Made by a program: the position numbers and the translations under genes | Source: a virus | Strand: one strand, 5' to 3' | DNA: 64,000 nucleotides | Virus record (IMG/VR): IMGVR_UViG_3300046694_000196 | Coordinates: 1-64,000 of that record | Shown here: one piece after another, positions 1 through 64,000 of the stretch | How positions within the stretch are numbered: the stretch's first letter is position 1 | Layout of the letters: each line of letters begins with the position of its first letter | Notes under the pieces: model-generated | Told to the model about the DNA's origin: nothing | Seen by the model: the letters and a program-made list of their open reading frames with translations, nothing else | Database searches by the model: none

Positions 1-9843: not shown

Positions 9844-9855
9844 AGTTCAACCGGT

Positions 9856-9863
9856 TATAAATA
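9856..9863 (+). promoter_or_regulatory. T4-type late promoter (gp22)
   Basis: Exact TATAAATA. Confidence 0.8.
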
Positions 9864-9891
9864 TTCAAAATTGAAGAAAAGGAGACCCTCG

Positions 9892-10830
9892 ATGGTCGAC
9901 AAGAACACACTCAATGAGTTCCAGGCTGACGGCGAGGCATCTTCGATTGCAGACCCGATCGAGACCGGCGCTAACGACCGCAAGGCCGACCTCAAGAAGA
10001 AGGCCGACCCGGTCGCCGACAAGGTAGCAGACCTGCTCGGCATCAACAAGGGTGAGAAGCTCCTTGACTCTGGCAAGACCCAGAAGCAGGCGCCGGCACG
10101 ACTCGCAGACAACCGCTCCGTGAAGGAGCACACCGACGAGCTGTTCGACGGTGAAGACTTCAGTGAAGAGTTCAAGGCCAAGGTGGCCGCAGTCTTCGAG
10201 GCAGCGCTCATCGAGCGAGTCAACGAGCTCAAGGAAGCGATCGAGGCCGAGAGCGCCGAGAAGCTCAAGGAAGAGATCACGGCGGTCGTCGAGCAGGTAG
10301 ACGCCTACCTCGACTACGCCGTCGAGGAGTGGCTCAACGAGAACGAAGTGGCCATCGAGACCAACACCAAGGTCGCCGTAGCCGAGTCGTTCATGGAAGG
10401 CCTCAAGGGCCTCTTCGAAGAGCACAACGTGGTCCTGCCTGAGGGCGGCATCGACGTACTCGAAGGCCTCGAGGCCCGCATCGCAGAACTCGAGCAGTCC
10501 CTGAACGAGTCCGAGGCTAAGAACATCGAGCTCGCTGACGCCATCAACGAGGCCAAGGCGACCGACGTCGTGGCCGAAGTATCCGAGGGCCTGACGGTCA
10601 CGCAGAAGGACCGCCTCGCGACCCTCGCAGAGTCCATCGAGTACTCCTCGGACGAAGAGTACCGCACCAAGCTCGTGGCCATCAAGGAAGGCCTCGTAGC
10701 GAAGAAGAAGGTCGACGGCGAACAGGCCCTCAACGAAGAGTTCACCGGCGAGGCCGTCAAGGAAGAGCCTAAGCTCGACCCGAACATGGCCAGCTACCTG
10801 GCGGCCGTGACTCGGTCGTTGAAGAAGTAA
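9892..10830 (+). CDS. gp22: Prohead scaffolding protein
   Basis: Acidic coiled-coil; VDAYLDYAVEEWLNEN motif; ATG 9892 with AGGAG RBS. Confidence 0.92.
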   Translation: MVDKNTLNEFQADGEASSIADPIETGANDRKADLKKKADPVADKVADLLGINKGEKLLDSGKTQKQAPARLADNRSVKEHTDELFDGEDFSEEFKAKVAAVFEAALIERVNELKEAIEAESAEKLKEEITAVVEQVDAYLDYAVEEWLNENEVAIETNTKVAVAESFMEGLKGLFEEHNVVLPEGGIDVLEGLEARIAELEQSLNESEAKNIELADAINEAKATDVVAEVSEGLTVTQKDRLATLAESIEYSSDEEYRTKLVAIKEGLVAKKKVDGEQALNEEFTGEAVKEEPKLDPNMASYLAAVTRSLKK

Positions 10831-10834
10831 GAAT

Positions 10835-10842
10835 TATAAATA
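10835..10842 (+). promoter_or_regulatory. T4-type late promoter (gp23)
   Basis: Exact TATAAATA. Confidence 0.85.
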
Positions 10843-10868
10843 TTGCAAAGGATCAAAGGGGAAACCAC

Positions 10869-12137
10869 ATGACCGAAGTCTCAAACCTACAGCGCCTGAA
10901 CGAGAAGTGGAAGCCCCTCCTCGAGCACGCTGAACTGCCAAAGATCGGCGACCTTCACCGCCGCAACACCGTAGCAGCACTGCTCGAGAACACCGAGATC
11001 GCCCTCCGCGAGGGTACCTCCTGGTCTCCGCAGTCCCTGATGGAAGCGACCCCGGTCAACGTCACCGGCAACGTCTCCAACTACGACCCGGTCCTCATCT
11101 CGCTGGTCCGCCGCGCTATGCCGAACCTGATCGCGTACGACATCATGGGCGTGCAGCCTATGACCGGTCCTACCGGCCTCGTCTTCGCGATGCGCTCGAA
11201 CTACGCGAACACGACCAACGCGGCGATCGCTGAGGCGTTCTACACCGAGTCGAACACCGCGTACTCCGGCACCGGCACCCACGCGGGCACGACCGGCACC
11301 GCGAACACCGCGAACTCCGGCGGCGGCGTGACTACCGCTAACATGGAAGTGAACACCGCTTTCGCGGAAATGAGCTTCACCATCGAACAGGTCTCGGTCA
11401 CGGCAAAGAGCCGCGCGCTGAAGGCCGAGTACTCGATGGAACTCGCTCAGGACCTGAAGGCGATCCACGGACTGGACGCTGAGTCTGAACTCTCGAACAT
11501 CCTGAGCTCGGAAATCCTCTCGGAAATCAACCGCGAGATGATCCGCACCCTCTACACCACCGCTGTTACCGGTTCTCAGACCGACACCGCAGTGGCCGGC
11601 ACCTACAACCTCGACACCGACGCCAACGGCCGCTGGTCTGTCGAAAAGTTCAAGGGCCTGATGTTCCAGATCGAACGCGAAGCCAACCAGATCGCGAAAG
11701 ACACCCGTCGCGGCAAGGGCAACATCGTCCTCTGCTCCTCGGACGTCGCCTCCGCTCTCCAGATGGCCGGCGTGCTCGACTACACCCCTGCCCTGAACAG
11801 CAACAACCTCCAGGTCGACGACACGGGTAACACCTTCGCGGGCGTCCTGAACGGTCGCTTCAAGGTCTACATCGACCCGTACGCCGGCGGAAACTACATG
11901 GTCGTGGGATACAAGGGCTCGAACACCTTCGACGCCGGACTGTTCTACTGCCCGTACGTTCCCCTCCAGATGGTCCGCGCTGTCGGCGAGAACTCCTTCC
12001 AGCCGAAGATCGGTTTCAAGACCCGCTACGGCGTGGTTGCGAACCCATACGCCCAGGGCGCGACCAAGGGCAACGGCGCAGTGACCGCGAACACGAATGT
12101 TTATTACCGGAGAACATTCATCAGCAATCTCATGTGA
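10869..12137 (+). CDS. gp23: Major capsid protein
   Basis: LVRRAMPNLIAYDIMGVQPMTGPTGL, AKSRALKAEYSMELAQDLKAIHGLDAE, FQPKIGFKTRYG motifs. Confidence 0.98.
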   Translation: MTEVSNLQRLNEKWKPLLEHAELPKIGDLHRRNTVAALLENTEIALREGTSWSPQSLMEATPVNVTGNVSNYDPVLISLVRRAMPNLIAYDIMGVQPMTGPTGLVFAMRSNYANTTNAAIAEAFYTESNTAYSGTGTHAGTTGTANTANSGGGVTTANMEVNTAFAEMSFTIEQVSVTAKSRALKAEYSMELAQDLKAIHGLDAESELSNILSSEILSEINREMIRTLYTTAVTGSQTDTAVAGTYNLDTDANGRWSVEKFKGLMFQIEREANQIAKDTRRGKGNIVLCSSDVASALQMAGVLDYTPALNSNNLQVDDTGNTFAGVLNGRFKVYIDPYAGGNYMVVGYKGSNTFDAGLFYCPYVPLQMVRAVGENSFQPKIGFKTRYGVVANPYAQGATKGNGAVTANTNVYYRRTFISNLM

Positions 12138-12153
12138 GGTAGCTAATCTAGTG

Positions 12154-12181
12154 TATAAGGGCAGGTCATCCTGCCCTTATA
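12154..12181 (+). terminator. Hairpin (probable terminator) after gp23
   Basis: tataagggcagg-tcat-cctgcccttata 12-bp perfect stem. Confidence 0.7.
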
Positions 12182-12242
12182 TTTGTTTACTTATACACTA
12201 GGTTTGATATAATTATTCAAATCTCGTGATGATGGAGAAATT

Positions 12243-13079
12243 ATGAAATACACCGTCTATCAACTCACATCGCCGTCTAGCAAATCATACGTAGGATACA
12301 CCAAACTTAGTGCGTCCACACGATTTGACCAACACGTCAGGTCTTGGAAGAAATGGGTCAAAGAGGGCTCTCACCGGCAATGCGCGTCAAAACTTTTCTG
12401 CGCATTCAACAAGTATCCACCGCATGAATGGACAATAGAAATTCTACATGCAGTCGACAGTGATTCGCTCGTTCAAGAACTCGAGCGTGAAGAGATAGAG
12501 AGAAGGAACACAATCTCCGAGGGATACAACATGATTCCCGGCGGGCGTGGGGGCCTCGGAAAAGTCATGACCACGGAACAAAAGCAGAAAATTTCAAACA
12601 GCAGAAAGCAGTATTTCTCATCTGACGACGGTGACAAGTGGAAGAAAGAACTCTCTCAAAAATTCACAGAAGACAATCCTTGTAAGAAAGGAAACGTCCC
12701 GTGGAACAAGGGAAAGGCTGCGCCTAAGATTAGTGAGAGTCTAAAGAAATACCATGATGAAAAAATCTGGAGCGAAGAGGAGAGAGAACGCTCTCGTAAG
12801 AATGCGCATTCTCTATGGGAACGAGGAGTCTTTGATAACCGTCCTCTACCGACCGAAGAGACTAAACGAAAGATATCTGAAGCCGGAAAGGGTCGTAAGC
12901 AGACAGATTATCAGAAGCAAAGAGCGCGTGAGGCTAACAGTGGGAAAGTCTTATCAGACGAGACACGAAAAAAACTCTCAGAAAGAACTCTACAGATTTA
13001 TGTATGCCCGAAATGTGGTGTTACCGGAAAGAGCGGAGTTATGAAACGTTGGCACTTTGATAACTGTCGCTCAGTATAA
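12243..13079 (+). mobile_element. Free-standing GIY-YIG (Seg-like) homing endonuclease
   Basis: VYQ..YVG bipartite motif, GYN motif, NUMOD3-like EETKRKISE/DETRKKLSE repeats, C-terminal CPKC..RWHFDNC; clearly more AT-rich than flanks; own early promoter upstream. Confidence 0.88.
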
Positions 13080-13115
13080 ATACGTCAAAGAGTCCTTAAG
13101 GACCGAGAAAGAACT

Positions 13116-13140
13116 AGGGAGCCAAACGGCTCCCTTTTCT
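13116..13140 (+). terminator. Intrinsic terminator
   Basis: agggagcc-aaac-ggctccct followed by T run. Confidence 0.8.
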
Positions 13141-13462
13141 GTACGTCCAAACTGGTGATCTGACGTCACTCTAGCAGTAAGCATGAGGAATCCATCAGCT
13201 CTTTGAGTTTCCCAATTCTTGCCTCTCTATGCCATTATTATCATTGTGATATTCGTGGCAAAAGTAGAAGAACTCCCCAGTTTCACAGACTGTCGGCCGT
13301 TTACGCTCGGTGAACCAGCAGGAACTCTATCAGGTCTGCTGCACATTGCATGGCCGAGGTCGTCAGCTCGAACTGGTCCGACATGCTCGGGTCTTCGAGG
13401 TAGTCGAGCAGCTCTCGTAGAGTCCAGCCGTAGGACTCTGTCAATTCTTCAATCTCTTTCAT

Positions 13463-13927
13463 TCAACCCTGCTCTTTCTGCATCATCTTAGACTCACCGG
13501 GAGTGATGAACGTGAACGGCGGGGCTTCACCTGAGTCCATGCCCTCAGAACCGCCGGCTCCCTGCGACGTTTTTTTCTTGCCGAAGCGGATAATCTTCAA
13601 CCCGTCTGAAGCCTTCTTGGACTCCTCCTTGGTGGCTTCAGTGGCGGGGAACCTCACGAGTCGCGGCCGGTCCTCGCCCGAGAACAACAGAACGTAGTAG
13701 ACGTAGTCCTGGCCCTCGTTGCTGTAGAGGACCAGCGCCTCCTTGTCGTCAGGGACCAGGAACGAGTCCAGGGCATAGCCGACGTAGTTTACCGACATCG
13801 CCGTGACGTAGAAGCCCGCCGCGAAGACTACCAGCACGACCGGTATCAACAGTCGCCGGAACCAGGAGACTGCCAGCACCAGTGCGACAGCCGAGAGCAG
13901 TGTGTACGCGCCGAAGATTACCGTCAC
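13463..13927 (-). CDS. Membrane protein, third gene of MotA/MotB-like module
   Basis: Two N-terminal hydrophobic helices then soluble domain; 4-nt overlap with upstream gene. Confidence 0.65.
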   Translation of the reverse strand: MTVIFGAYTLLSAVALVLAVSWFRRLLIPVVLVVFAAGFYVTAMSVNYVGYALDSFLVPDDKEALVLYSNEGQDYVYYVLLFSGEDRPRLVRFPATEATKEESKKASDGLKIIRFGKKKTSQGAGGSEGMDSGEAPPFTFITPGESKMMQKEQG

Positions 13928-14475
13928 TTGATCATTCCCTTTGCTAGACTTACCTGAGTCGAGGTGTCGACGCTCGAGACCTTGCCCGTCGAGTCGACGT
14001 CGAACGACACGAGAGTGAACTCGTCGCCCGACCTAGACAGCTCCACTTCTTGTTCGGCCACTACCCTGTAGGGCATCAGTGAAGTGAGACTCAGCCTCAC
14101 TCTCGGGGGAGCGGTGTCGTGCCGGCCGTAGAGCATCACGTTAGCGACGTAGTGCCCCGGAGTGAGCGACCTCACGCTGATGACTTCGCGGCGGAGGACG
14201 TCTACTTTCATGGTGCCCATGTCGTCTACGTCGAGGGTTACGGACCCCTGGACCTTCTTCTGGTAGTTAGTCACCGACCCGTCGGGCTGCTGCAGCCAGA
14301 TATCCACGTCAGACGCGGAGTCTTTAGACCAGGTGCCCTCGAAGATGAACCTCGCGGCGTCTTGCACGTTCCCCTTGGCCTGGGGACTGTCGTCCATCAT
14401 GATGAAGAAGCAGAAGAACACCGCCAGGAGACACGTCAGCAGGTCGATGTACGCTATCGCGATGTGTCTAGGCAT
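13924..14475 (-). CDS. MotB/ExbD/TolR-like single-pass membrane protein with beta-rich C-terminal domain
   Basis: N-terminal TM AYIDLLTCLLAVFFCFF with intramembrane Asp; WSKDSASDVDIWLQQPDG resembles YfaP/DUF2135-type domain. Confidence 0.65.
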   Translation of the reverse strand: MPRHIAIAYIDLLTCLLAVFFCFFIMMDDSPQAKGNVQDAARFIFEGTWSKDSASDVDIWLQQPDGSVTNYQKKVQGSVTLDVDDMGTMKVDVLRREVISVRSLTPGHYVANVMLYGRHDTAPPRVRLSLTSLMPYRVVAEQEVELSRSGDEFTLVSFDVDSTGKVSSVDTSTQVSLAKGMIK

Positions 14476-14875
14476 GCTCGTACACCCCGTAGCAGAGGTA
14501 CGCCTGCTGGCCCAGGAGCCAGGACAGGCCGACGCCGGCGGCGCCCGTGAGGAACACCGGGGCCAGCTCGACGAGCACGTTGGCCTTGAAGGTCGCGAGG
14601 TCTCCGGCGTGGGAGAACATCAGGATGAACCCGATGATCGTGCCGAGCAGCCCCAGGGCAGTGAGCTCGAGGCGCTGGAAGTTGACCGCCGCGAAGTTGG
14701 CAGCGCTGCCCTTGACGCCGAGGTAGACCGTACACGCCAGGTAGATCGCGATGATGAACAGAGAGACGTGGGTCTTCTCGTACTTCATGAGCAGGTTGAA
14801 CGCGTCATGGAAGTAGACCGCGTATGCCACGACGAAGGCCGTGACGGAGTTGAAAGTTACGTACCGCAGGTTCAT
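14468..14875 (-). CDS. MotA/TolQ/ExbB-like proton-channel subunit
   Basis: Four hydrophobic segments incl. LGLLGTIIGFILMF signature and VFLTGAAGVGL helix. Confidence 0.75.
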   Translation of the reverse strand: MNLRYVTFNSVTAFVVAYAVYFHDAFNLLMKYEKTHVSLFIIAIYLACTVYLGVKGSAANFAAVNFQRLELTALGLLGTIIGFILMFSHAGDLATFKANVLVELAPVFLTGAAGVGLSWLLGQQAYLCYGVYEHA

Positions 14876-15225
14876 TCCGAGTTCCTCTCTTTGGAAAGCC
14901 TCAACTGGTCTTCTAGGACCGTGACTCTCTCGTCATAGATCCGGGCGTAAGTCTCGAGCTGCGAAGACCTGTGCTGCAGCCTCTTGACCTCATCGATGCT
15001 CTCCTTGTCTCCGACGACGTTGAAGCCGTTCCAGGACATACCGCACACCTCGTGCGAGTCGGCGAGTCCCATGAGCTTCGCGCGGAGCTCTGCCACTTCT
15101 TGCGACAGAGAAGTGATCTCGTCTGCCGCGGCGATCGCGGTGTCGACGTTCACCTCTATTGTAGAGTGACCCCTGGACGCGGCCTTAGAGGCCCAGCTGA
15201 ACAGGTCGTTGTGTACGCTCCCCAC
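14872..15225 (-). CDS. Hypothetical coiled-coil protein
   Basis: 117-aa ORF, GTG start with GAAAGGA RBS, overlaps motA-like start. Confidence 0.6.
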   Translation of the reverse strand: MGSVHNDLFSWASKAASRGHSTIEVNVDTAIAAADEITSLSQEVAELRAKLMGLADSHEVCGMSWNGFNVVGDKESIDEVKRLQHRSSQLETYARIYDERVTVLEDQLRLSKERNSE

Positions 15226-15414
15226 TTAGTATCCTTTCTCAGTCGTCTCCGATGACGAACGCGAGGGCCGTCATCCACACAGTAAAGAACAGCAGGAACA
15301 TCCTGGCGTCGGGCGAAGAAAACGCGTCGAGCGGGTCCGCCGTGATGAACGTCCACGCGAGGTACGGTGAGACGAAACCGATCGCGGCGCGCACTGATCT
15401 GTGTACCTTCATAG

Positions 15415-16393
15415 TCAACCTCCGGACTTGCGAGAGCGAAACTGATGTGCGATGGCCTGTCCGAGCGCCCCTAGGGTCAGTTCGACGTACTCAGCGCACT
15501 CCTCGTATGCGTAGTCCCTGCCCGCGTCACGTCCATCCTCGTAGAGCAGCTTCGCCGGCCAGTCGGGGTGCGGCTTCTGCCACTGCAGCAGTGGATAGCG
15601 TTCGATGACAACGGAATAAGTGCCGTCACCGTTGTCTCGTCCGTACTCGACGGCGTAGGGCCTCATCTCTTCATCCTGACTCTGATGCGGTAGAGGACCC
15701 TGCACTTTGGGTACCTGCGATCGGTCGCGCGCTTCTCTGCCGCCTCTCGCGAGGGGTGCAAGATAGAAGTCAGGTAGTCGTACCGGTCGAGCATCCGCTT
15801 AGACTCGGTGACGTTCACCCAGCCGTCGTCGTATTCGTCACTGCTGTAGAATATCGGTTCGATGATCATCCGAACATCACCAGATCGTATTGCTGGTACC
15901 GGTACTTGACCAGGTCCAGCGTCGGAGCGGTGCCGTCGAGCCTGCCGTCTTCTCGGCGCACGACCCAGTTGCCGGCGAGCTGGACGACGTCCCCGAACCG
16001 GTCGGTGTCGATGCCCCACTCCCGCCGGACGTAGAACTTGATCTTTTCCATGAAGTGACCCTTTCCGTTGATCGAGGCCAGCCTATACCGTTTCTCGACT
16101 CTTGTCAACTAGCGGACCTTGACCCACACCCGTGAGTCCGGCTCGAACTGTTCGACTCCGCGGGCGACCTGGTACCAGTCAGGGGCCGTGGGTGAGACGT
16201 TCTCCGCGTTGATGCCCCTCATCTTCTCGAGCGCTTCCTCGAGCGTAGAGGCGTACCAGTACTCCGTGGAGCTTCCCCAGCCCCTCTCGCTCTCGTAGAC
16301 TTCTACTCGGAAGTCCCTCTTCGTCTCGGTCTCGATGACCGACACCGGAGTGACCTCTTCGATCGGCGCGGTGAACTTGAAGCCGGTACCCAT
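15415..16393 (-). other. Run of four short hypothetical early ORFs (15415-15666, 15663-15869, 15866-16051, 16109-16393)
   Basis: Coupled small ORFs; TTGACA-type promoter near 16080-16110 on minus strand. Confidence 0.55.
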
Positions 16394-16405
16394 TTCTCGT
16401 GCTCC

Positions 16406-16413
16406 TATAAATA
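16406..16413 (+). promoter_or_regulatory. T4-type late promoter (gp3)
   Basis: Exact TATAAATA. Confidence 0.8.
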
Positions 16414-16455
16414 CCATGAGACCACTCTATACCATTTCTCGATGAAGGTAAACCC

Positions 16456-16956
16456 GTGCCGGTGATCCAAGACACAAATTATCTGAGCATCAACAACTTC
16501 AGGTTCGACGTGCTCAGGCTCCCCGAGACCAGCTTTTTCGTCCAGAGCGTCTCGATACCGGGTTTCTCCTTCAACAGCGCGGGGGTCAATACCCCGTTCA
16601 CCACGATCAAGTTCTCGGGAGACCACCCCCAGTTCGACCCCCTCCGCGTGACGTTCTTCGTTGACGCGAAGATGGAGTCGTACAAGACTCTCTTCAAGTG
16701 GTGGCAGGGACTGGCGTTCCCCAACGACCACACGCAGTACGCCGCGCTGGTCAAGAGACCGGGTGACCGGAACGGGACGTACTCCGACCTCACCATAGGG
16801 CTGCTCGACAAGGGAGACGGCCTGGTCGCGAACATCCAGTTCGTCAAGGCGATGCCAGTCTCAGTGGGGAGCATCGACTTCACCTACCAGAACGAAGACA
16901 CCAACTACGCCACGGTGACGGCCCTCTTCGAGTACGACTCCTTCGACTTCGTCTGA
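16456..16956 (+). CDS. gp3: Tail completion / tube terminator protein
   Basis: NYLSINNFRF..P...FFVQSVSIPG, FDPLRVTFFVD motifs; precedes uvsY. Confidence 0.88.
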   Translation: MPVIQDTNYLSINNFRFDVLRLPETSFFVQSVSIPGFSFNSAGVNTPFTTIKFSGDHPQFDPLRVTFFVDAKMESYKTLFKWWQGLAFPNDHTQYAALVKRPGDRNGTYSDLTIGLLDKGDGLVANIQFVKAMPVSVGSIDFTYQNEDTNYATVTALFEYDSFDFV

Positions 16957-16972
16957 CACACAGGACTTCGAC

Positions 16973-17416
16973 ATGACAATTGATGAGATATTCGCAGAGT
17001 GGGAAGTCGACTCCACGATCTCCCCGGTAGACCTCGACCGCGCCTCGCTAGAGATACCGAAGCTCCACAACAAGTACTACAGGATGCTCAGCGCCGAGAG
17101 GATGAGGCTCCGCAAGGCCGAGGCCGACTTCGCCGTGCTGAAGAAGGTCAAGTCCGACTACTACGCCGGCACCCTCGACGTAGAGACCATGCGTGAGCGG
17201 GGGTACGCACCGTTCCGGCTCAAGGTGCTGCGGGCAGACATCTCGAACTACCTGGACGCCGACGAGGAGCTCATCCAGCACGGGCTGAAGATGTCCGTCA
17301 TGAAAGAGAAGGTAGAGATACTGGACTCCATCATCAGGACGGTCGGTAACAGGAGCTTCCACGTGTCGAACGCCATCGCGTTCATACGCTTCAAGGCAGG
17401 CGATACAGGCAGATGA
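16973..17416 (+). CDS. uvsY: Recombination mediator
   Basis: IPKLHNKY, YLDAD, NRSFHVSNAI motifs. Confidence 0.92.
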   Translation: MTIDEIFAEWEVDSTISPVDLDRASLEIPKLHNKYYRMLSAERMRLRKAEADFAVLKKVKSDYYAGTLDVETMRERGYAPFRLKVLRADISNYLDADEELIQHGLKMSVMKEKVEILDSIIRTVGNRSFHVSNAIAFIRFKAGDTGR

Positions 17417-18882
17417 CAGACATACGAGTGACGAAAGCCGACGAGGCTTTCCTGAAGATAGAAGCAGACCGCGGGATACTGCAGGAGATATCTGACCGGT
17501 TCACGTTCTTCGTGCCGGGCTACAAGTTCATGCCCAAGTTCAGGGCCGGGGTGTGGGACGGAAAAGTACGACAGTTCGACGTCCGCAAGCAGCTGCTGCC
17601 GGCAGGACTCATCGACGACCTCCGAGACTTCGCGAAGGACGAGGACTACGCCGTTACCATGTCCCCGGGAGTCGAGAACAAGAGGCAGGTCACCCGCGAA
17701 GAGTTCGACCGGTTCGTGGCCAGACTGAAGCTCCCGATGGAGCCGCGCGAGTACCAGCTCGAAGCAGCTCTCGACGCGATCAACTCCCGCCGGGCGGGGT
17801 TCCTGTCTCCCACGTCTTCCGGCAAGTCACTCATCATCTACATCGTGACCAGGTTCATGCTGGCGATAGAGAAAGACGTGATGGTCATCGTCCCCACGCT
17901 CCAGCTCGTGCACCAGATGGACTCTGACTTCACGGACTACAACAACGGGCGACCGCTCGACGTCCACAAGATCATGGGGGGCGTAGACAAGAGCGTCTCC
18001 AAGAGAGTCACGGTCACCACCTGGCAGAGCGTTGTCAAGCAGCCGAGGTCCTGGTTCGACCGCTTCGGGTGCGTGATCGGCGACGAGGCCCACCTGTTCA
18101 AGGCTCAGTCCCTCGTCACGATCCTGTCGAACTGCGCCGCGGCGGGAGACCGGTTCGCTTTCACGGGCACGCTCGACGGGAGCCTCACGAGTAAGGTACA
18201 GATCGAGGGACTGTTCGGCCGCTTCAGGAAGGTCACCACCACCGAGAAGCTCATGAGGGACGGCCACGTGGCAGAGCTGACCATCAAGGCAGTCGTGCTC
18301 AAGTACCCCAAGGAAGACGCCAAGCTGCTGCGGGACAGCAGGAAGTACAACGACGAAGTCAACTTCCTCAACTCCCACGCGAAGCGCAACGAGTTCATCG
18401 TCAACCTCGTGAAGAACATCAAGGGCAACACCCTGGTGCTGTTCAAGAGGGTGGAGACACACGGCGAGCCCCTCTTCAGGGCCGTACGGGACGCGGTGGG
18501 CGACGAGGCCGAGGTGTACTTCATCGCGGGCAAAACCGACGCGGAGGACCGGGAACGGGTACGGAGGCTCATCGACGAGTCGAAGTCCGGCAAGCGGATC
18601 ATCATCGTCGGCTCTTCCGGCACGGTGTCTACCGGTACGAACATGAAGAAACTGTACAACCTGGTGTTCGTGTCGGCGTCGAAGTCACGGGTGAACACCC
18701 TGCAGTCACTGGGGAGGGGGCTGCGCCTGGACGGCGTGACGAACAAGATAACCCTGTACGACATCGTCGACGACCTGAGAGTGGGGACCTACGTCAACTT
18801 CGCCCTGAAGCACTTCATGGAACGAGTGAAGATGTATGACGCAGAGAAGTTCAACTACAAGACTGTGTCCTACGAGCTGTAG
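17413..18882 (+). CDS. uvsW: SF2 DNA helicase
   Basis: SPTSSGKS Walker A, GDEAH, FTGT, QSLGRGLR motifs. Confidence 0.95.
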   Translation: MTDIRVTKADEAFLKIEADRGILQEISDRFTFFVPGYKFMPKFRAGVWDGKVRQFDVRKQLLPAGLIDDLRDFAKDEDYAVTMSPGVENKRQVTREEFDRFVARLKLPMEPREYQLEAALDAINSRRAGFLSPTSSGKSLIIYIVTRFMLAIEKDVMVIVPTLQLVHQMDSDFTDYNNGRPLDVHKIMGGVDKSVSKRVTVTTWQSVVKQPRSWFDRFGCVIGDEAHLFKAQSLVTILSNCAAAGDRFAFTGTLDGSLTSKVQIEGLFGRFRKVTTTEKLMRDGHVAELTIKAVVLKYPKEDAKLLRDSRKYNDEVNFLNSHAKRNEFIVNLVKNIKGNTLVLFKRVETHGEPLFRAVRDAVGDEAEVYFIAGKTDAEDRERVRRLIDESKSGKRIIIVGSSGTVSTGTNMKKLYNLVFVSASKSRVNTLQSLGRGLRLDGVTNKITLYDIVDDLRVGTYVNFALKHFMERVKMYDAEKFNYKTVSYEL

Positions 18883-19314
18883 CGTGAGCGTAGCGAACCG
18901 GTGCGCAGCACCGAAAGTAATCGTTTACATCTGTTGAGAAACAGTATATGATCGTAATTATTTGTGGTCCTGGTTCACCTTCGGATGAACACATCTAGTC
19001 ATTGAAACCACAGTCAATCAGACCGCTTCAGCTATTCGACTGCTGATCGCTCGCTTCGAGTGACCGGTTTTGATTATCAGTTTCCATGAGCAAGCTCATG
19101 TCGAAGCAAGCTTCGAATTTCTGTCGGAGTCTATCAGTTTAGACATTAAGTCTATTATACCACGCCCAGAAAAGTTGTCAACCCGTAAAGTACGCGTCGC
19201 GAGAAATTTAGTATCTGGTTTCTCTCACGGCCTAAAGATAAAACATCGTAATAAATATTGATGCTATTCTAGAAAATTGTTGCTATTATTCTAATATATT
19301 AGTGAGGGACGGAT
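18883..19314. other. Structured AT-rich intergenic region (candidate origin / ncRNA)
   Basis: No credible ORF; convergent promoters; tandem 16-bp palindromes; hairpins. Confidence 0.5.
19154..19181 (-). promoter_or_regulatory. Consensus sigma70-type promoter pointing into the intergenic region
   Basis: Minus strand TTGACA-16 bp-TATAAT with TG extension. Confidence 0.7.
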
Positions 19315-19824
19315 TTGAAGAAGCGCGCATACGTCAACAACCGAGATTTCTACGACGCCATCGTCGCCCACCGCGAGAAGGTAGAGGCACACAGGGCGTC
19401 GGGCAAGGACACCCCCGTGCCCCAGATACCCGACTACATCGGCATGTGCTTCATGCAGATCGCGCGCAAGCTGGCGTCTCGCCCGAACTTCGCGAACTAC
19501 ACCTACCGCGACGAGATGATCGACGACGGCATCGAGAACTGCATCATCGGTTACTGGACGTTCGACCCCGCGAGGTCTAAGAGCCCGTTCTCTTACTTCA
19601 CCCAGACTATCTGGTTCGCGTTCCTGCGAAGGATCGACAAGGAGAAGAAGCAGTCCTACATCAAGCACATGTCGCTAGTGAACATGTCTATCGAGATGAA
19701 CCTCGCGGGCTCCGCCGAGAGCGTCACGATCGACGACGAGAAGGCCGCCTCTATAGTGGCCAAGTTCGAGAAGAAAGCGAAGCCTGCGAAGGCCGCCAAG
19801 GGAGTGGAGAAGTTCGTTGACTAG
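19315..19824 (+). CDS. gp55: Late sigma factor
   Basis: YVNNRDFY, RPNFANYTYRDEMIDDGIENC, SPFSYFTQ..FLRRIDKEKKQ motifs. Confidence 0.95.
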   Translation: MKKRAYVNNRDFYDAIVAHREKVEAHRASGKDTPVPQIPDYIGMCFMQIARKLASRPNFANYTYRDEMIDDGIENCIIGYWTFDPARSKSPFSYFTQTIWFAFLRRIDKEKKQSYIKHMSLVNMSIEMNLAGSAESVTIDDEKAASIVAKFEKKAKPAKAAKGVEKFVD

Positions 19825-20180
19825 GAAAGACCTGCTGCTGTCGTGCGCCTGGACGGTGGTCCAGACTATAGACTGGGACCTCTACAAGGAGCTCCGATGG
19901 GAGCAGGAGGACGAGGGGCAGACCCCCGACCTCATAGACGCGTTGGTCTACGACCTGGCGGCCCTGCTGGAGAGCGTCGATGAACTCCCGAAAGAATGAG
20001 CTCCCGTCGTTCGACGAGCTAGGGGGAGAGTACCGCCGCAAGTTCTACTCGAGGGCCGACTACCTGATCGAGAGGGGCTACGTGTCGGACGTCGACCGCG
20101 AGGACCTCGCCAAGAAGGTCTACGCCGCGTTCGTGGCAGAGAAGACGCCCGAGACAGTTGACAAGTCCGTCGATTCTTGA
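19817..20180 (+). other. Two small hypothetical ORFs (19817-19999, 19980-20180)
   Basis: Coupled ORFs between gp55 and gp47. Confidence 0.55.
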
Positions 20181-20230
20181 TATAACTGTACATATTTCCT
20201 GACATTTCAAGACACGAGAGGCCATCATTA

Positions 20231-21304
20231 GTGGCTAAGGTAGCTCTTATCTCCGACTTGCACTGGGGTGTCCGCAACGACGTCAAGTCTCTGCTGAACA
20301 ACCAGGAGAAGTTCTTCAACGAAGTGTTCTTCCCGTACGTTGACCACCACGAGATCAGGCACGTCATCAACCTCGGTGACACAGTGGACCGGCGCAAGTA
20401 CATCAACTTCAACACCGCCCGGTCTCTCACGCAGACTCTCATGGAGCCCCTGTACGCGCGCGAGATAGAGTCGCACTTCATCCTGGGAAACCACGACGTG
20501 TCGTTCAAGGACTCGAACGAGCTCAACGCCCTCGAGGAGCTCTACGGCGGTTCCAAGTACCTGGAGCACATGAGGGTCTACCAGGACCCCGCTGAGATCA
20601 ACATCGACGGGCTCGACATACTGCTGCTGCCGTGGATCACCACTTCTAACCGGGACGTCTCGTTCAGGTCTCTCCAGGAGTCGAAGGCCACCGTGCTCAT
20701 GGGACACCTCGAGCTAGCCGGCTTCGAGATGTACCGCGGGGCGATCAACGAGCACGGCATGGACAGGGACCTGTTCAAGAACTTCGACGTGGTGTGCTCG
20801 GGACACTTCCACCACAAGTCCACAGTCGGCTCCATCAACTACCTCGGGTCTACGGGCCAGTACACCTGGTCTGACTACGGTGACGCCCGCGGCTTCCACG
20901 TCCTCGACACATCGACTCGAGAGCTGGAGTTCGTGGCGAACCCGTTCTACATGTTCAACAAGTTCTACTACGACGACTCGAAGAAGACCGCCGAGCAGAT
21001 GATGTCGTTCGACGCCGAGAAGTACAGGGGCACCTACGTCAAGGTAATCGTCAAGTGCAAGAACGACCCGTACCTGCTCGAGAGAGTAGTTGACAAGTTC
21101 GAGAAACATGATATAGTCAACCTTCAAGTCATAGAAGACCGCGGTCAGCTGCTGATCGAAGAGGGCGAGGAAGACCTCCCCGACGAGGCAGAAGACACCC
21201 TCACCATCATCAAGAAGTACGTCTCTTCGATGAACGTCGAAGACCCCAAGAGGCTCGAGAAGTTCATGGCCGAGCTCTACGAAGAGGCCAGTTCCGTCCA
21301 GTGA
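20231..21304 (+). CDS. gp47: Mre11/SbcD-like recombination nuclease
   Basis: SDLHWG, GDTVDRRK, GNHD, GHLE, SGHFHH metallophosphoesterase motifs. Confidence 0.95.
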   Translation: MAKVALISDLHWGVRNDVKSLLNNQEKFFNEVFFPYVDHHEIRHVINLGDTVDRRKYINFNTARSLTQTLMEPLYAREIESHFILGNHDVSFKDSNELNALEELYGGSKYLEHMRVYQDPAEINIDGLDILLLPWITTSNRDVSFRSLQESKATVLMGHLELAGFEMYRGAINEHGMDRDLFKNFDVVCSGHFHHKSTVGSINYLGSTGQYTWSDYGDARGFHVLDTSTRELEFVANPFYMFNKFYYDDSKKTAEQMMSFDAEKYRGTYVKVIVKCKNDPYLLERVVDKFEKHDIVNLQVIEDRGQLLIEEGEEDLPDEAEDTLTIIKKYVSSMNVEDPKRLEKFMAELYEEASSVQ

Positions 21305-23022
21305 TACGCTTCACCGTCATCCGCTACAAGAACCTGCTGTCGTCAGGTAACGCCTTCACGGAGGTCTCCCTCGACAGCCACGCCAGCACCCTGGTGATAG
21401 GCAAGAACGGCTCGGGCAAGAGCACGCTGGCCGACGCCATCTGCTACGCGCTGTTCGCGCGGCCGTTCAGGAACATACGCAAGCCCCAGCTGAAGAACAG
21501 CATCAACAAGAGGGACCTGCTGGTCGAGATCGAGTTCTACGTCGGCTCTACCCCCTACATGGTGCGCCGAGGCCAGGTCCCGAACGTCTTCGAGGTGTGG
21601 CAGAACGGCGTTATGCTCAACCAGGACGCCGCGAACCGTGACTACCAGGAGATGCTCGAGAAGCAGGTCCTGAAGCTGAACTACAAGACGTTCTGTCAGG
21701 TCGCCATCCTTGGCTCGGCGTCGTTCGTGCCTTTCATGCAGCTGGCTACCGGCCAGCGCCGCGAGATCATCGAGGACATCCTGGACCTCCAGGTGTTCAC
21801 CGCGATGAACGGCATACTCAAGGAGAGGGCGTCTAACAACGTCACTTCTGTCAAGGAGCTCTCGTACGAGATGCGACTGATCGAGCAGAGGATCGAGCTG
21901 CAGGAGAAGCACCTCGCAGACATGACCCGCGACGCGGAGTCCACGATAGCAGCGCTGGGGGACAAGGTGGCGTCGGCCCTCGAGGCCATGCGGGACGCCA
22001 ACGCCAAGATAGAAAACAACGCGGCGAAGCGCGCCGCGCTCCTCGCGTCGGTCTCAGACGACCCCAACAAGATACGCGACAGGCTCTACAAACTGACTTC
22101 ACTGTCGACCCAGTTGTCGTCAAAGGTGTCGTCGATCCGCGACGAGATAAGCTTCTACAACGACAACGACGTCTGCCCTACCTGTCGTCAAGACATCTCG
22201 GCCGACTTCAAGACGTCACACGTCTCGTGCAAGGAGGTTAACCTCAACGAGACCATAGACGGCCTCGACCGACTGCACCTGGAAGTAGAGGCCACGAGGG
22301 ACCGGCTGAACGCCATCTCCAGGGTCCACGAGGAGTGCAGTGAGCTTAACGTCGAGAACACCGTCGCGATGTCGACTATCCAGGGGCTCGAGACGCAGAT
22401 CGCGCAGCACCGCCGCGAGATAGAGGAGCTCAACGAGAAGAAGAGCACCCTCCACGGCGATGAGAGCGGCATCAAGAAGCTAGAGCGCGAAAAACGCTCG
22501 CTCGAGAAGAAGAAGTCCAAGCTCCTCTCGGAGAAAGACCTCTACGGCTCGGCCGCGATCATGCTCAAGGACTCCGGCATCAAGTCGAAGATCATCAAGA
22601 AGTACGTGCCCATCATCAACAAGTACATCAACAAGTACCTGACCGCGATGGACTTCTTCGTCTCGTTCGAGCTGGACGAGAACTTCAACGAGACTATCCA
22701 GTCCAGGCACCGTGACGACTTCTCTTACTCCTCGTTCAGCGAGGGCGAGAAGGCCCGCATCAACCTCTGCACGATGTTCGCGTGGAGAGCGGTCGGGAAG
22801 CTCAGGAACAGCGCCTCGACCAACCTGCTCATCTTCGACGAGATCTTCGACGGCTCCCTCGACGGAGACGGCACGGAAGAGTTCATGAAGATACTGTCGG
22901 TGGCAGCCCCCGAGGCCAACGTCATCGTGATAAGCCACAAGACCGACGCGATGATCGACAGGTTCGAGAGAGTCATCCGCTTCGAGAAAGTAAAGAACTT
23001 CAGCGTATGCACACAGGAGTGA
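21301..23022 (+). CDS. gp46: Rad50/SbcC-like ATPase
   Basis: GKNGSGKS, coiled coils with CPTC hook, SEGEK signature, LIFDE Walker B. Confidence 0.96.
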   Translation: MIRFTVIRYKNLLSSGNAFTEVSLDSHASTLVIGKNGSGKSTLADAICYALFARPFRNIRKPQLKNSINKRDLLVEIEFYVGSTPYMVRRGQVPNVFEVWQNGVMLNQDAANRDYQEMLEKQVLKLNYKTFCQVAILGSASFVPFMQLATGQRREIIEDILDLQVFTAMNGILKERASNNVTSVKELSYEMRLIEQRIELQEKHLADMTRDAESTIAALGDKVASALEAMRDANAKIENNAAKRAALLASVSDDPNKIRDRLYKLTSLSTQLSSKVSSIRDEISFYNDNDVCPTCRQDISADFKTSHVSCKEVNLNETIDGLDRLHLEVEATRDRLNAISRVHEECSELNVENTVAMSTIQGLETQIAQHRREIEELNEKKSTLHGDESGIKKLEREKRSLEKKKSKLLSEKDLYGSAAIMLKDSGIKSKIIKKYVPIINKYINKYLTAMDFFVSFELDENFNETIQSRHRDDFSYSSFSEGEKARINLCTMFAWRAVGKLRNSASTNLLIFDEIFDGSLDGDGTEEFMKILSVAAPEANVIVISHKTDAMIDRFERVIRFEKVKNFSVCTQE

Positions 23023-23026
23023 ACGC

Positions 23027-23212
23027 ATGGCACAGAAATACGGAATACTCGTAGAGTGGGAAGACGGCGTCAAGACCTGGGTCATGGCCATGTCAGAGTA
23101 CACCGCGTCTGAGAACAGCAAGCCGGCATCGTACAGCTCGAAGTTCGAGGCCGAGGAGGCCGCGCGCAACATGGGCATGAAGAAATTCAGCGTGGAGGCC
23201 GTCAATGACTGA
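23027..23212 (+). CDS. Hypothetical protein
   Basis: 61-aa ORF with GGAG RBS. Confidence 0.55.
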   Translation: MAQKYGILVEWEDGVKTWVMAMSEYTASENSKPASYSSKFEAEEAARNMGMKKFSVEAVND

Positions 23213-23618
23213 CACGGCGCAGTACTGGCAAGACCGCCTGATGAGTGAAGTCGTCTCCTCGCGGGGAGACTTCGACAAGACCTTCATCCTCCCGAGGGGC
23301 TCGGGCGTGACGTACTTCGTCAGGAAACTCGCGTCTGAGCTTAGCGTGCTCACGGCGGGCACCGACACCACCGTGGTCGTACTGGTGAGGACCAGGTTCG
23401 AGCGAGCCCAGATCACTTCCTACTTGTCAGGAGGCCTCTTCCTGCGGCCGTCGGTCAACGTAATCGTCTTCGCGAAGGAAGACCCAAACGACGCGCGCGG
23501 CAAGATACCGACCGCTCACATTGACTGGCTCATCTCAGACAACGTCCATGACGGCGAAGTCTACGACGAGGTCAACCTGCGCCACATCAACAATTCCCTG
23601 TTCTTCTACAGCGAGTAG
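23205..23618 (+). CDS. Hypothetical protein with degenerate P-loop-like motif
   Basis: LPRGSGVT resembles a Walker A lacking Lys. Confidence 0.55.
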   Translation: MTDTAQYWQDRLMSEVVSSRGDFDKTFILPRGSGVTYFVRKLASELSVLTAGTDTTVVVLVRTRFERAQITSYLSGGLFLRPSVNVIVFAKEDPNDARGKIPTAHIDWLISDNVHDGEVYDEVNLRHINNSLFFYSE

Positions 23619-23625
23619 GAGATAC

Positions 23626-24072
23626 ATGAAACCCGCACGTAACTTTGACTTCTCCCGAGAAGACGGCGTCTCCCTGGCACAAGAGCTCACTCGAGTCATG
23701 CTGTCGTGTAACGCGGCCTCGCTCGGGGCCAACTCACCCGACGAGGAAGACCCCGTCAAGGCCTTTGTCATCAAGGCCAGTCCCGTGATCGCGGCGTTCA
23801 ACCCCCGAGTAGTCGACTACCTCGGAGAAGAGCTGTACCTCGAAGAGTCCTCGGCGTTCTATCCCGGACTCATAGTCAAGGTAAAGCGTCCCGAGGGGGT
23901 CAGGCTGAGGTTCACCCAGCCGAACGGCGAGACCGTCACCAAGGAGTACCACGGCCTCACGGCCCGACTGGTACTCCATGAGATGCACCACCTCCAGGGA
24001 GAACCGTTCTACTCCCACGCGACAAAGTACCACCGAGACCAGGCGCTTCGTCGCCAGAAGAGGAAGAAATGA
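23626..24072 (+). CDS. Peptide deformylase-like protein (motifs degenerate)
   Basis: Fold-typical order ASLGANS..FNP..EESSAFYPG..VKRP..ARLVLHEMHH; ATG 23626 with AGGAG. Confidence 0.8.
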   Translation: MKPARNFDFSREDGVSLAQELTRVMLSCNAASLGANSPDEEDPVKAFVIKASPVIAAFNPRVVDYLGEELYLEESSAFYPGLIVKVKRPEGVRLRFTQPNGETVTKEYHGLTARLVLHEMHHLQGEPFYSHATKYHRDQALRRQKRKK

Positions 24073-24632
24073 GCAAGGACATATTTCGAGACATCCGTGA
24101 GATGCACGACCACTTCGGCGTCCGCAAGGCAGTACTGAAACTCGACGTAGCCAGGCTGCGTGAGTTCCTGCGGTTCCGCGCAGACTGCGTCGCTGAAGAA
24201 GTGAGCGAGCTCGAGGCCGGCCTGAGACGTCCGGAAGAAGTCGTAGACGCGCTGATCGACATCATGGTCTTCGCGGCCGGCACCCTAGACCTCTTCGGAG
24301 TCGACGGACAGAAGGCCTGGGACGAGGTGCTCAAGGCCAACACTTCTAAAGAAGTCGGCGTCAAGGAAGGCCGACCGAACCCCTACGGTCTCCCAGACCT
24401 GGTAAAGCCCGCGGGCTGGGAAGCCCCGTCGCACGCCGACAACCACGGGTACCTGGACCGGTTCACATGTTCCAGCACCCGGGGCGCCTTCGAGAGGTGC
24501 CCGTACGGAGACGCCGGTCCACACATAGTGACGCACACCGAAGACGAGTGCAGTTACACCCGCAAGTATTCCGTCAACTGCAACAAGTGTGGACGCTCTC
24601 AGAACGGCGGCGACTGCCTTTCTCGAACTTAA
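24069..24632 (+). CDS. MazG-like (all-alpha) NTP pyrophosphohydrolase with Cys-rich tail
   Basis: EEVSE..VVDALID..DEVLKANTSK..DLVKPAGW motifs. Confidence 0.8.
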   Translation: MSKDIFRDIREMHDHFGVRKAVLKLDVARLREFLRFRADCVAEEVSELEAGLRRPEEVVDALIDIMVFAAGTLDLFGVDGQKAWDEVLKANTSKEVGVKEGRPNPYGLPDLVKPAGWEAPSHADNHGYLDRFTCSSTRGAFERCPYGDAGPHIVTHTEDECSYTRKYSVNCNKCGRSQNGGDCLSRT

Positions 24633-24866
24633 TCGTTTACATTCTCCCCCTCTCGTGATACTATGAGAATAGGTCACGAGAGGAAAGACTCATGGAAGAC
24701 CGTCACTCATTCGTAATACGCATCGAGACAGACATAGTCCCAGTGGCCCGCTCCGTCAGGGAGTCGGGTCTCTCCTTCGACGACGTCCGGCAGGACCGCC
24801 TCGACCCCGAGGAGTTCACTGTCTTCGTGTCAGGCCCCGCCATCAATTTTCAAAAATTCATTGCAC

Positions 24867-25451
24867 ATGACTCAAAAATTCAAGACCGGAGTCCAAGTCT
24901 CTATAGCCCTGTTTGAGGGCTGGGAGAAGTTCGGATACGACGAGAACTACTACGACCGGATGATCAGGACGATGTCTGACGTCATCTACCAGTCTCCAAA
25001 GCTTCATTCGGGGTACGCCTCTAAGAAGGCCTCGAACATGCTGTCGAAAGACGTCTGCCGCGAGCACTACTACTCGCGCACGGCCTCTGCCAAGAAGATG
25101 GTCGAGCTGATGAAGAAGGGGATACTGGGGCCGCACAAGATCGACCGCTTCGAGAAGTTCATGAGGTCCCGCGCGCGGGTGCACTTCGTGACTTCAGAAG
25201 AGAACACGCACCTCATCAAGTTCCAGTCCGACCCGTCCCTGCGGCACTGGAAGAAACAGTACGAGGCCGCCGGCATAGAACTGGAGCGGTGGGACACCAA
25301 TAAATATCTCTACAGGGTAGACGGGCGAGAGTTCTCCTCCGCTCCCGAGGTCGCCGCCGCGATGAACTGTCACGCGTCGACCGTAACGAAGAGGTGCACC
25401 AGCGACAAGTGGCCTACCTGGGAACGATCCTCGCGAAGTGGCGGGGCCTAG
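24867..25451 (+). CDS. Putative HNH-like nuclease with C-terminal NUMOD1/HTH-like domain
   Basis: CREH...HFVTSEEN and YRVDGREFSSAPEVAAAMNCHASTV. Confidence 0.45.
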   Translation: MTQKFKTGVQVSIALFEGWEKFGYDENYYDRMIRTMSDVIYQSPKLHSGYASKKASNMLSKDVCREHYYSRTASAKKMVELMKKGILGPHKIDRFEKFMRSRARVHFVTSEENTHLIKFQSDPSLRHWKKQYEAAGIELERWDTNKYLYRVDGREFSSAPEVAAAMNCHASTVTKRCTSDKWPTWERSSRSGGA

Positions 25452-25638
25452 ACACGCTGTCTAAGGCCTCGTCTCTCTTCGCTATGCTGTTCATAGCGCT
25501 CTGTGCCCTCATAGGAGCAGGCGCAGTCGTGGTGCTGGCCTACCTCAACTACTTCATCATCCTCATAGTCGTGGCCGCGGTCGGCAGCGTAGTACTGCTG
25601 CTCCACGGCCTCGACGTCCTCATGCAAAAGATACTCTA

Positions 25639-25767
25639 ATGGCTGGTTTTTCACTCAACTTCGGCTTCGGCCTCAACGTCCCACAGAACAGGCCTACTGT
25701 TTCTCTACCACCATCAACCGCAGGTCAGCCCATAGGATTGCTGTTGGCCCTAACGAAGGCTTCGTAA
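25639..25767 (+). CDS. 42-aa protein ending GQPIGLLLALTKAS (below ORF-track cutoff)
   Basis: Manual translation; TAATG overlap upstream, stop 1 nt before next ATG. Confidence 0.55.
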   Translation: MAGFSLNFGFGLNVPQNRPTVSLPPSTAGQPIGLLLALTKAS

Positions 25768-25768
25768 C

Positions 25769-26434
25769 ATGGCAAGTAACATCTCAGTAACACCCGGCGC
25801 AGGCGCGACAGTAGCGGCTGACGACATCGGAGGAGGACTCCTCGCGCAGCGCGTTAAGCTGGCAGTGGGGGCCACGGGCTCAGGCACTGACCTGGCTTTC
25901 GGCCAGACGACGAAGTCCGCTTCTCTTCCGGTCACTCTAGCGAGCGACACCGGTACCCTCGCGATCAACCAGGTGTCTTCTGCCTACGACGTCGCACTGT
26001 CCTTCAGTCGTCCCGCAGACACTACCGCGTACACCGGCAACGACGTAGTAGGAGGCGCCCTGACTTTCGCGTCCGTGGGCCCTTCCGCGGCCAGCGTGAT
26101 GGTGACGGGCGTTCAGCTGGAAGTAGACGTGGCGGCCGTCCCGTCGGGCATGACCACGTTTCGCCTGTACCTCTACGGCGTCACCCCGCCGAGCGCGCTG
26201 GCAGACAACGCAGTCTGGGACCTGCCTTCGGGCGACAGGGCCTCGTTCCTCGGCTTCATCGACGTCGGCACGCCCGTAGACTTGGGGTCCACCCTCTACG
26301 TAGAGGTCAACGGCGTCAACAAGCAGCTGAAGCTGGCTTCCGCTAACCTGTACGCGTACCTCGTCACGGCCGGCGCCTACACTCCCGGCTCCGCTGACGC
26401 CTTCAAGGTCACCGTACACACCACTGCGGTGTAA
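25769..26434 (+). CDS. Putative virion structural/decoration protein
   Basis: 221 aa, A/G/T/S/V-rich beta-type composition like gp18/gp23. Confidence 0.6.
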   Translation: MASNISVTPGAGATVAADDIGGGLLAQRVKLAVGATGSGTDLAFGQTTKSASLPVTLASDTGTLAINQVSSAYDVALSFSRPADTTAYTGNDVVGGALTFASVGPSAASVMVTGVQLEVDVAAVPSGMTTFRLYLYGVTPPSALADNAVWDLPSGDRASFLGFIDVGTPVDLGSTLYVEVNGVNKQLKLASANLYAYLVTAGAYTPGSADAFKVTVHTTAV

Positions 26435-26437
26435 AGA

Positions 26438-28024
26438 ATGGCTCTCAGCAAGAACAAGAGACTGTCCACGGTACAACAGAAGAAGACCTACGCCATGCTG
26501 GCCCACCGCGTCTACGGTGCCGGCTACAATTCTGGCGCCGCGCCCCTCACGGGAGACGGCACCGCTAAGACGTACAGCAACACCTTCGTCAATGACTCCG
26601 GCGCGCCCATAACGGTCTTCTCGCTGGTTTTCCAGGGCTGGACATTGACTTCAGCGGGCACGACTGACACCGGTAACGACTACGTAGTGACCGGGAACGT
26701 GGAGTACCCCGTCGGCGGCACCACTACAGACGTGGGCTCGATTGTAGTCACTTCGGGCGCCGCGGTGGCGGGTCCGCCTACCAGGCCGGCCGTCACTATC
26801 CCAGCAGGCGCCTCGTTCAAAGTGAACCTGTCCAGCACAGTCGGCAACGGCCTCAAGTACATCGTCAACCTCGGCTTCGCGGGCCTGCGTAACCACGCCC
26901 CGGCCGGGACCATGAAGCGTCTGTGCGTCGCGGGCTTCGGTGACAGCATCATGACTAACAACGGAGGCGCCCTGTACAACGCGGCGCTCTCTAGGTGCCC
27001 CGCATACCTCTCTTCCATCATCGGCACGACCGCCGCCGCGTACGGCGCTTCCGGCGCAGCCAACTTCGTCAAGCAGGTCGCGATCTCTCAGCTGCTGGGC
27101 GCCACGCACGTCATGTCGAACTTCGGCACCAATGACTTCGGCGCAAGCACTCCTCTCTCGACCCTGCAGGGATACCTGGCCAGCATGCGAGACGTAGCCA
27201 GGTCTCGCGGCATGAAGTTCGTGCAGACGACCATGACTCCGCGTACCGCCACTACCGGCACCCTGACTGCCACCACGGTGACGTCTTCGGGGACTTCTAT
27301 GACCGTCGCGCTGTCAGACGTGTCAAAGTTCACGGTCAATCAGATGTACACGACTGCCGGCGCGACGCAGACAGAATACAACGGGAACTTCGTGTGCACC
27401 GCGGTCGACTCCGGCGCGGGGACCGTCACCCTGCTCTTTCCTGGCTCGGCTACCACGCCCGCTACTGGCACGATCACCGTGACTGCGTGGAAGTCACACG
27501 CTGCCCAGGTACTCTGGATGCAGCCCACCAATTCTTTCTACGCCTCGGGAGGCGCGAGCCCGCGCGGGCTGTTCAACGCCTGGGTGCGCGGCGGGGCCTT
27601 CGACTCCTACATAGACTGGGCCGACGCGGTCGAGCCGTCTAGAGACAGCGGGCGGTGGCTGGTCGCGGGTGAGTCTTCCCTGCTCAACGTCGCCCAGCTC
27701 ATAACCGTCGCCAGCGTGGTCAACACGTCCCGGTTCACATCAAACTACACTGCCGGGACTTCTACCATACCGAACGGCGCAGTACAGCCGGTCACCGGCG
27801 CCAACGCCGGCGTCTTCAAGGGTGGTAACGGTAACACCAACGGCGACATCACCGTCACCAGTGCCTGGACCAACGCCCAGGTCATAGGCGACCAGTACTG
27901 GGCGTTCCCCGGCACCTCTTACATGTCTGACGACGGGCTCCACCCGCGCGTCGCCGGCGGCGGCAAGGGCGGTCAGCCACACCTCGATAACGCCACGTCC
28001 GCGTGGATAACGGCTAACCTATAG
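26438..28024 (+). CDS. SGNH/GDSL hydrolase-domain protein, probably virion-associated
   Basis: GDSI (block I), NFGTND (block III), DDGLHP (block V); Thr/Gly-rich beta segments. Confidence 0.8.
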   Translation: MALSKNKRLSTVQQKKTYAMLAHRVYGAGYNSGAAPLTGDGTAKTYSNTFVNDSGAPITVFSLVFQGWTLTSAGTTDTGNDYVVTGNVEYPVGGTTTDVGSIVVTSGAAVAGPPTRPAVTIPAGASFKVNLSSTVGNGLKYIVNLGFAGLRNHAPAGTMKRLCVAGFGDSIMTNNGGALYNAALSRCPAYLSSIIGTTAAAYGASGAANFVKQVAISQLLGATHVMSNFGTNDFGASTPLSTLQGYLASMRDVARSRGMKFVQTTMTPRTATTGTLTATTVTSSGTSMTVALSDVSKFTVNQMYTTAGATQTEYNGNFVCTAVDSGAGTVTLLFPGSATTPATGTITVTAWKSHAAQVLWMQPTNSFYASGGASPRGLFNAWVRGGAFDSYIDWADAVEPSRDSGRWLVAGESSLLNVAQLITVASVVNTSRFTSNYTAGTSTIPNGAVQPVTGANAGVFKGGNGNTNGDITVTSAWTNAQVIGDQYWAFPGTSYMSDDGLHPRVAGGGKGGQPHLDNATSAWITANL

Positions 28025-28033
28025 GATTAGAAC

Positions 28034-28678
28034 ATGGCGAAACACTTACTCTTTGACTTTGAGACCCTCGGACAGGACGTGTACACGTGCCCGGTGCTCA
28101 ACGTCGCCCACTTCATAGTCGACTGGGACCGGTTCACGTCAGTGATGGAGCCCTACCACTTCCGGGACCTCGTCAAGGAAGTCTGCACGATCAAGTTCGA
28201 GGTCGAGGACCAGGTCAAGACCTACGGGTACAAGATCGAGCCCTCGACGATCGAGTGGTGGAGCCAGCAGTCACCCGCGGCCCGTTCTATCTTGAAGCCG
28301 ACTACCGCCGACCAGAAACTCACACAGGGCGTCTCTCAGTTCCTCGACTACGTCAGTTCAGTCCGGAAAGTAGACTACTGGTGGAGCAGGTCCAACACCT
28401 TCGACCCGATCATACTCTGGCGCATAGCGCGAGACACGGGGAACCTGGCGCGCTGCCAGGAACTGCTCAAGTACTGGGCAGTCCGAGACACCAGGACGTT
28501 CATCGACGCGAAGTTCAACTTCTCGCTGAGGAACAACGGGTTCTGCCCGTTCACTGACGAGGCTAAGTGGAAAGAAGCGTTCATCCCGCACAACTCAATA
28601 CACGACGTGGCCGCTGAGGTCATGCGCCTGCAGAGCATCGTCCGCGCAGAAGCGGAACTCGACCACATCAACGAGTAG
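28034..28678 (+). CDS. dexA: DexA-like 3'-5' exonuclease (DEDD)
   Basis: LFDFETLG, WSRSNTFDPII, VRDTRT, HNSIHDVAAE motifs. Confidence 0.82.
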   Translation: MAKHLLFDFETLGQDVYTCPVLNVAHFIVDWDRFTSVMEPYHFRDLVKEVCTIKFEVEDQVKTYGYKIEPSTIEWWSQQSPAARSILKPTTADQKLTQGVSQFLDYVSSVRKVDYWWSRSNTFDPIILWRIARDTGNLARCQELLKYWAVRDTRTFIDAKFNFSLRNNGFCPFTDEAKWKEAFIPHNSIHDVAAEVMRLQSIVRAEAELDHINE

Positions 28679-28687
28679 GAGGCACGG

Positions 28688-29014
28688 CTAGCCCGTGATG
28701 ACTGCGACCTTGGTATTGGCCACGCAGCTGAACGACGCCGTAGACCCCGCCGGTATCCATACGCGGGGGTCCTGCGAGGCGTTGGCGGTGTTCGCCCCGA
28801 CCGCGAAGGCCACGAACACGTTGGCCGTCATGGGAGTGATGCTCACGTAGTTAGCAGTCGCCGGGCACGGCGTAGAAGTGTTGCCCTCTGCCACGGTCTG
28901 CGAGACGAACGTGGTGTCTAGCACCGGTCCGCGCTTGTTGAGTCCGAATATTACCTGTGTGGCCACGACGTTCTCCGTTGACAAATCCACGATTTCTTGA
29001 TAGAATACCCTCAA
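28688..29014 (-). CDS. Small late (probably structural) protein; real start possibly the internal GTG (MATQVIF)
   Basis: TATAAATA on minus strand at 29015-29022; beta-type composition. Confidence 0.6.
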   Translation of the reverse strand: MRVFYQEIVDLSTENVVATQVIFGLNKRGPVLDTTFVSQTVAEGNTSTPCPATANYVSITPMTANVFVAFAVGANTANASQDPRVWIPAGSTASFSCVANTKVAVITG

Positions 29015-29033
29015 TATTTATAGAAAGGTCGAC

Positions 29034-29576
29034 ATGAAACACCAGTCACCCGCCGAGCGTGAGTCTGTGAAAGTACTGCGCGAGTGCATAGAACTCCAGA
29101 CCAAGAAGTCGAGGGACTACCAGTCTGACCGTTCTACTGTACGCCAGGCAGACTACTACCCCCGCGGCGTAGAGTCAATCTACGACATGATGAACACCAA
29201 GATGCTGCGACTCCGCAGCCTCATGGACGCGGGGGGAGACCCCAACTTCGAGTCGCTCGAGGACACCGCTCGCGACCTAGTGAACTACACCAGCTTCTTC
29301 GCGGCCTACATACGCGGCGGCGTAGACGGACAGAGCGTAGACCGGGACATGTACAACCGGCCACTTCCCGTCGACGATACTCCCAAGATGTCATTCGAAG
29401 AATTCGCGTCGTACGGGTCTTCCAATCCCGGCGGTAGTGATCCCGTTCCCACCTGTACTGACGAGCCCTCACTTGGGTTTCGCCGCGTGTCCTACGAAGG
29501 TACGACCTCTATCTGGACCGACCCGAACGGGCTCCCGTTCTCTTTCCGTGACGGCAAGGTGACTTACCTTGACTGA
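29034..29576 (+). CDS. Nucleotide-modification-associated domain 1 (DUF1599/Nmad1-like) protein
   Basis: LQTKKSRDYQ..KMLRL..ESLEDTARDLVNY helical motif; overlaps gp42-like gene. Confidence 0.65.
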   Translation: MKHQSPAERESVKVLRECIELQTKKSRDYQSDRSTVRQADYYPRGVESIYDMMNTKMLRLRSLMDAGGDPNFESLEDTARDLVNYTSFFAAYIRGGVDGQSVDRDMYNRPLPVDDTPKMSFEEFASYGSSNPGGSDPVPTCTDEPSLGFRRVSYEGTTSIWTDPNGLPFSFRDGKVTYLD

Positions 29577-30273
29577 GGTGAACATGAAAGTGCGTGACAT
29601 CCGACTCCTGTTCGCCGGCATGCTGGCCCGCGGCGAGTTCGTGACCGGCCGGGGAGACCAGCAGATGCTGGAAGTGCTCGGTGTCAGTTTCATCGCCGAC
29701 GAGGCTTCTGTCTTCGGCAAGGTCAACGAAGAGTACGTCGACCGAGAGATCGCGTGGTACGAGAGCGAGTCGACCAACGTGAACGACATCGGCCCCGACG
29801 TGCCGGCTGCGTGGAAAGCGACCGCGAACGAGCACGGCGAGGTCAACTCCAACTACGGGCACTTGATATTCTCAGAAAAGTATCACTCCCAGTTCCGCCG
29901 CGTGATAGAAGAGCTGGGTGAGAACCCCGAGAGCCGCCGCGCTATCATGGTCTACACTCGCCCTTCGATCTGGGTGGAGTACGACGAGAACGGCAAGAAC
30001 GACTTCATCTGCACCAACGCGGTCCAGTACCTAGTCAGAAACGACAGGGTGCACGCGGTCGTGCAGATGCGTTCTAACGACCTCGTGTACGGCTACAAGA
30101 ACGACCGTTACTGGCAGAGGTACGTGCTCGAGACAGTGGCGTTCAAGCTGGGTCTGCACGTCGGCGAGATACACTGGCAGGTCGGCAGCCTCCACGTCTA
30201 CCCTCGGCACTTCCGCCTCGTGCAGCAGTACAGGGAGTCTGACCAGTACGCACAGGACTTGACTCTTGCCTGA
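29569..30273 (+). CDS. gp42: dCMP hydroxymethylase-like (thymidylate synthase fold, cytosine-type)
   Basis: REIAWY, DFICTNAVQYL, MRSNDLVYGYKND, GSLHVYPRHF closely match T4 gp42; Asp at the specificity position. Confidence 0.88.
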   Translation: MTEVNMKVRDIRLLFAGMLARGEFVTGRGDQQMLEVLGVSFIADEASVFGKVNEEYVDREIAWYESESTNVNDIGPDVPAAWKATANEHGEVNSNYGHLIFSEKYHSQFRRVIEELGENPESRRAIMVYTRPSIWVEYDENGKNDFICTNAVQYLVRNDRVHAVVQMRSNDLVYGYKNDRYWQRYVLETVAFKLGLHVGEIHWQVGSLHVYPRHFRLVQQYRESDQYAQDLTLA

Positions 30274-30523
30274 AGTGTACAAGATGGGATCGGCCCCTCC
30301 AGGCGCAGTGTACGTCGGCCGAGGGTCTCCCTACGGGAACCCCTTCGTGCTAGGACGTGACGGCGACCGAGACGCAGTCTGTGACCGCTTCGAAGCAGAA
30401 GTGCTGCCGGCCCTAGACGTGTCTCCCCTGAGAGGAAAGGACCTGGTGTGTCACTGTGTTCCTAAGCGGTGCCACGCCAGTTCTATCTTGAGAAAAGCTA
30501 ACTACGAGGAATTTTGGTCATGA
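30266..30523 (+). CDS. DUF4326-like protein
   Basis: VYVGRGSPYGNPF..LRGKDLVCHCVPKRCHA. Confidence 0.8.
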   Translation: MPEVYKMGSAPPGAVYVGRGSPYGNPFVLGRDGDRDAVCDRFEAEVLPALDVSPLRGKDLVCHCVPKRCHASSILRKANYEEFWS

Positions 30524-31155
30524 GTCACTACGACGTCAATACCGGTTACTACCTGTTCAAGCTCATCGAGGCCCTGAAGGCCGATCCGCTCTCGGCGTTC
30601 CACATCGATGAGCTGTTTCAAGGGTCGAACGCCTCACTCGAGGGCTGGTACGAAGAGTACAAGAAATCCGACGAGATGACGCGGATGTGGAGCGAGGCCG
30701 TGGTAACGTCATCAACGGATTGGTACGGCTGATGTCTTGGGTCTTACTCACAGTCAATCCCCTTGAACTGGTCGCTATCGTCTTCCTCGCCCTCTTGCTG
30801 GCAGCGTACGTGCTCTTGGTGACCATCCGAGTGATCACCGCCAAGGTGTCCGCGCTGGTCACTCGAGTCAAGGGCTACTTCCGTGACTGAGCGCGTCACT
30901 GCCGCAGCGTGCCGCCACCCCGACGGGGGAGTGTATTCCCTGGCACCCCCAGCCCGTCACGGACAGGTCCTCCGCCTAGTCGAGTCGTGTTACCCCGAAG
31001 ACAGGGAAGCAGTCTTCAAGGTAGAACAGGGCTTCGTCACTAGCGGTAACAGGTTCGTGACCCGCACAGAAGCACGGAAGATCGCAGACCACGCGGGTCA
31101 GTCTTCTGATCGCGACATGCACCTCCCAGAACTCTTCAGCGAGGACCTCTGGTGA
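30520..31155 (+). other. Three small hypothetical ORFs (30520-30732, ~30709-30890, 30883-31155)
   Basis: Coupled ORFs; last ends FSEDLW. Confidence 0.55.
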
Positions 31156-31601
31156 ACATAGGGTCCAAGTCAGGCTACCCGTCTTCGTCACTGTCTAACT
31201 TCGCGCCTCACAGGTTCGTCATCGACGGCGTAGAGTGCGCGTCACTCGAGGGCTGGCTGCAGTCCCTCAAGTTCGACAAGGAACACGTGCAGGTAGAAGT
31301 CTGCAAGCTGGTCGGTCTCGAGGCCAAGTACCGCGGCAAGAAGCGAAACGGCTCCTGGCAGCGCGTCCAGACGCTGTGGTGGAAGGGCGTCGCCTACGAC
31401 CGTCACTCGACCGCCTACCAGAAGCTCCTAGACCGAGCCTACTATGCCGCGTTCGAGCAGTGTGACTCTTTCCGTCGCGCGCTCGCTGCTACGGGTGACA
31501 GCGTGCTGACCCACTCCATAGGACACAACGACTCTTCGAAGACGGTGCTCACCGAGCGTGAGTTCTGTCGCCGCCTGACGAAACTGCGGGAGCTGACGTG
31601 A
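31152..31601 (+). CDS. NADAR-family protein (T4 gp30.3-like)
   Basis: SSLSNFA..F..DG....LEGWLQSLK..TLWWKG..LTHS..TVLTEREF pattern as in gp30.3. Confidence 0.75.
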   Translation: MNIGSKSGYPSSSLSNFAPHRFVIDGVECASLEGWLQSLKFDKEHVQVEVCKLVGLEAKYRGKKRNGSWQRVQTLWWKGVAYDRHSTAYQKLLDRAYYAAFEQCDSFRRALAATGDSVLTHSIGHNDSSKTVLTEREFCRRLTKLRELT

Positions 31602-31721
31602 ACAAGAAACCCACCGTACCAGGGAAACTCAATCGCTGCCCGGCGTGCAAGTCTACGGGGAGCCTGTCTAAGCAGACGTGCCCCTCCTCCTCTTGCATAC
31701 TCAGACTCAAGGACAAGCTAC

Positions 31722-32273
31722 GTGTGTAAGTACTGTGAAGACGAAGAACACTTCAAGTTCGACATCGCCCGAGTGTCTTCGAATTACGACTCGTTCGTGA
31801 TCCGGGACCCCGCCGCGGATCACGCAGAGCGAGACAAGAAATGGCACGCCCGCTACCTGGACCTGGCCGAGCACGTCTCTTCGTGGTCACTCGACCCGTC
31901 TACGAAAGTCGGCGCGGTAGCGTTCCGTGACGGCCAGGTGCTGTCGCTGTCATACAACGGCTTCCCCCGCGGCATCCGAGACAGCGAAGAGCGCCTGAAC
32001 GACCGCGAGACGAAGTACGGAATGATCGTGCACGCCGAGATGAACGTCATCTACAACGCGTCACTGACCGGAGTATCACTCAAGGGGGCGACGCTGTACG
32101 TGTCGGGGCTCCCTGTGTGCTCGACTTGTACGCTCGGAGTCATCCAGGCCGGCATCTCTCGCGTGGTCATCCGTTCGCGAGACATAAATAGGTCCGAGAA
32201 ATGGAGAGCGTCCTGGGACAAGAGCAGCGAGCTGCTCAGAGAAGCGGGCGTAGCGGTAGTCGTAGTTGACTAG
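31722..32273 (+). CDS. cd: dCMP deaminase
   Basis: KVGAV, YNGFPRG, HAEMN and PVCSTC zinc ligands. Confidence 0.9.
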   Translation: MCKYCEDEEHFKFDIARVSSNYDSFVIRDPAADHAERDKKWHARYLDLAEHVSSWSLDPSTKVGAVAFRDGQVLSLSYNGFPRGIRDSEERLNDRETKYGMIVHAEMNVIYNASLTGVSLKGATLYVSGLPVCSTCTLGVIQAGISRVVIRSRDINRSEKWRASWDKSSELLREAGVAVVVVD

Positions 32274-32317
32274 TCTCGGTTTCATGATAGTATGCAACAT
32301 CATCGAGGACACTTGAA

Positions 32318-33430
32318 GTGACTACAAAGAAACTTTTGTTGACTGGTATGAACAAAAACCAGTGCGTGCGGAATTTCTTCCTGAAGCAGGAACTGAACGT
32401 CGTCCCGTCTTCCTACGCCCTCATAAGGGCCTTCGAGGACATGGGCTACGAGGTAGACCAGAGGCCGGTGACCCTCGGGGAAGACCTGTCCCACTACGAC
32501 GAGGTCGTAATCTACATCCACAGCCCGAAGGCCTTCTGTCAGTTCCTCTGGTCAGGTCTCTACGCCGTGCACGCCCGCCCGGACGCGATCTTCGCGTTCG
32601 ATGACTGGCAGGTCAAGCAGATCATGTACTCGATCAAGTCGTACAACGACTACCTGATCGAAGAGGACTACGTCAAGGCCTACAAGGACTACTACTTCGA
32701 CCTGTGGCAGGGCAGGGAGTCTCGAGAAGAGGTCGCCCTCTACTCGGCCCAGTACCGCGAGGCCTGCGAGCGCATCCTCCGCAAGGAGAACAGGCTGCTG
32801 ATCTCGGCCTTCGCGGGCGGAAACGTCGACGCACTCAACCTGGACTGGAAGGGGAACGTGTTCACGTTCAACCCGAACCCGTACCACCTGAACCGCACCC
32901 CCGAGAACAACTTCGGCGTCGAGAAAGTCAAGACGTTCGACGACTTCTTCGGCGGAGACGAAGAGGCGGTCAAGAAGCATGAGTGGAACTTCGCGTCGCT
33001 TGTCCAGAAGAAGACCCGCGCGTGGGTAGACAAGCAGGGAGTGAAGTCCTGGCCCATCAACTACTACGGCTCCAAGAGGAACGAGGAGAAGTGCGAGCGC
33101 CTGACAGAAGACCAGATGTGCCGCAAGTTCTCCACCCAGTGGGGCATCCTCTATCCGGGATACGGCAAGATGTGTGAGTCGGGCTGGTGGCGGGCGCGCC
33201 CTCTCCAGGTCGCGGACGCCGGCTCTATCCTGGTCGGTGAGAAACCCGAGCTTATGATCTACTACAGGGACGCGTCCCTCATCCAGAGCGCCTCCACCGT
33301 AGAGGGACTCACCGACGCGCAGCTAGAGAAGCTCGCGAGGTGGCAGCGCGAGGCCCTGTATGCGAACCACCCCCTCGACAAGTCGGTCACTCGGCGAGAA
33401 CTGGAGGCAGTCCTCGATGCACCCAGATAA
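32318..33430 (+). CDS. GT-B-like glycosyltransferase 1
   Basis: N-terminal Rossmann-type LLLTG; C-terminal GILYPGY..SGWWRARPLQVADAG motif of phage DNA GTs. Confidence 0.6.
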   Translation: MTTKKLLLTGMNKNQCVRNFFLKQELNVVPSSYALIRAFEDMGYEVDQRPVTLGEDLSHYDEVVIYIHSPKAFCQFLWSGLYAVHARPDAIFAFDDWQVKQIMYSIKSYNDYLIEEDYVKAYKDYYFDLWQGRESREEVALYSAQYREACERILRKENRLLISAFAGGNVDALNLDWKGNVFTFNPNPYHLNRTPENNFGVEKVKTFDDFFGGDEEAVKKHEWNFASLVQKKTRAWVDKQGVKSWPINYYGSKRNEEKCERLTEDQMCRKFSTQWGILYPGYGKMCESGWWRARPLQVADAGSILVGEKPELMIYYRDASLIQSASTVEGLTDAQLEKLARWQREALYANHPLDKSVTRRELEAVLDAPR

Positions 33431-34481
33431 GAACAGACGCATACTCGTGATCGGCGCTGGCTTCTCAGGAGCAGTCATCGCCCGTGAGCTAGCAGAGTTC
33501 GGGTGGGACGTGTACGTCATGGACAAGCGAGACCACGTTGCGGGCAACGCCTATGACTACGAGCACAACCTTGGGCCACGCGTACACAAGTACGGCCCGC
33601 ACCTTTTCCACACCAACAACGAGCGAGTCTGGGACTACCTCCAGCGCTTCGGCGACTGGGTCCCGTACAGGCACAGAGTGAAGGCCATGCTCAAGGACGG
33701 GCGCTTCGTGACGCTACCCGTCAACCGAGAGACCAAGGAGGTCGTGGGTGAAGAGAACGTGCTCGACGTGTTCTACAGGCCATACACACGAAAGATGTGG
33801 GGCGTGGAGCTTGACGAACTTGATCCTTCCGTTGCGAAGCGAGTGCCAGTCCGCGACGACGACAACGAGTTCTACTTCCCTGACGACGCATTCCAGGCGC
33901 TGCCGCGAGAAGGGTACACTCAACTGGTCAGGAATATCCTGGACCACGAGAACATCACTGTGGGACTAGGACGGAAATTCTTCAAAGGGTTGGAACAGTA
34001 CTACTTTCACGTCTTCAATTCTATGCCGATCGACGAGTACTATGACTTCTGTTTCGGCGAGCTCCCGTACAGGTCCATCAAGTTCAGTACCCGCTTCGTC
34101 TCTCACCCGAACTTCTTTGACGACCTCCCCGCCGCCACCGTGAACTTCACTGGAGACGGCCCGTTCACGCGAGTCACGTGCTGGAACAAGCTCCCGAACT
34201 CACCGCCGGCAGAGCACGACGTCTGGACGTACGAGCAGCCATGTGACTACCGCGACAACGACATGGAGCGGTACTACCCGGTGAAGGACCGAGACGGCAA
34301 GAACCGCGCCACGTACGAGCAGTACAAGGCGATCCCGAACGAGAAGACTACTTTCATCGGCAGGACCGGGCTCTACGCCTACCTCGACATGCACCAGGCA
34401 GTCAACATAGCACTACAGACCGCGAAGAAGTTCAATGACGCGCACAGCAGCGATATTCACGACCAGGGCGTTCAGCTCTGA
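33417..34481 (+). CDS. glf: UDP-galactopyranose mutase
   Basis: IGAGFSGA FAD motif, HVAGNAYD, HKYGPHLFHT, RYYPV, GRTGLYAYLDMHQ. Confidence 0.93.
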   Translation: MHPDKNRRILVIGAGFSGAVIARELAEFGWDVYVMDKRDHVAGNAYDYEHNLGPRVHKYGPHLFHTNNERVWDYLQRFGDWVPYRHRVKAMLKDGRFVTLPVNRETKEVVGEENVLDVFYRPYTRKMWGVELDELDPSVAKRVPVRDDDNEFYFPDDAFQALPREGYTQLVRNILDHENITVGLGRKFFKGLEQYYFHVFNSMPIDEYYDFCFGELPYRSIKFSTRFVSHPNFFDDLPAATVNFTGDGPFTRVTCWNKLPNSPPAEHDVWTYEQPCDYRDNDMERYYPVKDRDGKNRATYEQYKAIPNEKTTFIGRTGLYAYLDMHQAVNIALQTAKKFNDAHSSDIHDQGVQL

Positions 34482-35523
34482 CTTCACTTCCCTCTACGAG
34501 TCCATGCACTTCCTGAGGGAGTACGACAGGATAGTGTTCTACCACGCCTACGGCACCGACAAGGTGGTCGAGGCAGTCGAGAGACTCGGCCGCGTCGTCG
34601 TCTCTGAGGTAGTGCACACCAAGTCCTGGTTCGACCGGTGCGTATCCGGCGACTTTCCTACCTGGAGGCATTTCTATGAAGCTTTCGACCCTCACGTCCC
34701 GGAACGCGGGATTGATGACGTCTACCTCTTTGGCGCGCCTCTCTCAGACGGCGGAAAGCTCAAGAGGAAGCACAACGGTCTACAGAAGAACCTTGACAAC
34801 AACAAGTTCATCACCTTCGTCAGCGTCGCTAAGCATTACTTCACCGCTTACGCGGCTGTCAAGCTCGCTAACGTCACCGGAGCCGCTTTCCACGAGGTGT
34901 GCTATGACCCTGGAGAGAACTCTGTGGGGCAGCTCGTTGACGTCATACGACCGGTCTCTGTTCGCGTTTACCACGGCTACGACATAGCGCGCTTCGGCAT
35001 AGAGAAGCACCGTTTCTTCCAGGACGGCATGGCCCAGTCGCGGTCTTCTCCCTTCGATGACGACGATGAAGTCGACCACGACGTGGTCTTCGGCTACAGC
35101 TACATGACCAGGGACCGCCGAGCCTCCCACGAGTACGCTCAAGACGTCATCTCGGTCGTGCGGTCACTCCCGGGAGTCAGGTCTCGCTTCCTGGTGAAGA
35201 ACAAGGTCGAGGGCTACGACACGTCTGTGAGTCGTGAGGAGTACATGCGACTCATCCGCAAGTCACGGTTCACGTTCGTGGCGCCGGCGTACGAGCCAGG
35301 CGTCTTCTCGCCGTTCAGGTACATCGAGGCCGTCTTGTCGGGCTGCCTCCCCCTCGTCTTCGAGACCTGCGCATACAGAGAGTTCTTTGACTCGTGGGGC
35401 GTCCCCGTGGACTCCGTGCACGCGACGATAGTCAACCGTGGCAGCGTAGCGGCTGCACTAGAGATGGACGAGATGGACCGGCGGGCGCTGGTGGAGTACC
35501 TCCGCGCCAAGTTTCTCGCGTAG
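34435..35523 (+). CDS. GT-B-like glycosyltransferase 2
   Basis: EYMRLIRKSRFTFVAPAY..FRYIEAVLSGCLPL C-terminal GT-B pattern. Confidence 0.65.
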   Translation: MTRTAAIFTTRAFSSDFTSLYESMHFLREYDRIVFYHAYGTDKVVEAVERLGRVVVSEVVHTKSWFDRCVSGDFPTWRHFYEAFDPHVPERGIDDVYLFGAPLSDGGKLKRKHNGLQKNLDNNKFITFVSVAKHYFTAYAAVKLANVTGAAFHEVCYDPGENSVGQLVDVIRPVSVRVYHGYDIARFGIEKHRFFQDGMAQSRSSPFDDDDEVDHDVVFGYSYMTRDRRASHEYAQDVISVVRSLPGVRSRFLVKNKVEGYDTSVSREEYMRLIRKSRFTFVAPAYEPGVFSPFRYIEAVLSGCLPLVFETCAYREFFDSWGVPVDSVHATIVNRGSVAAALEMDEMDRRALVEYLRAKFLA

Positions 35524-35535
35524 CCCCTCCCGGCC

Positions 35536-35543
35536 TATAAATA
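35536..35543 (+). promoter_or_regulatory. T4-type late promoter upstream of methyltransferase-like gene
   Basis: TATAAATATCCTA, 13 nt shared with gp18/gp19 promoters. Confidence 0.75.
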
Positions 35544-35573
35544 TCCTAGAATGCAACTCTAGGATGACTCAAC

Positions 35574-36758
35574 ATGAACGCAATGACTTGGTCCTCTATC
35601 GTCCCCCTCATCGGCGGCGAGACCATAGCCATGGAGAGGGTCTTCGGCAACCGCCCAGAAGAACTGCTCTCCTACTCCCCATTCGCTTCTAACGACGCGC
35701 ACATCGTGAACCACTACGACGGCGAGGTCCCCTACCGCCTGATCGACAAGGAAGAGTTCACCCCCCGCCGCGTAGACGTAGTCAACTCGGTCTGCCCCTG
35801 CGCAGGGCTCTCGTCTCTGTCTCCCACTTCCGCTGCGGACTCTAAGGTCAACGAGTGGATGTTCGAGTCGTCGAAATACGTCTTCGAGAACGTCAAGCCG
35901 ACCGTGCTCTGGGGAGAGAACGCCCCCCACTTCGCTACGAACAAGGGCACGCTGATCCGAGAACGGCTGCGAGACATGGCACTCGACCACGGGTACTCCA
36001 TGAGCGTCATGAAGACGAAGTCACTCGTGCACGGCCTGCCCCAGATCAGGACCAGGAGCTTCTACTTCTTCTGGCGAGGCATGGACGCGCCGCTCTTTGA
36101 CTACTACCACCGGCCGCACGTCAAGATAGAAGACCTCATCCGGGGAGTCAAGTCAAACTCCCAGAGAGAAGTCATCGGCCGGGGAAAACCGTCTGACAAC
36201 AAGTACCTCGAGTTCATCCTCGAGCACGTCCGCAGGCAGACTTTCCAGGAGTTCTATGACTCCCTGCAGAAGTCTGAGAGCGTCATCACGATCATCGAGC
36301 AAGAGTCCGACTGGGTCTCGTGCGCTGAGTGGATGGAGTCCAAGGGGTACGACCGCGAGGCCAAGTCGTCACGACGCCGCCAGGCCAAGCTCGACGACAA
36401 CAAGGGCTACATGAAGAAAGACCTGCTGTTCGCGAAGGACTACATCGGCGCGTTCGTCGGGCACCTCCCTCACTCCATCAGGCACCCCGACGAAGACCGC
36501 TTCATCGACTACCGCGAGGCCATGACCATCATGGGGCTCCCCGACGACTTCGAGCTGCTCGACCCGAAGCACAGCTCCAACCACATATGCCAGAACGTCC
36601 CGGTGCAGACCGCGACCGACATGGCCACGGAGGTCCGAGAAGTACTCCTCGGCAACAGGAGGTCCTCGGGGCACAGGTACGTGCTGCAGGACAACGTTCA
36701 CCAGAAAGTAGAAGAGACCCTCTTCCCCTCGAAGACACTCGTAGACTTCGCTGTCTGA
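35574..36758 (+). CDS. C5-cytosine DNA methyltransferase-like protein
   Basis: PLIGG (motif I, atypical), PCAGLS (IV), ENAP (VI), QIRTR (VIII), QNVP (X). Confidence 0.75.
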   Translation: MNAMTWSSIVPLIGGETIAMERVFGNRPEELLSYSPFASNDAHIVNHYDGEVPYRLIDKEEFTPRRVDVVNSVCPCAGLSSLSPTSAADSKVNEWMFESSKYVFENVKPTVLWGENAPHFATNKGTLIRERLRDMALDHGYSMSVMKTKSLVHGLPQIRTRSFYFFWRGMDAPLFDYYHRPHVKIEDLIRGVKSNSQREVIGRGKPSDNKYLEFILEHVRRQTFQEFYDSLQKSESVITIIEQESDWVSCAEWMESKGYDREAKSSRRRQAKLDDNKGYMKKDLLFAKDYIGAFVGHLPHSIRHPDEDRFIDYREAMTIMGLPDDFELLDPKHSSNHICQNVPVQTATDMATEVREVLLGNRRSSGHRYVLQDNVHQKVEETLFPSKTLVDFAV

Positions 36759-36822
36759 CGAGAAACCAGTTGACAAACTGGCCCACCCGTGATATACTGT
36801 ACATTCACCCAGGAAATTTGTC

Positions 36823-37062
36823 ATGGCACTATCCGGTTCAAACGGCGACTACTATCGCCTGCCCGAAGCCGCCCGCGAGCTTCAAGACCTCATCGAACAC
36901 CGCAACATGAACTTCGCCGTCGGGAACATATTCAAGGCCTGCTACAGGCTCGGTTCCAAAGAGGGCACCGACGACGTGTACGACCTCGAGAAGATGATCT
37001 TCTTCGCGTCGAGGGAGCTGGCACGAATCAAGAAGGAGAGACGCGATGTACACTGCGATTAG
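36823..37062 (+). CDS. DUF3310-like protein
   Basis: YY..QDLIE..NFAVGNIFKACYRLGSK..DLEK. Confidence 0.75.
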   Translation: MALSGSNGDYYRLPEAARELQDLIEHRNMNFAVGNIFKACYRLGSKEGTDDVYDLEKMIFFASRELARIKKERRDVHCD

Positions 37063-37294
37063 GCTCATCAACAGCGACTACTTCAACGGCCCGTGGGCCT
37101 TCGGACAGATATCAGACGTCATGGCCGACCTCGGCTACGACCTGACGGGGACGTGCGAGTCCCCGGTACAGTACGAGTTCCTGTACTCGCTGGACCTCCC
37201 AGAGGAACTGACACAGGACGAAATACGACGGGAGTTCGAAGAGCTCCTGCCAGAGTTCACCGTCGAAGTGCTCCGCTACGACATCGAAGAGTAA
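37046..37294 (+). CDS. Hypothetical acidic protein
   Basis: 82-aa coupled ORF. Confidence 0.55.
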   Translation: MYTAIRLINSDYFNGPWAFGQISDVMADLGYDLTGTCESPVQYEFLYSLDLPEELTQDEIRREFEELLPEFTVEVLRYDIEE

Positions 37295-37304
37295 GGACGA
37301 TACT

Positions 37305-38288
37305 TTGCAATTCAACATTGAAATCGAGAAACTGAGAGAGTGCAAGCTCTTCGTGGCAGTGCCGATGTACGGCGGGATGTGCCACGGTAACTTCACTCGC
37401 TCCATCATGGACCTCACCGCGCTCTGTGCCCGCTACAGTGTCCACATGCGCACGTACTTCCTCTTCAACGAGTCCCTGATCAGCCGCGCGCGCGCGTACT
37501 GTGCCGACGAGTTCCTCCGCTCTGACTGCACCCACATGCTCTTCATCGACGCCGACATCACGTTCAACGCGAACGACGTCATCGCGATGATAGCGGTCCA
37601 GCTCATGGACCCCGAGAACAAGGACATCGTCGCGGCGGCTTACCCCAAGAAGTGCATCACCTGGGAGAAGATCAAGCTGGCAGTCGACAAGGGCTTCGCT
37701 GACGAGGACCCCAACAGGCTCGAGGACTTCGTGGGTGACTTCGTGTTCAACCCGGTGTCCGGCACTTCCATCCTGCTAAGTGAGCCCGCCGAGGTCGCCG
37801 AGGCCGGCACCGGCTTCATGCTCATCCCGCGCAACACGTTCGACCGCTTTAACGTGGCGTACCCCGAGTTCCGGTACCTGCCAGACCACGCGCGCAGCGA
37901 CAACTTCGACGGCACCCGCGAGATCACCATGTTCTTCGACTGCGTCATCGACAAGGACCGCAAGGAGTCTGAGTTCGAGGCGATGATGGACGACATCCTG
38001 GCACTAGAAGTAGGTTCTCCTGACGACGAGCTCGACGTCGAGAAACTGCAGGCCAAGGTCAAGGACATCCGTCTCCGTGAGAAGAACAGCTCGAAGAGGT
38101 ACCTGTCGGAGGACTACTACTTCTGCCAGAACGTCCGCAGGGCCGGCATGAAGGTGTGGATCTGTCCGTGGATCGAGCTGCAGCACAGCGGTTTCTACAC
38201 GTTCGGGGGCAAGCTCGCCGCGCTCGCCGCGATCGGCGCCTCCGCCACAGTCGACAAAGACGCACTAAAGAAGAGAGCCAAGGCATGA
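37305..38288 (+). CDS. GT-A fold glycosyltransferase-like protein
   Basis: LFVAVPMYG, SLISRAR, HMLFIDADI (DxD), GTGFMLI, LSEDYYFC, H motif. Confidence 0.75.
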   Translation: MQFNIEIEKLRECKLFVAVPMYGGMCHGNFTRSIMDLTALCARYSVHMRTYFLFNESLISRARAYCADEFLRSDCTHMLFIDADITFNANDVIAMIAVQLMDPENKDIVAAAYPKKCITWEKIKLAVDKGFADEDPNRLEDFVGDFVFNPVSGTSILLSEPAEVAEAGTGFMLIPRNTFDRFNVAYPEFRYLPDHARSDNFDGTREITMFFDCVIDKDRKESEFEAMMDDILALEVGSPDDELDVEKLQAKVKDIRLREKNSSKRYLSEDYYFCQNVRRAGMKVWICPWIELQHSGFYTFGGKLAALAAIGASATVDKDALKKRAKA

Positions 38289-38632
38289 TACTGAAAGTGA
38301 TATCCGAAGAAGACGAGAACGACTTCGTCGAGTTTCGCGTAGAAGACGGGCTGGTCGAAGAGATCAGGGCCGAGCTCGGAGAAGACGCCAGCGAAGAAGA
38401 CATCGCGCGGCGAGTAGTAGAACTATTACTGGCCGAGGCCACCGAAGGAGAAGAAGATGAAGTTGACACAGTCGACGATTGAGTATAGATTCGCCCTGAT
38501 CAACCACGCCCGAGACATACTCCGGGACGCCGGCGCGATCGATGGCTACCGATTTCACCCCGAACAGTACGAAGCCCACGTCTTGGCCCTCGCCGAGAAG
38601 ATCCACGCGTGGGTCGAGAAGGACCTGTCTGC

Positions 38633-39280
38633 ATGAAGCTATCCGACGAGACTCTCAACATCCTGAAGAACTTCGCGACGATCAACAAGGCGATCGAAGT
38701 GAAGGCCGGCAACGTGCTGGCAACTATCTCTCCCGCGAAGACCATCTTCGCCAAGACGACCGTCCCCGAGAACTTCGAAGTCGGCTTCGCTATCTACGAG
38801 CTACCGAAGTTCCTGGGCGCACTCAGCCTGTTCGGCGAGCCCACGCTGGACTTCAAGGACAAGTACGTCACCATCTCGGAGGGGTCGACGAAGATCCGAT
38901 ACACATACTGTGACCCTTCTACGATCGTCACCGCGCCGTCGAAGGAGATCAAGCTCCCCGACGTCGTCGCTTCCTTCGACGTCAAGTCGTCGAGCATCGC
39001 GGCGCTGATGAAGTCCCTGGGCGTCCTCGGCCTGCCTGAGATCATGGTGCACGGGGACGGCACTGCTATCTACCTGTCGGCGGCCAACTCGAAGAACCAG
39101 TCAGCCGACGAGTTCTCAGTGAAGGTCGCGGACTCCGAGGCGGAGTTCAAGGTCTACTTCAACAAGGAGAACTTCAAGCTCCTCGACCGTGACTACGAGG
39201 TCTCTGTGTCCAAGTCAGGCCTCGCGGAGTTCAAGTCGGGCGACCTGAAGTACTTCGTCATCGGGGCCGCTAACACGTGA
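38633..39280 (+). CDS. gp45: Sliding clamp
   Basis: MKLSDETLNILKNFATIN, FAIYELPKFL; upstream of gp44. Confidence 0.93.
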   Translation: MKLSDETLNILKNFATINKAIEVKAGNVLATISPAKTIFAKTTVPENFEVGFAIYELPKFLGALSLFGEPTLDFKDKYVTISEGSTKIRYTYCDPSTIVTAPSKEIKLPDVVASFDVKSSSIAALMKSLGVLGLPEIMVHGDGTAIYLSAANSKNQSADEFSVKVADSEAEFKVYFNKENFKLLDRDYEVSVSKSGLAEFKSGDLKYFVIGAANT

Positions 39281-39412
39281 ACCGAGACGAGCTGAACTTC
39301 GTCGTAGAGTTCATTGACGCCATGGCCTCCCGCGGCGCGATCCGCGGGAGCGAACTGCTGAACGTGGGCTCCCTGCGTGCGCGGGCGCTCGAAGACATCA
39401 TGGAGATGAACG

Positions 39413-40372
39413 ATGGAACTGAGCCAGGACCTGCGGGACATAGTCTGGGTCGAGAAGTACAGGCCGCAGACGATCGAGGACTGCATCCTGCCGGAAGCCC
39501 TGAAGGAGACGTTCCGGGGCTTCGTGAAGAAAGGGAACCTGCCGAACTTGCTCCTGCACGGCGGCCCCGGCATAGGAAAGACTACGGTAGCGAGGGCGAT
39601 GCTCCGTGAGCTGGACTCCGACTACATAGTAGTCAACGGGTCCCTCAACGGCAACATCGATACCCTCAGGAACGAGATCAAGGACTTCGCGTCGAGCGTG
39701 TCCCTGTTCAAGGCCGGCCGCAAGTACGTCATCCTGGACGAGGCCGACTACCTGAACGCCAACAGCGTACAGCCCGCCCTGCGCAACTTCATGGAGGAGT
39801 ACTCCAAGAACTGCGGCTTCATCCTGACGTGTAACTACAAGAACCGCATCATCGAGCCCCTGCACTCCAGGCTGGTCGGAGTAGACTTCTCTTCTTCCCC
39901 GAAGGAAGTGGACCAGCTCAAGTTCCAGTTCTTCAAGAGACTCAAGTTCATCCTGGAGAACGAGCGTGTCGCCTACGACAAGGCGGTGCTGGTCGAACTC
40001 ATCAAGAAGCACTTCCCCGACATGCGACGGGTCATCAACGAGGTCGAGCGGTACTCGGCCAACGGCGCGGTCGACTCCGGCATACTTGTCAGCCTGCTGG
40101 ACGACAACTTCGCGCGCCTGGTATCTGCACTCAAGGACAAGAAGTTCAACGAGATGAGGAAGTGGGTCGCAGAGAACTCACACCTGGACACCGCCGACGT
40201 CATCAGGAAGGTCTACGAGGCCGCTGACGGGCTTATGACTCCCCAGAGCATAGCGGCTTTCATCATCCTGGCACAGAAGTACCTCTACCAGTCGGCGTTC
40301 AGCTCTGACTCTGAGATCACGACCAGCGCCTTCCTCACAGAGACGATGATCGAGACGGAGTGGCTCGCGTGA
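39413..40372 (+). CDS. gp44: Clamp loader large subunit (AAA+)
   Basis: WVEKYRP, GGPGIGKTT, ILDEAD, PLHSR, FPDMRR. Confidence 0.96.
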   Translation: MELSQDLRDIVWVEKYRPQTIEDCILPEALKETFRGFVKKGNLPNLLLHGGPGIGKTTVARAMLRELDSDYIVVNGSLNGNIDTLRNEIKDFASSVSLFKAGRKYVILDEADYLNANSVQPALRNFMEEYSKNCGFILTCNYKNRIIEPLHSRLVGVDFSSSPKEVDQLKFQFFKRLKFILENERVAYDKAVLVELIKKHFPDMRRVINEVERYSANGAVDSGILVSLLDDNFARLVSALKDKKFNEMRKWVAENSHLDTADVIRKVYEAADGLMTPQSIAAFIILAQKYLYQSAFSSDSEITTSAFLTETMIETEWLA

Positions 40373-40507
40373 TCAAGCGGTGCCTGTACTGCAGGAAGAT
40401 GCTGTGGAAGAAGTACGACGAGCTGCGGCTCGCGACTGCCGACGGCGAACGGGTATCGTACCTGTGCCTGCCACACGCAGACGAGATGATGAGGGAAGGA
40501 GACACCG

Positions 40508-40897
40508 TTGAGCAATCCGTTCGAGTGGGCCGCGGCGATGGGGACGACGAAGAAAGACCTGATCCGTTCGGCGACTGACCCAGAGGCTGCCGAGAAGTCC
40601 TACCCGGCCTTCATGGTCAACAGGGCTTTCTCCTACTACGCCGACACAGTGCTCCACGCCCAGGAGATGAACCGCGCCGGCGAGCTGCCCAACCTGATGC
40701 AGCACGACTACTACCTCCATTCACTCCGTGCCAAGAAGCGTTTCGCGAAGTGGCACAAGGCCGAGAAGGACGAGACCGTCGACCTGATCGCGCGGGCGTA
40801 CAGTATAAATATCCACGACGCGAGGGTCTACCTCTCGTTGATGTCGCCCGAAGACATCGAAGCCGTAAGAACAAGAATGGACACAGGCGGTCGATAA
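40508..40897 (+). CDS. gp62: Clamp loader small subunit
   Basis: FMVNRAFSYYADT..AQEMN, RAKKRFAKW; between gp44 and regA. Confidence 0.9.
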   Translation: MSNPFEWAAAMGTTKKDLIRSATDPEAAEKSYPAFMVNRAFSYYADTVLHAQEMNRAGELPNLMQHDYYLHSLRAKKRFAKWHKAEKDETVDLIARAYSINIHDARVYLSLMSPEDIEAVRTRMDTGGR

Positions 40898-40898
40898 C

Positions 40899-41297
40899 AT
40901 GCACAACGACGTCTTTCGCGGGCTCGGAGTAAAGGTCACTCTGAAGGACCCCCAAGACTTCCTCAAGGTGATGGAGACACTGACCCGCATCGGGTTCGCT
41001 TCCAAGAAAGACAACACCCTCTACCAGTCCTGCCACATACTGCACAAACAGGGGCAGTACGCCATCATCCACTTCAAGGAGCTCTTCGAGCTGGACGGGA
41101 GGCCCTCTGAGGTCACCGAGTCCGACCGCGAGCGGCGGAACGCGATAGCGCACCTGCTCCACGAGTGGGGCCTGGTGGAAGTGGCTGCCGGCCAGGACGT
41201 CTCGGCCCTCGCCCCGATGTCACAGATCAAGGTCGTGGCGTTCAGGGACAAGAAGGACTGGAACCTCGTGGCGAAGTACTCCGTCGGGAGGAAGTGA
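40899..41297 (+). CDS. regA: Translational repressor
   Basis: FLKVMETLTRIG, LYQSCHILHKQG.YAIIHFKELF. Confidence 0.95.
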   Translation: MHNDVFRGLGVKVTLKDPQDFLKVMETLTRIGFASKKDNTLYQSCHILHKQGQYAIIHFKELFELDGRPSEVTESDRERRNAIAHLLHEWGLVEVAAGQDVSALAPMSQIKVVAFRDKKDWNLVAKYSVGRK

Positions 41298-41415
41298 CTT
41301 GCTCATCGGGATACCAGTCTTGATACTGTTCGTCGCGCTCGTGGTCACCAGGTCAAGAAACAGTTGACATTTCTCGACATCCGTGTAGAATGGGACCATC
41401 ATAGGAGACCGTGAC

Positions 41416-41922
41416 TTGAAAGTTAACATCGGGAAATACCCAGGTCCGAAGTCAAAGAAAGACCGCAAGGTCTCGGTCCGTATCGACTACTACGACGTAT
41501 GGTCCCTCGACCACACCCTGGCTATCATCATCCACCCCGCGCTGCTGAAGCTAGCCGAGCACAAGCACGGCTCTCCCTACGTCCCCGACGAGGAAGTCCC
41601 GGAGCACCTCCGACGATCCTCCGCCCCTCCCGTCAAGAACGACTGGGAGACCGACGAGAACTTCCACAAGCGGTGGGACTGGGTCCTCCAGGAGATGATC
41701 TGGGCGTTCGGGCAGGAGATCGCTGAGCCCCACTGGGAAGAACAGTTCCACAGCGGCACGCACGACATCCAGTTCAAGGACAACGGCGACGGCACCTCCA
41801 CCATGGTGAGAGGCCCGCGGGACACGCACGGCTTCGACAAGGAGGGCTGGAAAGCCCACTCCGCTCGCATGGAGAACGGCTTCAGGCTGTTCGGCCTGTT
41901 CTACAGAAACCTATGGGACTGA
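41416..41922 (+). CDS. Conserved-looking hypothetical phage protein
   Basis: 168 aa, TTG start with AGGAG; TTGACA promoter upstream. Confidence 0.65.
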   Translation: MKVNIGKYPGPKSKKDRKVSVRIDYYDVWSLDHTLAIIIHPALLKLAEHKHGSPYVPDEEVPEHLRRSSAPPVKNDWETDENFHKRWDWVLQEMIWAFGQEIAEPHWEEQFHSGTHDIQFKDNGDGTSTMVRGPRDTHGFDKEGWKAHSARMENGFRLFGLFYRNLWD

Positions 41923-41923
41923 C

Positions 41924-43859
41924 ATGAGAAAAGTTGAACCGTACCAGATATTCACGCTGTCGTCGAGCTATGCAGGAGACAAGGGAGTGTCCTTCTCTGT
42001 CTCGAGACTCAACGTTTCTGAAGTCTTCGACAGCGCAGCCGACGCATTGAACGCTATTGACTTGGAAATCGACGAAGTTTCTAACTTGTTCGAGCTGCTC
42101 AGGTTGAGCACCAAAGTCGCGGCTTCTTCACATCGTGGAACGGCCAACACAATAGCCACGAACAGTTCCATGATAGCAGACCTGCTGAAGATGCTGGTAG
42201 AGAAGACCAAAGGACTCCCTTTCTCTGCCTGGAAAGTGTGGTACGATGAAGAACTCGAGGGTACCTACCTCTACTACACCGGCTCTCATGCATATGACGC
42301 CGCGGTTCTGGAACAGAATGCCGGGCAGTTCGTCTTACACCCTGACTGCGAGAAGTACGTCAGGAAGATAGTTTTCAAGTGATGGAGAACGTTTGATATG
42401 TGCACAGTTAGCAACATCGGAGACTACGGCCGCCGTGAGTGGGACGAGTGGATCAAGTACCCTGGTAAGCTCAACCCGGTACCAGGCTACTACCCTCAGC
42501 CGGTAGTCACTCCCCCGAAGGACATCACCCGCGAGGAGTTCGAAGCACTCAAGAAGCGAGTCGAGGCCCTCCACGAGCTCCTCCTCGCAGCCAAGAAATA
42601 CGACGAGCAGACAGATCAGCCACACTGCGAGGCGGACGACAAAGTCGCGGTAATCAAGAAGATAGCCGAGTACTTCGGCGTCGACATGAAGGACGTCTTT
42701 GATCATGATTGACCCTTTCAACAGCATCGCCCTGTCTCTATTGCTGTCTCTGACAGCCCCGTCAGCGCCGGCTGTCCCTGCACAGTACGCGTCCGTCGCG
42801 GAGTGTCACGCGGCCGGGCTGATGACTGAGGTCGAGTTCGTGCGCGCCAACCCGCGGGCGATCGTCATCACGAAGGTCGACATCAAGGACCCCACCTTCA
42901 AGACGGTCGTCGAGAACATGCTGGAAGTCATGAAGACCCCGCCGGCCTTCGCGTTCGACGCGATCATGGTGCTCGGACCGAGAGACGGCAGCGACGCGAA
43001 GAAGGCCTTCATCTTTTCCAGGAACGACTGCGTCCTCGACATGGTGCCCTTCGACGCACAAGAAGTCAGGGCCATCCTCGGCGAAGGCGTATAAACTTTC
43101 TTGAAAATAGTCGTTTACATTCCCGCAGAACCGTTTATATTCTAACCATAGACGGCAACACGGAAAGGAACCGATTATGGAAAAGATCACAGCTTTCGAC
43201 AAGAAGAACCTCACCTCTCTCCGCAAGGAGATGGACGAGCTCCTGTCCAAGTACGGGCAGACCCTGAACCTCAACTTCCAGATCGGGTCGATGAGGTTCG
43301 GCCCCGGAGAAGTAGAGATGAAGGTGACCGCGAAGGTCGTCGGCGGCAAGGACAAGTACGCCGAGGCACTCGACTTCCACATCCAGATGCCCTGCTGGGG
43401 TAAAGACGGCAAGATAGTGGCCGCGAAACTCGCGGACGTCATCACCCTCAAGAACGACAAGGGCGACGAGCTCGTCGGCTACAACGGCAAGAAATACTCC
43501 AAGCCGTACATCTTCAAGTCGGGCCTCGACGGTAAGTCCTACGTCTGTGACGAGCGTTACGTCCTCCACTACTTCGGGAAGAAGCAGGCTTAAGGATAAA
43601 TACTTCGAGAACAACGGAGTCGCACATGGCCTGGAAGCCGAGAGAAAAGACGCCTGAAGAGAAGGCGAAGGAAGACCGTGAACACAAGGCCCGGACGGCC
43701 TTCTGGGACACGATCAAGAAGCACGGCATAGACCACTTCAAGAAGCAGGGCCTCAGCCACCGAGACATACAGGCCAAGGTCACTGCCGACGAGATGGCGA
43801 AGCGGCGGGTGTCAAACGCCGCGCACAACATAAGAGTCGCCAAGGGCGAGAAGAAGTAA
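41924..43859 (+). other. Run of hypothetical ORFs (41924-42382, 42398-42712, 42699-43094, 43177-43593, 43626-43859)
   Basis: Consecutive ORFs with RBSs; early promoter near 43110-43140. Confidence 0.6.
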
Positions 43860-43864
43860 TCGAG

Positions 43865-43886
43865 GCCCCGGAAACGGGGCTTTTCT
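43865..43886 (+). terminator. Intrinsic terminator
   Basis: gccccg-gaaa-cggggc then tttt. Confidence 0.8.
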
Positions 43887-44105
43887 AGTTGACATCCGAG
43901 TCGTGAAGATATACCATGCATTCTCAATGGAGTGAAAGATCATGAAAACCTGGGAAGAAGGCGCCCGAGCCGCCTACGAGGGCAAGGGAGACTGGGAGTG
44001 CCCGTACCCCGTCGTTGCTGACGTGGCGCGCTCCTCGTGGATACTTGGCTGGCGCGCCGCCCGTGAACGCGTCATCCTGGACAGGCTCTCGCAGGAGTTC
44101 AAGAA

Positions 44106-45098
44106 GTGAGGGTGCTCTTCGAGACCGTCTTCGGCTCCCGTCTCTACGGCACCGAGACGCCTGAGTCTGACTACGACTACAAGGGCGTCTACGTGCCCTC
44201 TCCCGCGGAGATACTCCTGCCCAGGACGCCCGACGTCAAGACATTCAACACCGGCTCGAAGACCGAGAAGAACACCTCGGAGGACACGGACCGAGAGCTC
44301 TACTCCCTGCACAAGTTCTTCGACATGCTCGCCAAGGGCGACATGAACGCGACGGAGCTCCTGTTCGCTCCCCACGACGGCTCGTGCCTGGACTGGGAAG
44401 TCATCGTCGACAACCGGAACCGCCTCCTCTCGCGAGAGTGCAAGGGCATGGTCGGCTACGTGAAGCGACAGGCTAACGTCTACAGCGTGCGCGGCGACCG
44501 ACTCAACGAGGTCAGGCAGACCTACGATTTTCTCTCCTACCTGGGTGACGCCTACCTCTACACCGACAAGCTCGAGAGCGTCCCGGGCATCGTAGAGAGG
44601 ATCGTCGACTTCTGTGAGGGCAAGTCACACACCTCGTGGGAGTTCATCGACAACCAGGGCAAGTCTGTCTTCCACCTGGTCTGCTGTGACCGGAAGGTCC
44701 CCCTGACCGTCACGCTGGGCAACGCCATGAAGGTCTACATGACGGTGTGGGAAGAGTACGGCGCCAGGGCCAGGAAAGCGGCCGAGAACGACGGCGTAGA
44801 CTGGAAAGCAGTGTCCCACGCAGTGCGGATCGGCGAGCAGGCCGTCGAGCTCCTCATGACCGGCGAGATCACCTTCCCGAGACCCAACGCCGAGAGACTG
44901 AAGTCGATCAAGCGGGGCGACGCCGACTACGCCGAGGTCACTGCCGAGCTAGACTTCCTGCTGTCCTCGATAGAGCAGCTGGCGACCAGTTCTACCCTGC
45001 CCGAGAAACCAGATCGAGAATACATGGCACAGCTGGTGCACAACTGCTACAGCCGAGAAGTCACTCGTGAAACTGTGAAGAGAGGAGTCCTGCTATGA
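44106..45098 (+). CDS. Pol-beta superfamily nucleotidyltransferase (RlaP/YcgL-like)
   Basis: FGSRLYGTETPESDYDYKG motif; WKAVSHAVR. Confidence 0.8.
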   Translation: MRVLFETVFGSRLYGTETPESDYDYKGVYVPSPAEILLPRTPDVKTFNTGSKTEKNTSEDTDRELYSLHKFFDMLAKGDMNATELLFAPHDGSCLDWEVIVDNRNRLLSRECKGMVGYVKRQANVYSVRGDRLNEVRQTYDFLSYLGDAYLYTDKLESVPGIVERIVDFCEGKSHTSWEFIDNQGKSVFHLVCCDRKVPLTVTLGNAMKVYMTVWEEYGARARKAAENDGVDWKAVSHAVRIGEQAVELLMTGEITFPRPNAERLKSIKRGDADYAEVTAELDFLLSSIEQLATSSTLPEKPDREYMAQLVHNCYSREVTRETVKRGVLL

Positions 45099-45969
45099 GC
45101 AGCGCGAGGTTTTCTAAAGAGCAGTTGAAGGAGGCCGCGCTGAAGATGAACGCACGTCACACAGAAGTTACGGGAAAGCTCACACGGGCAGTCACCGATC
45201 GCGAATACTGCGTGAGGAAATTCCCGTGGGTCTTGAAGGCGAAGCGGAAAGTAGCCGACCTAGACGAATGGCTGCGTAACTGGAGCCGTGACGGCCTACG
45301 TCCCGCCCAACTCGTTGCAGAGGGCCTCATCACCGAAGAAGAGAGACAAGATTTCTGGCGAATGCCGCGTCGCATCCAGCGCATGCTCGAGTACCTAGAC
45401 ATGGCCGAGAAATCGATGGACGGCGTAGTCGTCCTAGACGACTACGAATTCCACCCGTTCAAGGACTACCTATGAGCAAGAAACTCAACCTAGACTGGCA
45501 GCCGATCACCGAGGACATGCTCCCTCAGAACGCGACCTACGTGCACCCGTTCGTGCCGAACATGACGAGCGAGTTCAAGTTCCGGGACGTCGTCTACAAG
45601 CACGTCTACGTCCGGCGGCTCCACCGCGTTGACGGCAAGCTCACCGACCTCGTGGCCCCTCACGTAGAGATGTACCGTCTCGGGGCTGGCTGGCTACAAG
45701 TGTCCGTCAAGGAATTCCTCGCGGAGTGCCTGATAAGGCCCGACCCGTTCGACGGCGCCCGTTACAACGCGTGGATCGACGACCTGAAGCCGGGTGACTT
45801 CGTCCGCTGCAAGGGACAAAGGAACCCCAAGCTGTGGAAGAAAGTCATCATGATCAAGGAGCACTCTATCGTGTCGATACAGTACACGCAGCCCGTGGAC
45901 GACGACAAGTATTGTCAGGGCTCCGCGTCAGAAAACTACATCTGGTTCGTCCGGGAGAAACACTCGTGA
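45095..45969 (+). other. Two hypothetical ORFs (45095-45475, 45472-45969)
   Basis: Coupled ORFs. Confidence 0.6.
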
Positions 45970-46198
45970 AGTCACTTATCTTCTCTGCCATCGCAGTCCT
46001 GGCCTTCTGGGTCTTCATCACGGCCGGGCTCGGCATCACCGTCTCCAGCTGGCCCATCGCCATAGGAGCGTACGTCGTCATGCTGGTCGCGAACGTCCTC
46101 GCCACGGCTACGGTCAATCGCTAACTTCAGGAAAGAAGGGTTTACATTCCTGAGGAAAGTGATATAATGTCTCCATCAGCAACGAAAGGAGACTGCAC

Positions 46199-47158
46199 AT
46201 GGCACACCAGCTTGAACTCATCGACGGACAGGCCTCCATGGCCTACGTCAACACGGAAACCCCGTGGCACGGCCTCGGCTTCTCTGTCTCGGGAGACCTC
46301 TCCCCGGACGAGATCATGAAGGCCGCCCGGCTCGACTGGAACGTCGAGAAGGTGCCGCTCTTCGCGGAACACAACGGCAAGCGACTCCCGACGGGTCGAT
46401 CGGCACTCATCCGTGACCGGGACGACAAGGTCCTCGACGTCATCTCGGCCGGGTGGGAGCCCTGCCAGAACTCCGAGGCCTTCGAGTTCTTCTCGGACTG
46501 GGTCCGCGAGGGCGACATGACCATGGAGACGGCCGGCTCCCTCTACGGCGGGAAGACGGTCTGGGCGCTCGCCAAGATCAAGGACGGCGCCTTCGACGTG
46601 GTCAAGGGCGACACGACCGAGAGCTTCCTGCTCTTCTCGAACCCCCACCAGTACGGCCGGTCCATCGAGGTCCGCGCGACCAACATCCGGGTGGTCTGCA
46701 ACAACACGCTGACCTTCGCCCTCTCCAAGAAGGCGAACAGCATGATCCGCCTGAACCACTCGAAGAAGTTCGACGCCGAGATGGTCAAGGAGACCCTGGG
46801 ATACACCAGGGCCAAGACGGAGCTCCTGCGAGACCAGGCCCGCTTCCTCGCCACGGCCAAGTGCACCCCCGAGCAGGTCCACGAGTACATCTCGCGGCTC
46901 TTCCCGATCGGTGAGGGCGCCAAGCGGCCCGACCGGACGTTCTCTAAGCCCGGCCAGGTCGTCTTCGACGTGGTCGACACGCAGCCCGGAGCGGACCTCG
47001 CTCCCGGGACGTTCTGGAACCTGGCCAACGCGGTCAGCTACAGCACGGACCACATCCTCGGCAACGGCGTGGACAGCAGGCTCTCGTCTGCGTGGTTCGG
47101 CCGCTACCAGGCCAAGAAGATCGAAGCCCTGCAACTCGCCCTCGAGATGGCGGCGTAA
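46199..47158 (+). CDS. DUF932/DUF945-family protein
   Basis: PWHGLG, ETAGSLYGGKTVWALA, NIRVVCNNTL, TFWNLANAV; own early promoter. Confidence 0.85.
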   Translation: MAHQLELIDGQASMAYVNTETPWHGLGFSVSGDLSPDEIMKAARLDWNVEKVPLFAEHNGKRLPTGRSALIRDRDDKVLDVISAGWEPCQNSEAFEFFSDWVREGDMTMETAGSLYGGKTVWALAKIKDGAFDVVKGDTTESFLLFSNPHQYGRSIEVRATNIRVVCNNTLTFALSKKANSMIRLNHSKKFDAEMVKETLGYTRAKTELLRDQARFLATAKCTPEQVHEYISRLFPIGEGAKRPDRTFSKPGQVVFDVVDTQPGADLAPGTFWNLANAVSYSTDHILGNGVDSRLSSAWFGRYQAKKIEALQLALEMAA

Positions 47159-47868
47159 GGAGACGACAAGTGTTCAAGTGGAGAGAATTCGCGGACTGGG
47201 TAGCTACCCAGTCCGGACCGTACGACTACGTCAGCAACGACAGGTGCGCGCTCGGGCAGTTCTTGATCGCCCGCGGGTATACACAAGACGGCGACCACGC
47301 CGTGGGCGGCTGGACGTTCGACGTCCATGATGTCGTCTATGCGATACCTGAAGACATCATCGACGCCCTGGGAAAGAGTCGCGCCCAAAACTTCGAGAGT
47401 CTCTATGCGCGGCTGATTGGACCGTGCGCACGCCTGCTCGACGAGACCGTCGAGGTACTGACGTACGGCCGATGATGGAGGCAGGACAGACCGAGCTGAT
47501 GTCCCAGCTCACTGACTCTATGCGGTTCCTGGGCCACCTCCGGGACAGACACCCGGAGGTGGCCCAGTACTACTTGGAACTGAGCGAAGTGATACTCATG
47601 CTCACTTCGCTGGCCCGCTCGATTTCTCAATCTTAGGTTGACAAATCAGCTCGACTGGTATAATATGCATAAATACTGACACAACAGGGAGGACGACGCC
47701 GATGTCTTGCATCGCGACTGTAGACCGTTTCATTTCTGACAGGGTCAAGAAGGGCTCCCTCACCGTCACAGACAAGTACCGCTTCGAGGACTACGACAGC
47801 GCGATAGAGTTCGCGCGGGCCCTCAAGAGAGTGGACAGACGCGTCATCAACTACAGGATAAGAGAACT

Positions 47869-48135
47869 ATGAAGGTCGGCTTGAAGAAGACCGTGGACGT
47901 AGACGTGACCACGATCGACATGTACCTGAAGCTCCGAGACGAGATGGCCTTCCTGCTGAAGGACTCCGACGGAGAGACAGTGCTGGACTACGAGGGCTAC
48001 GTGCCGAACAGCATCATCCCGGGTGAGTTCGGTGACTACATGCACCTGGTCATCGACATCGAGACCGGTCAGATCACCAACTGGAAGAAGCCAACAGCGA
48101 AGGACGTCCAGGACCTGATCGAGGAGAACTCCTGA
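47869..48135 (+). CDS. Hypothetical protein
   Basis: YEGYVPN..PGEFGDY..L.IDIETGQITNW. Confidence 0.6.
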   Translation: MKVGLKKTVDVDVTTIDMYLKLRDEMAFLLKDSDGETVLDYEGYVPNSIIPGEFGDYMHLVIDIETGQITNWKKPTAKDVQDLIEENS

Positions 48136-48450
48136 TCACTGCGGCGGGCCCGGGTCTTCACTCGGGCCGTCGTCTTTCCCGAAGTCGTACGACCTCTTGA
48201 CGTTCTCGATCTCTTCGCGACCCTTCTGCCAAGACACCGCGCCCAAGATGGCGCCGATCGCCAGGTAGAACGTGCCTGAGCCGTCCATCGTGAGCGGCAC
48301 CCACGGCGCTATAGCTATCCCCGCCTTGATCATCCCCAGTACTATGCTGGGAGCGACCACGAAGTCGAACAGGATGATCACCACGAACGCCCAGGCTATC
48401 GCCGCGCGCCAGTGCTTCACGAATGCGTTCTCTATGTCTCTCTTCTTCAT
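48136..48450 (-). CDS. Putative holin (GTA 3TM-holin-like)
   Basis: KHWRAAIAW..FDFVVAP..W.PLT..G.GTFYLAIGAILG pattern; two to three TM segments; ATAAATA late-like box upstream. Confidence 0.7.
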   Translation of the reverse strand: MKKRDIENAFVKHWRAAIAWAFVVIILFDFVVAPSIVLGMIKAGIAIAPWVPLTMDGSGTFYLAIGAILGAVSWQKGREEIENVKRSYDFGKDDGPSEDPGPPQ

Positions 48451-48468
48451 AGGATATTTATCGACTTG

Positions 48469-49956
48469 ATGGAATTTTACACTCACGCTGCCCAGTGGGG
48501 CGGCAAGGTGCGGGTCCGCGGCTGGAAGAACGGCCGCAGGTTCCAGGACTCGATCCCGTACAGGCCCTACCTCTTCACTCGCTCGAAGACGAACGAGCCG
48601 ACGGGTTACGTGACTCTCCGGGACCAGCCAGTCGACCGAGTCCAGTTCGACTCGATCTATGACGCCAAGGAGTTCGTGGAGCGGTACAGAGACGTTCACA
48701 ACTTCGAGGTGTACGGCTCAACTAACTGGCCGTACGCCTACCTCTACGACGTCTACGGCCGCGGCATGGAGTACGATGCCAAGCAGGTCTCGGTCGTCAA
48801 CGTCGACATCGAGGTCGGCGCCGACGAGTTCCCCGACCCGTGGAAGGCCGACTGGCCGATCACGGCAATCACCCTCGAGAAGAACAAGAAGTACGTCTCT
48901 TTCGGCCTGATGCCCTACGTCCCCGCGGACCCCGAAGACGTCTACGTCATGTGCGAGTCCGAGGAGGACATGCTCGAGCGGTTCATCACGGCGTGGCTCA
49001 ACTTCGACCCCGACGTGGTCACGGGATGGAACATCGACTACTTCGACGTGCCCTACCTCGTCAACCGCATCAGGAAGCTCCTGGGTGACGACTACGCTTG
49101 CATGCTGTCTCCCTGGAAGAAGATCAAGGAGAGCACCGTCTTCTACCACGGCTCCAACAAGACGCTTTACGACCTGGTGGGGGTCACCTCCCTGGACTAC
49201 CTCCCCCTCTACAAGAAGTTCTCGTTCTCTAACGAGGAGTCCTACCGCCTCGACAACATCGCGTTCGTGACAATCGGCGAGAAGAAGCTGGACTACTCAG
49301 AGTACGAGTCGCTCAACGACCTCTACAAGAACAACTTCCAGCTGTTCATGGAGTACAACCGTCGCGACGTCGCGCTGGTGTCTAGAATGAACGACAAGCT
49401 CGGGTTCATCGAGCAGGTCTTCGCGATGGCCTACGACACGCTGGTCAACTTCTCAGACACGTTCACGACCGTGAAGTTCTGGGAGATCATCTGCCACAAC
49501 TACCTGCTCGACCAGGGAGTAGTCTCGCCCCAGAAGAAGCACTCCATCAAGGAGAAGCAGATCGCGGGCGGGCACGTCAAGGAGCCTATCACGGGTCGGC
49601 ACGAGTGGGTGGCCTCTTTCGACCTCGACAGCCTCTACCCCCACCTCATCATGCAGTACAACATCAGCCCCGAGACGCTGGTGGACCGCCTGGACGAGCT
49701 CCCGTCTGAAGAAAGCTCAGTGGACCGGATACTCAACGGGTTCATGAACGAGGAGCGACTCGCGCAGCTGCGGGAGGCAGACCTCTCCTTGACGGCCGGA
49801 GGCGCCCTGTACTCGCGAGCGAAGCGGGGCTTCGCGGCGGCCCTCATGGACAAGTTCTACGAGGACCGAAAGAAGTTCAAGGGGATGATGAACGAAGAGA
49901 AGAAGAACCTCGAGGCCATAGAGGCCGAGATGAAGAGACGAGGACTGGCGCTGTGA
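48469..49956 (+). CDS. gp43: DNA polymerase, N-terminal half (exonuclease + palm motif A)
   Basis: DIEV exo I, GWNIDYFD exo II, YNRRD exo III, SFDLDSLYP motif A; stops in the fingers region. Confidence 0.93.
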   Translation: MEFYTHAAQWGGKVRVRGWKNGRRFQDSIPYRPYLFTRSKTNEPTGYVTLRDQPVDRVQFDSIYDAKEFVERYRDVHNFEVYGSTNWPYAYLYDVYGRGMEYDAKQVSVVNVDIEVGADEFPDPWKADWPITAITLEKNKKYVSFGLMPYVPADPEDVYVMCESEEDMLERFITAWLNFDPDVVTGWNIDYFDVPYLVNRIRKLLGDDYACMLSPWKKIKESTVFYHGSNKTLYDLVGVTSLDYLPLYKKFSFSNEESYRLDNIAFVTIGEKKLDYSEYESLNDLYKNNFQLFMEYNRRDVALVSRMNDKLGFIEQVFAMAYDTLVNFSDTFTTVKFWEIICHNYLLDQGVVSPQKKHSIKEKQIAGGHVKEPITGRHEWVASFDLDSLYPHLIMQYNISPETLVDRLDELPSEESSVDRILNGFMNEERLAQLREADLSLTAGGALYSRAKRGFAAALMDKFYEDRKKFKGMMNEEKKNLEAIEAEMKRRGLAL

Positions 49957-50195
49957 TAGACGAGAGAATCCTGACGAGGTACGAGGAGATGCTGGGACAC
50001 GGCGAAGTCGCCTGCGAGCCAGAACCCGGAATTTCTCTCGCGCACCTCAGGTGGATGCTCAGAGAGATACGAGACCAGGAAGACGAACTGAAGTCTTCTC
50101 GTTGGCTCGGGTTCGTACAGGGCGTCCTCGTCATGATGGGAGTGACTACCGTCACAGAAGAGAGAAATTTCACACGGTCCTACTTCAGGAGTTAG
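49953..50195 (+). CDS. Hypothetical protein within gp43 split
   Basis: 80-aa ORF, GTGA overlap with gp43A stop. Confidence 0.6.
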   Translation: MIDERILTRYEEMLGHGEVACEPEPGISLAHLRWMLREIRDQEDELKSSRWLGFVQGVLVMMGVTTVTEERNFTRSYFRS

Positions 50196-50197
50196 AC

Positions 50198-50758
50198 ATG
50201 AACGTACTGACAGGCAAGCAGAGAGACATATTCGTCAGCTCAGACCACCACTTCAACCACGCGAACATACTGGGCTTCACGACAGTCGGCGGCAGCAAGT
50301 TCCGGGGCGACCTCTTCGACAGCGTCGAAGAGATGAACGAGGTCATGGTAGAGCGACACAACGCGGTGGTGGGCAGCAATGATATCTGGTACTGTCTTGG
50401 CGACGTTTACTTTGGTCACCGCGATGATGCTGCTAAAATTCTACCTCGACTGAACGGGAAGAAGCGGCTCATCCTGGGTAACCACGACGACGGCAAGTGT
50501 CCCGTCTTGCAACACCACTTCGAGAAGGTCATGCTCTGGCGGTTCTTCAAGGAGTTCGACTGCCTGCTGTCGCACACTCCCCAGCACGAGTCGAACCTCT
50601 ACAAGGTGACGTTCAACGTGCACGGGCACATCCACCAGAACGAGTCACCCTCTCTGAGGCACGTGAACGCCTGCGTCGAGAAGACCGGGTACGCTCCCGT
50701 GAACCTCGAGCAGCTGATGACCGACCACAAGCTGCTCACGCAGGAGACCTTCGGTTGA
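50198..50758 (+). CDS. Calcineurin-like metallophosphoesterase
   Basis: SDHHFNH, LGD, GNHD, HGHIH motifs. Confidence 0.88.
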   Translation: MNVLTGKQRDIFVSSDHHFNHANILGFTTVGGSKFRGDLFDSVEEMNEVMVERHNAVVGSNDIWYCLGDVYFGHRDDAAKILPRLNGKKRLILGNHDDGKCPVLQHHFEKVMLWRFFKEFDCLLSHTPQHESNLYKVTFNVHGHIHQNESPSLRHVNACVEKTGYAPVNLEQLMTDHKLLTQETFG

Positions 50759-50978
50759 CGCCGCTGACCTACACGCTCATACTCATCCTGTCGTCGAACA
50801 GCACGGTCGGCGGGTACGACACCGTCTCGGCCCCGTTCCGGTCTATGGAACAGTGCACTCTGGCGCAGGCAGACCTCGCAGTTAAGTTCAAGGCGAGGGT
50901 AGTGTTCGCGAAGTGCTATTGACAGTTTACATTTCTCGATTTCCTGATATACTGTAACTTCAGCTAGGACATACTCCC

Positions 50979-52079
50979 ATCGATTACTCAACTCTCAGCG
51001 ATGCAGAGCTCAGGGCCCTGCGTCAAGAGACCGAAGTAAAGGTCTCCAAGTACCACAACACCCAGCAGGGCAAGAAGATCGCGCTCAACGCATTCTACGG
51101 AGCACAGAGCAACCAGTTCTTCCTGTACTACTCAGACGTCCTCGCAGAGAGCATCACTCTCTCAGGGCAGCTGTCGGTCAAGTGGATCGCCAAGAAGTTC
51201 AACGCGAAGCTCAACGGGGTCCTCAAGACCTCGGGCGTCGACTACGTGCTCATGGTCGATACAGACTCCAACTACCTGTGCCTGGACGCCCTCGTCAAGA
51301 AGGTGTTCCCCGACGGGGCCCCCAAGGAGAAGGTAGTCAACTTCATCGACAAGTTCTGCCGAGAAGTGCTGGCGCCGTTCATTCGAGAGTCCTTCGAGGA
51401 GCTCGCGACGATGATGAACGCGTTCGAGCAGCGGATGTCGATGAAGCGCGAGAACATCGCGGACGTGACGATCATCACGGGCAAGAAGAAGTACATCATG
51501 AACGTGTGGGACTCCGAGGGGGTCAGGTACGAGACGCCCAAGGTCAAGATGACCGGCATAGAGGCAGTGCGCTCCAACACCCCGTTCGTCTGCCGCGAGT
51601 ACATCAAGAAATCGATCGAGATCATCGTGAACGGCACCGAGGAACAGCTCCACGAGTACGTCGCGAAGTGCCGCGAGGCGTTCAACGGCCTCAGGTTCGA
51701 AGAGGTCGGGAAGCCGACGGGCGTCAACGGCATGAAGGACTACGCCGACAAGTACACCGTCTACCGTAAGGGCACCCCGATGCACGTGCGCGCGGCGCTG
51801 CTCTACAACAAGGTCATCAAGGAACAGAAGCTCGACAAGAAGTTCCCGCTGATCAACGACGGCGACAAGATCAAGTACACATACATGAAGGTGCCCAATC
51901 CCCTGCGCGAGAACGTCTTCGCGTGCACCACTTCTCTGCCTTCTGTCCTGAAACTAGAACAGTACATCGATTTCGATACGCAGTTCGCAAAGACCTTCCT
52001 CAGCCCGCTAGAGATCATCCTGAAGGAGATCGGGTGGCACCACGAGAAGCGTCTCTCACTAGAGGAGTTCTTCACATGA
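50979..52079 (+). CDS. gp43: DNA polymerase, C-terminal half (motifs B and C); probable ATC start
   Basis: KKIALNAFYG (motif B) lies upstream of first ATG; DTDS (motif C); C-terminal SLEEFF clamp-binding motif. Confidence 0.85.
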   Translation: MDYSTLSDAELRALRQETEVKVSKYHNTQQGKKIALNAFYGAQSNQFFLYYSDVLAESITLSGQLSVKWIAKKFNAKLNGVLKTSGVDYVLMVDTDSNYLCLDALVKKVFPDGAPKEKVVNFIDKFCREVLAPFIRESFEELATMMNAFEQRMSMKRENIADVTIITGKKKYIMNVWDSEGVRYETPKVKMTGIEAVRSNTPFVCREYIKKSIEIIVNGTEEQLHEYVAKCREAFNGLRFEEVGKPTGVNGMKDYADKYTVYRKGTPMHVRAALLYNKVIKEQKLDKKFPLINDGDKIKYTYMKVPNPLRENVFACTTSLPSVLKLEQYIDFDTQFAKTFLSPLEIILKEIGWHHEKRLSLEEFFT

Positions 52080-52651
52080 CACATACAGACAAGAACGAAG
52101 ACCGACCGAAGAAGGACTACGGCGACCGCAAGGGCGACTGGCTCCAGACGTACAGCGGCGGCTGTTTCTTCCCGATAGACCCCCGCCCCGAAGACGTCCA
52201 CATCGAGGACATCGCCCACTCGCTGTCCCACCAGTGCAGGTACGCTGGTCACTGCCGTGACTTCTACTCCATCGCAGAGCACTGCTGCCACATCTACGAC
52301 GCCATCGAAGACGAGCACAAGTTCGCGGCCCTGATGCACGACGCATCGGAGGCCTACCTGGTAGACGTCCCGCGACCGGTCAAGCCGTACCTGACGAACT
52401 ACAAGGAGATAGAGGCCCGCATCGAGGAAGTCATCTTCACGAAGTACGGCCTGCCTTTCCCGTTCCACCCGCGCGTCAAAGAGTTCGACAACAACATCAT
52501 AGTGGACGAGAAAGAGGCGCTCATGGCGCCCTGCGACCAGGAGTGGTACCTCATCGGCCTGGCAAAGGTCGGCGCCGTCATAGAGTGCTGGTCACCCGGC
52601 CGGGCCGAGGCAGAGTTCCTGGACCGGTTCCGGAGGCACTGGAGTGAGTGA
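52076..52651 (+). CDS. HD-domain (YfbR-like) deoxynucleotide phosphohydrolase
   Basis: DIAHSLSHQCRYAGH, YSIAEH, LMHDASEAYLVD. Confidence 0.85.
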   Translation: MTHTDKNEDRPKKDYGDRKGDWLQTYSGGCFFPIDPRPEDVHIEDIAHSLSHQCRYAGHCRDFYSIAEHCCHIYDAIEDEHKFAALMHDASEAYLVDVPRPVKPYLTNYKEIEARIEEVIFTKYGLPFPFHPRVKEFDNNIIVDEKEALMAPCDQEWYLIGLAKVGAVIECWSPGRAEAEFLDRFRRHWSE

Positions 52652-52827
52652 CTACGTGTACGTCCCAGAAGTCGAAGAGCGCGCTCGCCTACGCATAGCG
52701 GAGATGGTCGCGGGCGGTCTGCTCAGTGACAAGCTGTGCTTCGTGCACTGTGGAGAACGGTGTGACTGTGCAGGCGGCGCCCACCTATACATATACATGG
52801 AAGAACTAGAACGATACAAGGAAGAAC

Positions 52828-53883
52828 ATGAGCACCCTCAAGGATAAGCTACTCAAGAACTCCACCATCAAGGAGACCGCGATACTCTCCGAGTCCAAGA
52901 TCTACGGCCACAAGGACATGATCCCGACCGTGGTCCCTATGATCAATGTCGCCCTCTCCGGGCGCATCGACGGGGGCCTCACGCCCGGCCTCACCACCAT
53001 CGCCGGCCCCTCCAAGCACTTCAAGACGGCGTACACTCTGCTCATGGCCTCGGCCTTCCTGAAGCAGTACCCCGACGGCATAGTGCTGTTCTACGACTCA
53101 GAGTTCGGCACGCCTGACTCCTACATCTCCAGCTTCGGCATAGACCCGTCGAAGGTCGTGCACTCCCCGCTCCTCAACATCGAGCAGTTCAAGTTCGACG
53201 TCATGGCGCAGCTCGAGGGCCTCGACCGCAAGGACAAGGTCCTCATCATGGTGGACTCGATCGGCAACCTCGCTTCCAAGAAAGAAGTCGACGACGCCAT
53301 CGAGGGCAAGTCGGTGGGAGATATGACGCGGGCGCGATCACTCAAGTCAGTTTTCCGCATGGTTACACCGTACTTAACGATCAAGGACATCCCGATGATC
53401 GTCATCAACCACACGTACCAGACCCAGGAGATCTACTCCAAGGCCGTGGTGTCGGGCGGTACGGGCATCTACTACAGCTCGGACAACATCTGGATCGTCG
53501 GCCGGCAACAGGACAAGGACGGCACCGAGATCAAGGGTTGGCACTTCGTCATCAACGTCGAGAAGTCTCGCTTCGTCAAGGAGAAGTCCAAGATACCGAT
53601 CAGCGTGTCCTACGAGAGCGGCATCATGAAGTGGTCGGGCTTCCTCGACATAGCCCTCGACGGCCAGTACGTCGGGAAGCCGTCTAACGGCTGGTACCAG
53701 CGAGTAGACCGGGAGACCGGCGAGCTCGTCGGAGACAAGTTCCGCGAGAAGCAGATCATCAACAACGGCGATTTCTGGAAAGAAGTGTTGACAACCACTG
53801 ACTTCGCCGATTATATTACCAAAAGGTACTCCATCGGTACGGGCAAGATCCTCGATGAAGACAACGTACCAGACGAGGAGTGA
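52828..53883 (+). CDS. uvsX: RecA-like recombinase
   Basis: GPSKHFKT, FYDSEFG, DSIGNLASKKE, SGGTG motifs. Confidence 0.95.
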   Translation: MSTLKDKLLKNSTIKETAILSESKIYGHKDMIPTVVPMINVALSGRIDGGLTPGLTTIAGPSKHFKTAYTLLMASAFLKQYPDGIVLFYDSEFGTPDSYISSFGIDPSKVVHSPLLNIEQFKFDVMAQLEGLDRKDKVLIMVDSIGNLASKKEVDDAIEGKSVGDMTRARSLKSVFRMVTPYLTIKDIPMIVINHTYQTQEIYSKAVVSGGTGIYYSSDNIWIVGRQQDKDGTEIKGWHFVINVEKSRFVKEKSKIPISVSYESGIMKWSGFLDIALDGQYVGKPSNGWYQRVDRETGELVGDKFREKQIINNGDFWKEVLTTTDFADYITKRYSIGTGKILDEDNVPDEE

Positions 53884-53932
53884 GGGCTCGCGCCCTCCTC
53901 ACCGCTCCCGTCCCTCTCGCTCCCGGTAAAGC

Positions 53933-55288
53933 ATGATAGAACAGACCATACTGTCGAGCCTCGTCCAGCACGAGGCTTACGCGCGGAAGGCCGTGCCGTA
54001 CCTCCGAGAGGAGTACTTCTCAGACTCGTCTGACCGGGCCCTCTACTCCCTCATCGATTCTTTCTTCAAGAAATACAACAGGCTCCCGAACCGTGAGGTC
54101 CTCCGCGTAGAGCTCGACTCGCTGAGCGTCAACCAGACCCTCTACGACGAGGTCTCCGAGAAGATAACTGCTCTCTCGAACGTGGTCACCGACGACCTGG
54201 ACTGGTTGATCGACCAGACCGAGAAGTTCTGTCAGGACAAGGCGATCTACAACTCCATCATGGAGTCTATCCAGATCCTCGACGGCAAGTCGAAGCTGGA
54301 CAAGGGCGCGATACCGGACCTGCTCCAGGAGGCCCTCGCGGTCTCTTTCGACGAGTCAGTGGGACACGACTACCTGGAAGACGCCGAGGCCAGGTTCGAC
54401 GCCTACTCAGACGAGGACTCCCGCATCAAGTTCTCGATCGACCTGATGAACAAGATCACGGGCGGCGGTCTCTCCAGGAAGACCCTGAACGTCTGGATGG
54501 CAGGCACCGGCGGCGGCAAGTCCATGTGGATGTGTCACGAGGCCGCGAACAACCTGCTCGACGGCAAGAACGTCCTGTACGTGACGCTCGAGATGAGCCA
54601 GGCCAAGATCGCCGAGCGCATCGACGCCAACCTCCTGGACGTCAACGTCAACCTCGTCAAGGACATGCCCAAGGAGGTCTACCTCAAGAAGATCAGGAAG
54701 CTGAAGGAGAAGACCCTCGGAAAGCTGATCGTCAAGGAGTACCCCAGCACCGGAGCCCACGCGGGACACCTGAGGTTCCTCCTCAACGAGCTGAAGACCA
54801 AGAAGAACTTCGTCCCCGACATCATCTACGTCGACTACATCAACCTGTGCGCGTCGTCTCGACTGAAGCCGGGCAACGTCAACTCCTACACCTACATCAA
54901 GGCCATCGCGGAAGAGCTCCGCGGCCTAGCAGTGGAGCAGGACCTGGTGCTGGTCACGGCGACCCAGGTCACCCGTACGGGCTACGGCGCGTCTGACATC
55001 GACCTCACCGACACCTCAGAGTCCTTCGGCCTGCCCGCGACGGCAGACCTGATGATCGCGATCATCGTGACGGAAGAACTGGACGAGCTCGGGCAGGTCA
55101 TGTTCAAGCAGCTCAAGAACAGGTACGGCGACCCCAACTACTACAAGAAGTTCCTGGTCGGTCGCGACGGCGGGAAGATGAGGTTCTACGACATAGCGAA
55201 CGACAACGAAGAGCCGGTGTTCGACAAGACCAAGGCAGGAGAAAAGACAAGTGGCAGCAACGGAAAGTTCGAATCTCTACGCTTCTGA
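53933..55288 (+). CDS. gp41: Replicative helicase
   Basis: AGTGGGKS, TLEMS, VDYINLC, SESFGLPATAD, QLKNRY. Confidence 0.96.
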   Translation: MIEQTILSSLVQHEAYARKAVPYLREEYFSDSSDRALYSLIDSFFKKYNRLPNREVLRVELDSLSVNQTLYDEVSEKITALSNVVTDDLDWLIDQTEKFCQDKAIYNSIMESIQILDGKSKLDKGAIPDLLQEALAVSFDESVGHDYLEDAEARFDAYSDEDSRIKFSIDLMNKITGGGLSRKTLNVWMAGTGGGKSMWMCHEAANNLLDGKNVLYVTLEMSQAKIAERIDANLLDVNVNLVKDMPKEVYLKKIRKLKEKTLGKLIVKEYPSTGAHAGHLRFLLNELKTKKNFVPDIIYVDYINLCASSRLKPGNVNSYTYIKAIAEELRGLAVEQDLVLVTATQVTRTGYGASDIDLTDTSESFGLPATADLMIAIIVTEELDELGQVMFKQLKNRYGDPNYYKKFLVGRDGGKMRFYDIANDNEEPVFDKTKAGEKTSGSNGKFESLRF

Positions 55289-55755
55289 CGACGACGTCGA
55301 GATGTTCAAGGACGTCAGGTACCTCTTCAACGTCGAGGACTACCCACAGCTGAGCGAGATAGACGAGGAGGTCATACTCAAGTCGTGGCTCTACTACCGG
55401 CACAACCCCGAGAACAGCTACGCCAGGGTGCTAGACAGGGCTTCTTTCTACATCAAGCACGGCCTGACTCCCGCCTACTACAGCGACGAGGCCGGCTCTA
55501 TGCTAGTCGTCACCTCGAAAGAATTTATCCAGCGAAAGATGAACTAGAATGACAGAAATGGAAATCGGAGTAGTCGAGGACGCCATCGCGTGGTTCGTCA
55601 CTACCGCGGACTACAAGATCATGTTCTCAGACGTGCAGGAGAAGGAGTTCCGGGAATCTATGAATAAATACCCCGAGTCCCTGAAGAGGCTCGTCGCGAA
55701 CTACTGGGACCAGTACCTCAACTATGCCCCTGATACACAGGAACAACGACTCTAG
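55251..55755 (+). other. Two hypothetical ORFs (55251-55547, 55549-55755)
   Basis: Coupled ORFs. Confidence 0.55.
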
Positions 55756-55990
55756 GTCCTGCGGGGCCCTCACGATAGCCTCCCAGACAAAGGTGTCGGT
55801 CGCCGGCCAGGCAGTCGCACTCGTAGGAGACGTCGAGTCTCACGGCGGGGGAGCGTTCAACGAGAACGGCCGGAAGGTCTCCATAGACGGCATACACGTC
55901 GTCTGCGTGGGAGACTCCGCAGCCACTGACTCCCTCCTGCACCCGAACCCCTCTGCCGCTACCGGTTTCTCCAAGTTCTCGGTCTCCTGA
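55724..55990 (+). CDS. PAAR-like spike tip protein (gp5.4-like)
   Basis: R.ND.RSCGA, VALVGD..SH, V.IDG..V.CVGD..HP..A.G pattern. Confidence 0.75.
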   Translation: MPLIHRNNDSRSCGALTIASQTKVSVAGQAVALVGDVESHGGGAFNENGRKVSIDGIHVVCVGDSAATDSLLHPNPSAATGFSKFSVS

Positions 55991-56019
55991 GCCGATAAAT
56001 ACGTCAAGGAGACCCACAC

Positions 56020-56844
56020 ATGCTCAGCAGAGACCAGTTCGTAAAGGTAGTGGCAGGCGCGACCACGGCAAAGATCAACGCGTACATAGACCCGATATTC
56101 AACGCGATGCAGGAGTTCGGGATCGACACTTCTGAGAGACAGGTGATGTTCCTGGCGCAGGTGCTCACCGAGTCGGGCGCGCTGTCAGTAGTGGTCGAGA
56201 ACCTCAACTACTCTGCGGCGGGGCTGCTCAAGACGTTCCCGAAGTACTACCGCAACCAGGTCGAGGCCAACGCGCACGCGAAGCAGCCCGTGAAGATAGC
56301 TTCTCGAGTCTACGCCAGCCGCATGGGCAACGGGAACGAGGCGTCCCAGGACGGCTGGAAGTACAGGGGCCGCGGCCTCATCCAGATAACCGGCAAGAAC
56401 AACTACGTCTCGTTCGGTGAGGCCATCGGCCGCGACCTGACTGACGACCCGTCCTACCTGGAGACCCCCGAGGGTGCCTCTCGCTCGGCTGCCTGGTTCT
56501 GGAACGTCAACAACCTCAACAGGTTCGCGGACAGGAAAGACATCACCGGCTGCTCCAGGGCAGTGAACGGCGGCACCAACGGACTCGAGGAGCGCAAGCG
56601 CTACTACGCACACGGGCTAGACGTGATATCTGGCGACGCACCGTCTCCGGGCGTCGCCTTCACTACCCTCAAGGTAGGCTCGTCAGGTCCGGCAGTGGTG
56701 GAGATACAGACGCTGCTGGGCATCACCGCAGACGGACAGTTCGGCCCCGGCACCGCCGCGGCGGTCAAGACATTTCAGACCAGGAACGGCCTCGCGGCCG
56801 ACGGAATCGTGGGCCCGGCGACCTACGAAGAGTTGAAGAAGTAG
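56020..56844 (+). CDS. GH19 endolysin with C-terminal peptidoglycan-binding domain
   Basis: FLAQVLTES, YRGRGLIQITGKNNY, VNGGTNGLEER; GITADGQFGPGT repeats. Confidence 0.92.
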   Translation: MLSRDQFVKVVAGATTAKINAYIDPIFNAMQEFGIDTSERQVMFLAQVLTESGALSVVVENLNYSAAGLLKTFPKYYRNQVEANAHAKQPVKIASRVYASRMGNGNEASQDGWKYRGRGLIQITGKNNYVSFGEAIGRDLTDDPSYLETPEGASRSAAWFWNVNNLNRFADRKDITGCSRAVNGGTNGLEERKRYYAHGLDVISGDAPSPGVAFTTLKVGSSGPAVVEIQTLLGITADGQFGPGTAAAVKTFQTRNGLAADGIVGPATYEELKK

Positions 56845-56845
56845 A

Positions 56846-57268
56846 ATGTTCTCTTCCCTTAAACTTTACCTAGCGGCTGGCGTGGCCGTGGCCCTCGTGG
56901 TCGCTGTCGGGTCGTTCGTGGTGTACAAGAAGACCATGGAGGCCGAGGTCGCCACCCTGAAGACCGAGAAGGCCCAGCTCCAGTCGAACGTCGACAAGAT
57001 GAAGATTGCAGTGCAGCTCAGCGAGCAGACCGTGAAGCTCCAGCAGGAAGCTGCCAAGAAACAGGCCGAGACCAACGGGGCGCTCGCGAAGTCACTGGCC
57101 GAGGCCGAGGCCGAGAACCTCGACAGGATATCGAAGCTCAAGGACGAGGACCTGGCGGCCCGCAGCGTGTCTGAGCCTGACAACGTAGAGAAAGAGATAA
57201 ACGATGCCTTCAAAGAAGTCAACGCTGCTGTGCGCAGCGCTACTGTTCCCGCCCCTGCTGGCAAGTAG
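56846..57268 (+). CDS. i-spanin (Rz-like)
   Basis: N-terminal TM then coiled coil; follows endolysin. Confidence 0.75.
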   Translation: MFSSLKLYLAAGVAVALVVAVGSFVVYKKTMEAEVATLKTEKAQLQSNVDKMKIAVQLSEQTVKLQQEAAKKQAETNGALAKSLAEAEAENLDRISKLKDEDLAARSVSEPDNVEKEINDAFKEVNAAVRSATVPAPAGK

Positions 57269-57563
57269 CTGCACCTCCGACCGGGTCGATCGCGTCCAGG
57301 TGACCACCGCTACCGCTACGATCCACGTGCAGAAGCAGGGCGCTCCTCGACCGCCAGCGCTCAAGGACGTGAAGTGGTTCGTGGTCACCGAGAACAACTT
57401 CGAGGCCCTCAAGGCCAAGTTCGCGAAGGACGGCAAGGCCCTCGCGGCGTACGGCCTGACCCCCGCAGACTTCAAGGCCCTGCTCGCGAACCAGTCCGAG
57501 CTCCTGAGGTACATCAAGCAGCAGCAGGCTATTATCGTCTACTACGAGAAGAACACGGACTGA
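57204..57563 (+). CDS. o-spanin (Rz1-like lipoprotein)
   Basis: Signal peptide with lipobox LASSC; Pro-rich; overlaps i-spanin. Confidence 0.75.
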   Translation: MPSKKSTLLCAALLFPPLLASSCTSDRVDRVQVTTATATIHVQKQGAPRPPALKDVKWFVVTENNFEALKAKFAKDGKALAAYGLTPADFKALLANQSELLRYIKQQQAIIVYYEKNTD

Positions 57564-57579
57564 AGCAAGGACCTACATC

Positions 57580-58242
57580 ATGACGAAGACGAGACTCATC
57601 GGCGACGTGCACGGCGCCATGGACAGGTACCTCAGGATCATCGAGGGCGCAGAGCAGTCGGTGCAGGTCGGTGACTTCGGCATCGGCTTCCGTGCCAACC
57701 CGACCCACCTGTACGACTACAAGAAGCACCTCTTCATCCGCGGTAACCACGACTGGCCTCAGGGCTGCGCCGCCGAGGTGAACTGGATACCCGACGGGTC
57801 GATCACGGTCATCCCGGACACTTCAGACTCGGTCATGTACGCCGGCGGCGCCTGGTCCATCGACTGGGCCTACCGCACCGAGCACGTGTCCTGGTGGAGA
57901 GACGAGGAGCTGTCGCAGCACGCCCTGGACAAGATCGTCGAGGATTACGACCGGGCCAGGCCCAAGGTCATGGTCACCCACGAGATGCCCCAGTCGGTCG
58001 TGACAGAGTTCGGGATCAAGATCTTCGACGTGCCGTCGCGGACGAGAGACGCGTTCGACCGGATGCTTGCGATACACAGGCCGTCGCTCTGGGTCGGCGG
58101 ACACTGGCACCTGCCCTTCGACCGAGTCATCTACGGCACCAGGTTCATGGTGCTCGACTGCGACAGCTGGATCGACCTTGACCTTGCAGGCGACTGCCTC
58201 GAAGGTGAGCAGCAGAGACTGGCAAAACTTCACTATCTCTAA
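57580..58242 (+). CDS. Calcineurin-like metallophosphoesterase 2
   Basis: GDVHG, QVGDFG, RGNHD, VTHE, GHWH. Confidence 0.85.
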   Translation: MTKTRLIGDVHGAMDRYLRIIEGAEQSVQVGDFGIGFRANPTHLYDYKKHLFIRGNHDWPQGCAAEVNWIPDGSITVIPDTSDSVMYAGGAWSIDWAYRTEHVSWWRDEELSQHALDKIVEDYDRARPKVMVTHEMPQSVVTEFGIKIFDVPSRTRDAFDRMLAIHRPSLWVGGHWHLPFDRVIYGTRFMVLDCDSWIDLDLAGDCLEGEQQRLAKLHYL

Positions 58243-58303
58243 AATAGTAGTTTACATCCTCTCCGGAATGGTATATCTTAGAATTATCAAATCGGAAAGG
58301 AAC
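58241..58303 (+). repeat. Early promoter + RBS cassette, copy 2
   Basis: Near-identical to 2886-2947; drives a 58-aa AT-rich ORF at 58310-58486. Confidence 0.8.
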
Positions 58304-58501
58304 TCTGCAATGTTTATCAAAGCCGCAAACGGAATGAAGTACCGTTTGGTACGCAACTCAGACCACTCTGATGAGTGGGTTGTTGTCGAACTTCATGCCG
58401 GCTCAAGGGATAAGACGGTGTTTCACGGTACGAAGTCTGAGTGTTCTGAGTGGATAGAACACAACGGGCACGACGAATGGAATTGAAATTTACTGCAATC
58501 T

Positions 58502-58522
58502 AGAGGCCTCCGGGCCTCTTTT
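58502..58522 (+). terminator. Intrinsic terminator
   Basis: agaggcc-tccg-ggcctct then ttt. Confidence 0.8.
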
Positions 58523-58937
58523 GTCGTTTACGTACCTGCTAGATTAGTTTATACTGGTCGAGAAACAGAAAGGTGCACCATGTTCGCTTCGATCATCATC
58601 TACTCCATCTCACTCGTCTTCTTCGTCCTGGGACTCCTGTTCCTCGGCGCGACGTTCCAGCCCGGCACGTCGAAGGGCACGGGACAGCTCGTCTGCCTGT
58701 TCTTCTTCTGCTTCTTCCTGCTCATCGCCGCCGGCGTAGCACTGGTGGGGGCTCACGTATGATGGCTGTTCTGTTCTTCACCGCTGCCATGCTGGTCTAC
58801 GTCTTGTCGGTCGCGTTCTCGGGACTGAGTCGCGACGCGTCGGTGACGATGGGCCACCGAGTGGTCGCCGGGTGGATGGGAATTGCCCTGCTGTGCGTAG
58901 CGCTGATCCTAGCGATGTTCGGGAGCACGTACGTCTG

Positions 58938-60221
58938 ATGCCATCGGAGTCCTACATGATGAGACAAGTGAAGACCTACCGGGTCGGCGGCAGCGTCCGC
59001 GACGAGCTGATGTTCGTAGACCCCAAAGACCGTGACTACGTAGTGGTCGGCTCTAAGGAAGAGTGGATGCTGGGCGGCGGCTTCAAGCGAGTCGGCCACG
59101 ACTTCCCGGTGTTCCTGCACCCCGAGACGGGTGAAGAGTACGCGCTGGCACGCACCGAGCGTAAGACGGGTGCGGGCTACTCAGGCTTCGAGACAGAGAC
59201 CGAGGGCGTGTCCCTGACAGACGACCTGCGCCGCCGCGACTTGACTATCAACGCCATGGCCCTGGACGAAGAGACCGGTGAACTGGTCGACCCGTTCGGG
59301 GGCGAGCGAGACCTGCGAGACCGGGTCCTGCGACACGTGGACCCCGACGGCTTCAAGGAAGACCCTGTCCGGGTCCTGCGGCTGGCTCGCTTCCTGGCCA
59401 GGTGGCCTGGCTTCCTGCCCGCCAAGGACACCGTCAAGCTGTGCAGGGAGATGGTCGAGGCCGGAGAGCTGGCACACCTGACTCCCGAGCGAGTCACCGC
59501 CGAGATGACGAAGGCCCTGACCGAGAAGTCTCCGAGCCGGTTCTTCGTCTTCCTGCGGATGGTCGGCGCCCTGGCCGTAGTGTTCCCTGAGGTCCAGGCC
59601 CTGGCGGGGGTCGAGCAGCCCTACGAGCACCACCCCGAGGGAGACGCCTTCGTGCACACCATGACGGTGATGGACCAGGCCGTTGACTGGGACGGGACTA
59701 CAGACCCGTTGGAAGCTTTCGCCGCGCTGGTGCACGACCTGGGCAAGGCAAAGACTCCCCGCGAGAAATGGCCGCACCACTACGGCCACGAGGAGGCCGG
59801 CTACTGGGTCGTCCAGTCGATGGCAGACCGCCTGAAGTTGTCGAACGAGTACAGGCACGTCGGCGCCATGGTCGCCCGGTACCACATGCACGTCCACAAG
59901 CTGCACGAGCTGCGGGCCAAGACGGTGCTGAAGATGTACCAGGACGTCAACACCAAGAGCTACTCGCGAGTGACACAAGTGCTGGCGAACGTGGCGAGGT
60001 GGGACGCCTCCGGCCGCGGACCGTTCTACTCAGGGCGCCGCTACGACAACGCGGTCGTACTGGGAGACGTATTCGACGCGCTGGACGAAGTCAAGCTGTC
60101 GAACCACTTCGGCGAGGGACAGATATCAGAGATGACGGTACACGAGATCAAGGACTTCCTGTACAGGGAGAAGCTGAGGGTCATCGACGCAACTAGGAGC
60201 AGACACTATGATCGATACTGA
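58938..60221 (+). CDS. cca: CCA-adding tRNA nucleotidyltransferase with HD domain (start 58938 or 58956)
   Basis: VGGSVRD, DRDYVV, EYALARTERK, DLRRRDLTINAMA, EDPVRVLR, HHPEGD, LVHDLGK. Confidence 0.93.
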   Translation: MPSESYMMRQVKTYRVGGSVRDELMFVDPKDRDYVVVGSKEEWMLGGGFKRVGHDFPVFLHPETGEEYALARTERKTGAGYSGFETETEGVSLTDDLRRRDLTINAMALDEETGELVDPFGGERDLRDRVLRHVDPDGFKEDPVRVLRLARFLARWPGFLPAKDTVKLCREMVEAGELAHLTPERVTAEMTKALTEKSPSRFFVFLRMVGALAVVFPEVQALAGVEQPYEHHPEGDAFVHTMTVMDQAVDWDGTTDPLEAFAALVHDLGKAKTPREKWPHHYGHEEAGYWVVQSMADRLKLSNEYRHVGAMVARYHMHVHKLHELRAKTVLKMYQDVNTKSYSRVTQVLANVARWDASGRGPFYSGRRYDNAVVLGDVFDALDEVKLSNHFGEGQISEMTVHEIKDFLYREKLRVIDATRSRHYDRY

Positions 60222-60768
60222 AGACAAGAGAAACGGTGAATGGAACCCGATCGAAACGGTCCCAAAGGACGGCGGCTGTTTCGAAGTTCTCTATGAGGAC
60301 GGGACTACTGAGCAAGAAGTGTATTGGAGCGATACCCGGTATTGCATGATAGGCCCTCCTCAAGGTTCTTGCGGTCCTGGGCTTCTCTCTACCGAAGCAG
60401 GCCACCTACCGATCGGTGACGGGATAACCCACTGGCGCCTAGCGTAGAATAGAGTCAGACAAGGAGATCATACCGTGGAAGACAAGAGAAACTACGTCGT
60501 CTTTCGTGACGACCTGGGAAACCGAATGCTGCTGTCGGGCGTGTACGACCAGGGCGCAGACTTCTGGCGATGCCTAGAAATATCACTGACGCTCGGCATC
60601 ACGAGGGAAGACGACTTCTACGAGGTACCGATCGTGGACGACGAGCTGTGCTTCCCGCACGTGAAAGTCGAAGTGACGCACCCGTCCTTCTTCCACGGGT
60701 ACTGTGACGGGTACCTCATCGGCGGACCGACTTTCGACGAGGTAGCGAGGGAGTCCGGCGATGCCTAA
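60208..60768 (+). other. Two hypothetical ORFs (60208-60447, 60475-60768)
   Basis: Coupled ORFs; first has WNPIETVPKDG..ITHW pattern. Confidence 0.55.
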
Positions 60769-61738
60769 CCACCTCCGACACCTGGAAGACATGATGCTCC
60801 TCGAGGGGAGGGCCGGGTTCGACAAGGCCCTCCGGGTCTTCCGAGACCTCACGTCGGGGGAGCTGCAGCACTTCAGCGTCAAGTACGACGGCGCGCCCGC
60901 GGTCTTCTTCGGCAAGACTCGATACGGAGAGTTCGTCGCGACGAAGTCGATCTTCAACAAGAAGCCGGTCGCGTTCTACTCGTTCCTGGACTCACGACTA
61001 GACGACATGCCGGAAGGACTCGCCCGCAAGGTAAGGGCCCTGCTACTGTCCTGCCTGTCCCTGCCGATGAACAGCGCGGTCCAGTGCGACCTACTCTTTT
61101 CCGAAGAAAGTGACAAAGCACACACTGTGCTGCTAGACGGCTACGGGAAACAGAACGAGAGGAAGTACGTGACTCTCCACCCGAACGTGATACGGTACCA
61201 CTTTCGAGAGGGCACGCCCGATGCATCACGGATAGAGTTCTCTTGCGTAGGCCTCGTACCCCACACCTACTACTCGGTCGACGACGAGCTCAGACTGGCT
61301 CCGTGCGCGGCGTTCGACGTCGAGTGGTCGCGGTACGTCTTCACGATGGACACACACCTGCGGGGCACTGCGCTCAACGTCACTCCCGTCATGTTCCGTC
61401 GTACTCCCCCGTCTTCGTTCGAGACCGCCCACACCCCCCAGACGATGAACGGCTACGTCAGGGCCGGCCGGTCTTTCCCCGCCGACAACCCGGTCGAAGA
61501 CGCGTACAAGTGGCTCTCTGAGATGAAGGACTACCTTCTCTCTCAGGTGATGGAACGCGAAGAATCGTGGGCGACGAGGCGCACCTTCTTGACCGTCGCG
61601 GGGCACGAGATCGACACCAGCCACGAGGGCCTGGTGTACGACAACGGTGAGTTCTCCTGCAAGCTGGTGAACCGGAGGGAGTTCTCGATCGCGAACTTCT
61701 CGCAAGACTACGTCAGAGGGTGGAAGCCGAATAAATAA
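60761..61738 (+). CDS. T4-like conserved protein (DUF6267-like) with ligase-type motifs
   Basis: HLRHLED, SVKYDGAPA, HEGLV, KLVNRREFS. Confidence 0.7.
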   Translation: MPNHLRHLEDMMLLEGRAGFDKALRVFRDLTSGELQHFSVKYDGAPAVFFGKTRYGEFVATKSIFNKKPVAFYSFLDSRLDDMPEGLARKVRALLLSCLSLPMNSAVQCDLLFSEESDKAHTVLLDGYGKQNERKYVTLHPNVIRYHFREGTPDASRIEFSCVGLVPHTYYSVDDELRLAPCAAFDVEWSRYVFTMDTHLRGTALNVTPVMFRRTPPSSFETAHTPQTMNGYVRAGRSFPADNPVEDAYKWLSEMKDYLLSQVMEREESWATRRTFLTVAGHEIDTSHEGLVYDNGEFSCKLVNRREFSIANFSQDYVRGWKPNK

Positions 61739-61757
61739 AAATAAACGGAGTACAAGG

Positions 61758-62018
61758 ATGCTGAAGCTTCTAGGCGCACTGTGCGGCGTGTCGATACTGA
61801 CAACCGTCTTCCTCCTGACGCAGATGCCCGTCACCACCGACGCAGCCAGCGTAAACCTGATAAAGGTCATCGGAGAACTGAACTCGCAGATCGGGGAACT
61901 TGAGACCACTGTCTCGTCTCTCCAAGACAAGGTGAACAACATTGACCAGAACTACGCCGAAGCGAACAAAGACGGGGCTTCCCCGAAGCAAGGTAGACAC
62001 GACTCCGCGGCTCAATGA
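61758..62018 (+). CDS. Hypothetical TM + coiled-coil protein
   Basis: 86 aa, GGAG RBS, ATAAATA upstream. Confidence 0.55.
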   Translation: MLKLLGALCGVSILTTVFLLTQMPVTTDAASVNLIKVIGELNSQIGELETTVSSLQDKVNNIDQNYAEANKDGASPKQGRHDSAAQ

Positions 62019-62622
62019 GACAGTAGTCTTCACCTGGGCCAGGATGAACCCCCCGACGGTCGGCCACGAGAAGCTGATCGAGGCTATGCTAGCAGTACCC
62101 GGTGACCACGTGGTCCACCTGTCCCACTCTGCCGGCGGCAAGCGCAACCCCCTCTCATACGAAGACAAGCTGGCCTACGCCCGAGAAGCGTTCGGAGACG
62201 TCGTGCAAGAGTCGTCATCGACTAACATAGCGTCGTCACTAGTGGCGCTCGGAGAACAGTACGCGAACCTCGTACTCGTGGTCGGTGACGACCGGGTCGC
62301 AGAGTTCTCCGAGATGCTAGAGAAGTACAACGAGCGGGACTTCCACTTCGAGTCCTGGCAGGTCCTGTCCGCGGGCGCCCGTCGCCCCAACGGGGTCGCG
62401 GTTGAGGGAGTGTCGGCGTCGATGGTCCGAGAGGCCTGCGTGGCCGAGGACCTGGGCACGGTCCGGTGGTGCCTGCCTGACAGGCTCGCGCCATTCGCAG
62501 AAGAGATCATCGAGAAGGTCAAGGCCGTCCATACCGTAGAGGAGTCCCTCAAGACGGTACAGTCACTCAAGCGGCGCCAGGCCCGAGACGTGGTCCGGAA
62601 GGCAGTGTCCCGCCTGAAGTAA
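61942..62622 (+). CDS. Cytidylyltransferase-like (HIGH superfamily) protein; start uncertain
   Basis: FTWARMNPPTVGHEKL, NPLSYEDK, VVGDDRV, VSASMVR. Confidence 0.8.
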   Translation: MTRTTPKRTKTGLPRSKVDTTPRLNETVVFTWARMNPPTVGHEKLIEAMLAVPGDHVVHLSHSAGGKRNPLSYEDKLAYAREAFGDVVQESSSTNIASSLVALGEQYANLVLVVGDDRVAEFSEMLEKYNERDFHFESWQVLSAGARRPNGVAVEGVSASMVREACVAEDLGTVRWCLPDRLAPFAEEIIEKVKAVHTVEESLKTVQSLKRRQARDVVRKAVSRLK

Positions 62623-62635
62623 GCGGCTCCCGAAA

Positions 62636-62643
62636 TATAAATA
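62636..62643 (+). promoter_or_regulatory. T4-type late promoter
   Basis: Exact TATAAATA. Confidence 0.8.
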
Positions 62644-62676
62644 GGACGAGAAATTCATCCTATCGGGAGAGCGACC

Positions 62677-63234
62677 ATGCCACTTTGGGGCAATCGAGAC
62701 CAGTATTCAGACGCGCCGAAGTTCACGACGCAGGTCACCAATGGCCAGACGGGCCAGCAGCAGTACGGTAACACCGTATTCCTCGCGGACAACGTCGAAG
62801 TCTCTGTGAACAAGGCCATCGCGGCACCCGGTTGGGTCAGGCGCACGGTAGGCACCGGCGCGGTGGCCTCCATCACCATCACCTCGGGCGGCACACTCTA
62901 CGCGAACGCTGACACCATCACCGTCTCTGGCGGAGCCACGAACGCCGCCGCTAACGTCGTGACCAACGGAAACGGCGTCATCACTGCCGTTAACGTGACC
63001 AACCCCGGCTCCGGCTTCACTTCTGCGCCGACTATCGCGGTCACCACCTCGACCGGCTCCAACGCGACCTTCGCCGCAGTCCTCAACGGCCGCGCAGGAC
63101 GCGTGTCCTGGGAGACCCTGGTGGCTATCTCGGGCCCGATCACTACAGACGCGGTGTCCTTCTCGAACACTTCTACCGCTAACGTGGCAAACTCCACCGG
63201 AACGGCTGACGACTCCGTCCTCCCTGACGCTTAA
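62677..63234 (+). CDS. Putative virion structural protein
   Basis: MPLWG start, GWV, T/G/A-rich ITITSGG..VTNPGSGF repeats; late promoter. Confidence 0.65.
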   Translation: MPLWGNRDQYSDAPKFTTQVTNGQTGQQQYGNTVFLADNVEVSVNKAIAAPGWVRRTVGTGAVASITITSGGTLYANADTITVSGGATNAAANVVTNGNGVITAVNVTNPGSGFTSAPTIAVTTSTGSNATFAAVLNGRAGRVSWETLVAISGPITTDAVSFSNTSTANVANSTGTADDSVLPDA

Positions 63235-63245
63235 CGGAGGCAGCC

Positions 63246-63518
63246 TTGGCTGACGAACCGAACGAGGGCCTCTTCCTGAGCACGAAGAGGCTCAGCTTCA
63301 TCCTATCGCTCGTCACCATGTCCAGCGTCATCTTCGGGGGCTTCTCGACGGTGACCGGCTACGTCTACCGAGTCCAGAAGATCGAGAGCGACCTCACGGT
63401 GGTCTTCGCGCAGACGTCAAAGATGGTCGACAAGGTCGGGACTCTCAATGACCAGCTCGTGTCACTGACCATCACGGTCAACAGGATAGAAGAGCGACAG
63501 GACATGCGAAACAGATAA
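63246..63518 (+). CDS. Hypothetical TM + coiled-coil protein
   Basis: 90 aa. Confidence 0.55.
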   Translation: MADEPNEGLFLSTKRLSFILSLVTMSSVIFGGFSTVTGYVYRVQKIESDLTVVFAQTSKMVDKVGTLNDQLVSLTITVNRIEERQDMRNR

Positions 63519-63910
63519 TGTATGAACGGCTGGACGACTCAAACTTCATCCTGTACGCGGCGAGGCACTACGACAACCCCCACTGCTTCGACGACGAGGA
63601 GTTCTTTGACGACCTCAAGAGGTTCAAGTACCTCAAGAAGCTGTTCAAGAAGTACCGGGACTCGGGGGTGCTGCGCGAGCGGCTCATCCTGAACCACGTC
63701 ATAGTCATCTACAACTTGTTCGGGCCGGAACCCGCCACCCGGATGCTCTTCAGCAAGATGGACGGCTACTACCCCGAGCTCAAGGCCTGCCTGCTCTTCC
63801 TCAACTACATGCCCCCGAAAGTCTACAACGTCGGCCCCGAGAACTCCACTGTCTCGTCGGCCGACGTCGTCGTAGACGGGCGCATGCTGGAATCGCTGAG
63901 GTCGATATGA
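63518..63910 (+). CDS. Conserved T4-like hypothetical protein
   Basis: NFILYAARHYDNP..DDLKRFKYLKKL..RLILNH..NLFG pattern. Confidence 0.75.
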   Translation: MYERLDDSNFILYAARHYDNPHCFDDEEFFDDLKRFKYLKKLFKKYRDSGVLRERLILNHVIVIYNLFGPEPATRMLFSKMDGYYPELKACLLFLNYMPPKVYNVGPENSTVSSADVVVDGRMLESLRSI

Positions 63911-64000
63911 GCGAGCCAGTCAACGTCACGGGGAACGTATCGGGCATAGGCTCGCGCGGGGTGGACGACAAGCTGAAGGTACCCAAGTCTGCAGCTGAGA

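What the first reader, a model, noticed from the sequence alone, without database searches (positions are those of the whole stretch)
13463..14875. Phage-encoded MotA/ExbB + MotB/ExbD-like ion-channel/motor module with a third membrane partner
Three overlapping minus-strand genes form the module. The first is a compact 4-TM protein with the MotA/TolQ/ExbB signature LGLLGTIIGF. The second is a single-pass protein with the conserved intramembrane Asp (YIDLLT) of MotB/ExbD/TolR but a YfaP-like beta domain instead of an OmpA peptidoglycan-binding domain. The third is a two-TM protein that could be the energised partner. This family forms ion-driven rotary units (flagellar stator, Ton, Tol, Zorya ZorAB). 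Presence in a lytic phage early cassette is unexpected. Hypotheses: poisoning host Ton/Tol/Mot complexes for superinfection exclusion or motility shutdown, tuning membrane potential, or acting as a decoy for Zorya.
Basis: partly seen in the sequence, partly recalled or inferred. Interest (0 to 1): 0.85.

Follow-up and report, generated by a model that had tools for sequence, protein, structure and literature searches.

The report
Phage copy of unnamed MotA-type motor trio
A T4-like phage from a rhizosphere metagenome carries three overlapping membrane genes that look like a stripped-down relative of the ion-driven motors behind flagella and the Ton/Tol systems. I found the same trio in other unrelated phages and in about 15% of sampled Alphaproteobacteria, and I found no paper describing it or its function.

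Summary
Three translationally coupled minus-strand genes (A 14468-14875, B 13924-14475, C 13463-13927) are real.

- **A:** a 135-aa, 4-TM remote member of the MotA/ExbB/TolQ/ZorA superfamily. It keeps only the channel-forming helix pair and has no cytoplasmic domain.
- **B:** a MotB/ExbD-type single-pass protein with a near-invariant membrane Asp. Its periplasmic domain has a TerD-type beta-sandwich fold. It is neither an OmpA domain nor a detectable YfaP/DUF2135 domain.
- **C:** a new protein with a 2-TM hairpin, a small beta domain, a disordered linker and a conserved C-terminal peptide.

A-B-C order is kept in every complete locus I examined. These cover at least five types of cultured rhizobiophage, uncultured phages, and chromosomal loci among housekeeping genes (B found in 44 of 301 sampled genomes).

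The window's B lies in a phage-only clade. The cluster runs antisense to late genes and has no T4 late promoter, so it is probably expressed before late genes.

My best reading is an autonomous ion-driven motor with periplasmic output. Its biological role is unknown. The poison and decoy ideas are not supported.

This scan has found the same trio before on other DNA (at least 11 earlier notes). I found no description in the literature searched.

The parts
14468..14875 (-). Gene A: 135-aa, 4-TM miniature MotA/ExbB/TolQ-type subunit with no cytoplasmic domain
   Evidence: ORF. PF01618 E=0.0036, 17.5 bits, below the gathering score of 22.9. 6 of 7 relatives hit PF01618, best 3.3e-6. The family profile against PDB gives MotA/ZorA/TolQ/PomA as its top 20 hits, best 8.3e-5. 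hhalign against E. coli TolQ gives 80% probability, E=1.4e-5, over TolQ 133-208.
14627..14656 (-). A residues 74-83, LGLLGTIIGF: channel-helix signature with Thr79
   Evidence: G75, G78 and G82 are invariant in 15 relatives. The motif aligns to TolQ IGLFGTVWG (Thr145 by my numbering from memory) and to MotA GMIGTLIGL.
13924..14475 (-). Gene B: 183-aa single-pass MotB/ExbD-type subunit with a periplasmic TerD-fold domain
   Evidence: ORF. 1404 representative relatives. AF2 model pLDDT 94.3, TM helix 3-27.
14443..14445 (-). B Asp11 codon: putative ion-binding Asp in the TM helix
   Evidence: Invariant in 7 relatives and at least 90% conserved in 75. Aligns with the Asp of MotB, ZorB and TolR. 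PF13677 MotB_plug is hit by 6 of 75 relatives, best 2.9e-4.
13966..14349 (-). B residues 43-170: nine-strand beta sandwich, TerD-like, with invariant acidic residues (D56, D58, D84, D85 in subsets, E97)
   Evidence: Foldseek PDB hits: 2qng 1.5e-4, then TerD 3ibz, 2qz7 and 2kxt. VIA-align gives TerD Z 10.2 and 10.0 over 135-136 residues, with the next hit at 5.9. BFVD hits include TerD-like phage proteins.
13463..13927 (-). Gene C: 154-aa third partner with a 2-TM hairpin, small beta domain, disordered linker and C-terminal peptide
   Evidence: ORF. Homologues lie directly downstream of B in every complete locus. AF2 pLDDT 75. No known family or fold.
13784..13924 (-). C residues 2-48: TM hairpin with a basic cytoplasmic turn (RR)
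   Evidence: The turn is basic in relatives, which implies that both ends face the periplasm.
13499..13522 (-). C residues 136-143, PPFTFITP: conserved C-terminal peptide (hydrophobic-x-F-hydrophobic-x-hydrophobic-P) after the disordered linker
   Evidence: Conserved in phage and bacterial C proteins; P143 is nearly invariant. Predicted as a strand at 138-141.

Best explanation
The three genes encode a self-contained, ion-driven membrane motor of the MotAB/ExbBD/TolQR/ZorAB (5:2) kind, in a minimal form that I did not find described.

Shown here:
- A carries the channel-forming helix pair of the superfamily and nothing else on the cytoplasmic side.
- B carries the MotB-type TM helix with the conserved Asp, and a periplasmic TerD-fold beta sandwich rich in invariant acidic residues.
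- C is always present.
- The three genes overlap and move together through phages and bacterial chromosomes.

Inferred:
- A forms a ring around a B dimer.
- Protons (or Na+) passing B Asp11 and A Thr79 drive rotation of A around B.
- The TerD-like head of B, probably binding Ca2+, holds B in the periplasm in place of an OmpA domain.
- C is anchored by its TM hairpin to the outside of the A ring. Like TonB or TolA, it transmits the movement through its flexible linker and conserved C-terminal peptide to a periplasmic or outer-envelope target.
- A has no cytoplasmic domain, so the output must be periplasmic.

In this T4-like phage the operon lies antisense to the late genes and has no late promoter. 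The motor is therefore probably built before late gene expression and acts on the host envelope using the host's membrane potential.

The biological role is open. My ranking:
- Envelope maintenance or energising an outer-envelope process during infection: about 35%.
- Blocking superinfecting phages: about 30%.
- Control of lysis timing: about 10%.
- Something else: about 25%.
For: - **A in the superfamily:**
- **B:** TM Asp conserved and aligned to MotB/ZorB/TolR. Basic residues before the TM support an N-in topology.
- **TerD fold:**
- **Gene linkage:** A lies directly upstream of B in 21 of 23 loci by HMM. One exception is a cut contig; in the other the A-like gene fell below the threshold but is visible. 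C lies directly downstream in every complete locus. The trio is intact in 10 of 10 chromosomal loci.
- **Precomputed Pfam:** PF01618 on the upstream neighbour of five distant B relatives.
- **Coupling:** overlapping start and stop codons.
- **Phage lineage:** the window's B sits in a phage-only clade (96/89) with a second T4-like phage, Pootjesviridae, 68-kb rhizobiophages and a recombinase-bearing phage.
- **Timing:** TATAAATA occurs 10 times in the window (0.08 expected), 9 of them on the + strand. None occurs on the minus strand in 13000-16700, even with one mismatch.
- **Phage neighbours:** DNA-metabolism genes in the annotated contexts.
Against: - The window's own A scores below Pfam's gathering threshold (17.5 against 22.9 bits).
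- B's likeness to MotB/ExbD/TolR covers only 17-40 residues and is not significant on its own (E 0.078-0.5; hhalign probability 3.7%).
- No structure of A and no A:B assembly was predicted, so pentamer:dimer stoichiometry and rotation are untested.
- C's attachment to A and its target are pure inference.
- Expression timing rests only on strand and on the absence of a promoter motif. No RNA data exist.
- Nothing here shows a phenotype.
Confidence: 0.6

Rival explanations
1. Poison or decoy. The phage subunits mix into, or mimic, host Ton, Tol, Mot or Zorya complexes. This would shut down motility, block uptake routes used by competing phages, or blind Zorya.
For: A's profile also matches ZorA, TolQ and MotA. 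Early-type membrane proteins of T4-like phages often act in exclusion (my own knowledge).
Against: - A, B and C are always inherited as a complete set with the Asp and Thr intact, which a poison subunit would not need.
- The same trio is chromosomal among housekeeping genes in bacteria.
- Identity to TolQ/MotA is confined to about 70 residues at about 19%, too low for co-assembly to be likely.
- A lacks the ZorA tail and the cytoplasmic domains that contact FliG or form the ExbB cage.
Confidence: 0.07
2. Gated ion leak rather than a working motor. A5B2 acts as a regulated proton channel and C or the TerD-like head acts as the gate. Opening it lowers membrane potential to block DNA entry of superinfecting phages, or to reprogramme the host.
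For: - There is no cytoplasmic or obvious periplasmic load.
- The distribution is patchy (15% of genomes) and neighbourhoods vary, as for defence or exclusion genes.
- Temperate phages and prophages carry it.
Against: - Eight of 10 chromosomal neighbours have no PADLOC match. The two matches are generic (a NYN nuclease and an ABC-type ATPase).
- Neighbours are housekeeping genes.
- C keeps a conserved linker and terminal peptide, which looks like a transmission element.
Confidence: 0.15
3. Lysis-related device. The trio controls or assists envelope breakdown at the end of infection (timing, lysis inhibition or outer-membrane disruption), as earlier notes of this scan proposed for copies next to lysis genes.
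For: Earlier scan notes report adjacency to lysis genes and lysozyme fusions elsewhere. These are leads only and I did not reproduce them here.
Against: - In this window there is no late promoter and no lysis gene next to the trio.
- No lysis or lysozyme domain was found in the neighbours tested in 16-3, RHph_N3_19, RHph_Y68 and L015, nor in the long B, C and A forms tested.
- A PMF-driven motor would stop once a holin fires (inference).
Confidence: 0.1

Closest known systems
TolQ-TolR-TolA and ExbB-ExbD-TonB (Tol-Pal and Ton inner-membrane motors)
   Same: Three inner-membrane proteins encoded in the order A-B-C. A shares the channel helix pair (GxxGT and T-containing helices). B is single-pass with a membrane Asp and a periplasmic domain. 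The third protein is membrane-anchored with a flexible periplasmic linker. The output is periplasmic.
   Different: A has four TM helices and no cytoplasmic domain. B's periplasmic domain has a TerD fold, not the ExbD/TolR fold. C has a two-helix hairpin without the SHLS motif, its globular part is next to the membrane, and it ends in a short peptide instead of a TonB/TolA C-terminal domain. No Pal, TolB or TonB-dependent receptor is linked.
MotA-MotB / PomA-PomB flagellar stator units
   Same: Best sequence matches of the A profile (8gqy MotA, 8.3e-5). Four-TM topology of A. B's TM motif (Y-I-D-L-L-T against Y-A-D-L-x-T) and occasional MotB_plug Pfam hits.
   Different: No torque-generating cytoplasmic domain in A, no OmpA-like peptidoglycan-binding domain in B, and an obligatory third gene.
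Zorya ZorA-ZorB (anti-phage 5:2 motor)
   Same: A non-flagellar MotAB relative linked to phage biology. ZorA and ZorB appear among the profile hits.
   Different: No long ZorA cytoplasmic tail, no ZorC/ZorD effectors, no ZorB peptidoglycan-binding domain. It is encoded by the phage itself.
TerD family Ca2+-binding beta sandwiches (TerD/TerE/TerZ; PDB 2kxt, 2qz7, 3ibz)
   Same: The fold of B residues 43-170 (Z about 10) and clusters of conserved Asp/Glu in loops.
   Different: No TerD Pfam hit. The domain is periplasmic and tethered to a MotB-like TM helix, whereas TerD proteins are soluble and cytoplasmic (my own knowledge). No ter operon genes are nearby.

Membership tests
MotA/ExbB/TolQ superfamily (PF01618), protein A | Significant profile similarity to the channel-forming helix pair | tested here: met
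   Family profile against PDB: MotA 8.3e-5, ZorA 2.6e-4, TolQ 1.4e-3; the top 20 hits are all A subunits. hhalign against TolQ: 80% probability, E=1.4e-5. 6 of 7 relatives hit PF01618, best 3.3e-6.
MotA/ExbB/TolQ superfamily (PF01618), protein A | The window's own protein reaches Pfam's gathering score | tested here: not met
   17.5 bits against a cut-off of 22.9, E=0.0036. Membership rests on family-level profiles.
MotA/ExbB/TolQ superfamily (PF01618), protein A | Conserved Thr in the GxxGT helix facing the partner's Asp | tested here: met
   T79 in LGLLGTIIG. G75, G78 and G82 are invariant and Thr is present in 13 of 15 relatives. It aligns to the TolQ GLFGT motif.
MotA/ExbB/TolQ superfamily (PF01618), protein A | Large cytoplasmic domain between or after the TM helices | tested here: not met
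   The protein is 135 aa and the loop between TM2 and TM3 is about 12 residues. This is a defining difference of the subfamily.
5:2 ion-driven motors | Pentamer of A around a dimer of B | not testable with these tools
MotB/ExbD/TolR/ZorB, protein B | Single N-terminal TM helix, N-in, with a conserved Asp | tested here: met
   Helix 3-27. D11 is at least 90% conserved in 75 relatives. Basic residues precede the helix. The Asp aligns with that of MotB, ZorB and TolR.
MotB/ExbD/TolR/ZorB, protein B | Significant sequence match to MotB_plug or ExbD models | tested here: inconclusive
   Window B has no hit. 6 of 75 relatives hit PF13677 (best 2.9e-4) and 1 hits PF02472. PDB profile E 0.078-0.5. hhalign against TolR gives 3.7% probability.
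MotB/ExbD/TolR/ZorB, protein B | OmpA-like or ExbD-type periplasmic domain | tested here: not met
   The periplasmic domain is a TerD-like beta sandwich.
TerD family (PF02342), B residues 43-170 | TerD fold | tested here: met
   VIA-align gives Z 10.2 (2qz7) and 10.0 (2kxt), rmsd 3.6-3.9 over 135-136 residues, with the next hit at 5.9. Foldseek probability 1.00.
TerD family (PF02342), B residues 43-170 | Match to the TerD sequence model and its Ca2+-binding motifs | tested here: inconclusive
   TerD is not among the Pfam families hit by the window protein or by 75 relatives. The invariant residues D56, D58, D84 and E97 suggest metal sites, but their equivalence to the TerD sites was not tested.
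YfaP / DUF2135 (PF09906), protein B | Match to the DUF2135 model | tested here: not met
   No hit at E<=1 for the window protein and none at 0.01 in 75 relatives. Only a source label on one homologue and a weak Atlas lead at 0.83.
TonB / TolA, protein C | Single N-terminal TM with the SHLS motif and a C-terminal globular binding domain | tested here: not met
   Two TM helices, no His in them, a globular part next to the membrane, and a short terminal peptide. The flexible linker is shared (pLDDT below 50 at residues 120-133).
Zorya | ZorA cytoplasmic tail and ZorC/ZorD (or ZorE) effectors | tested here: not met
   A ends about 13 residues after TM4. PADLOC gives only weak ZorA hits (E 0.003-0.03) and none for B or C. 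The neighbours are small unrelated genes.

The most novel reading that the evidence does not exclude
This is a virus-encoded, autonomous ion-driven rotary motor of a new minimal class. It has no cytoplasmic domain, a Ca2+-binding TerD-like axle head, and a partner that carries a tethered peptide. Phages would switch it on before late gene expression to do mechanical work on the host envelope, for example to shut the door on competing phages or to hold the envelope together until lysis. Chromosomal copies would mark an unrecognised third envelope energiser beside Ton and Tol in Alphaproteobacteria.
Probability: 0.4. Interest if true: 0.85.

Novelty: new variant of a known kind. Interest (0 to 1): 0.72.

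Why it matters
The known 5:2 motors (Mot, Ton, Tol, Gld, Zorya) each opened a field. This trio would be a further branch, and the smallest. It has a new periplasmic head and a new third subunit. It is carried both by bacteria and by several unrelated phage lineages.

A phage that brings its own proton-driven machine implies an unrecognised, energy-dependent step at the host envelope during infection.

Some carriers are cultured and tractable: temperate phage 16-3 in Sinorhizobium meliloti, and the RHph rhizobiophages. The question can therefore be tested directly with ordinary deletions and point mutants.

Tried and rejected
- **Complex prediction of B(36-183) x2 with C(49-154):** no verdict (scores 0.48, 0.00, 0.00). 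It is not evidence either way.
- **5:2 model:** could not be submitted because of the 6-chain cap.
- **Structure of A:** not predicted. Both fold jobs went to B and C.
- **C fold searches:** nothing significant. Foldseek best E was 0.11. In VIA-align the best Z was 6.7, on the helical hairpin only. OB-like barrels scored about Z 5 on the soluble part.
- **Megablast of the region and tblastn of A against cultured phages:** no match.
- **Single-protein scan of viral contigs with B:** nothing.
- **Relatives search:** not available for a virus record.
- **Lysozyme fusions and lysis neighbours** (leads from earlier notes): not found in the long B, C and A forms or in the neighbours I scanned.
- **Trypsin-like peptidase:** linked to the trio in 16-3-type prophages but absent from this phage record.
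- **Defence-island context:** 8 of 10 chromosomal neighbours have no PADLOC hit.
- **RNA evidence:** no RNA holder listed. The only run holding the sequence is the rhizosphere metagenome that is probably its source.
- **Literature:** five successful searches and one paper read found no description of the trio.
- **The 59-aa membrane ORF as a fourth subunit:** shared only with phage 16-3 and absent near the trio in the closest relative. I rejected it as a core part.

Full report
**Observation.**
- The window belongs to a 126-kb IMG/VR virus record, estimated 73% complete.
- It is a T4-superfamily phage. Its gp23-type capsid protein is 66% identical to that of Stenotrophomonas phage DLP6 and 64% to the Sinorhizobium phiM12 group.
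- A UvsW-like helicase ORF lies nearby (read by eye).
- The only public run that holds the sequence is a rhizosphere metagenome.
- The upstream gene and A share ATGA. A and B overlap by 8 nt. B and C share GTGA. The genes are therefore translationally coupled.

**Protein A.**
- On its own, A scores 17.5 bits against PF01618, below the gathering score of 22.9. It gives weak ZorA hits in PADLOC.
- The family evidence is much stronger. Six of seven relatives hit PF01618, best 3.3e-6.
- A 15-sequence profile searched against all PDB sequences returns only 5:2-motor A subunits in its top 20: MotA 8.3e-5, ZorA 2.6e-4, TolQ 1.4e-3, then PomA.
- hhalign against E. coli TolQ gives 80% probability and E=1.4e-5 over TolQ 133-208. 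It aligns LGLLGTIIG with IGLFGTVWG, and the T-rich last helix with TolQ's IATAIGL.
- A has four hydrophobic segments and essentially no cytoplasmic loop or tail.
- It is thus a remote, minimal member of the superfamily that keeps only the channel core.

**Protein B.**
- A profile of B and its three nearest relatives finds 1404 representative clusters at E<=1e-3 and 671 at E<=1e-10 among 1.84 billion representatives. Nearly all of the 150 hits listed are 180-230 aa and match over their full length.
- The N-terminal helix carries the motif (F/Y)-(I/V/L)-D-(L/F)-L. The Asp (D11 here) is at least 90% conserved in 75 sequences.
- Short basic N-termini place the N-terminus inside the cell.
- Six of 75 relatives hit Pfam MotB_plug and one hits ExbD.
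- The family profile aligns its Asp with that of MotB, ZorB and TolR. Because the match is one helix long, it is not significant by itself.
- The AF2 model is confident (pLDDT 94.3): helix 3-27, a linker, then a nine-strand sandwich at 43-170.
- Foldseek finds TerD-type structures (2qng, 3ibz, 2qz7, 2kxt) at probability 1.00.
- An exhaustive VIA-align search gives TerD at Z 10.2 and 10.0 over 135-136 residues, well above the next hit at 5.9. BFVD returns TerD-like phage proteins.
- No DUF2135/YfaP or TerD HMM is hit. 'YfaP-like' is therefore only a source label on one homologue.
- The invariant acidic residues (D56, D58, D84, E97, and D82/D85 in subsets) suggest metal sites like TerD's Ca2+ sites. 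This is an inference.

**Protein C.**
- C has no family or fold match.
- The model (pLDDT 75) shows a TM hairpin (2-22, 27-48) with a basic turn, a small beta domain with one helix (63-115), a disordered Gly/charged stretch (120-133) and a terminal strand (138-141).
- Across 23 phage and bacterial C proteins, three features are conserved: an LGYP-like motif after TM2, an (E)PR motif, and a C-terminal peptide of the type hydrophobic-x-F-hydrophobic-x-hydrophobic-P (here PPFTFITP).
- The basic turn implies that both ends face the periplasm.

**Linkage and distribution.**
- Among 50,697 cultured phage records, two different B queries find only 27-29 records. All are Rhizobium or Sinorhizobium phages.
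- These cover at least five genome types: 152-158-kb Pootjesviridae, 171-kb RHph_I1_18, the 68-kb N3_19 group, 59-69-kb phages, and the temperate 16-3 group.
- A, B and C are each homologous to the neighbours in those phages and lie in the same order.
- Uncultured phage contigs, including a 607-kb one, and metagenomic contigs show the same arrangement. Their neighbours are phage-like: T4 neck protein, ThyX, thymidylate synthase/DHFR, MazG, a serine recombinase.
- Following a lead from earlier notes of this scan, I searched bacterial genomes. B occurs in 44 of 301 sampled genomes of the class of a Rhizobiaceae genome.
- In 10 of 10 chromosomal loci fetched, the A-B-C trio is intact.
- Neighbours there include SpoT/RelA, FtsX, CtaA, CysNC and DsbD, which indicates these loci are not prophages. 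Most neighbours have no PADLOC match.
- I built a maximum-likelihood tree of B with 49 rows. Duplicates, one frameshifted copy and one partial copy were left out. The root is at the midpoint, for drawing only.
- The tree puts the window with its nearest relative (L015) in a phage-only clade of seven, supported at 96/89. The clade also holds RHph_N3_19, RHph_Y68/P10VF, a second T4-like phage (L008) and a recombinase-bearing phage (L012).
- This clade sits next to a chromosomal clade of 17. The 16-3 group lies in the other major clade, together with other chromosomal copies.
- Phages have therefore acquired the trio more than once, and one lineage of it circulates among unrelated phages.

**Expression.**
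- The T4 late-promoter motif TATAAATA occurs 10 times in the window against 0.08 expected. Nine are on the + strand. Several lie about 25-35 nt upstream of a + strand start codon, for example upstream of the capsid gene.
- The minus-strand cluster 13301-16417 has none, even with one mismatch. It lies between + strand late units.
- In T4-type phages this layout is typical of early or middle genes (established knowledge). So the trio is probably made before late genes.
- This is an inference. No RNA data were available.

**Mechanism.**
- My best reading is an autonomous ion-driven motor. A forms a ring around a B dimer. Ion passage via B D11 and A T79 drives rotation of A relative to B.
- B's TerD-like head holds B in the periplasm. 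C is anchored to A by its hairpin and transmits movement through its linker and terminal peptide.
- Homology, topology, linkage and conservation are shown. Stoichiometry, rotation, C's attachment and the target are inferred.
- Poison or decoy models are unlikely. The set is always complete and functional-looking, and it exists as a chromosomal system in bacteria.

**Novelty.**
- Searches of the paper library, and the most recent phylogenetic survey of MotAB relatives (PMC12505986), yielded no description of this trio, of phage-encoded copies or of a TerD-headed B subunit.
- Earlier notes of this same scan describe the same trio on other DNA at least 11 times.
- My independent results agree with their core points: the trio itself, the TerD-like head, and its distribution in phages and Alphaproteobacteria.
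- I did not reproduce the lysis-gene or lysozyme links for this window.

Noticed in passing
window 15239-15418 (-): A 59-aa small membrane ORF two genes upstream of A is 41% identical to phage 16-3 p041, which sits between B and C in 16-3. It is not found near the trio in the closest relative or in other loci.
   Followed up: partly
window 795, 4418, 9856, 10835, 13075, 16406, 35536, 40804, 62636 (+) and 29015 (-): Ten exact T4-type late promoter motifs (TATAAATA) against 0.08 expected. Several lie about 25-35 nt before a start codon. They give a ready map of late transcription units in this phage.
   Followed up: partly
window 12243-13079 (+): A 278-aa ORF between the capsid gene and the trio cluster lies in a low-GC stretch (GC 0.50 against about 0.59). 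By eye it looks like a GIY-YIG-type homing endonuclease with repeated basic modules. I did not check it with an HMM.
   Followed up: no
window 13116-13135: An 8-bp GC-rich hairpin scored as a terminator on both strands. It lies in the gap between the + strand ORF and the end of the minus-strand cluster.
   Followed up: no
L022 2268-3167 (phage 16-3 p036); L024-L029 and L033; L001 7285-7977: A trypsin-like (PF13365) peptidase lies just upstream of the trio in 16-3 and in 6 of 7 related prophage-like loci, and 2.3 kb downstream in RHph_N3_19. It is absent from this phage record.
   Followed up: partly
L038/L039 (G001 C1 4362119-4362653, Rhizobium ruizarguesonis Vaf-46): The B gene of this 16-3-like chromosomal copy is split into two pieces, probably by a frameshift, so the trio is decaying there.
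   Followed up: no
L052 9539-10333, L053 9192-9983, L055 9416-10147: In three chromosomal loci, a conserved gene of about 245-265 aa with no Pfam hit follows C directly. It may be a fourth component of the bacterial version.
   Followed up: partly
L007 1720-2955 (-): An IS605/TnpB (Cas12f-like) gene lies 0.4 kb upstream of a trio on a 4.9-kb MAG contig.
   Followed up: no
PDB 11pb_C / 36za (virion structural protein, 864 aa): The B family's DVD-x-W...P-x-G motif also matches a stretch of a solved phage virion structural protein (E 0.22-0.25). The TerD-like sandwich recurs inside large uncharacterised phage proteins in BFVD.
   Followed up: no

Follow-up and report, generated by a model that had tools for sequence, protein, structure and literature searches.

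Glycosylated hydroxymethylcytosine is the classic shield of phages against restriction enzymes and CRISPR and is itself a target of type IV restriction; each new DNA sugar alters which defences a phage evades. In the literature examined, glucose, arabinofuranose, N-acetylhexosamine, heptose and a galactose of unspecified ring form are the sugars reported on phage DNA. We know of no demonstration of galactofuranose (Galf), a sugar which to our knowledge mammals do not make, on DNA, and in the phage DNA literature searched, mostly outside subscription journals, it had a single mention, a proposal for one Rhizobium phage. In T4 the dCMP hydroxymethylase gp42 acts together with alpha- and beta-glucosyltransferases and host UDP-glucose. 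The T4-like phages RB69 and DLP3 carry poly-arabinofuranosyl-5-hydroxycytosine, a furanose on a C5-derivatised cytosine, and have clustered donor-synthesis and glycosyltransferase genes. In kinetoplastid base J (JBP and JGT/TAGT) and in the phage MT/TET(5mYOX)/GT clusters the base is hydroxylated within DNA and then glycosylated. For the Rhizobium phage RL38J1 (Pootjesviridae), galactosyl-(glucosyl)n-5-hydroxycytosine was described in 2026, and a phage-encoded Glf was proposed to supply UDP-Galf (PMC13326640).

The locus studied here lies in a window of 64,000 nucleotides (positions 1 to 64,000) of the IMG/VR virus record IMGVR_UViG_3300046694_000196, which comprises 126 kb and is 73% complete. 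The following features, all on the + strand, were identified.

24069..24632, +, MazG/PRA-PH-type NTP pyrophosphatase (PF01503, 9.4e-08)
28978..29006, +, sigma-70-like promoter (TTGACA-17-TAGAAT, TG) ahead of the DUF1599 and gp42-type genes (consensus scan, 11/12 positions)
29034..29576, +, DUF1599 (nucleotide modification associated domain 1) protein (PF07659, 6.1e-4, below cut-off)
29569..30273, +, predicted gp42-type dCMP hydroxymethylase (PF00303, 8.7e-19)
30266..30523, +, DUF4326 small protein (PF14216, 8.1e-18)
31152..31601, +, T4 gp30.3-like protein, a bystander (PF08010, 1.1e-57)
31722..32273, +, dCMP deaminase (PF00383, 1.2e-15)
32266..32293, +, weaker sigma-70-like promoter directly 5' of GT1 (consensus match, 9/12 positions with TG)
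32318..33430, +, GT1, GT-B glycosyltransferase, proposed hmC-DNA galactofuranosyltransferase (phrog_14998; without Pfam match)
33417..34481, +, Glf, UDP-galactopyranose mutase, short form (PF03275, 5.7e-48)
34435..35523, +, GT2, second GT-B glycosyltransferase, proposed second-sugar transferase (predicted model)
35536..35543, +, T4-type late promoter TATAAATA (motif count)
35574..36758, +, C5-cytosine-methyltransferase-like protein (PF00145, 5.9e-14)

An earlier sequence-only reading had described a Glf gene overlapped by a GT-B-like gene on each side, by 14 and 47 nt, about 2 kb downstream of a gp42-like gene, and these coordinates proved exact. GT1 starts with GTG behind the Shine-Dalgarno sequence GAGGA and ends with TAA at 33428-33430; Glf starts with ATG at 33417, 9 nt downstream of GGAGG, which gives the 14-nt overlap, and a longer Glf ORF from 33360 has no support from alignments of homologues. 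GT2 starts with ATG at 34435 and the Glf stop codon lies at 34479-34481, which gives the 47-nt overlap; the N-terminus of GT2 is kept across homologues. From the end of the gp42-like gene to the start of GT1 the distance is 2,045 nt. The dCMP deaminase and C5-MTase-like genes assigned to the cluster are likewise present, but DUF3310 is represented in the window by a sub-threshold match alone (13.3 bits at 36907-36993, where 24 are required), and the clear nucleotide-modification-associated domains are DUF1599 and DUF4326. Both sigma-70-like promoters are candidates called purely by consensus match. Megablast of the region 29.0-38.3 kb against 50,697 phage records gave no match, so the locus has no close cultured relative among them.

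The acceptor base was predicted from the TS homologue. This enzyme has the TS fold with a catalytic Cys, which aligns with C146, and carries D143, C146, D169 and D177 (E. coli ThyA numbering), identical to the T4 gp42 signature; it is 46% identical to T4 gp42 and about 23% to the RB69-type enzyme. According to the criteria published for telling the gp42 type from 5-hydroxy-dCMP synthases by D169N (PMC13326640), D is present at both diagnostic positions, N177D (dCMP specificity) and L143D/E (hydroxymethyl product). D169N, the signature of the 5-hydroxy-dCMP synthase (RB69 gp48 type), occurs neither in the window enzyme nor in any of the 72 homologues checked, whereas the JK42 (Mosigvirus) control had N. 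The gp42 signature is common to all fully covered gp42 homologues beside GT1 in the fetched loci and occurs also in those of Erwinia phage FBB1 and Aeromonas phage 25. Because of these residues the predicted product is 5-hydroxymethyl-dCMP, not 5-hydroxy-dCMP, and the enzyme should thus provide the acceptor precursor. In favor of 5-hydroxycytosine as acceptor, as in RB69, DLP3 and RL38J1, it can be said that the literature searched contains no Glf-linked DNA modification other than glycosylated 5-hydroxycytosine with a phage Glf; this acceptor was nevertheless rejected on the retained D169, and the 46% versus about 23% identity and the absence of D169N from the 72 homologues leave it with hardly any probability. 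Searches of the 126-kb record (73% complete) for a gp1-type dNMP kinase and a thymidylate-kinase homologue gave nothing real, which counts against the proposed modification. The MazG/PRA-PH-type protein is a candidate for dCTP clearance, inferred to stand in for T4 gp56, and in 39/80 related loci gp42 has a homologue of it on its upstream side.

GT1 and GT2 are both predicted to adopt GT-B folds (AlphaFold2 pLDDT 92.9 and 85.1). The best PDB match of the GT1 model is T4 beta-glucosyltransferase (BGT; Z 18.7, rmsd 3.6, 304 residues aligned), the next non-phage structure having Z 16.3, and BGT is also the best match of the GT2 model (Z 16.1, rmsd 4.3, 278 residues aligned; next match Z 14.8). 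BGT entries occupy the top four rows for both models, and T4 AGT and the DNA glycosyltransferase of phage HY126 are also among the matches. At the sequence level little of this likeness is visible: the N-terminus of GT1 gave a weak match to BGT (hhalign E 0.005, probability 6.9%) and GT2 none, neither protein matched any Pfam or NCBIfam glycosyltransferase family, and PF09198 (BGT) found no match in the 126-kb record (T4 control 1e-99). The T4 alpha-glucosyltransferase profile PF11440 did not detect even its T4 control. Judging from the models, GT1 may be regarded as a distant relative of T4 BGT. Paralogy of GT1 and GT2 was rejected (hhalign probability 0.1%). The GT-B fold is generic, however, and the margin of BGT over other matches amounts to 1-2.5 Z units, which counts against a DNA galactofuranosyltransferase, and known galactofuranosyltransferases are mostly GT-A enzymes. 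As in T4, the genes lie among those for replication and nucleotide metabolism, the gp42 signature residues are identical, BGT is the nearest solved structure of the window's transferases and transfer from a UDP-sugar is presumed to be post-replicative. Unlike T4, the window has transferases with almost no BGT sequence similarity, a C5-MTase-like partner gene and a phage-encoded donor modifier, so that the donor is probably UDP-Galf and not host UDP-glucose.

This donor modifier passes the PF03275 profile with 163.7 bits (cut-off 26.3) and matches the UDP-galactopyranose mutase (UGM) of K. pneumoniae with 1.2e-68. On the TIGR00031 equivalog profile it scores 274.5 bits, below the cut-off of 303.75, a shortfall that goes with a deletion of about 38 residues in the helical domain (K. 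pneumoniae residues 104-141) and counts against the proposed function. The FAD-binding GxGxxG is present as VIGAGFSG, and in an alignment to 2bi7 the residues Y155, W160, R174, Y185, R250, R280, Y314, R343, Y349 and D351 are kept, which we take to be the substrate-binding Tyr/Trp/Arg set of UGMs. Glf is thus in the same family as the bacterial LPS and cell-wall enzymes, from which it differs by the shorter helical domain and by its lytic-phage context next to DNA-modification genes; it probably converts UDP-Galp to UDP-Galf. Bacterial UGMs can also interconvert UDP-L-Arap and UDP-L-Araf, and the sequence-only reading had left galactofuranosyl- and arabinofuranosyl-(h)mC side by side. If Glf were a UDP-arabinopyranose mutase the DNA would carry arabinofuranosyl-hmC, a sugar for which RB69 and DLP3 provide a precedent on cytosine, and the UDP-glucose dehydrogenase and second SDR enzyme additionally found in two related loci (L111 and L015) could lead to UDP-pentoses. 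Yet in RB69 and DLP3 the sugar is D-Araf from an arabinose-5-phosphate route, the base is 5-hydroxycytosine and the enzymes are unrelated, and all checked UGM substrate-binding residues are kept. In the window's own record (73% complete) searches for an SDR epimerase, UDP-glucose dehydrogenase and TET/JBP found nothing real; they picked up no more than Glf itself, through its Rossmann N-terminus. The companion most often seen with GT1-Glf is a GalE-like enzyme. Since such epimerases travel with GT1-Glf and the RB69 route involves another base and different enzymes, galactofuranose is favored, and the arabinose alternative appears highly improbable.

To put the arrangement into context, 80 metagenomic phage loci (IMG/VR) carrying GT1 were surveyed for synteny; in total, 649 metagenomic homologues of GT1 were found and ten homologues of GT2. 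A fixed block of DUF1599, gp42, dCMP deaminase, GT1, optionally Glf and GT2, C5-MTase-like gene and gp45 was observed. Gp42 is present in 71/80 loci, Glf in 49/80 and GT2 in 4/80; DUF1599 is syntenic with gp42 in 57/80 (in the window it overlaps the gp42 start by 8 nt), and the deaminase lies between gp42 and GT1 in 56/80. The same arrangement turns up in dozens of metagenomic phage contigs that are independent of one another, and so is not due to chance. Glf and gp42, whose co-occurrence had been proposed as a check, do stand together in this block. With Glf in 49 and GT2 in four loci, however, the basic unit is not the triad: the conserved transferase linked to gp42 is GT1, Glf is an accessory insertion and GT2 a rare extra. 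All GT2 homologue loci examined (L011, L012, L015, L052, L110, L111) lie within the GT1/Glf/C5-MTase-like cassette; a GT2-like gene of a Vibrio phage is surrounded by hypothetical proteins throughout. In 15 loci with Glf the gene immediately upstream of GT1 encodes a GalE-like epimerase (TIGR01179, 2.2e-60), which is the case in 0/31 loci without Glf. In the GT1 tree the 21 proteins from loci without Glf group together (SH-aLRT 99), and Glf-less and Glf-linked GT1 differ at the conserved-motif positions 190, 224, 293, 295 and 296. Because Glf presence maps to one change on the tree, the co-variation of GT1 with Glf is a single event, which counts against the Galf reading.

The existence of GT1 homologues without Glf in at least 21-31 loci shows that the family does not need UDP-Galf. 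GT1 might accordingly put a common pyranose (glucose or galactopyranose) on 5hmC, with Galf following as the outer of two sugars, attached by GT2 or by some transferase whose gene lies elsewhere, and the translational coupling of the window's second BGT-like transferase to Glf would suit such an order. In 45 of the 49 Glf-bearing loci, however, GT2 is missing and Glf directly follows GT1, a TET-linked clade has GT1 and Glf only, and the Glf-linked GT1 proteins differ from the Glf-less ones at the motif positions named above. We therefore consider a pyranose as first sugar unlikely.

The TET-linked clade is represented by the cultured phage C48C1, in which the order is TET/JBP (PF12851, 3.3e-17), GT1 and Glf, with neither a TS homologue nor a PF00145 match. 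Its combination of GT1 and Glf without gp42 was initially taken as evidence against a DNA role, an argument dropped because the upstream gene encodes a TET/JBP dioxygenase. TET and Glf each occur in 17/19 loci of this clade, the remaining loci being incomplete, and in most of them GalE is located between TET and GT1. As the C48C1 record has no PF00145 match, the acceptor may be hmU there. In L155 the genes for DNA polymerase and UvsX enclose a TET-associated glycosyltransferase (TAGT; PF20691, 9e-41) and, behind it, a Glf with 59% identity, and a more distant TAGT-Glf pair is present in L178 and L179. These loci connect GT1-Glf and Glf with the phage MT/TET/GT clusters, from which the window differs in that PF12851 found no match in its record and hmC would be made at the nucleotide level.

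In bacteria the usual destination of the Glf product is the cell wall or LPS, glf is also found in Streptococcus prophages, and some close phage Glf homologues are found in clusters with GT8, GT25 and methyltransferase genes resembling LPS-type enzymes, with no base-hydroxylating enzyme in view, where another acceptor could be served. The sugars of the window might likewise end up on a virion protein, on a polysaccharide of the host surface or on a small molecule, the proximity to gp42 reflecting shared early-gene placement. Against such targets stand the association of the GT1-Glf unit with three DNA-base-modification contexts (gp42, TET/JBP and TAGT), the modelled resemblance of both transferases to a DNA glucosyltransferase and the fact that module-bearing gp42 phages are devoid of canonical BGT: the gp42-bearing cultured Aeromonas phage 25 and Erwinia phage FBB1 possess Glf and a GT1 homologue, and PF09198 found nothing in either (T4 as positive control). 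A target other than DNA is thus quite unlikely.

The gp42 signature, the BGT-like folds, the strict gp42 synteny and the position of GT1-Glf behind TET/JBP elsewhere together point to a DNA-glycosylation module acting on hmC. With a probability of roughly 60%, Glf makes UDP-Galf, GT1 uses it to glycosylate 5hmC in DNA and GT2 attaches another sugar. The T4 gp42-type hydroxymethylase would make the modified nucleotide, assisted by the MazG-type pyrophosphatase and dCMP deaminase, so that 5-hydroxymethyl-dC replaces dC in phage DNA. After replication the DNA would be O-glycosylated: Glf would convert host UDP-galactopyranose to UDP-galactofuranose, GT1 would transfer galactofuranose to the cytosine 5-hydroxymethyl group, and GT2 would add a further sugar or modify sites left by GT1. 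The likely product is a mono- or disaccharide on hmC which would protect the DNA against the nucleases of restriction and CRISPR systems. The analysis shows which genes are present, their signature residues, predicted folds, synteny and co-occurrence; acceptor, donor, order of action and biological effect are inferred from these. A phage-made furanose donor for hmC glycosylation, as first suggested, agrees with the data.

The supposed novelty of the modification was reduced by RL38J1, as the proposal of a phage Glf feeding galactosylated cytosine (PMC13326640) makes the window's cassette a variant, not a new kind, of phage DNA glycosylation. Both systems have a phage Glf and several transferases building, in the window by proposal, an oligosaccharide on cytosine. 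The RL38J1 acceptor is 5-hydroxycytosine made by a D169N flavin-dependent TS homologue, whereas D169 of the window enzyme predicts 5hmC; the Glf of RL38J1 (gene 084) is, by gene number, not adjacent to its transferases (151, 215, 237). Rhizobium-phage Glf (RHph_N34) is about 33% identical to that of the window, and tblastn with GT1 and GT2 gave no Rhizobium-phage match.

Tentatively, the data can be extended to a portable GalE-GT1-Glf cassette that draws its hydroxymethylpyrimidine from gp42 or TET/JBP (with Glf also joined to TAGT) and would make Galf a widespread DNA-base sugar of environmental phages; in the window GT2 might then yield a Galf-containing disaccharide on every cytosine, and the late-expressed C5-MTase-like protein might act on the modified DNA. 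The window and its many relatives suggest that many uncultured T4-like phages have Galf-hmC, possibly also Galf-hmU. The enzyme set they define is compact, with GalE, Glf and a BGT-like transferase. Cultured carriers of gp42, Glf and GT1, such as the Aeromonas phages 25, phiAS4 and Aes508 and Erwinia phage FBB1, together with C48C1 make the chemistry testable, and the transferases could serve for labelling 5hmC with galactofuranose.

The C5-MTase-like gene adjoins GT1, Glf or GT2 in 74/80 loci and is a conserved GT1 partner in the window's lineage. Its product scores 52.7 bits on PF00145 (cut-off 22) and keeps the PC(A), ENA (at the ENV position) and QxRxR motifs (PCA, ENA, Q-R-R), and the SAM-binding motif I (FxGxG) appears degenerate, with PLIGG at the N-terminus outside the PF00145 match. 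In a genome fully substituted with hmC such a protein would lack an obvious substrate, which counts against Galf-hmC. Further downstream, phrog_1574 (37305-38288) has a weak GT21 match; it was rejected as part of the module, being conserved ahead of gp45 also in many T4-like phages without the module. The window holds 10 copies of the late promoter TATAAATA, where chance would give 0.08, and the copy behind GT2 is followed by an 8-bp inverted repeat in which the AGGA ribosome-binding site of the downstream gene is contained.

The open reading frames of the triad were retained as three real, tightly coupled genes with overlaps of 14 nt (GT1/Glf) and 47 nt (Glf/GT2), as described in the sequence-only reading. 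They are listed below with further features of the window.

Features of the window
24861-25451: ORF with an I-TevI-like DNA-binding domain
26438-28024: 528-aa GDSL/SGNH esterase-like protein amid nucleotide-metabolism genes
29569-30273: homologue of T4 gp42
32318-33430: GT1, TAA stop at 33428-33430
33417-34481: Glf, ATG start at 33417 preceded by GGAGG nine bases before
34435-35523: GT2, ATG start at 34435, ahead of the Glf stop
35536-36758: C5-cytosine-methyltransferase-like protein, including its promoter
38.6-41.3 kb: homologues of gp45, gp44, gp62 and RegA
795, 4418, 9856, 35536, 62636 (examples): late-promoter box TATAAATA, 9 of 10 sites of the whole window on the + strand

The N-terminus of GT2 is kept in homologues, and GT1, Glf and GT2 appear to be translationally coupled downstream of a weak sigma-70-like promoter. 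Glf matched PF03275 (5.7e-48) and the UDP-galactopyranose mutase of K. pneumoniae (1.2e-68). Its FAD motif is conserved and in the alignment it keeps all mappable residues which we take to be substrate-binding in this enzyme (Y155, W160, R174, Y185, R250, R280, Y314, R343, Y349, and D351). About 38 helical-domain residues (K. pneumoniae 104-141) are missing from this short version of the enzyme, and it scores slightly below the cut-off of TIGR00031; compared by length alone, the Glf proteins of C48C1 (336 aa) and Aeromonas phage 25 (354 aa) are short as well. The neighboring genes named earlier were all recovered with the exception of DUF3310, for which only a sub-threshold match was obtained; DUF1599 and DUF4326 were found in its place.

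The IMG/VR record comprises 126 kb with an estimated completeness of 73%, and the GC content of the window is about 59%. Based on the gp45, gp44, gp62 and RegA homologues the window was assigned to a T4-like phage; no cultured phage close in DNA sequence was found. The ten TATAAATA sites, compared with 0.08 expected by chance, clearly point to the use of T4-type late promoters.

For the prediction of the acceptor base the gp42 homologue was aligned with E. coli ThyA, T4 gp42 and one Mosigvirus enzyme. RB69-type thymidylate-synthase homologues yield 5-hydroxy-dCMP, and the positions that tell the activities apart, numbered as in E. coli ThyA, are N177D for dCMP as substrate, L143D/E for the hydroxymethyl product and D169N for the hydroxylase (2026, PMC13326640). 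The window protein carries D143, C146, D169, and D177 like T4 gp42, whereas the Mosigvirus control has N169. The window protein shares 46% identity with T4 gp42 and about 23% with the RB69 type. From these residues and identities, 5-hydroxymethyl-dCMP is the predicted precursor. The same signature was present in every fully covered gp42 homologue among the 80 best GT1 loci. Hydroxymethyl-dCMP requires phosphorylation; searches for a gp1-type dNMP kinase and for a thymidylate-kinase homologue found neither in the 126-kb record, which covers an estimated 73% of the genome. In five related loci (L111, L015, L024, L026, and L027) a 191-aa Tmk-like gene lies upstream of gp42.

GT1 belongs to a large family in uncultured phages (649 clusters, 209 viral contigs). 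Within the 80 best GT1 loci the gene order is fixed: pdf, MazG, DUF1599, gp42, dCMP deaminase, GT1, [Glf], [GT2], C5-MTase-like, [exonuclease], phrog_1574, gp45, gp44. The gp42 gene was present in 71 loci, and most of the nine without it are truncated on the upstream side of GT1; Glf was detected in 49 loci and GT2 in four. This order and these counts identify GT1 as the core gp42-linked transferase, Glf as an accessory insertion directly after GT1 and GT2 as a rare extra. All examined GT2 homologues fall within the same GT1/Glf/C5-MTase-like cassette; at L110:2849-3565 a GIY-YIG (SegE-like) homing-endonuclease gene is located between Glf and GT2. In the GT1 tree, all 21 proteins from loci lacking Glf cluster together (SH-aLRT 99), which is suggestive only as it represents a single change. 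A GT1 of this Glf-less clade would be expected to accept an ordinary UDP-hexose as donor. Glf-less and Glf-linked proteins differ at positions 190, 224, 293, 295, and 296, within the most conserved motifs of the family.

Neither GT1 nor GT2 matched a Pfam or NCBIfam family. Their structural models are confident GT-B folds (pLDDT 92.9 and 85.1), and for both the top four rows after re-alignment were T4 beta-glucosyltransferase (BGT) entries. GT1 aligned with BGT over 304 residues (Z 18.7, rmsd 3.6; next non-phage match 16.3) and GT2 over 278 residues (Z 16.1, rmsd 4.3; next match 14.8). T4 alpha-glucosyltransferase and the DNA glycosyltransferase of phage HY126 were also among the structural matches. 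A faint sequence match to BGT was seen for the GT1 N-terminus and none for GT2; a paralogous origin of GT1 and GT2 was ruled out by comparison of the two sequences. The modeled fold by itself would be no proof of a DNA acceptor.

The C5-MTase-like protein keeps the PC(A), ENA and QxRxR motifs, while motif I is degenerate. Its gene has its own TATAAATA promoter (35536), an 8-bp hairpin covers its AGGA ribosome-binding site, and in 74 of the 80 loci it adjoins one of the triad genes (GT1, Glf or GT2). If all cytosine were hydroxymethylcytosine, this enzyme would be without an obvious substrate.

A gene for a GalE-like epimerase (TIGR01179, 2.2e-60) immediately precedes GT1 in 15 of the loci with Glf, and in none of the 31 loci that lack Glf. 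No epimerase was found in the window itself, so host UDP-galactose would have to be the source. In the proposed pathway, gp42 would form hydroxymethyl-dCMP, dCTP would possibly be cleared by a MazG-type enzyme, whose role we infer, and DNA polymerase would incorporate the modified nucleotide. Glf would convert host UDP-galactopyranose to UDP-galactofuranose (UDP-Galf), GT1 would move Galf to the hydroxymethyl group and GT2 would add a further sugar. That the module serves DNA glycosylation is likely; to the full reading, with Galf as the GT1 donor, we assign a probability of roughly 0.6. Besides GT1, GT2 and Glf, the relatives L111 (3325-11766) and L015 encode a GalE-like epimerase along with another SDR enzyme and a UDP-glucose dehydrogenase; these phages may assemble DNA glycans that are more complex or contain pentoses.

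Outside the gp42 lineage, GT1 with Glf, or Glf alone, occurs in the following contexts.

Other contexts of GT1 and Glf in related loci
L001:6561-10008 (Phage C48C1) and L091-L109: TET/JBP dioxygenase-(GalE)-GT1-Glf cassette, clade without gp42
L155:2826-5008: Glf homologue directly downstream of a TET-associated glycosyltransferase (TAGT; PF20691, 9e-41)
L135:1935-7953: cluster of GT8, methyltransferase, Glf, epimerase and GT25; Glf a close homologue (about 60% identical)

Of the cultured carriers, C48C1 is the closest (Glf 56%, GT1 33% identical). Its lack of a thymidylate-synthase homologue was considered as evidence against a DNA role; this was reversed by the gene overlapping the GT1 start, which encodes a TET/JBP dioxygenase (PF12851, 3.3e-17). 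Among 19 metagenomic loci of this clade, TET and Glf were each found in 17, the exceptions being truncated contigs, and GalE mostly lies between TET and GT1. As no PF00145 methyltransferase matched in the C48C1 record, the acceptor may be hydroxymethyluracil, and the cassette may produce galactofuranosyl-hydroxymethyluracil, a base J-like modification.

Surveyed from Glf outward, most close homologues lie directly downstream of GT1. TAGT is a third glycosyltransferase family paired with Glf: the L155 pair sits between DNA polymerase B and UvsX of another T4-like phage, and a more distant pair occurs in L178 and L179. In L134-L138, L161, L162, and L165, the genes around Glf encode GT8, GT25, a methyltransferase and an epimerase, and none of the genes in view specifies a base-modifying enzyme; neither gp42 nor TET lies within 4 kb in these L135-type clusters. 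A non-DNA use is therefore possible for some Glf genes.

The sole link of Glf to DNA hypermodification found in the literature searched concerns 5-hydroxycytosine in Pootjesviridae (PMC13326640), in contrast to the 5-hydroxymethyl-dCMP precursor predicted here. By tblastn no Rhizobium-phage match to GT1 or GT2 of the window was obtained, and the Pootjesviridae transferases are thus probably different. The word "mutase" is absent from the main text of an overview of base-modification genes in Tevenvirinae published in 2021; some Aeromonas phage records carry a Glf annotation. Galf modification by GT1 and Glf would be a variation on known phage DNA glycosylation, and comparative genomics supports it well. 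In cultured gp42 phages (Aeromonas phage 25 group, Stenotrophomonas IME13, and Erwinia FBB1) Glf and a GT1 homologue are located between motA and asiA, and in the two phages searched, FBB1 and phage 25, no PF09198 BGT was matched. The Aeromonas phages phiAS4, Aes508 and AS-gz likewise combine gp42 with Glf and a GT1 homologue; Aeromonas phage 44RR2.8t, which is related to phage 25, lacks Glf and the GT1 homologue according to its annotation. Cultured carrier phages make the modification directly testable.
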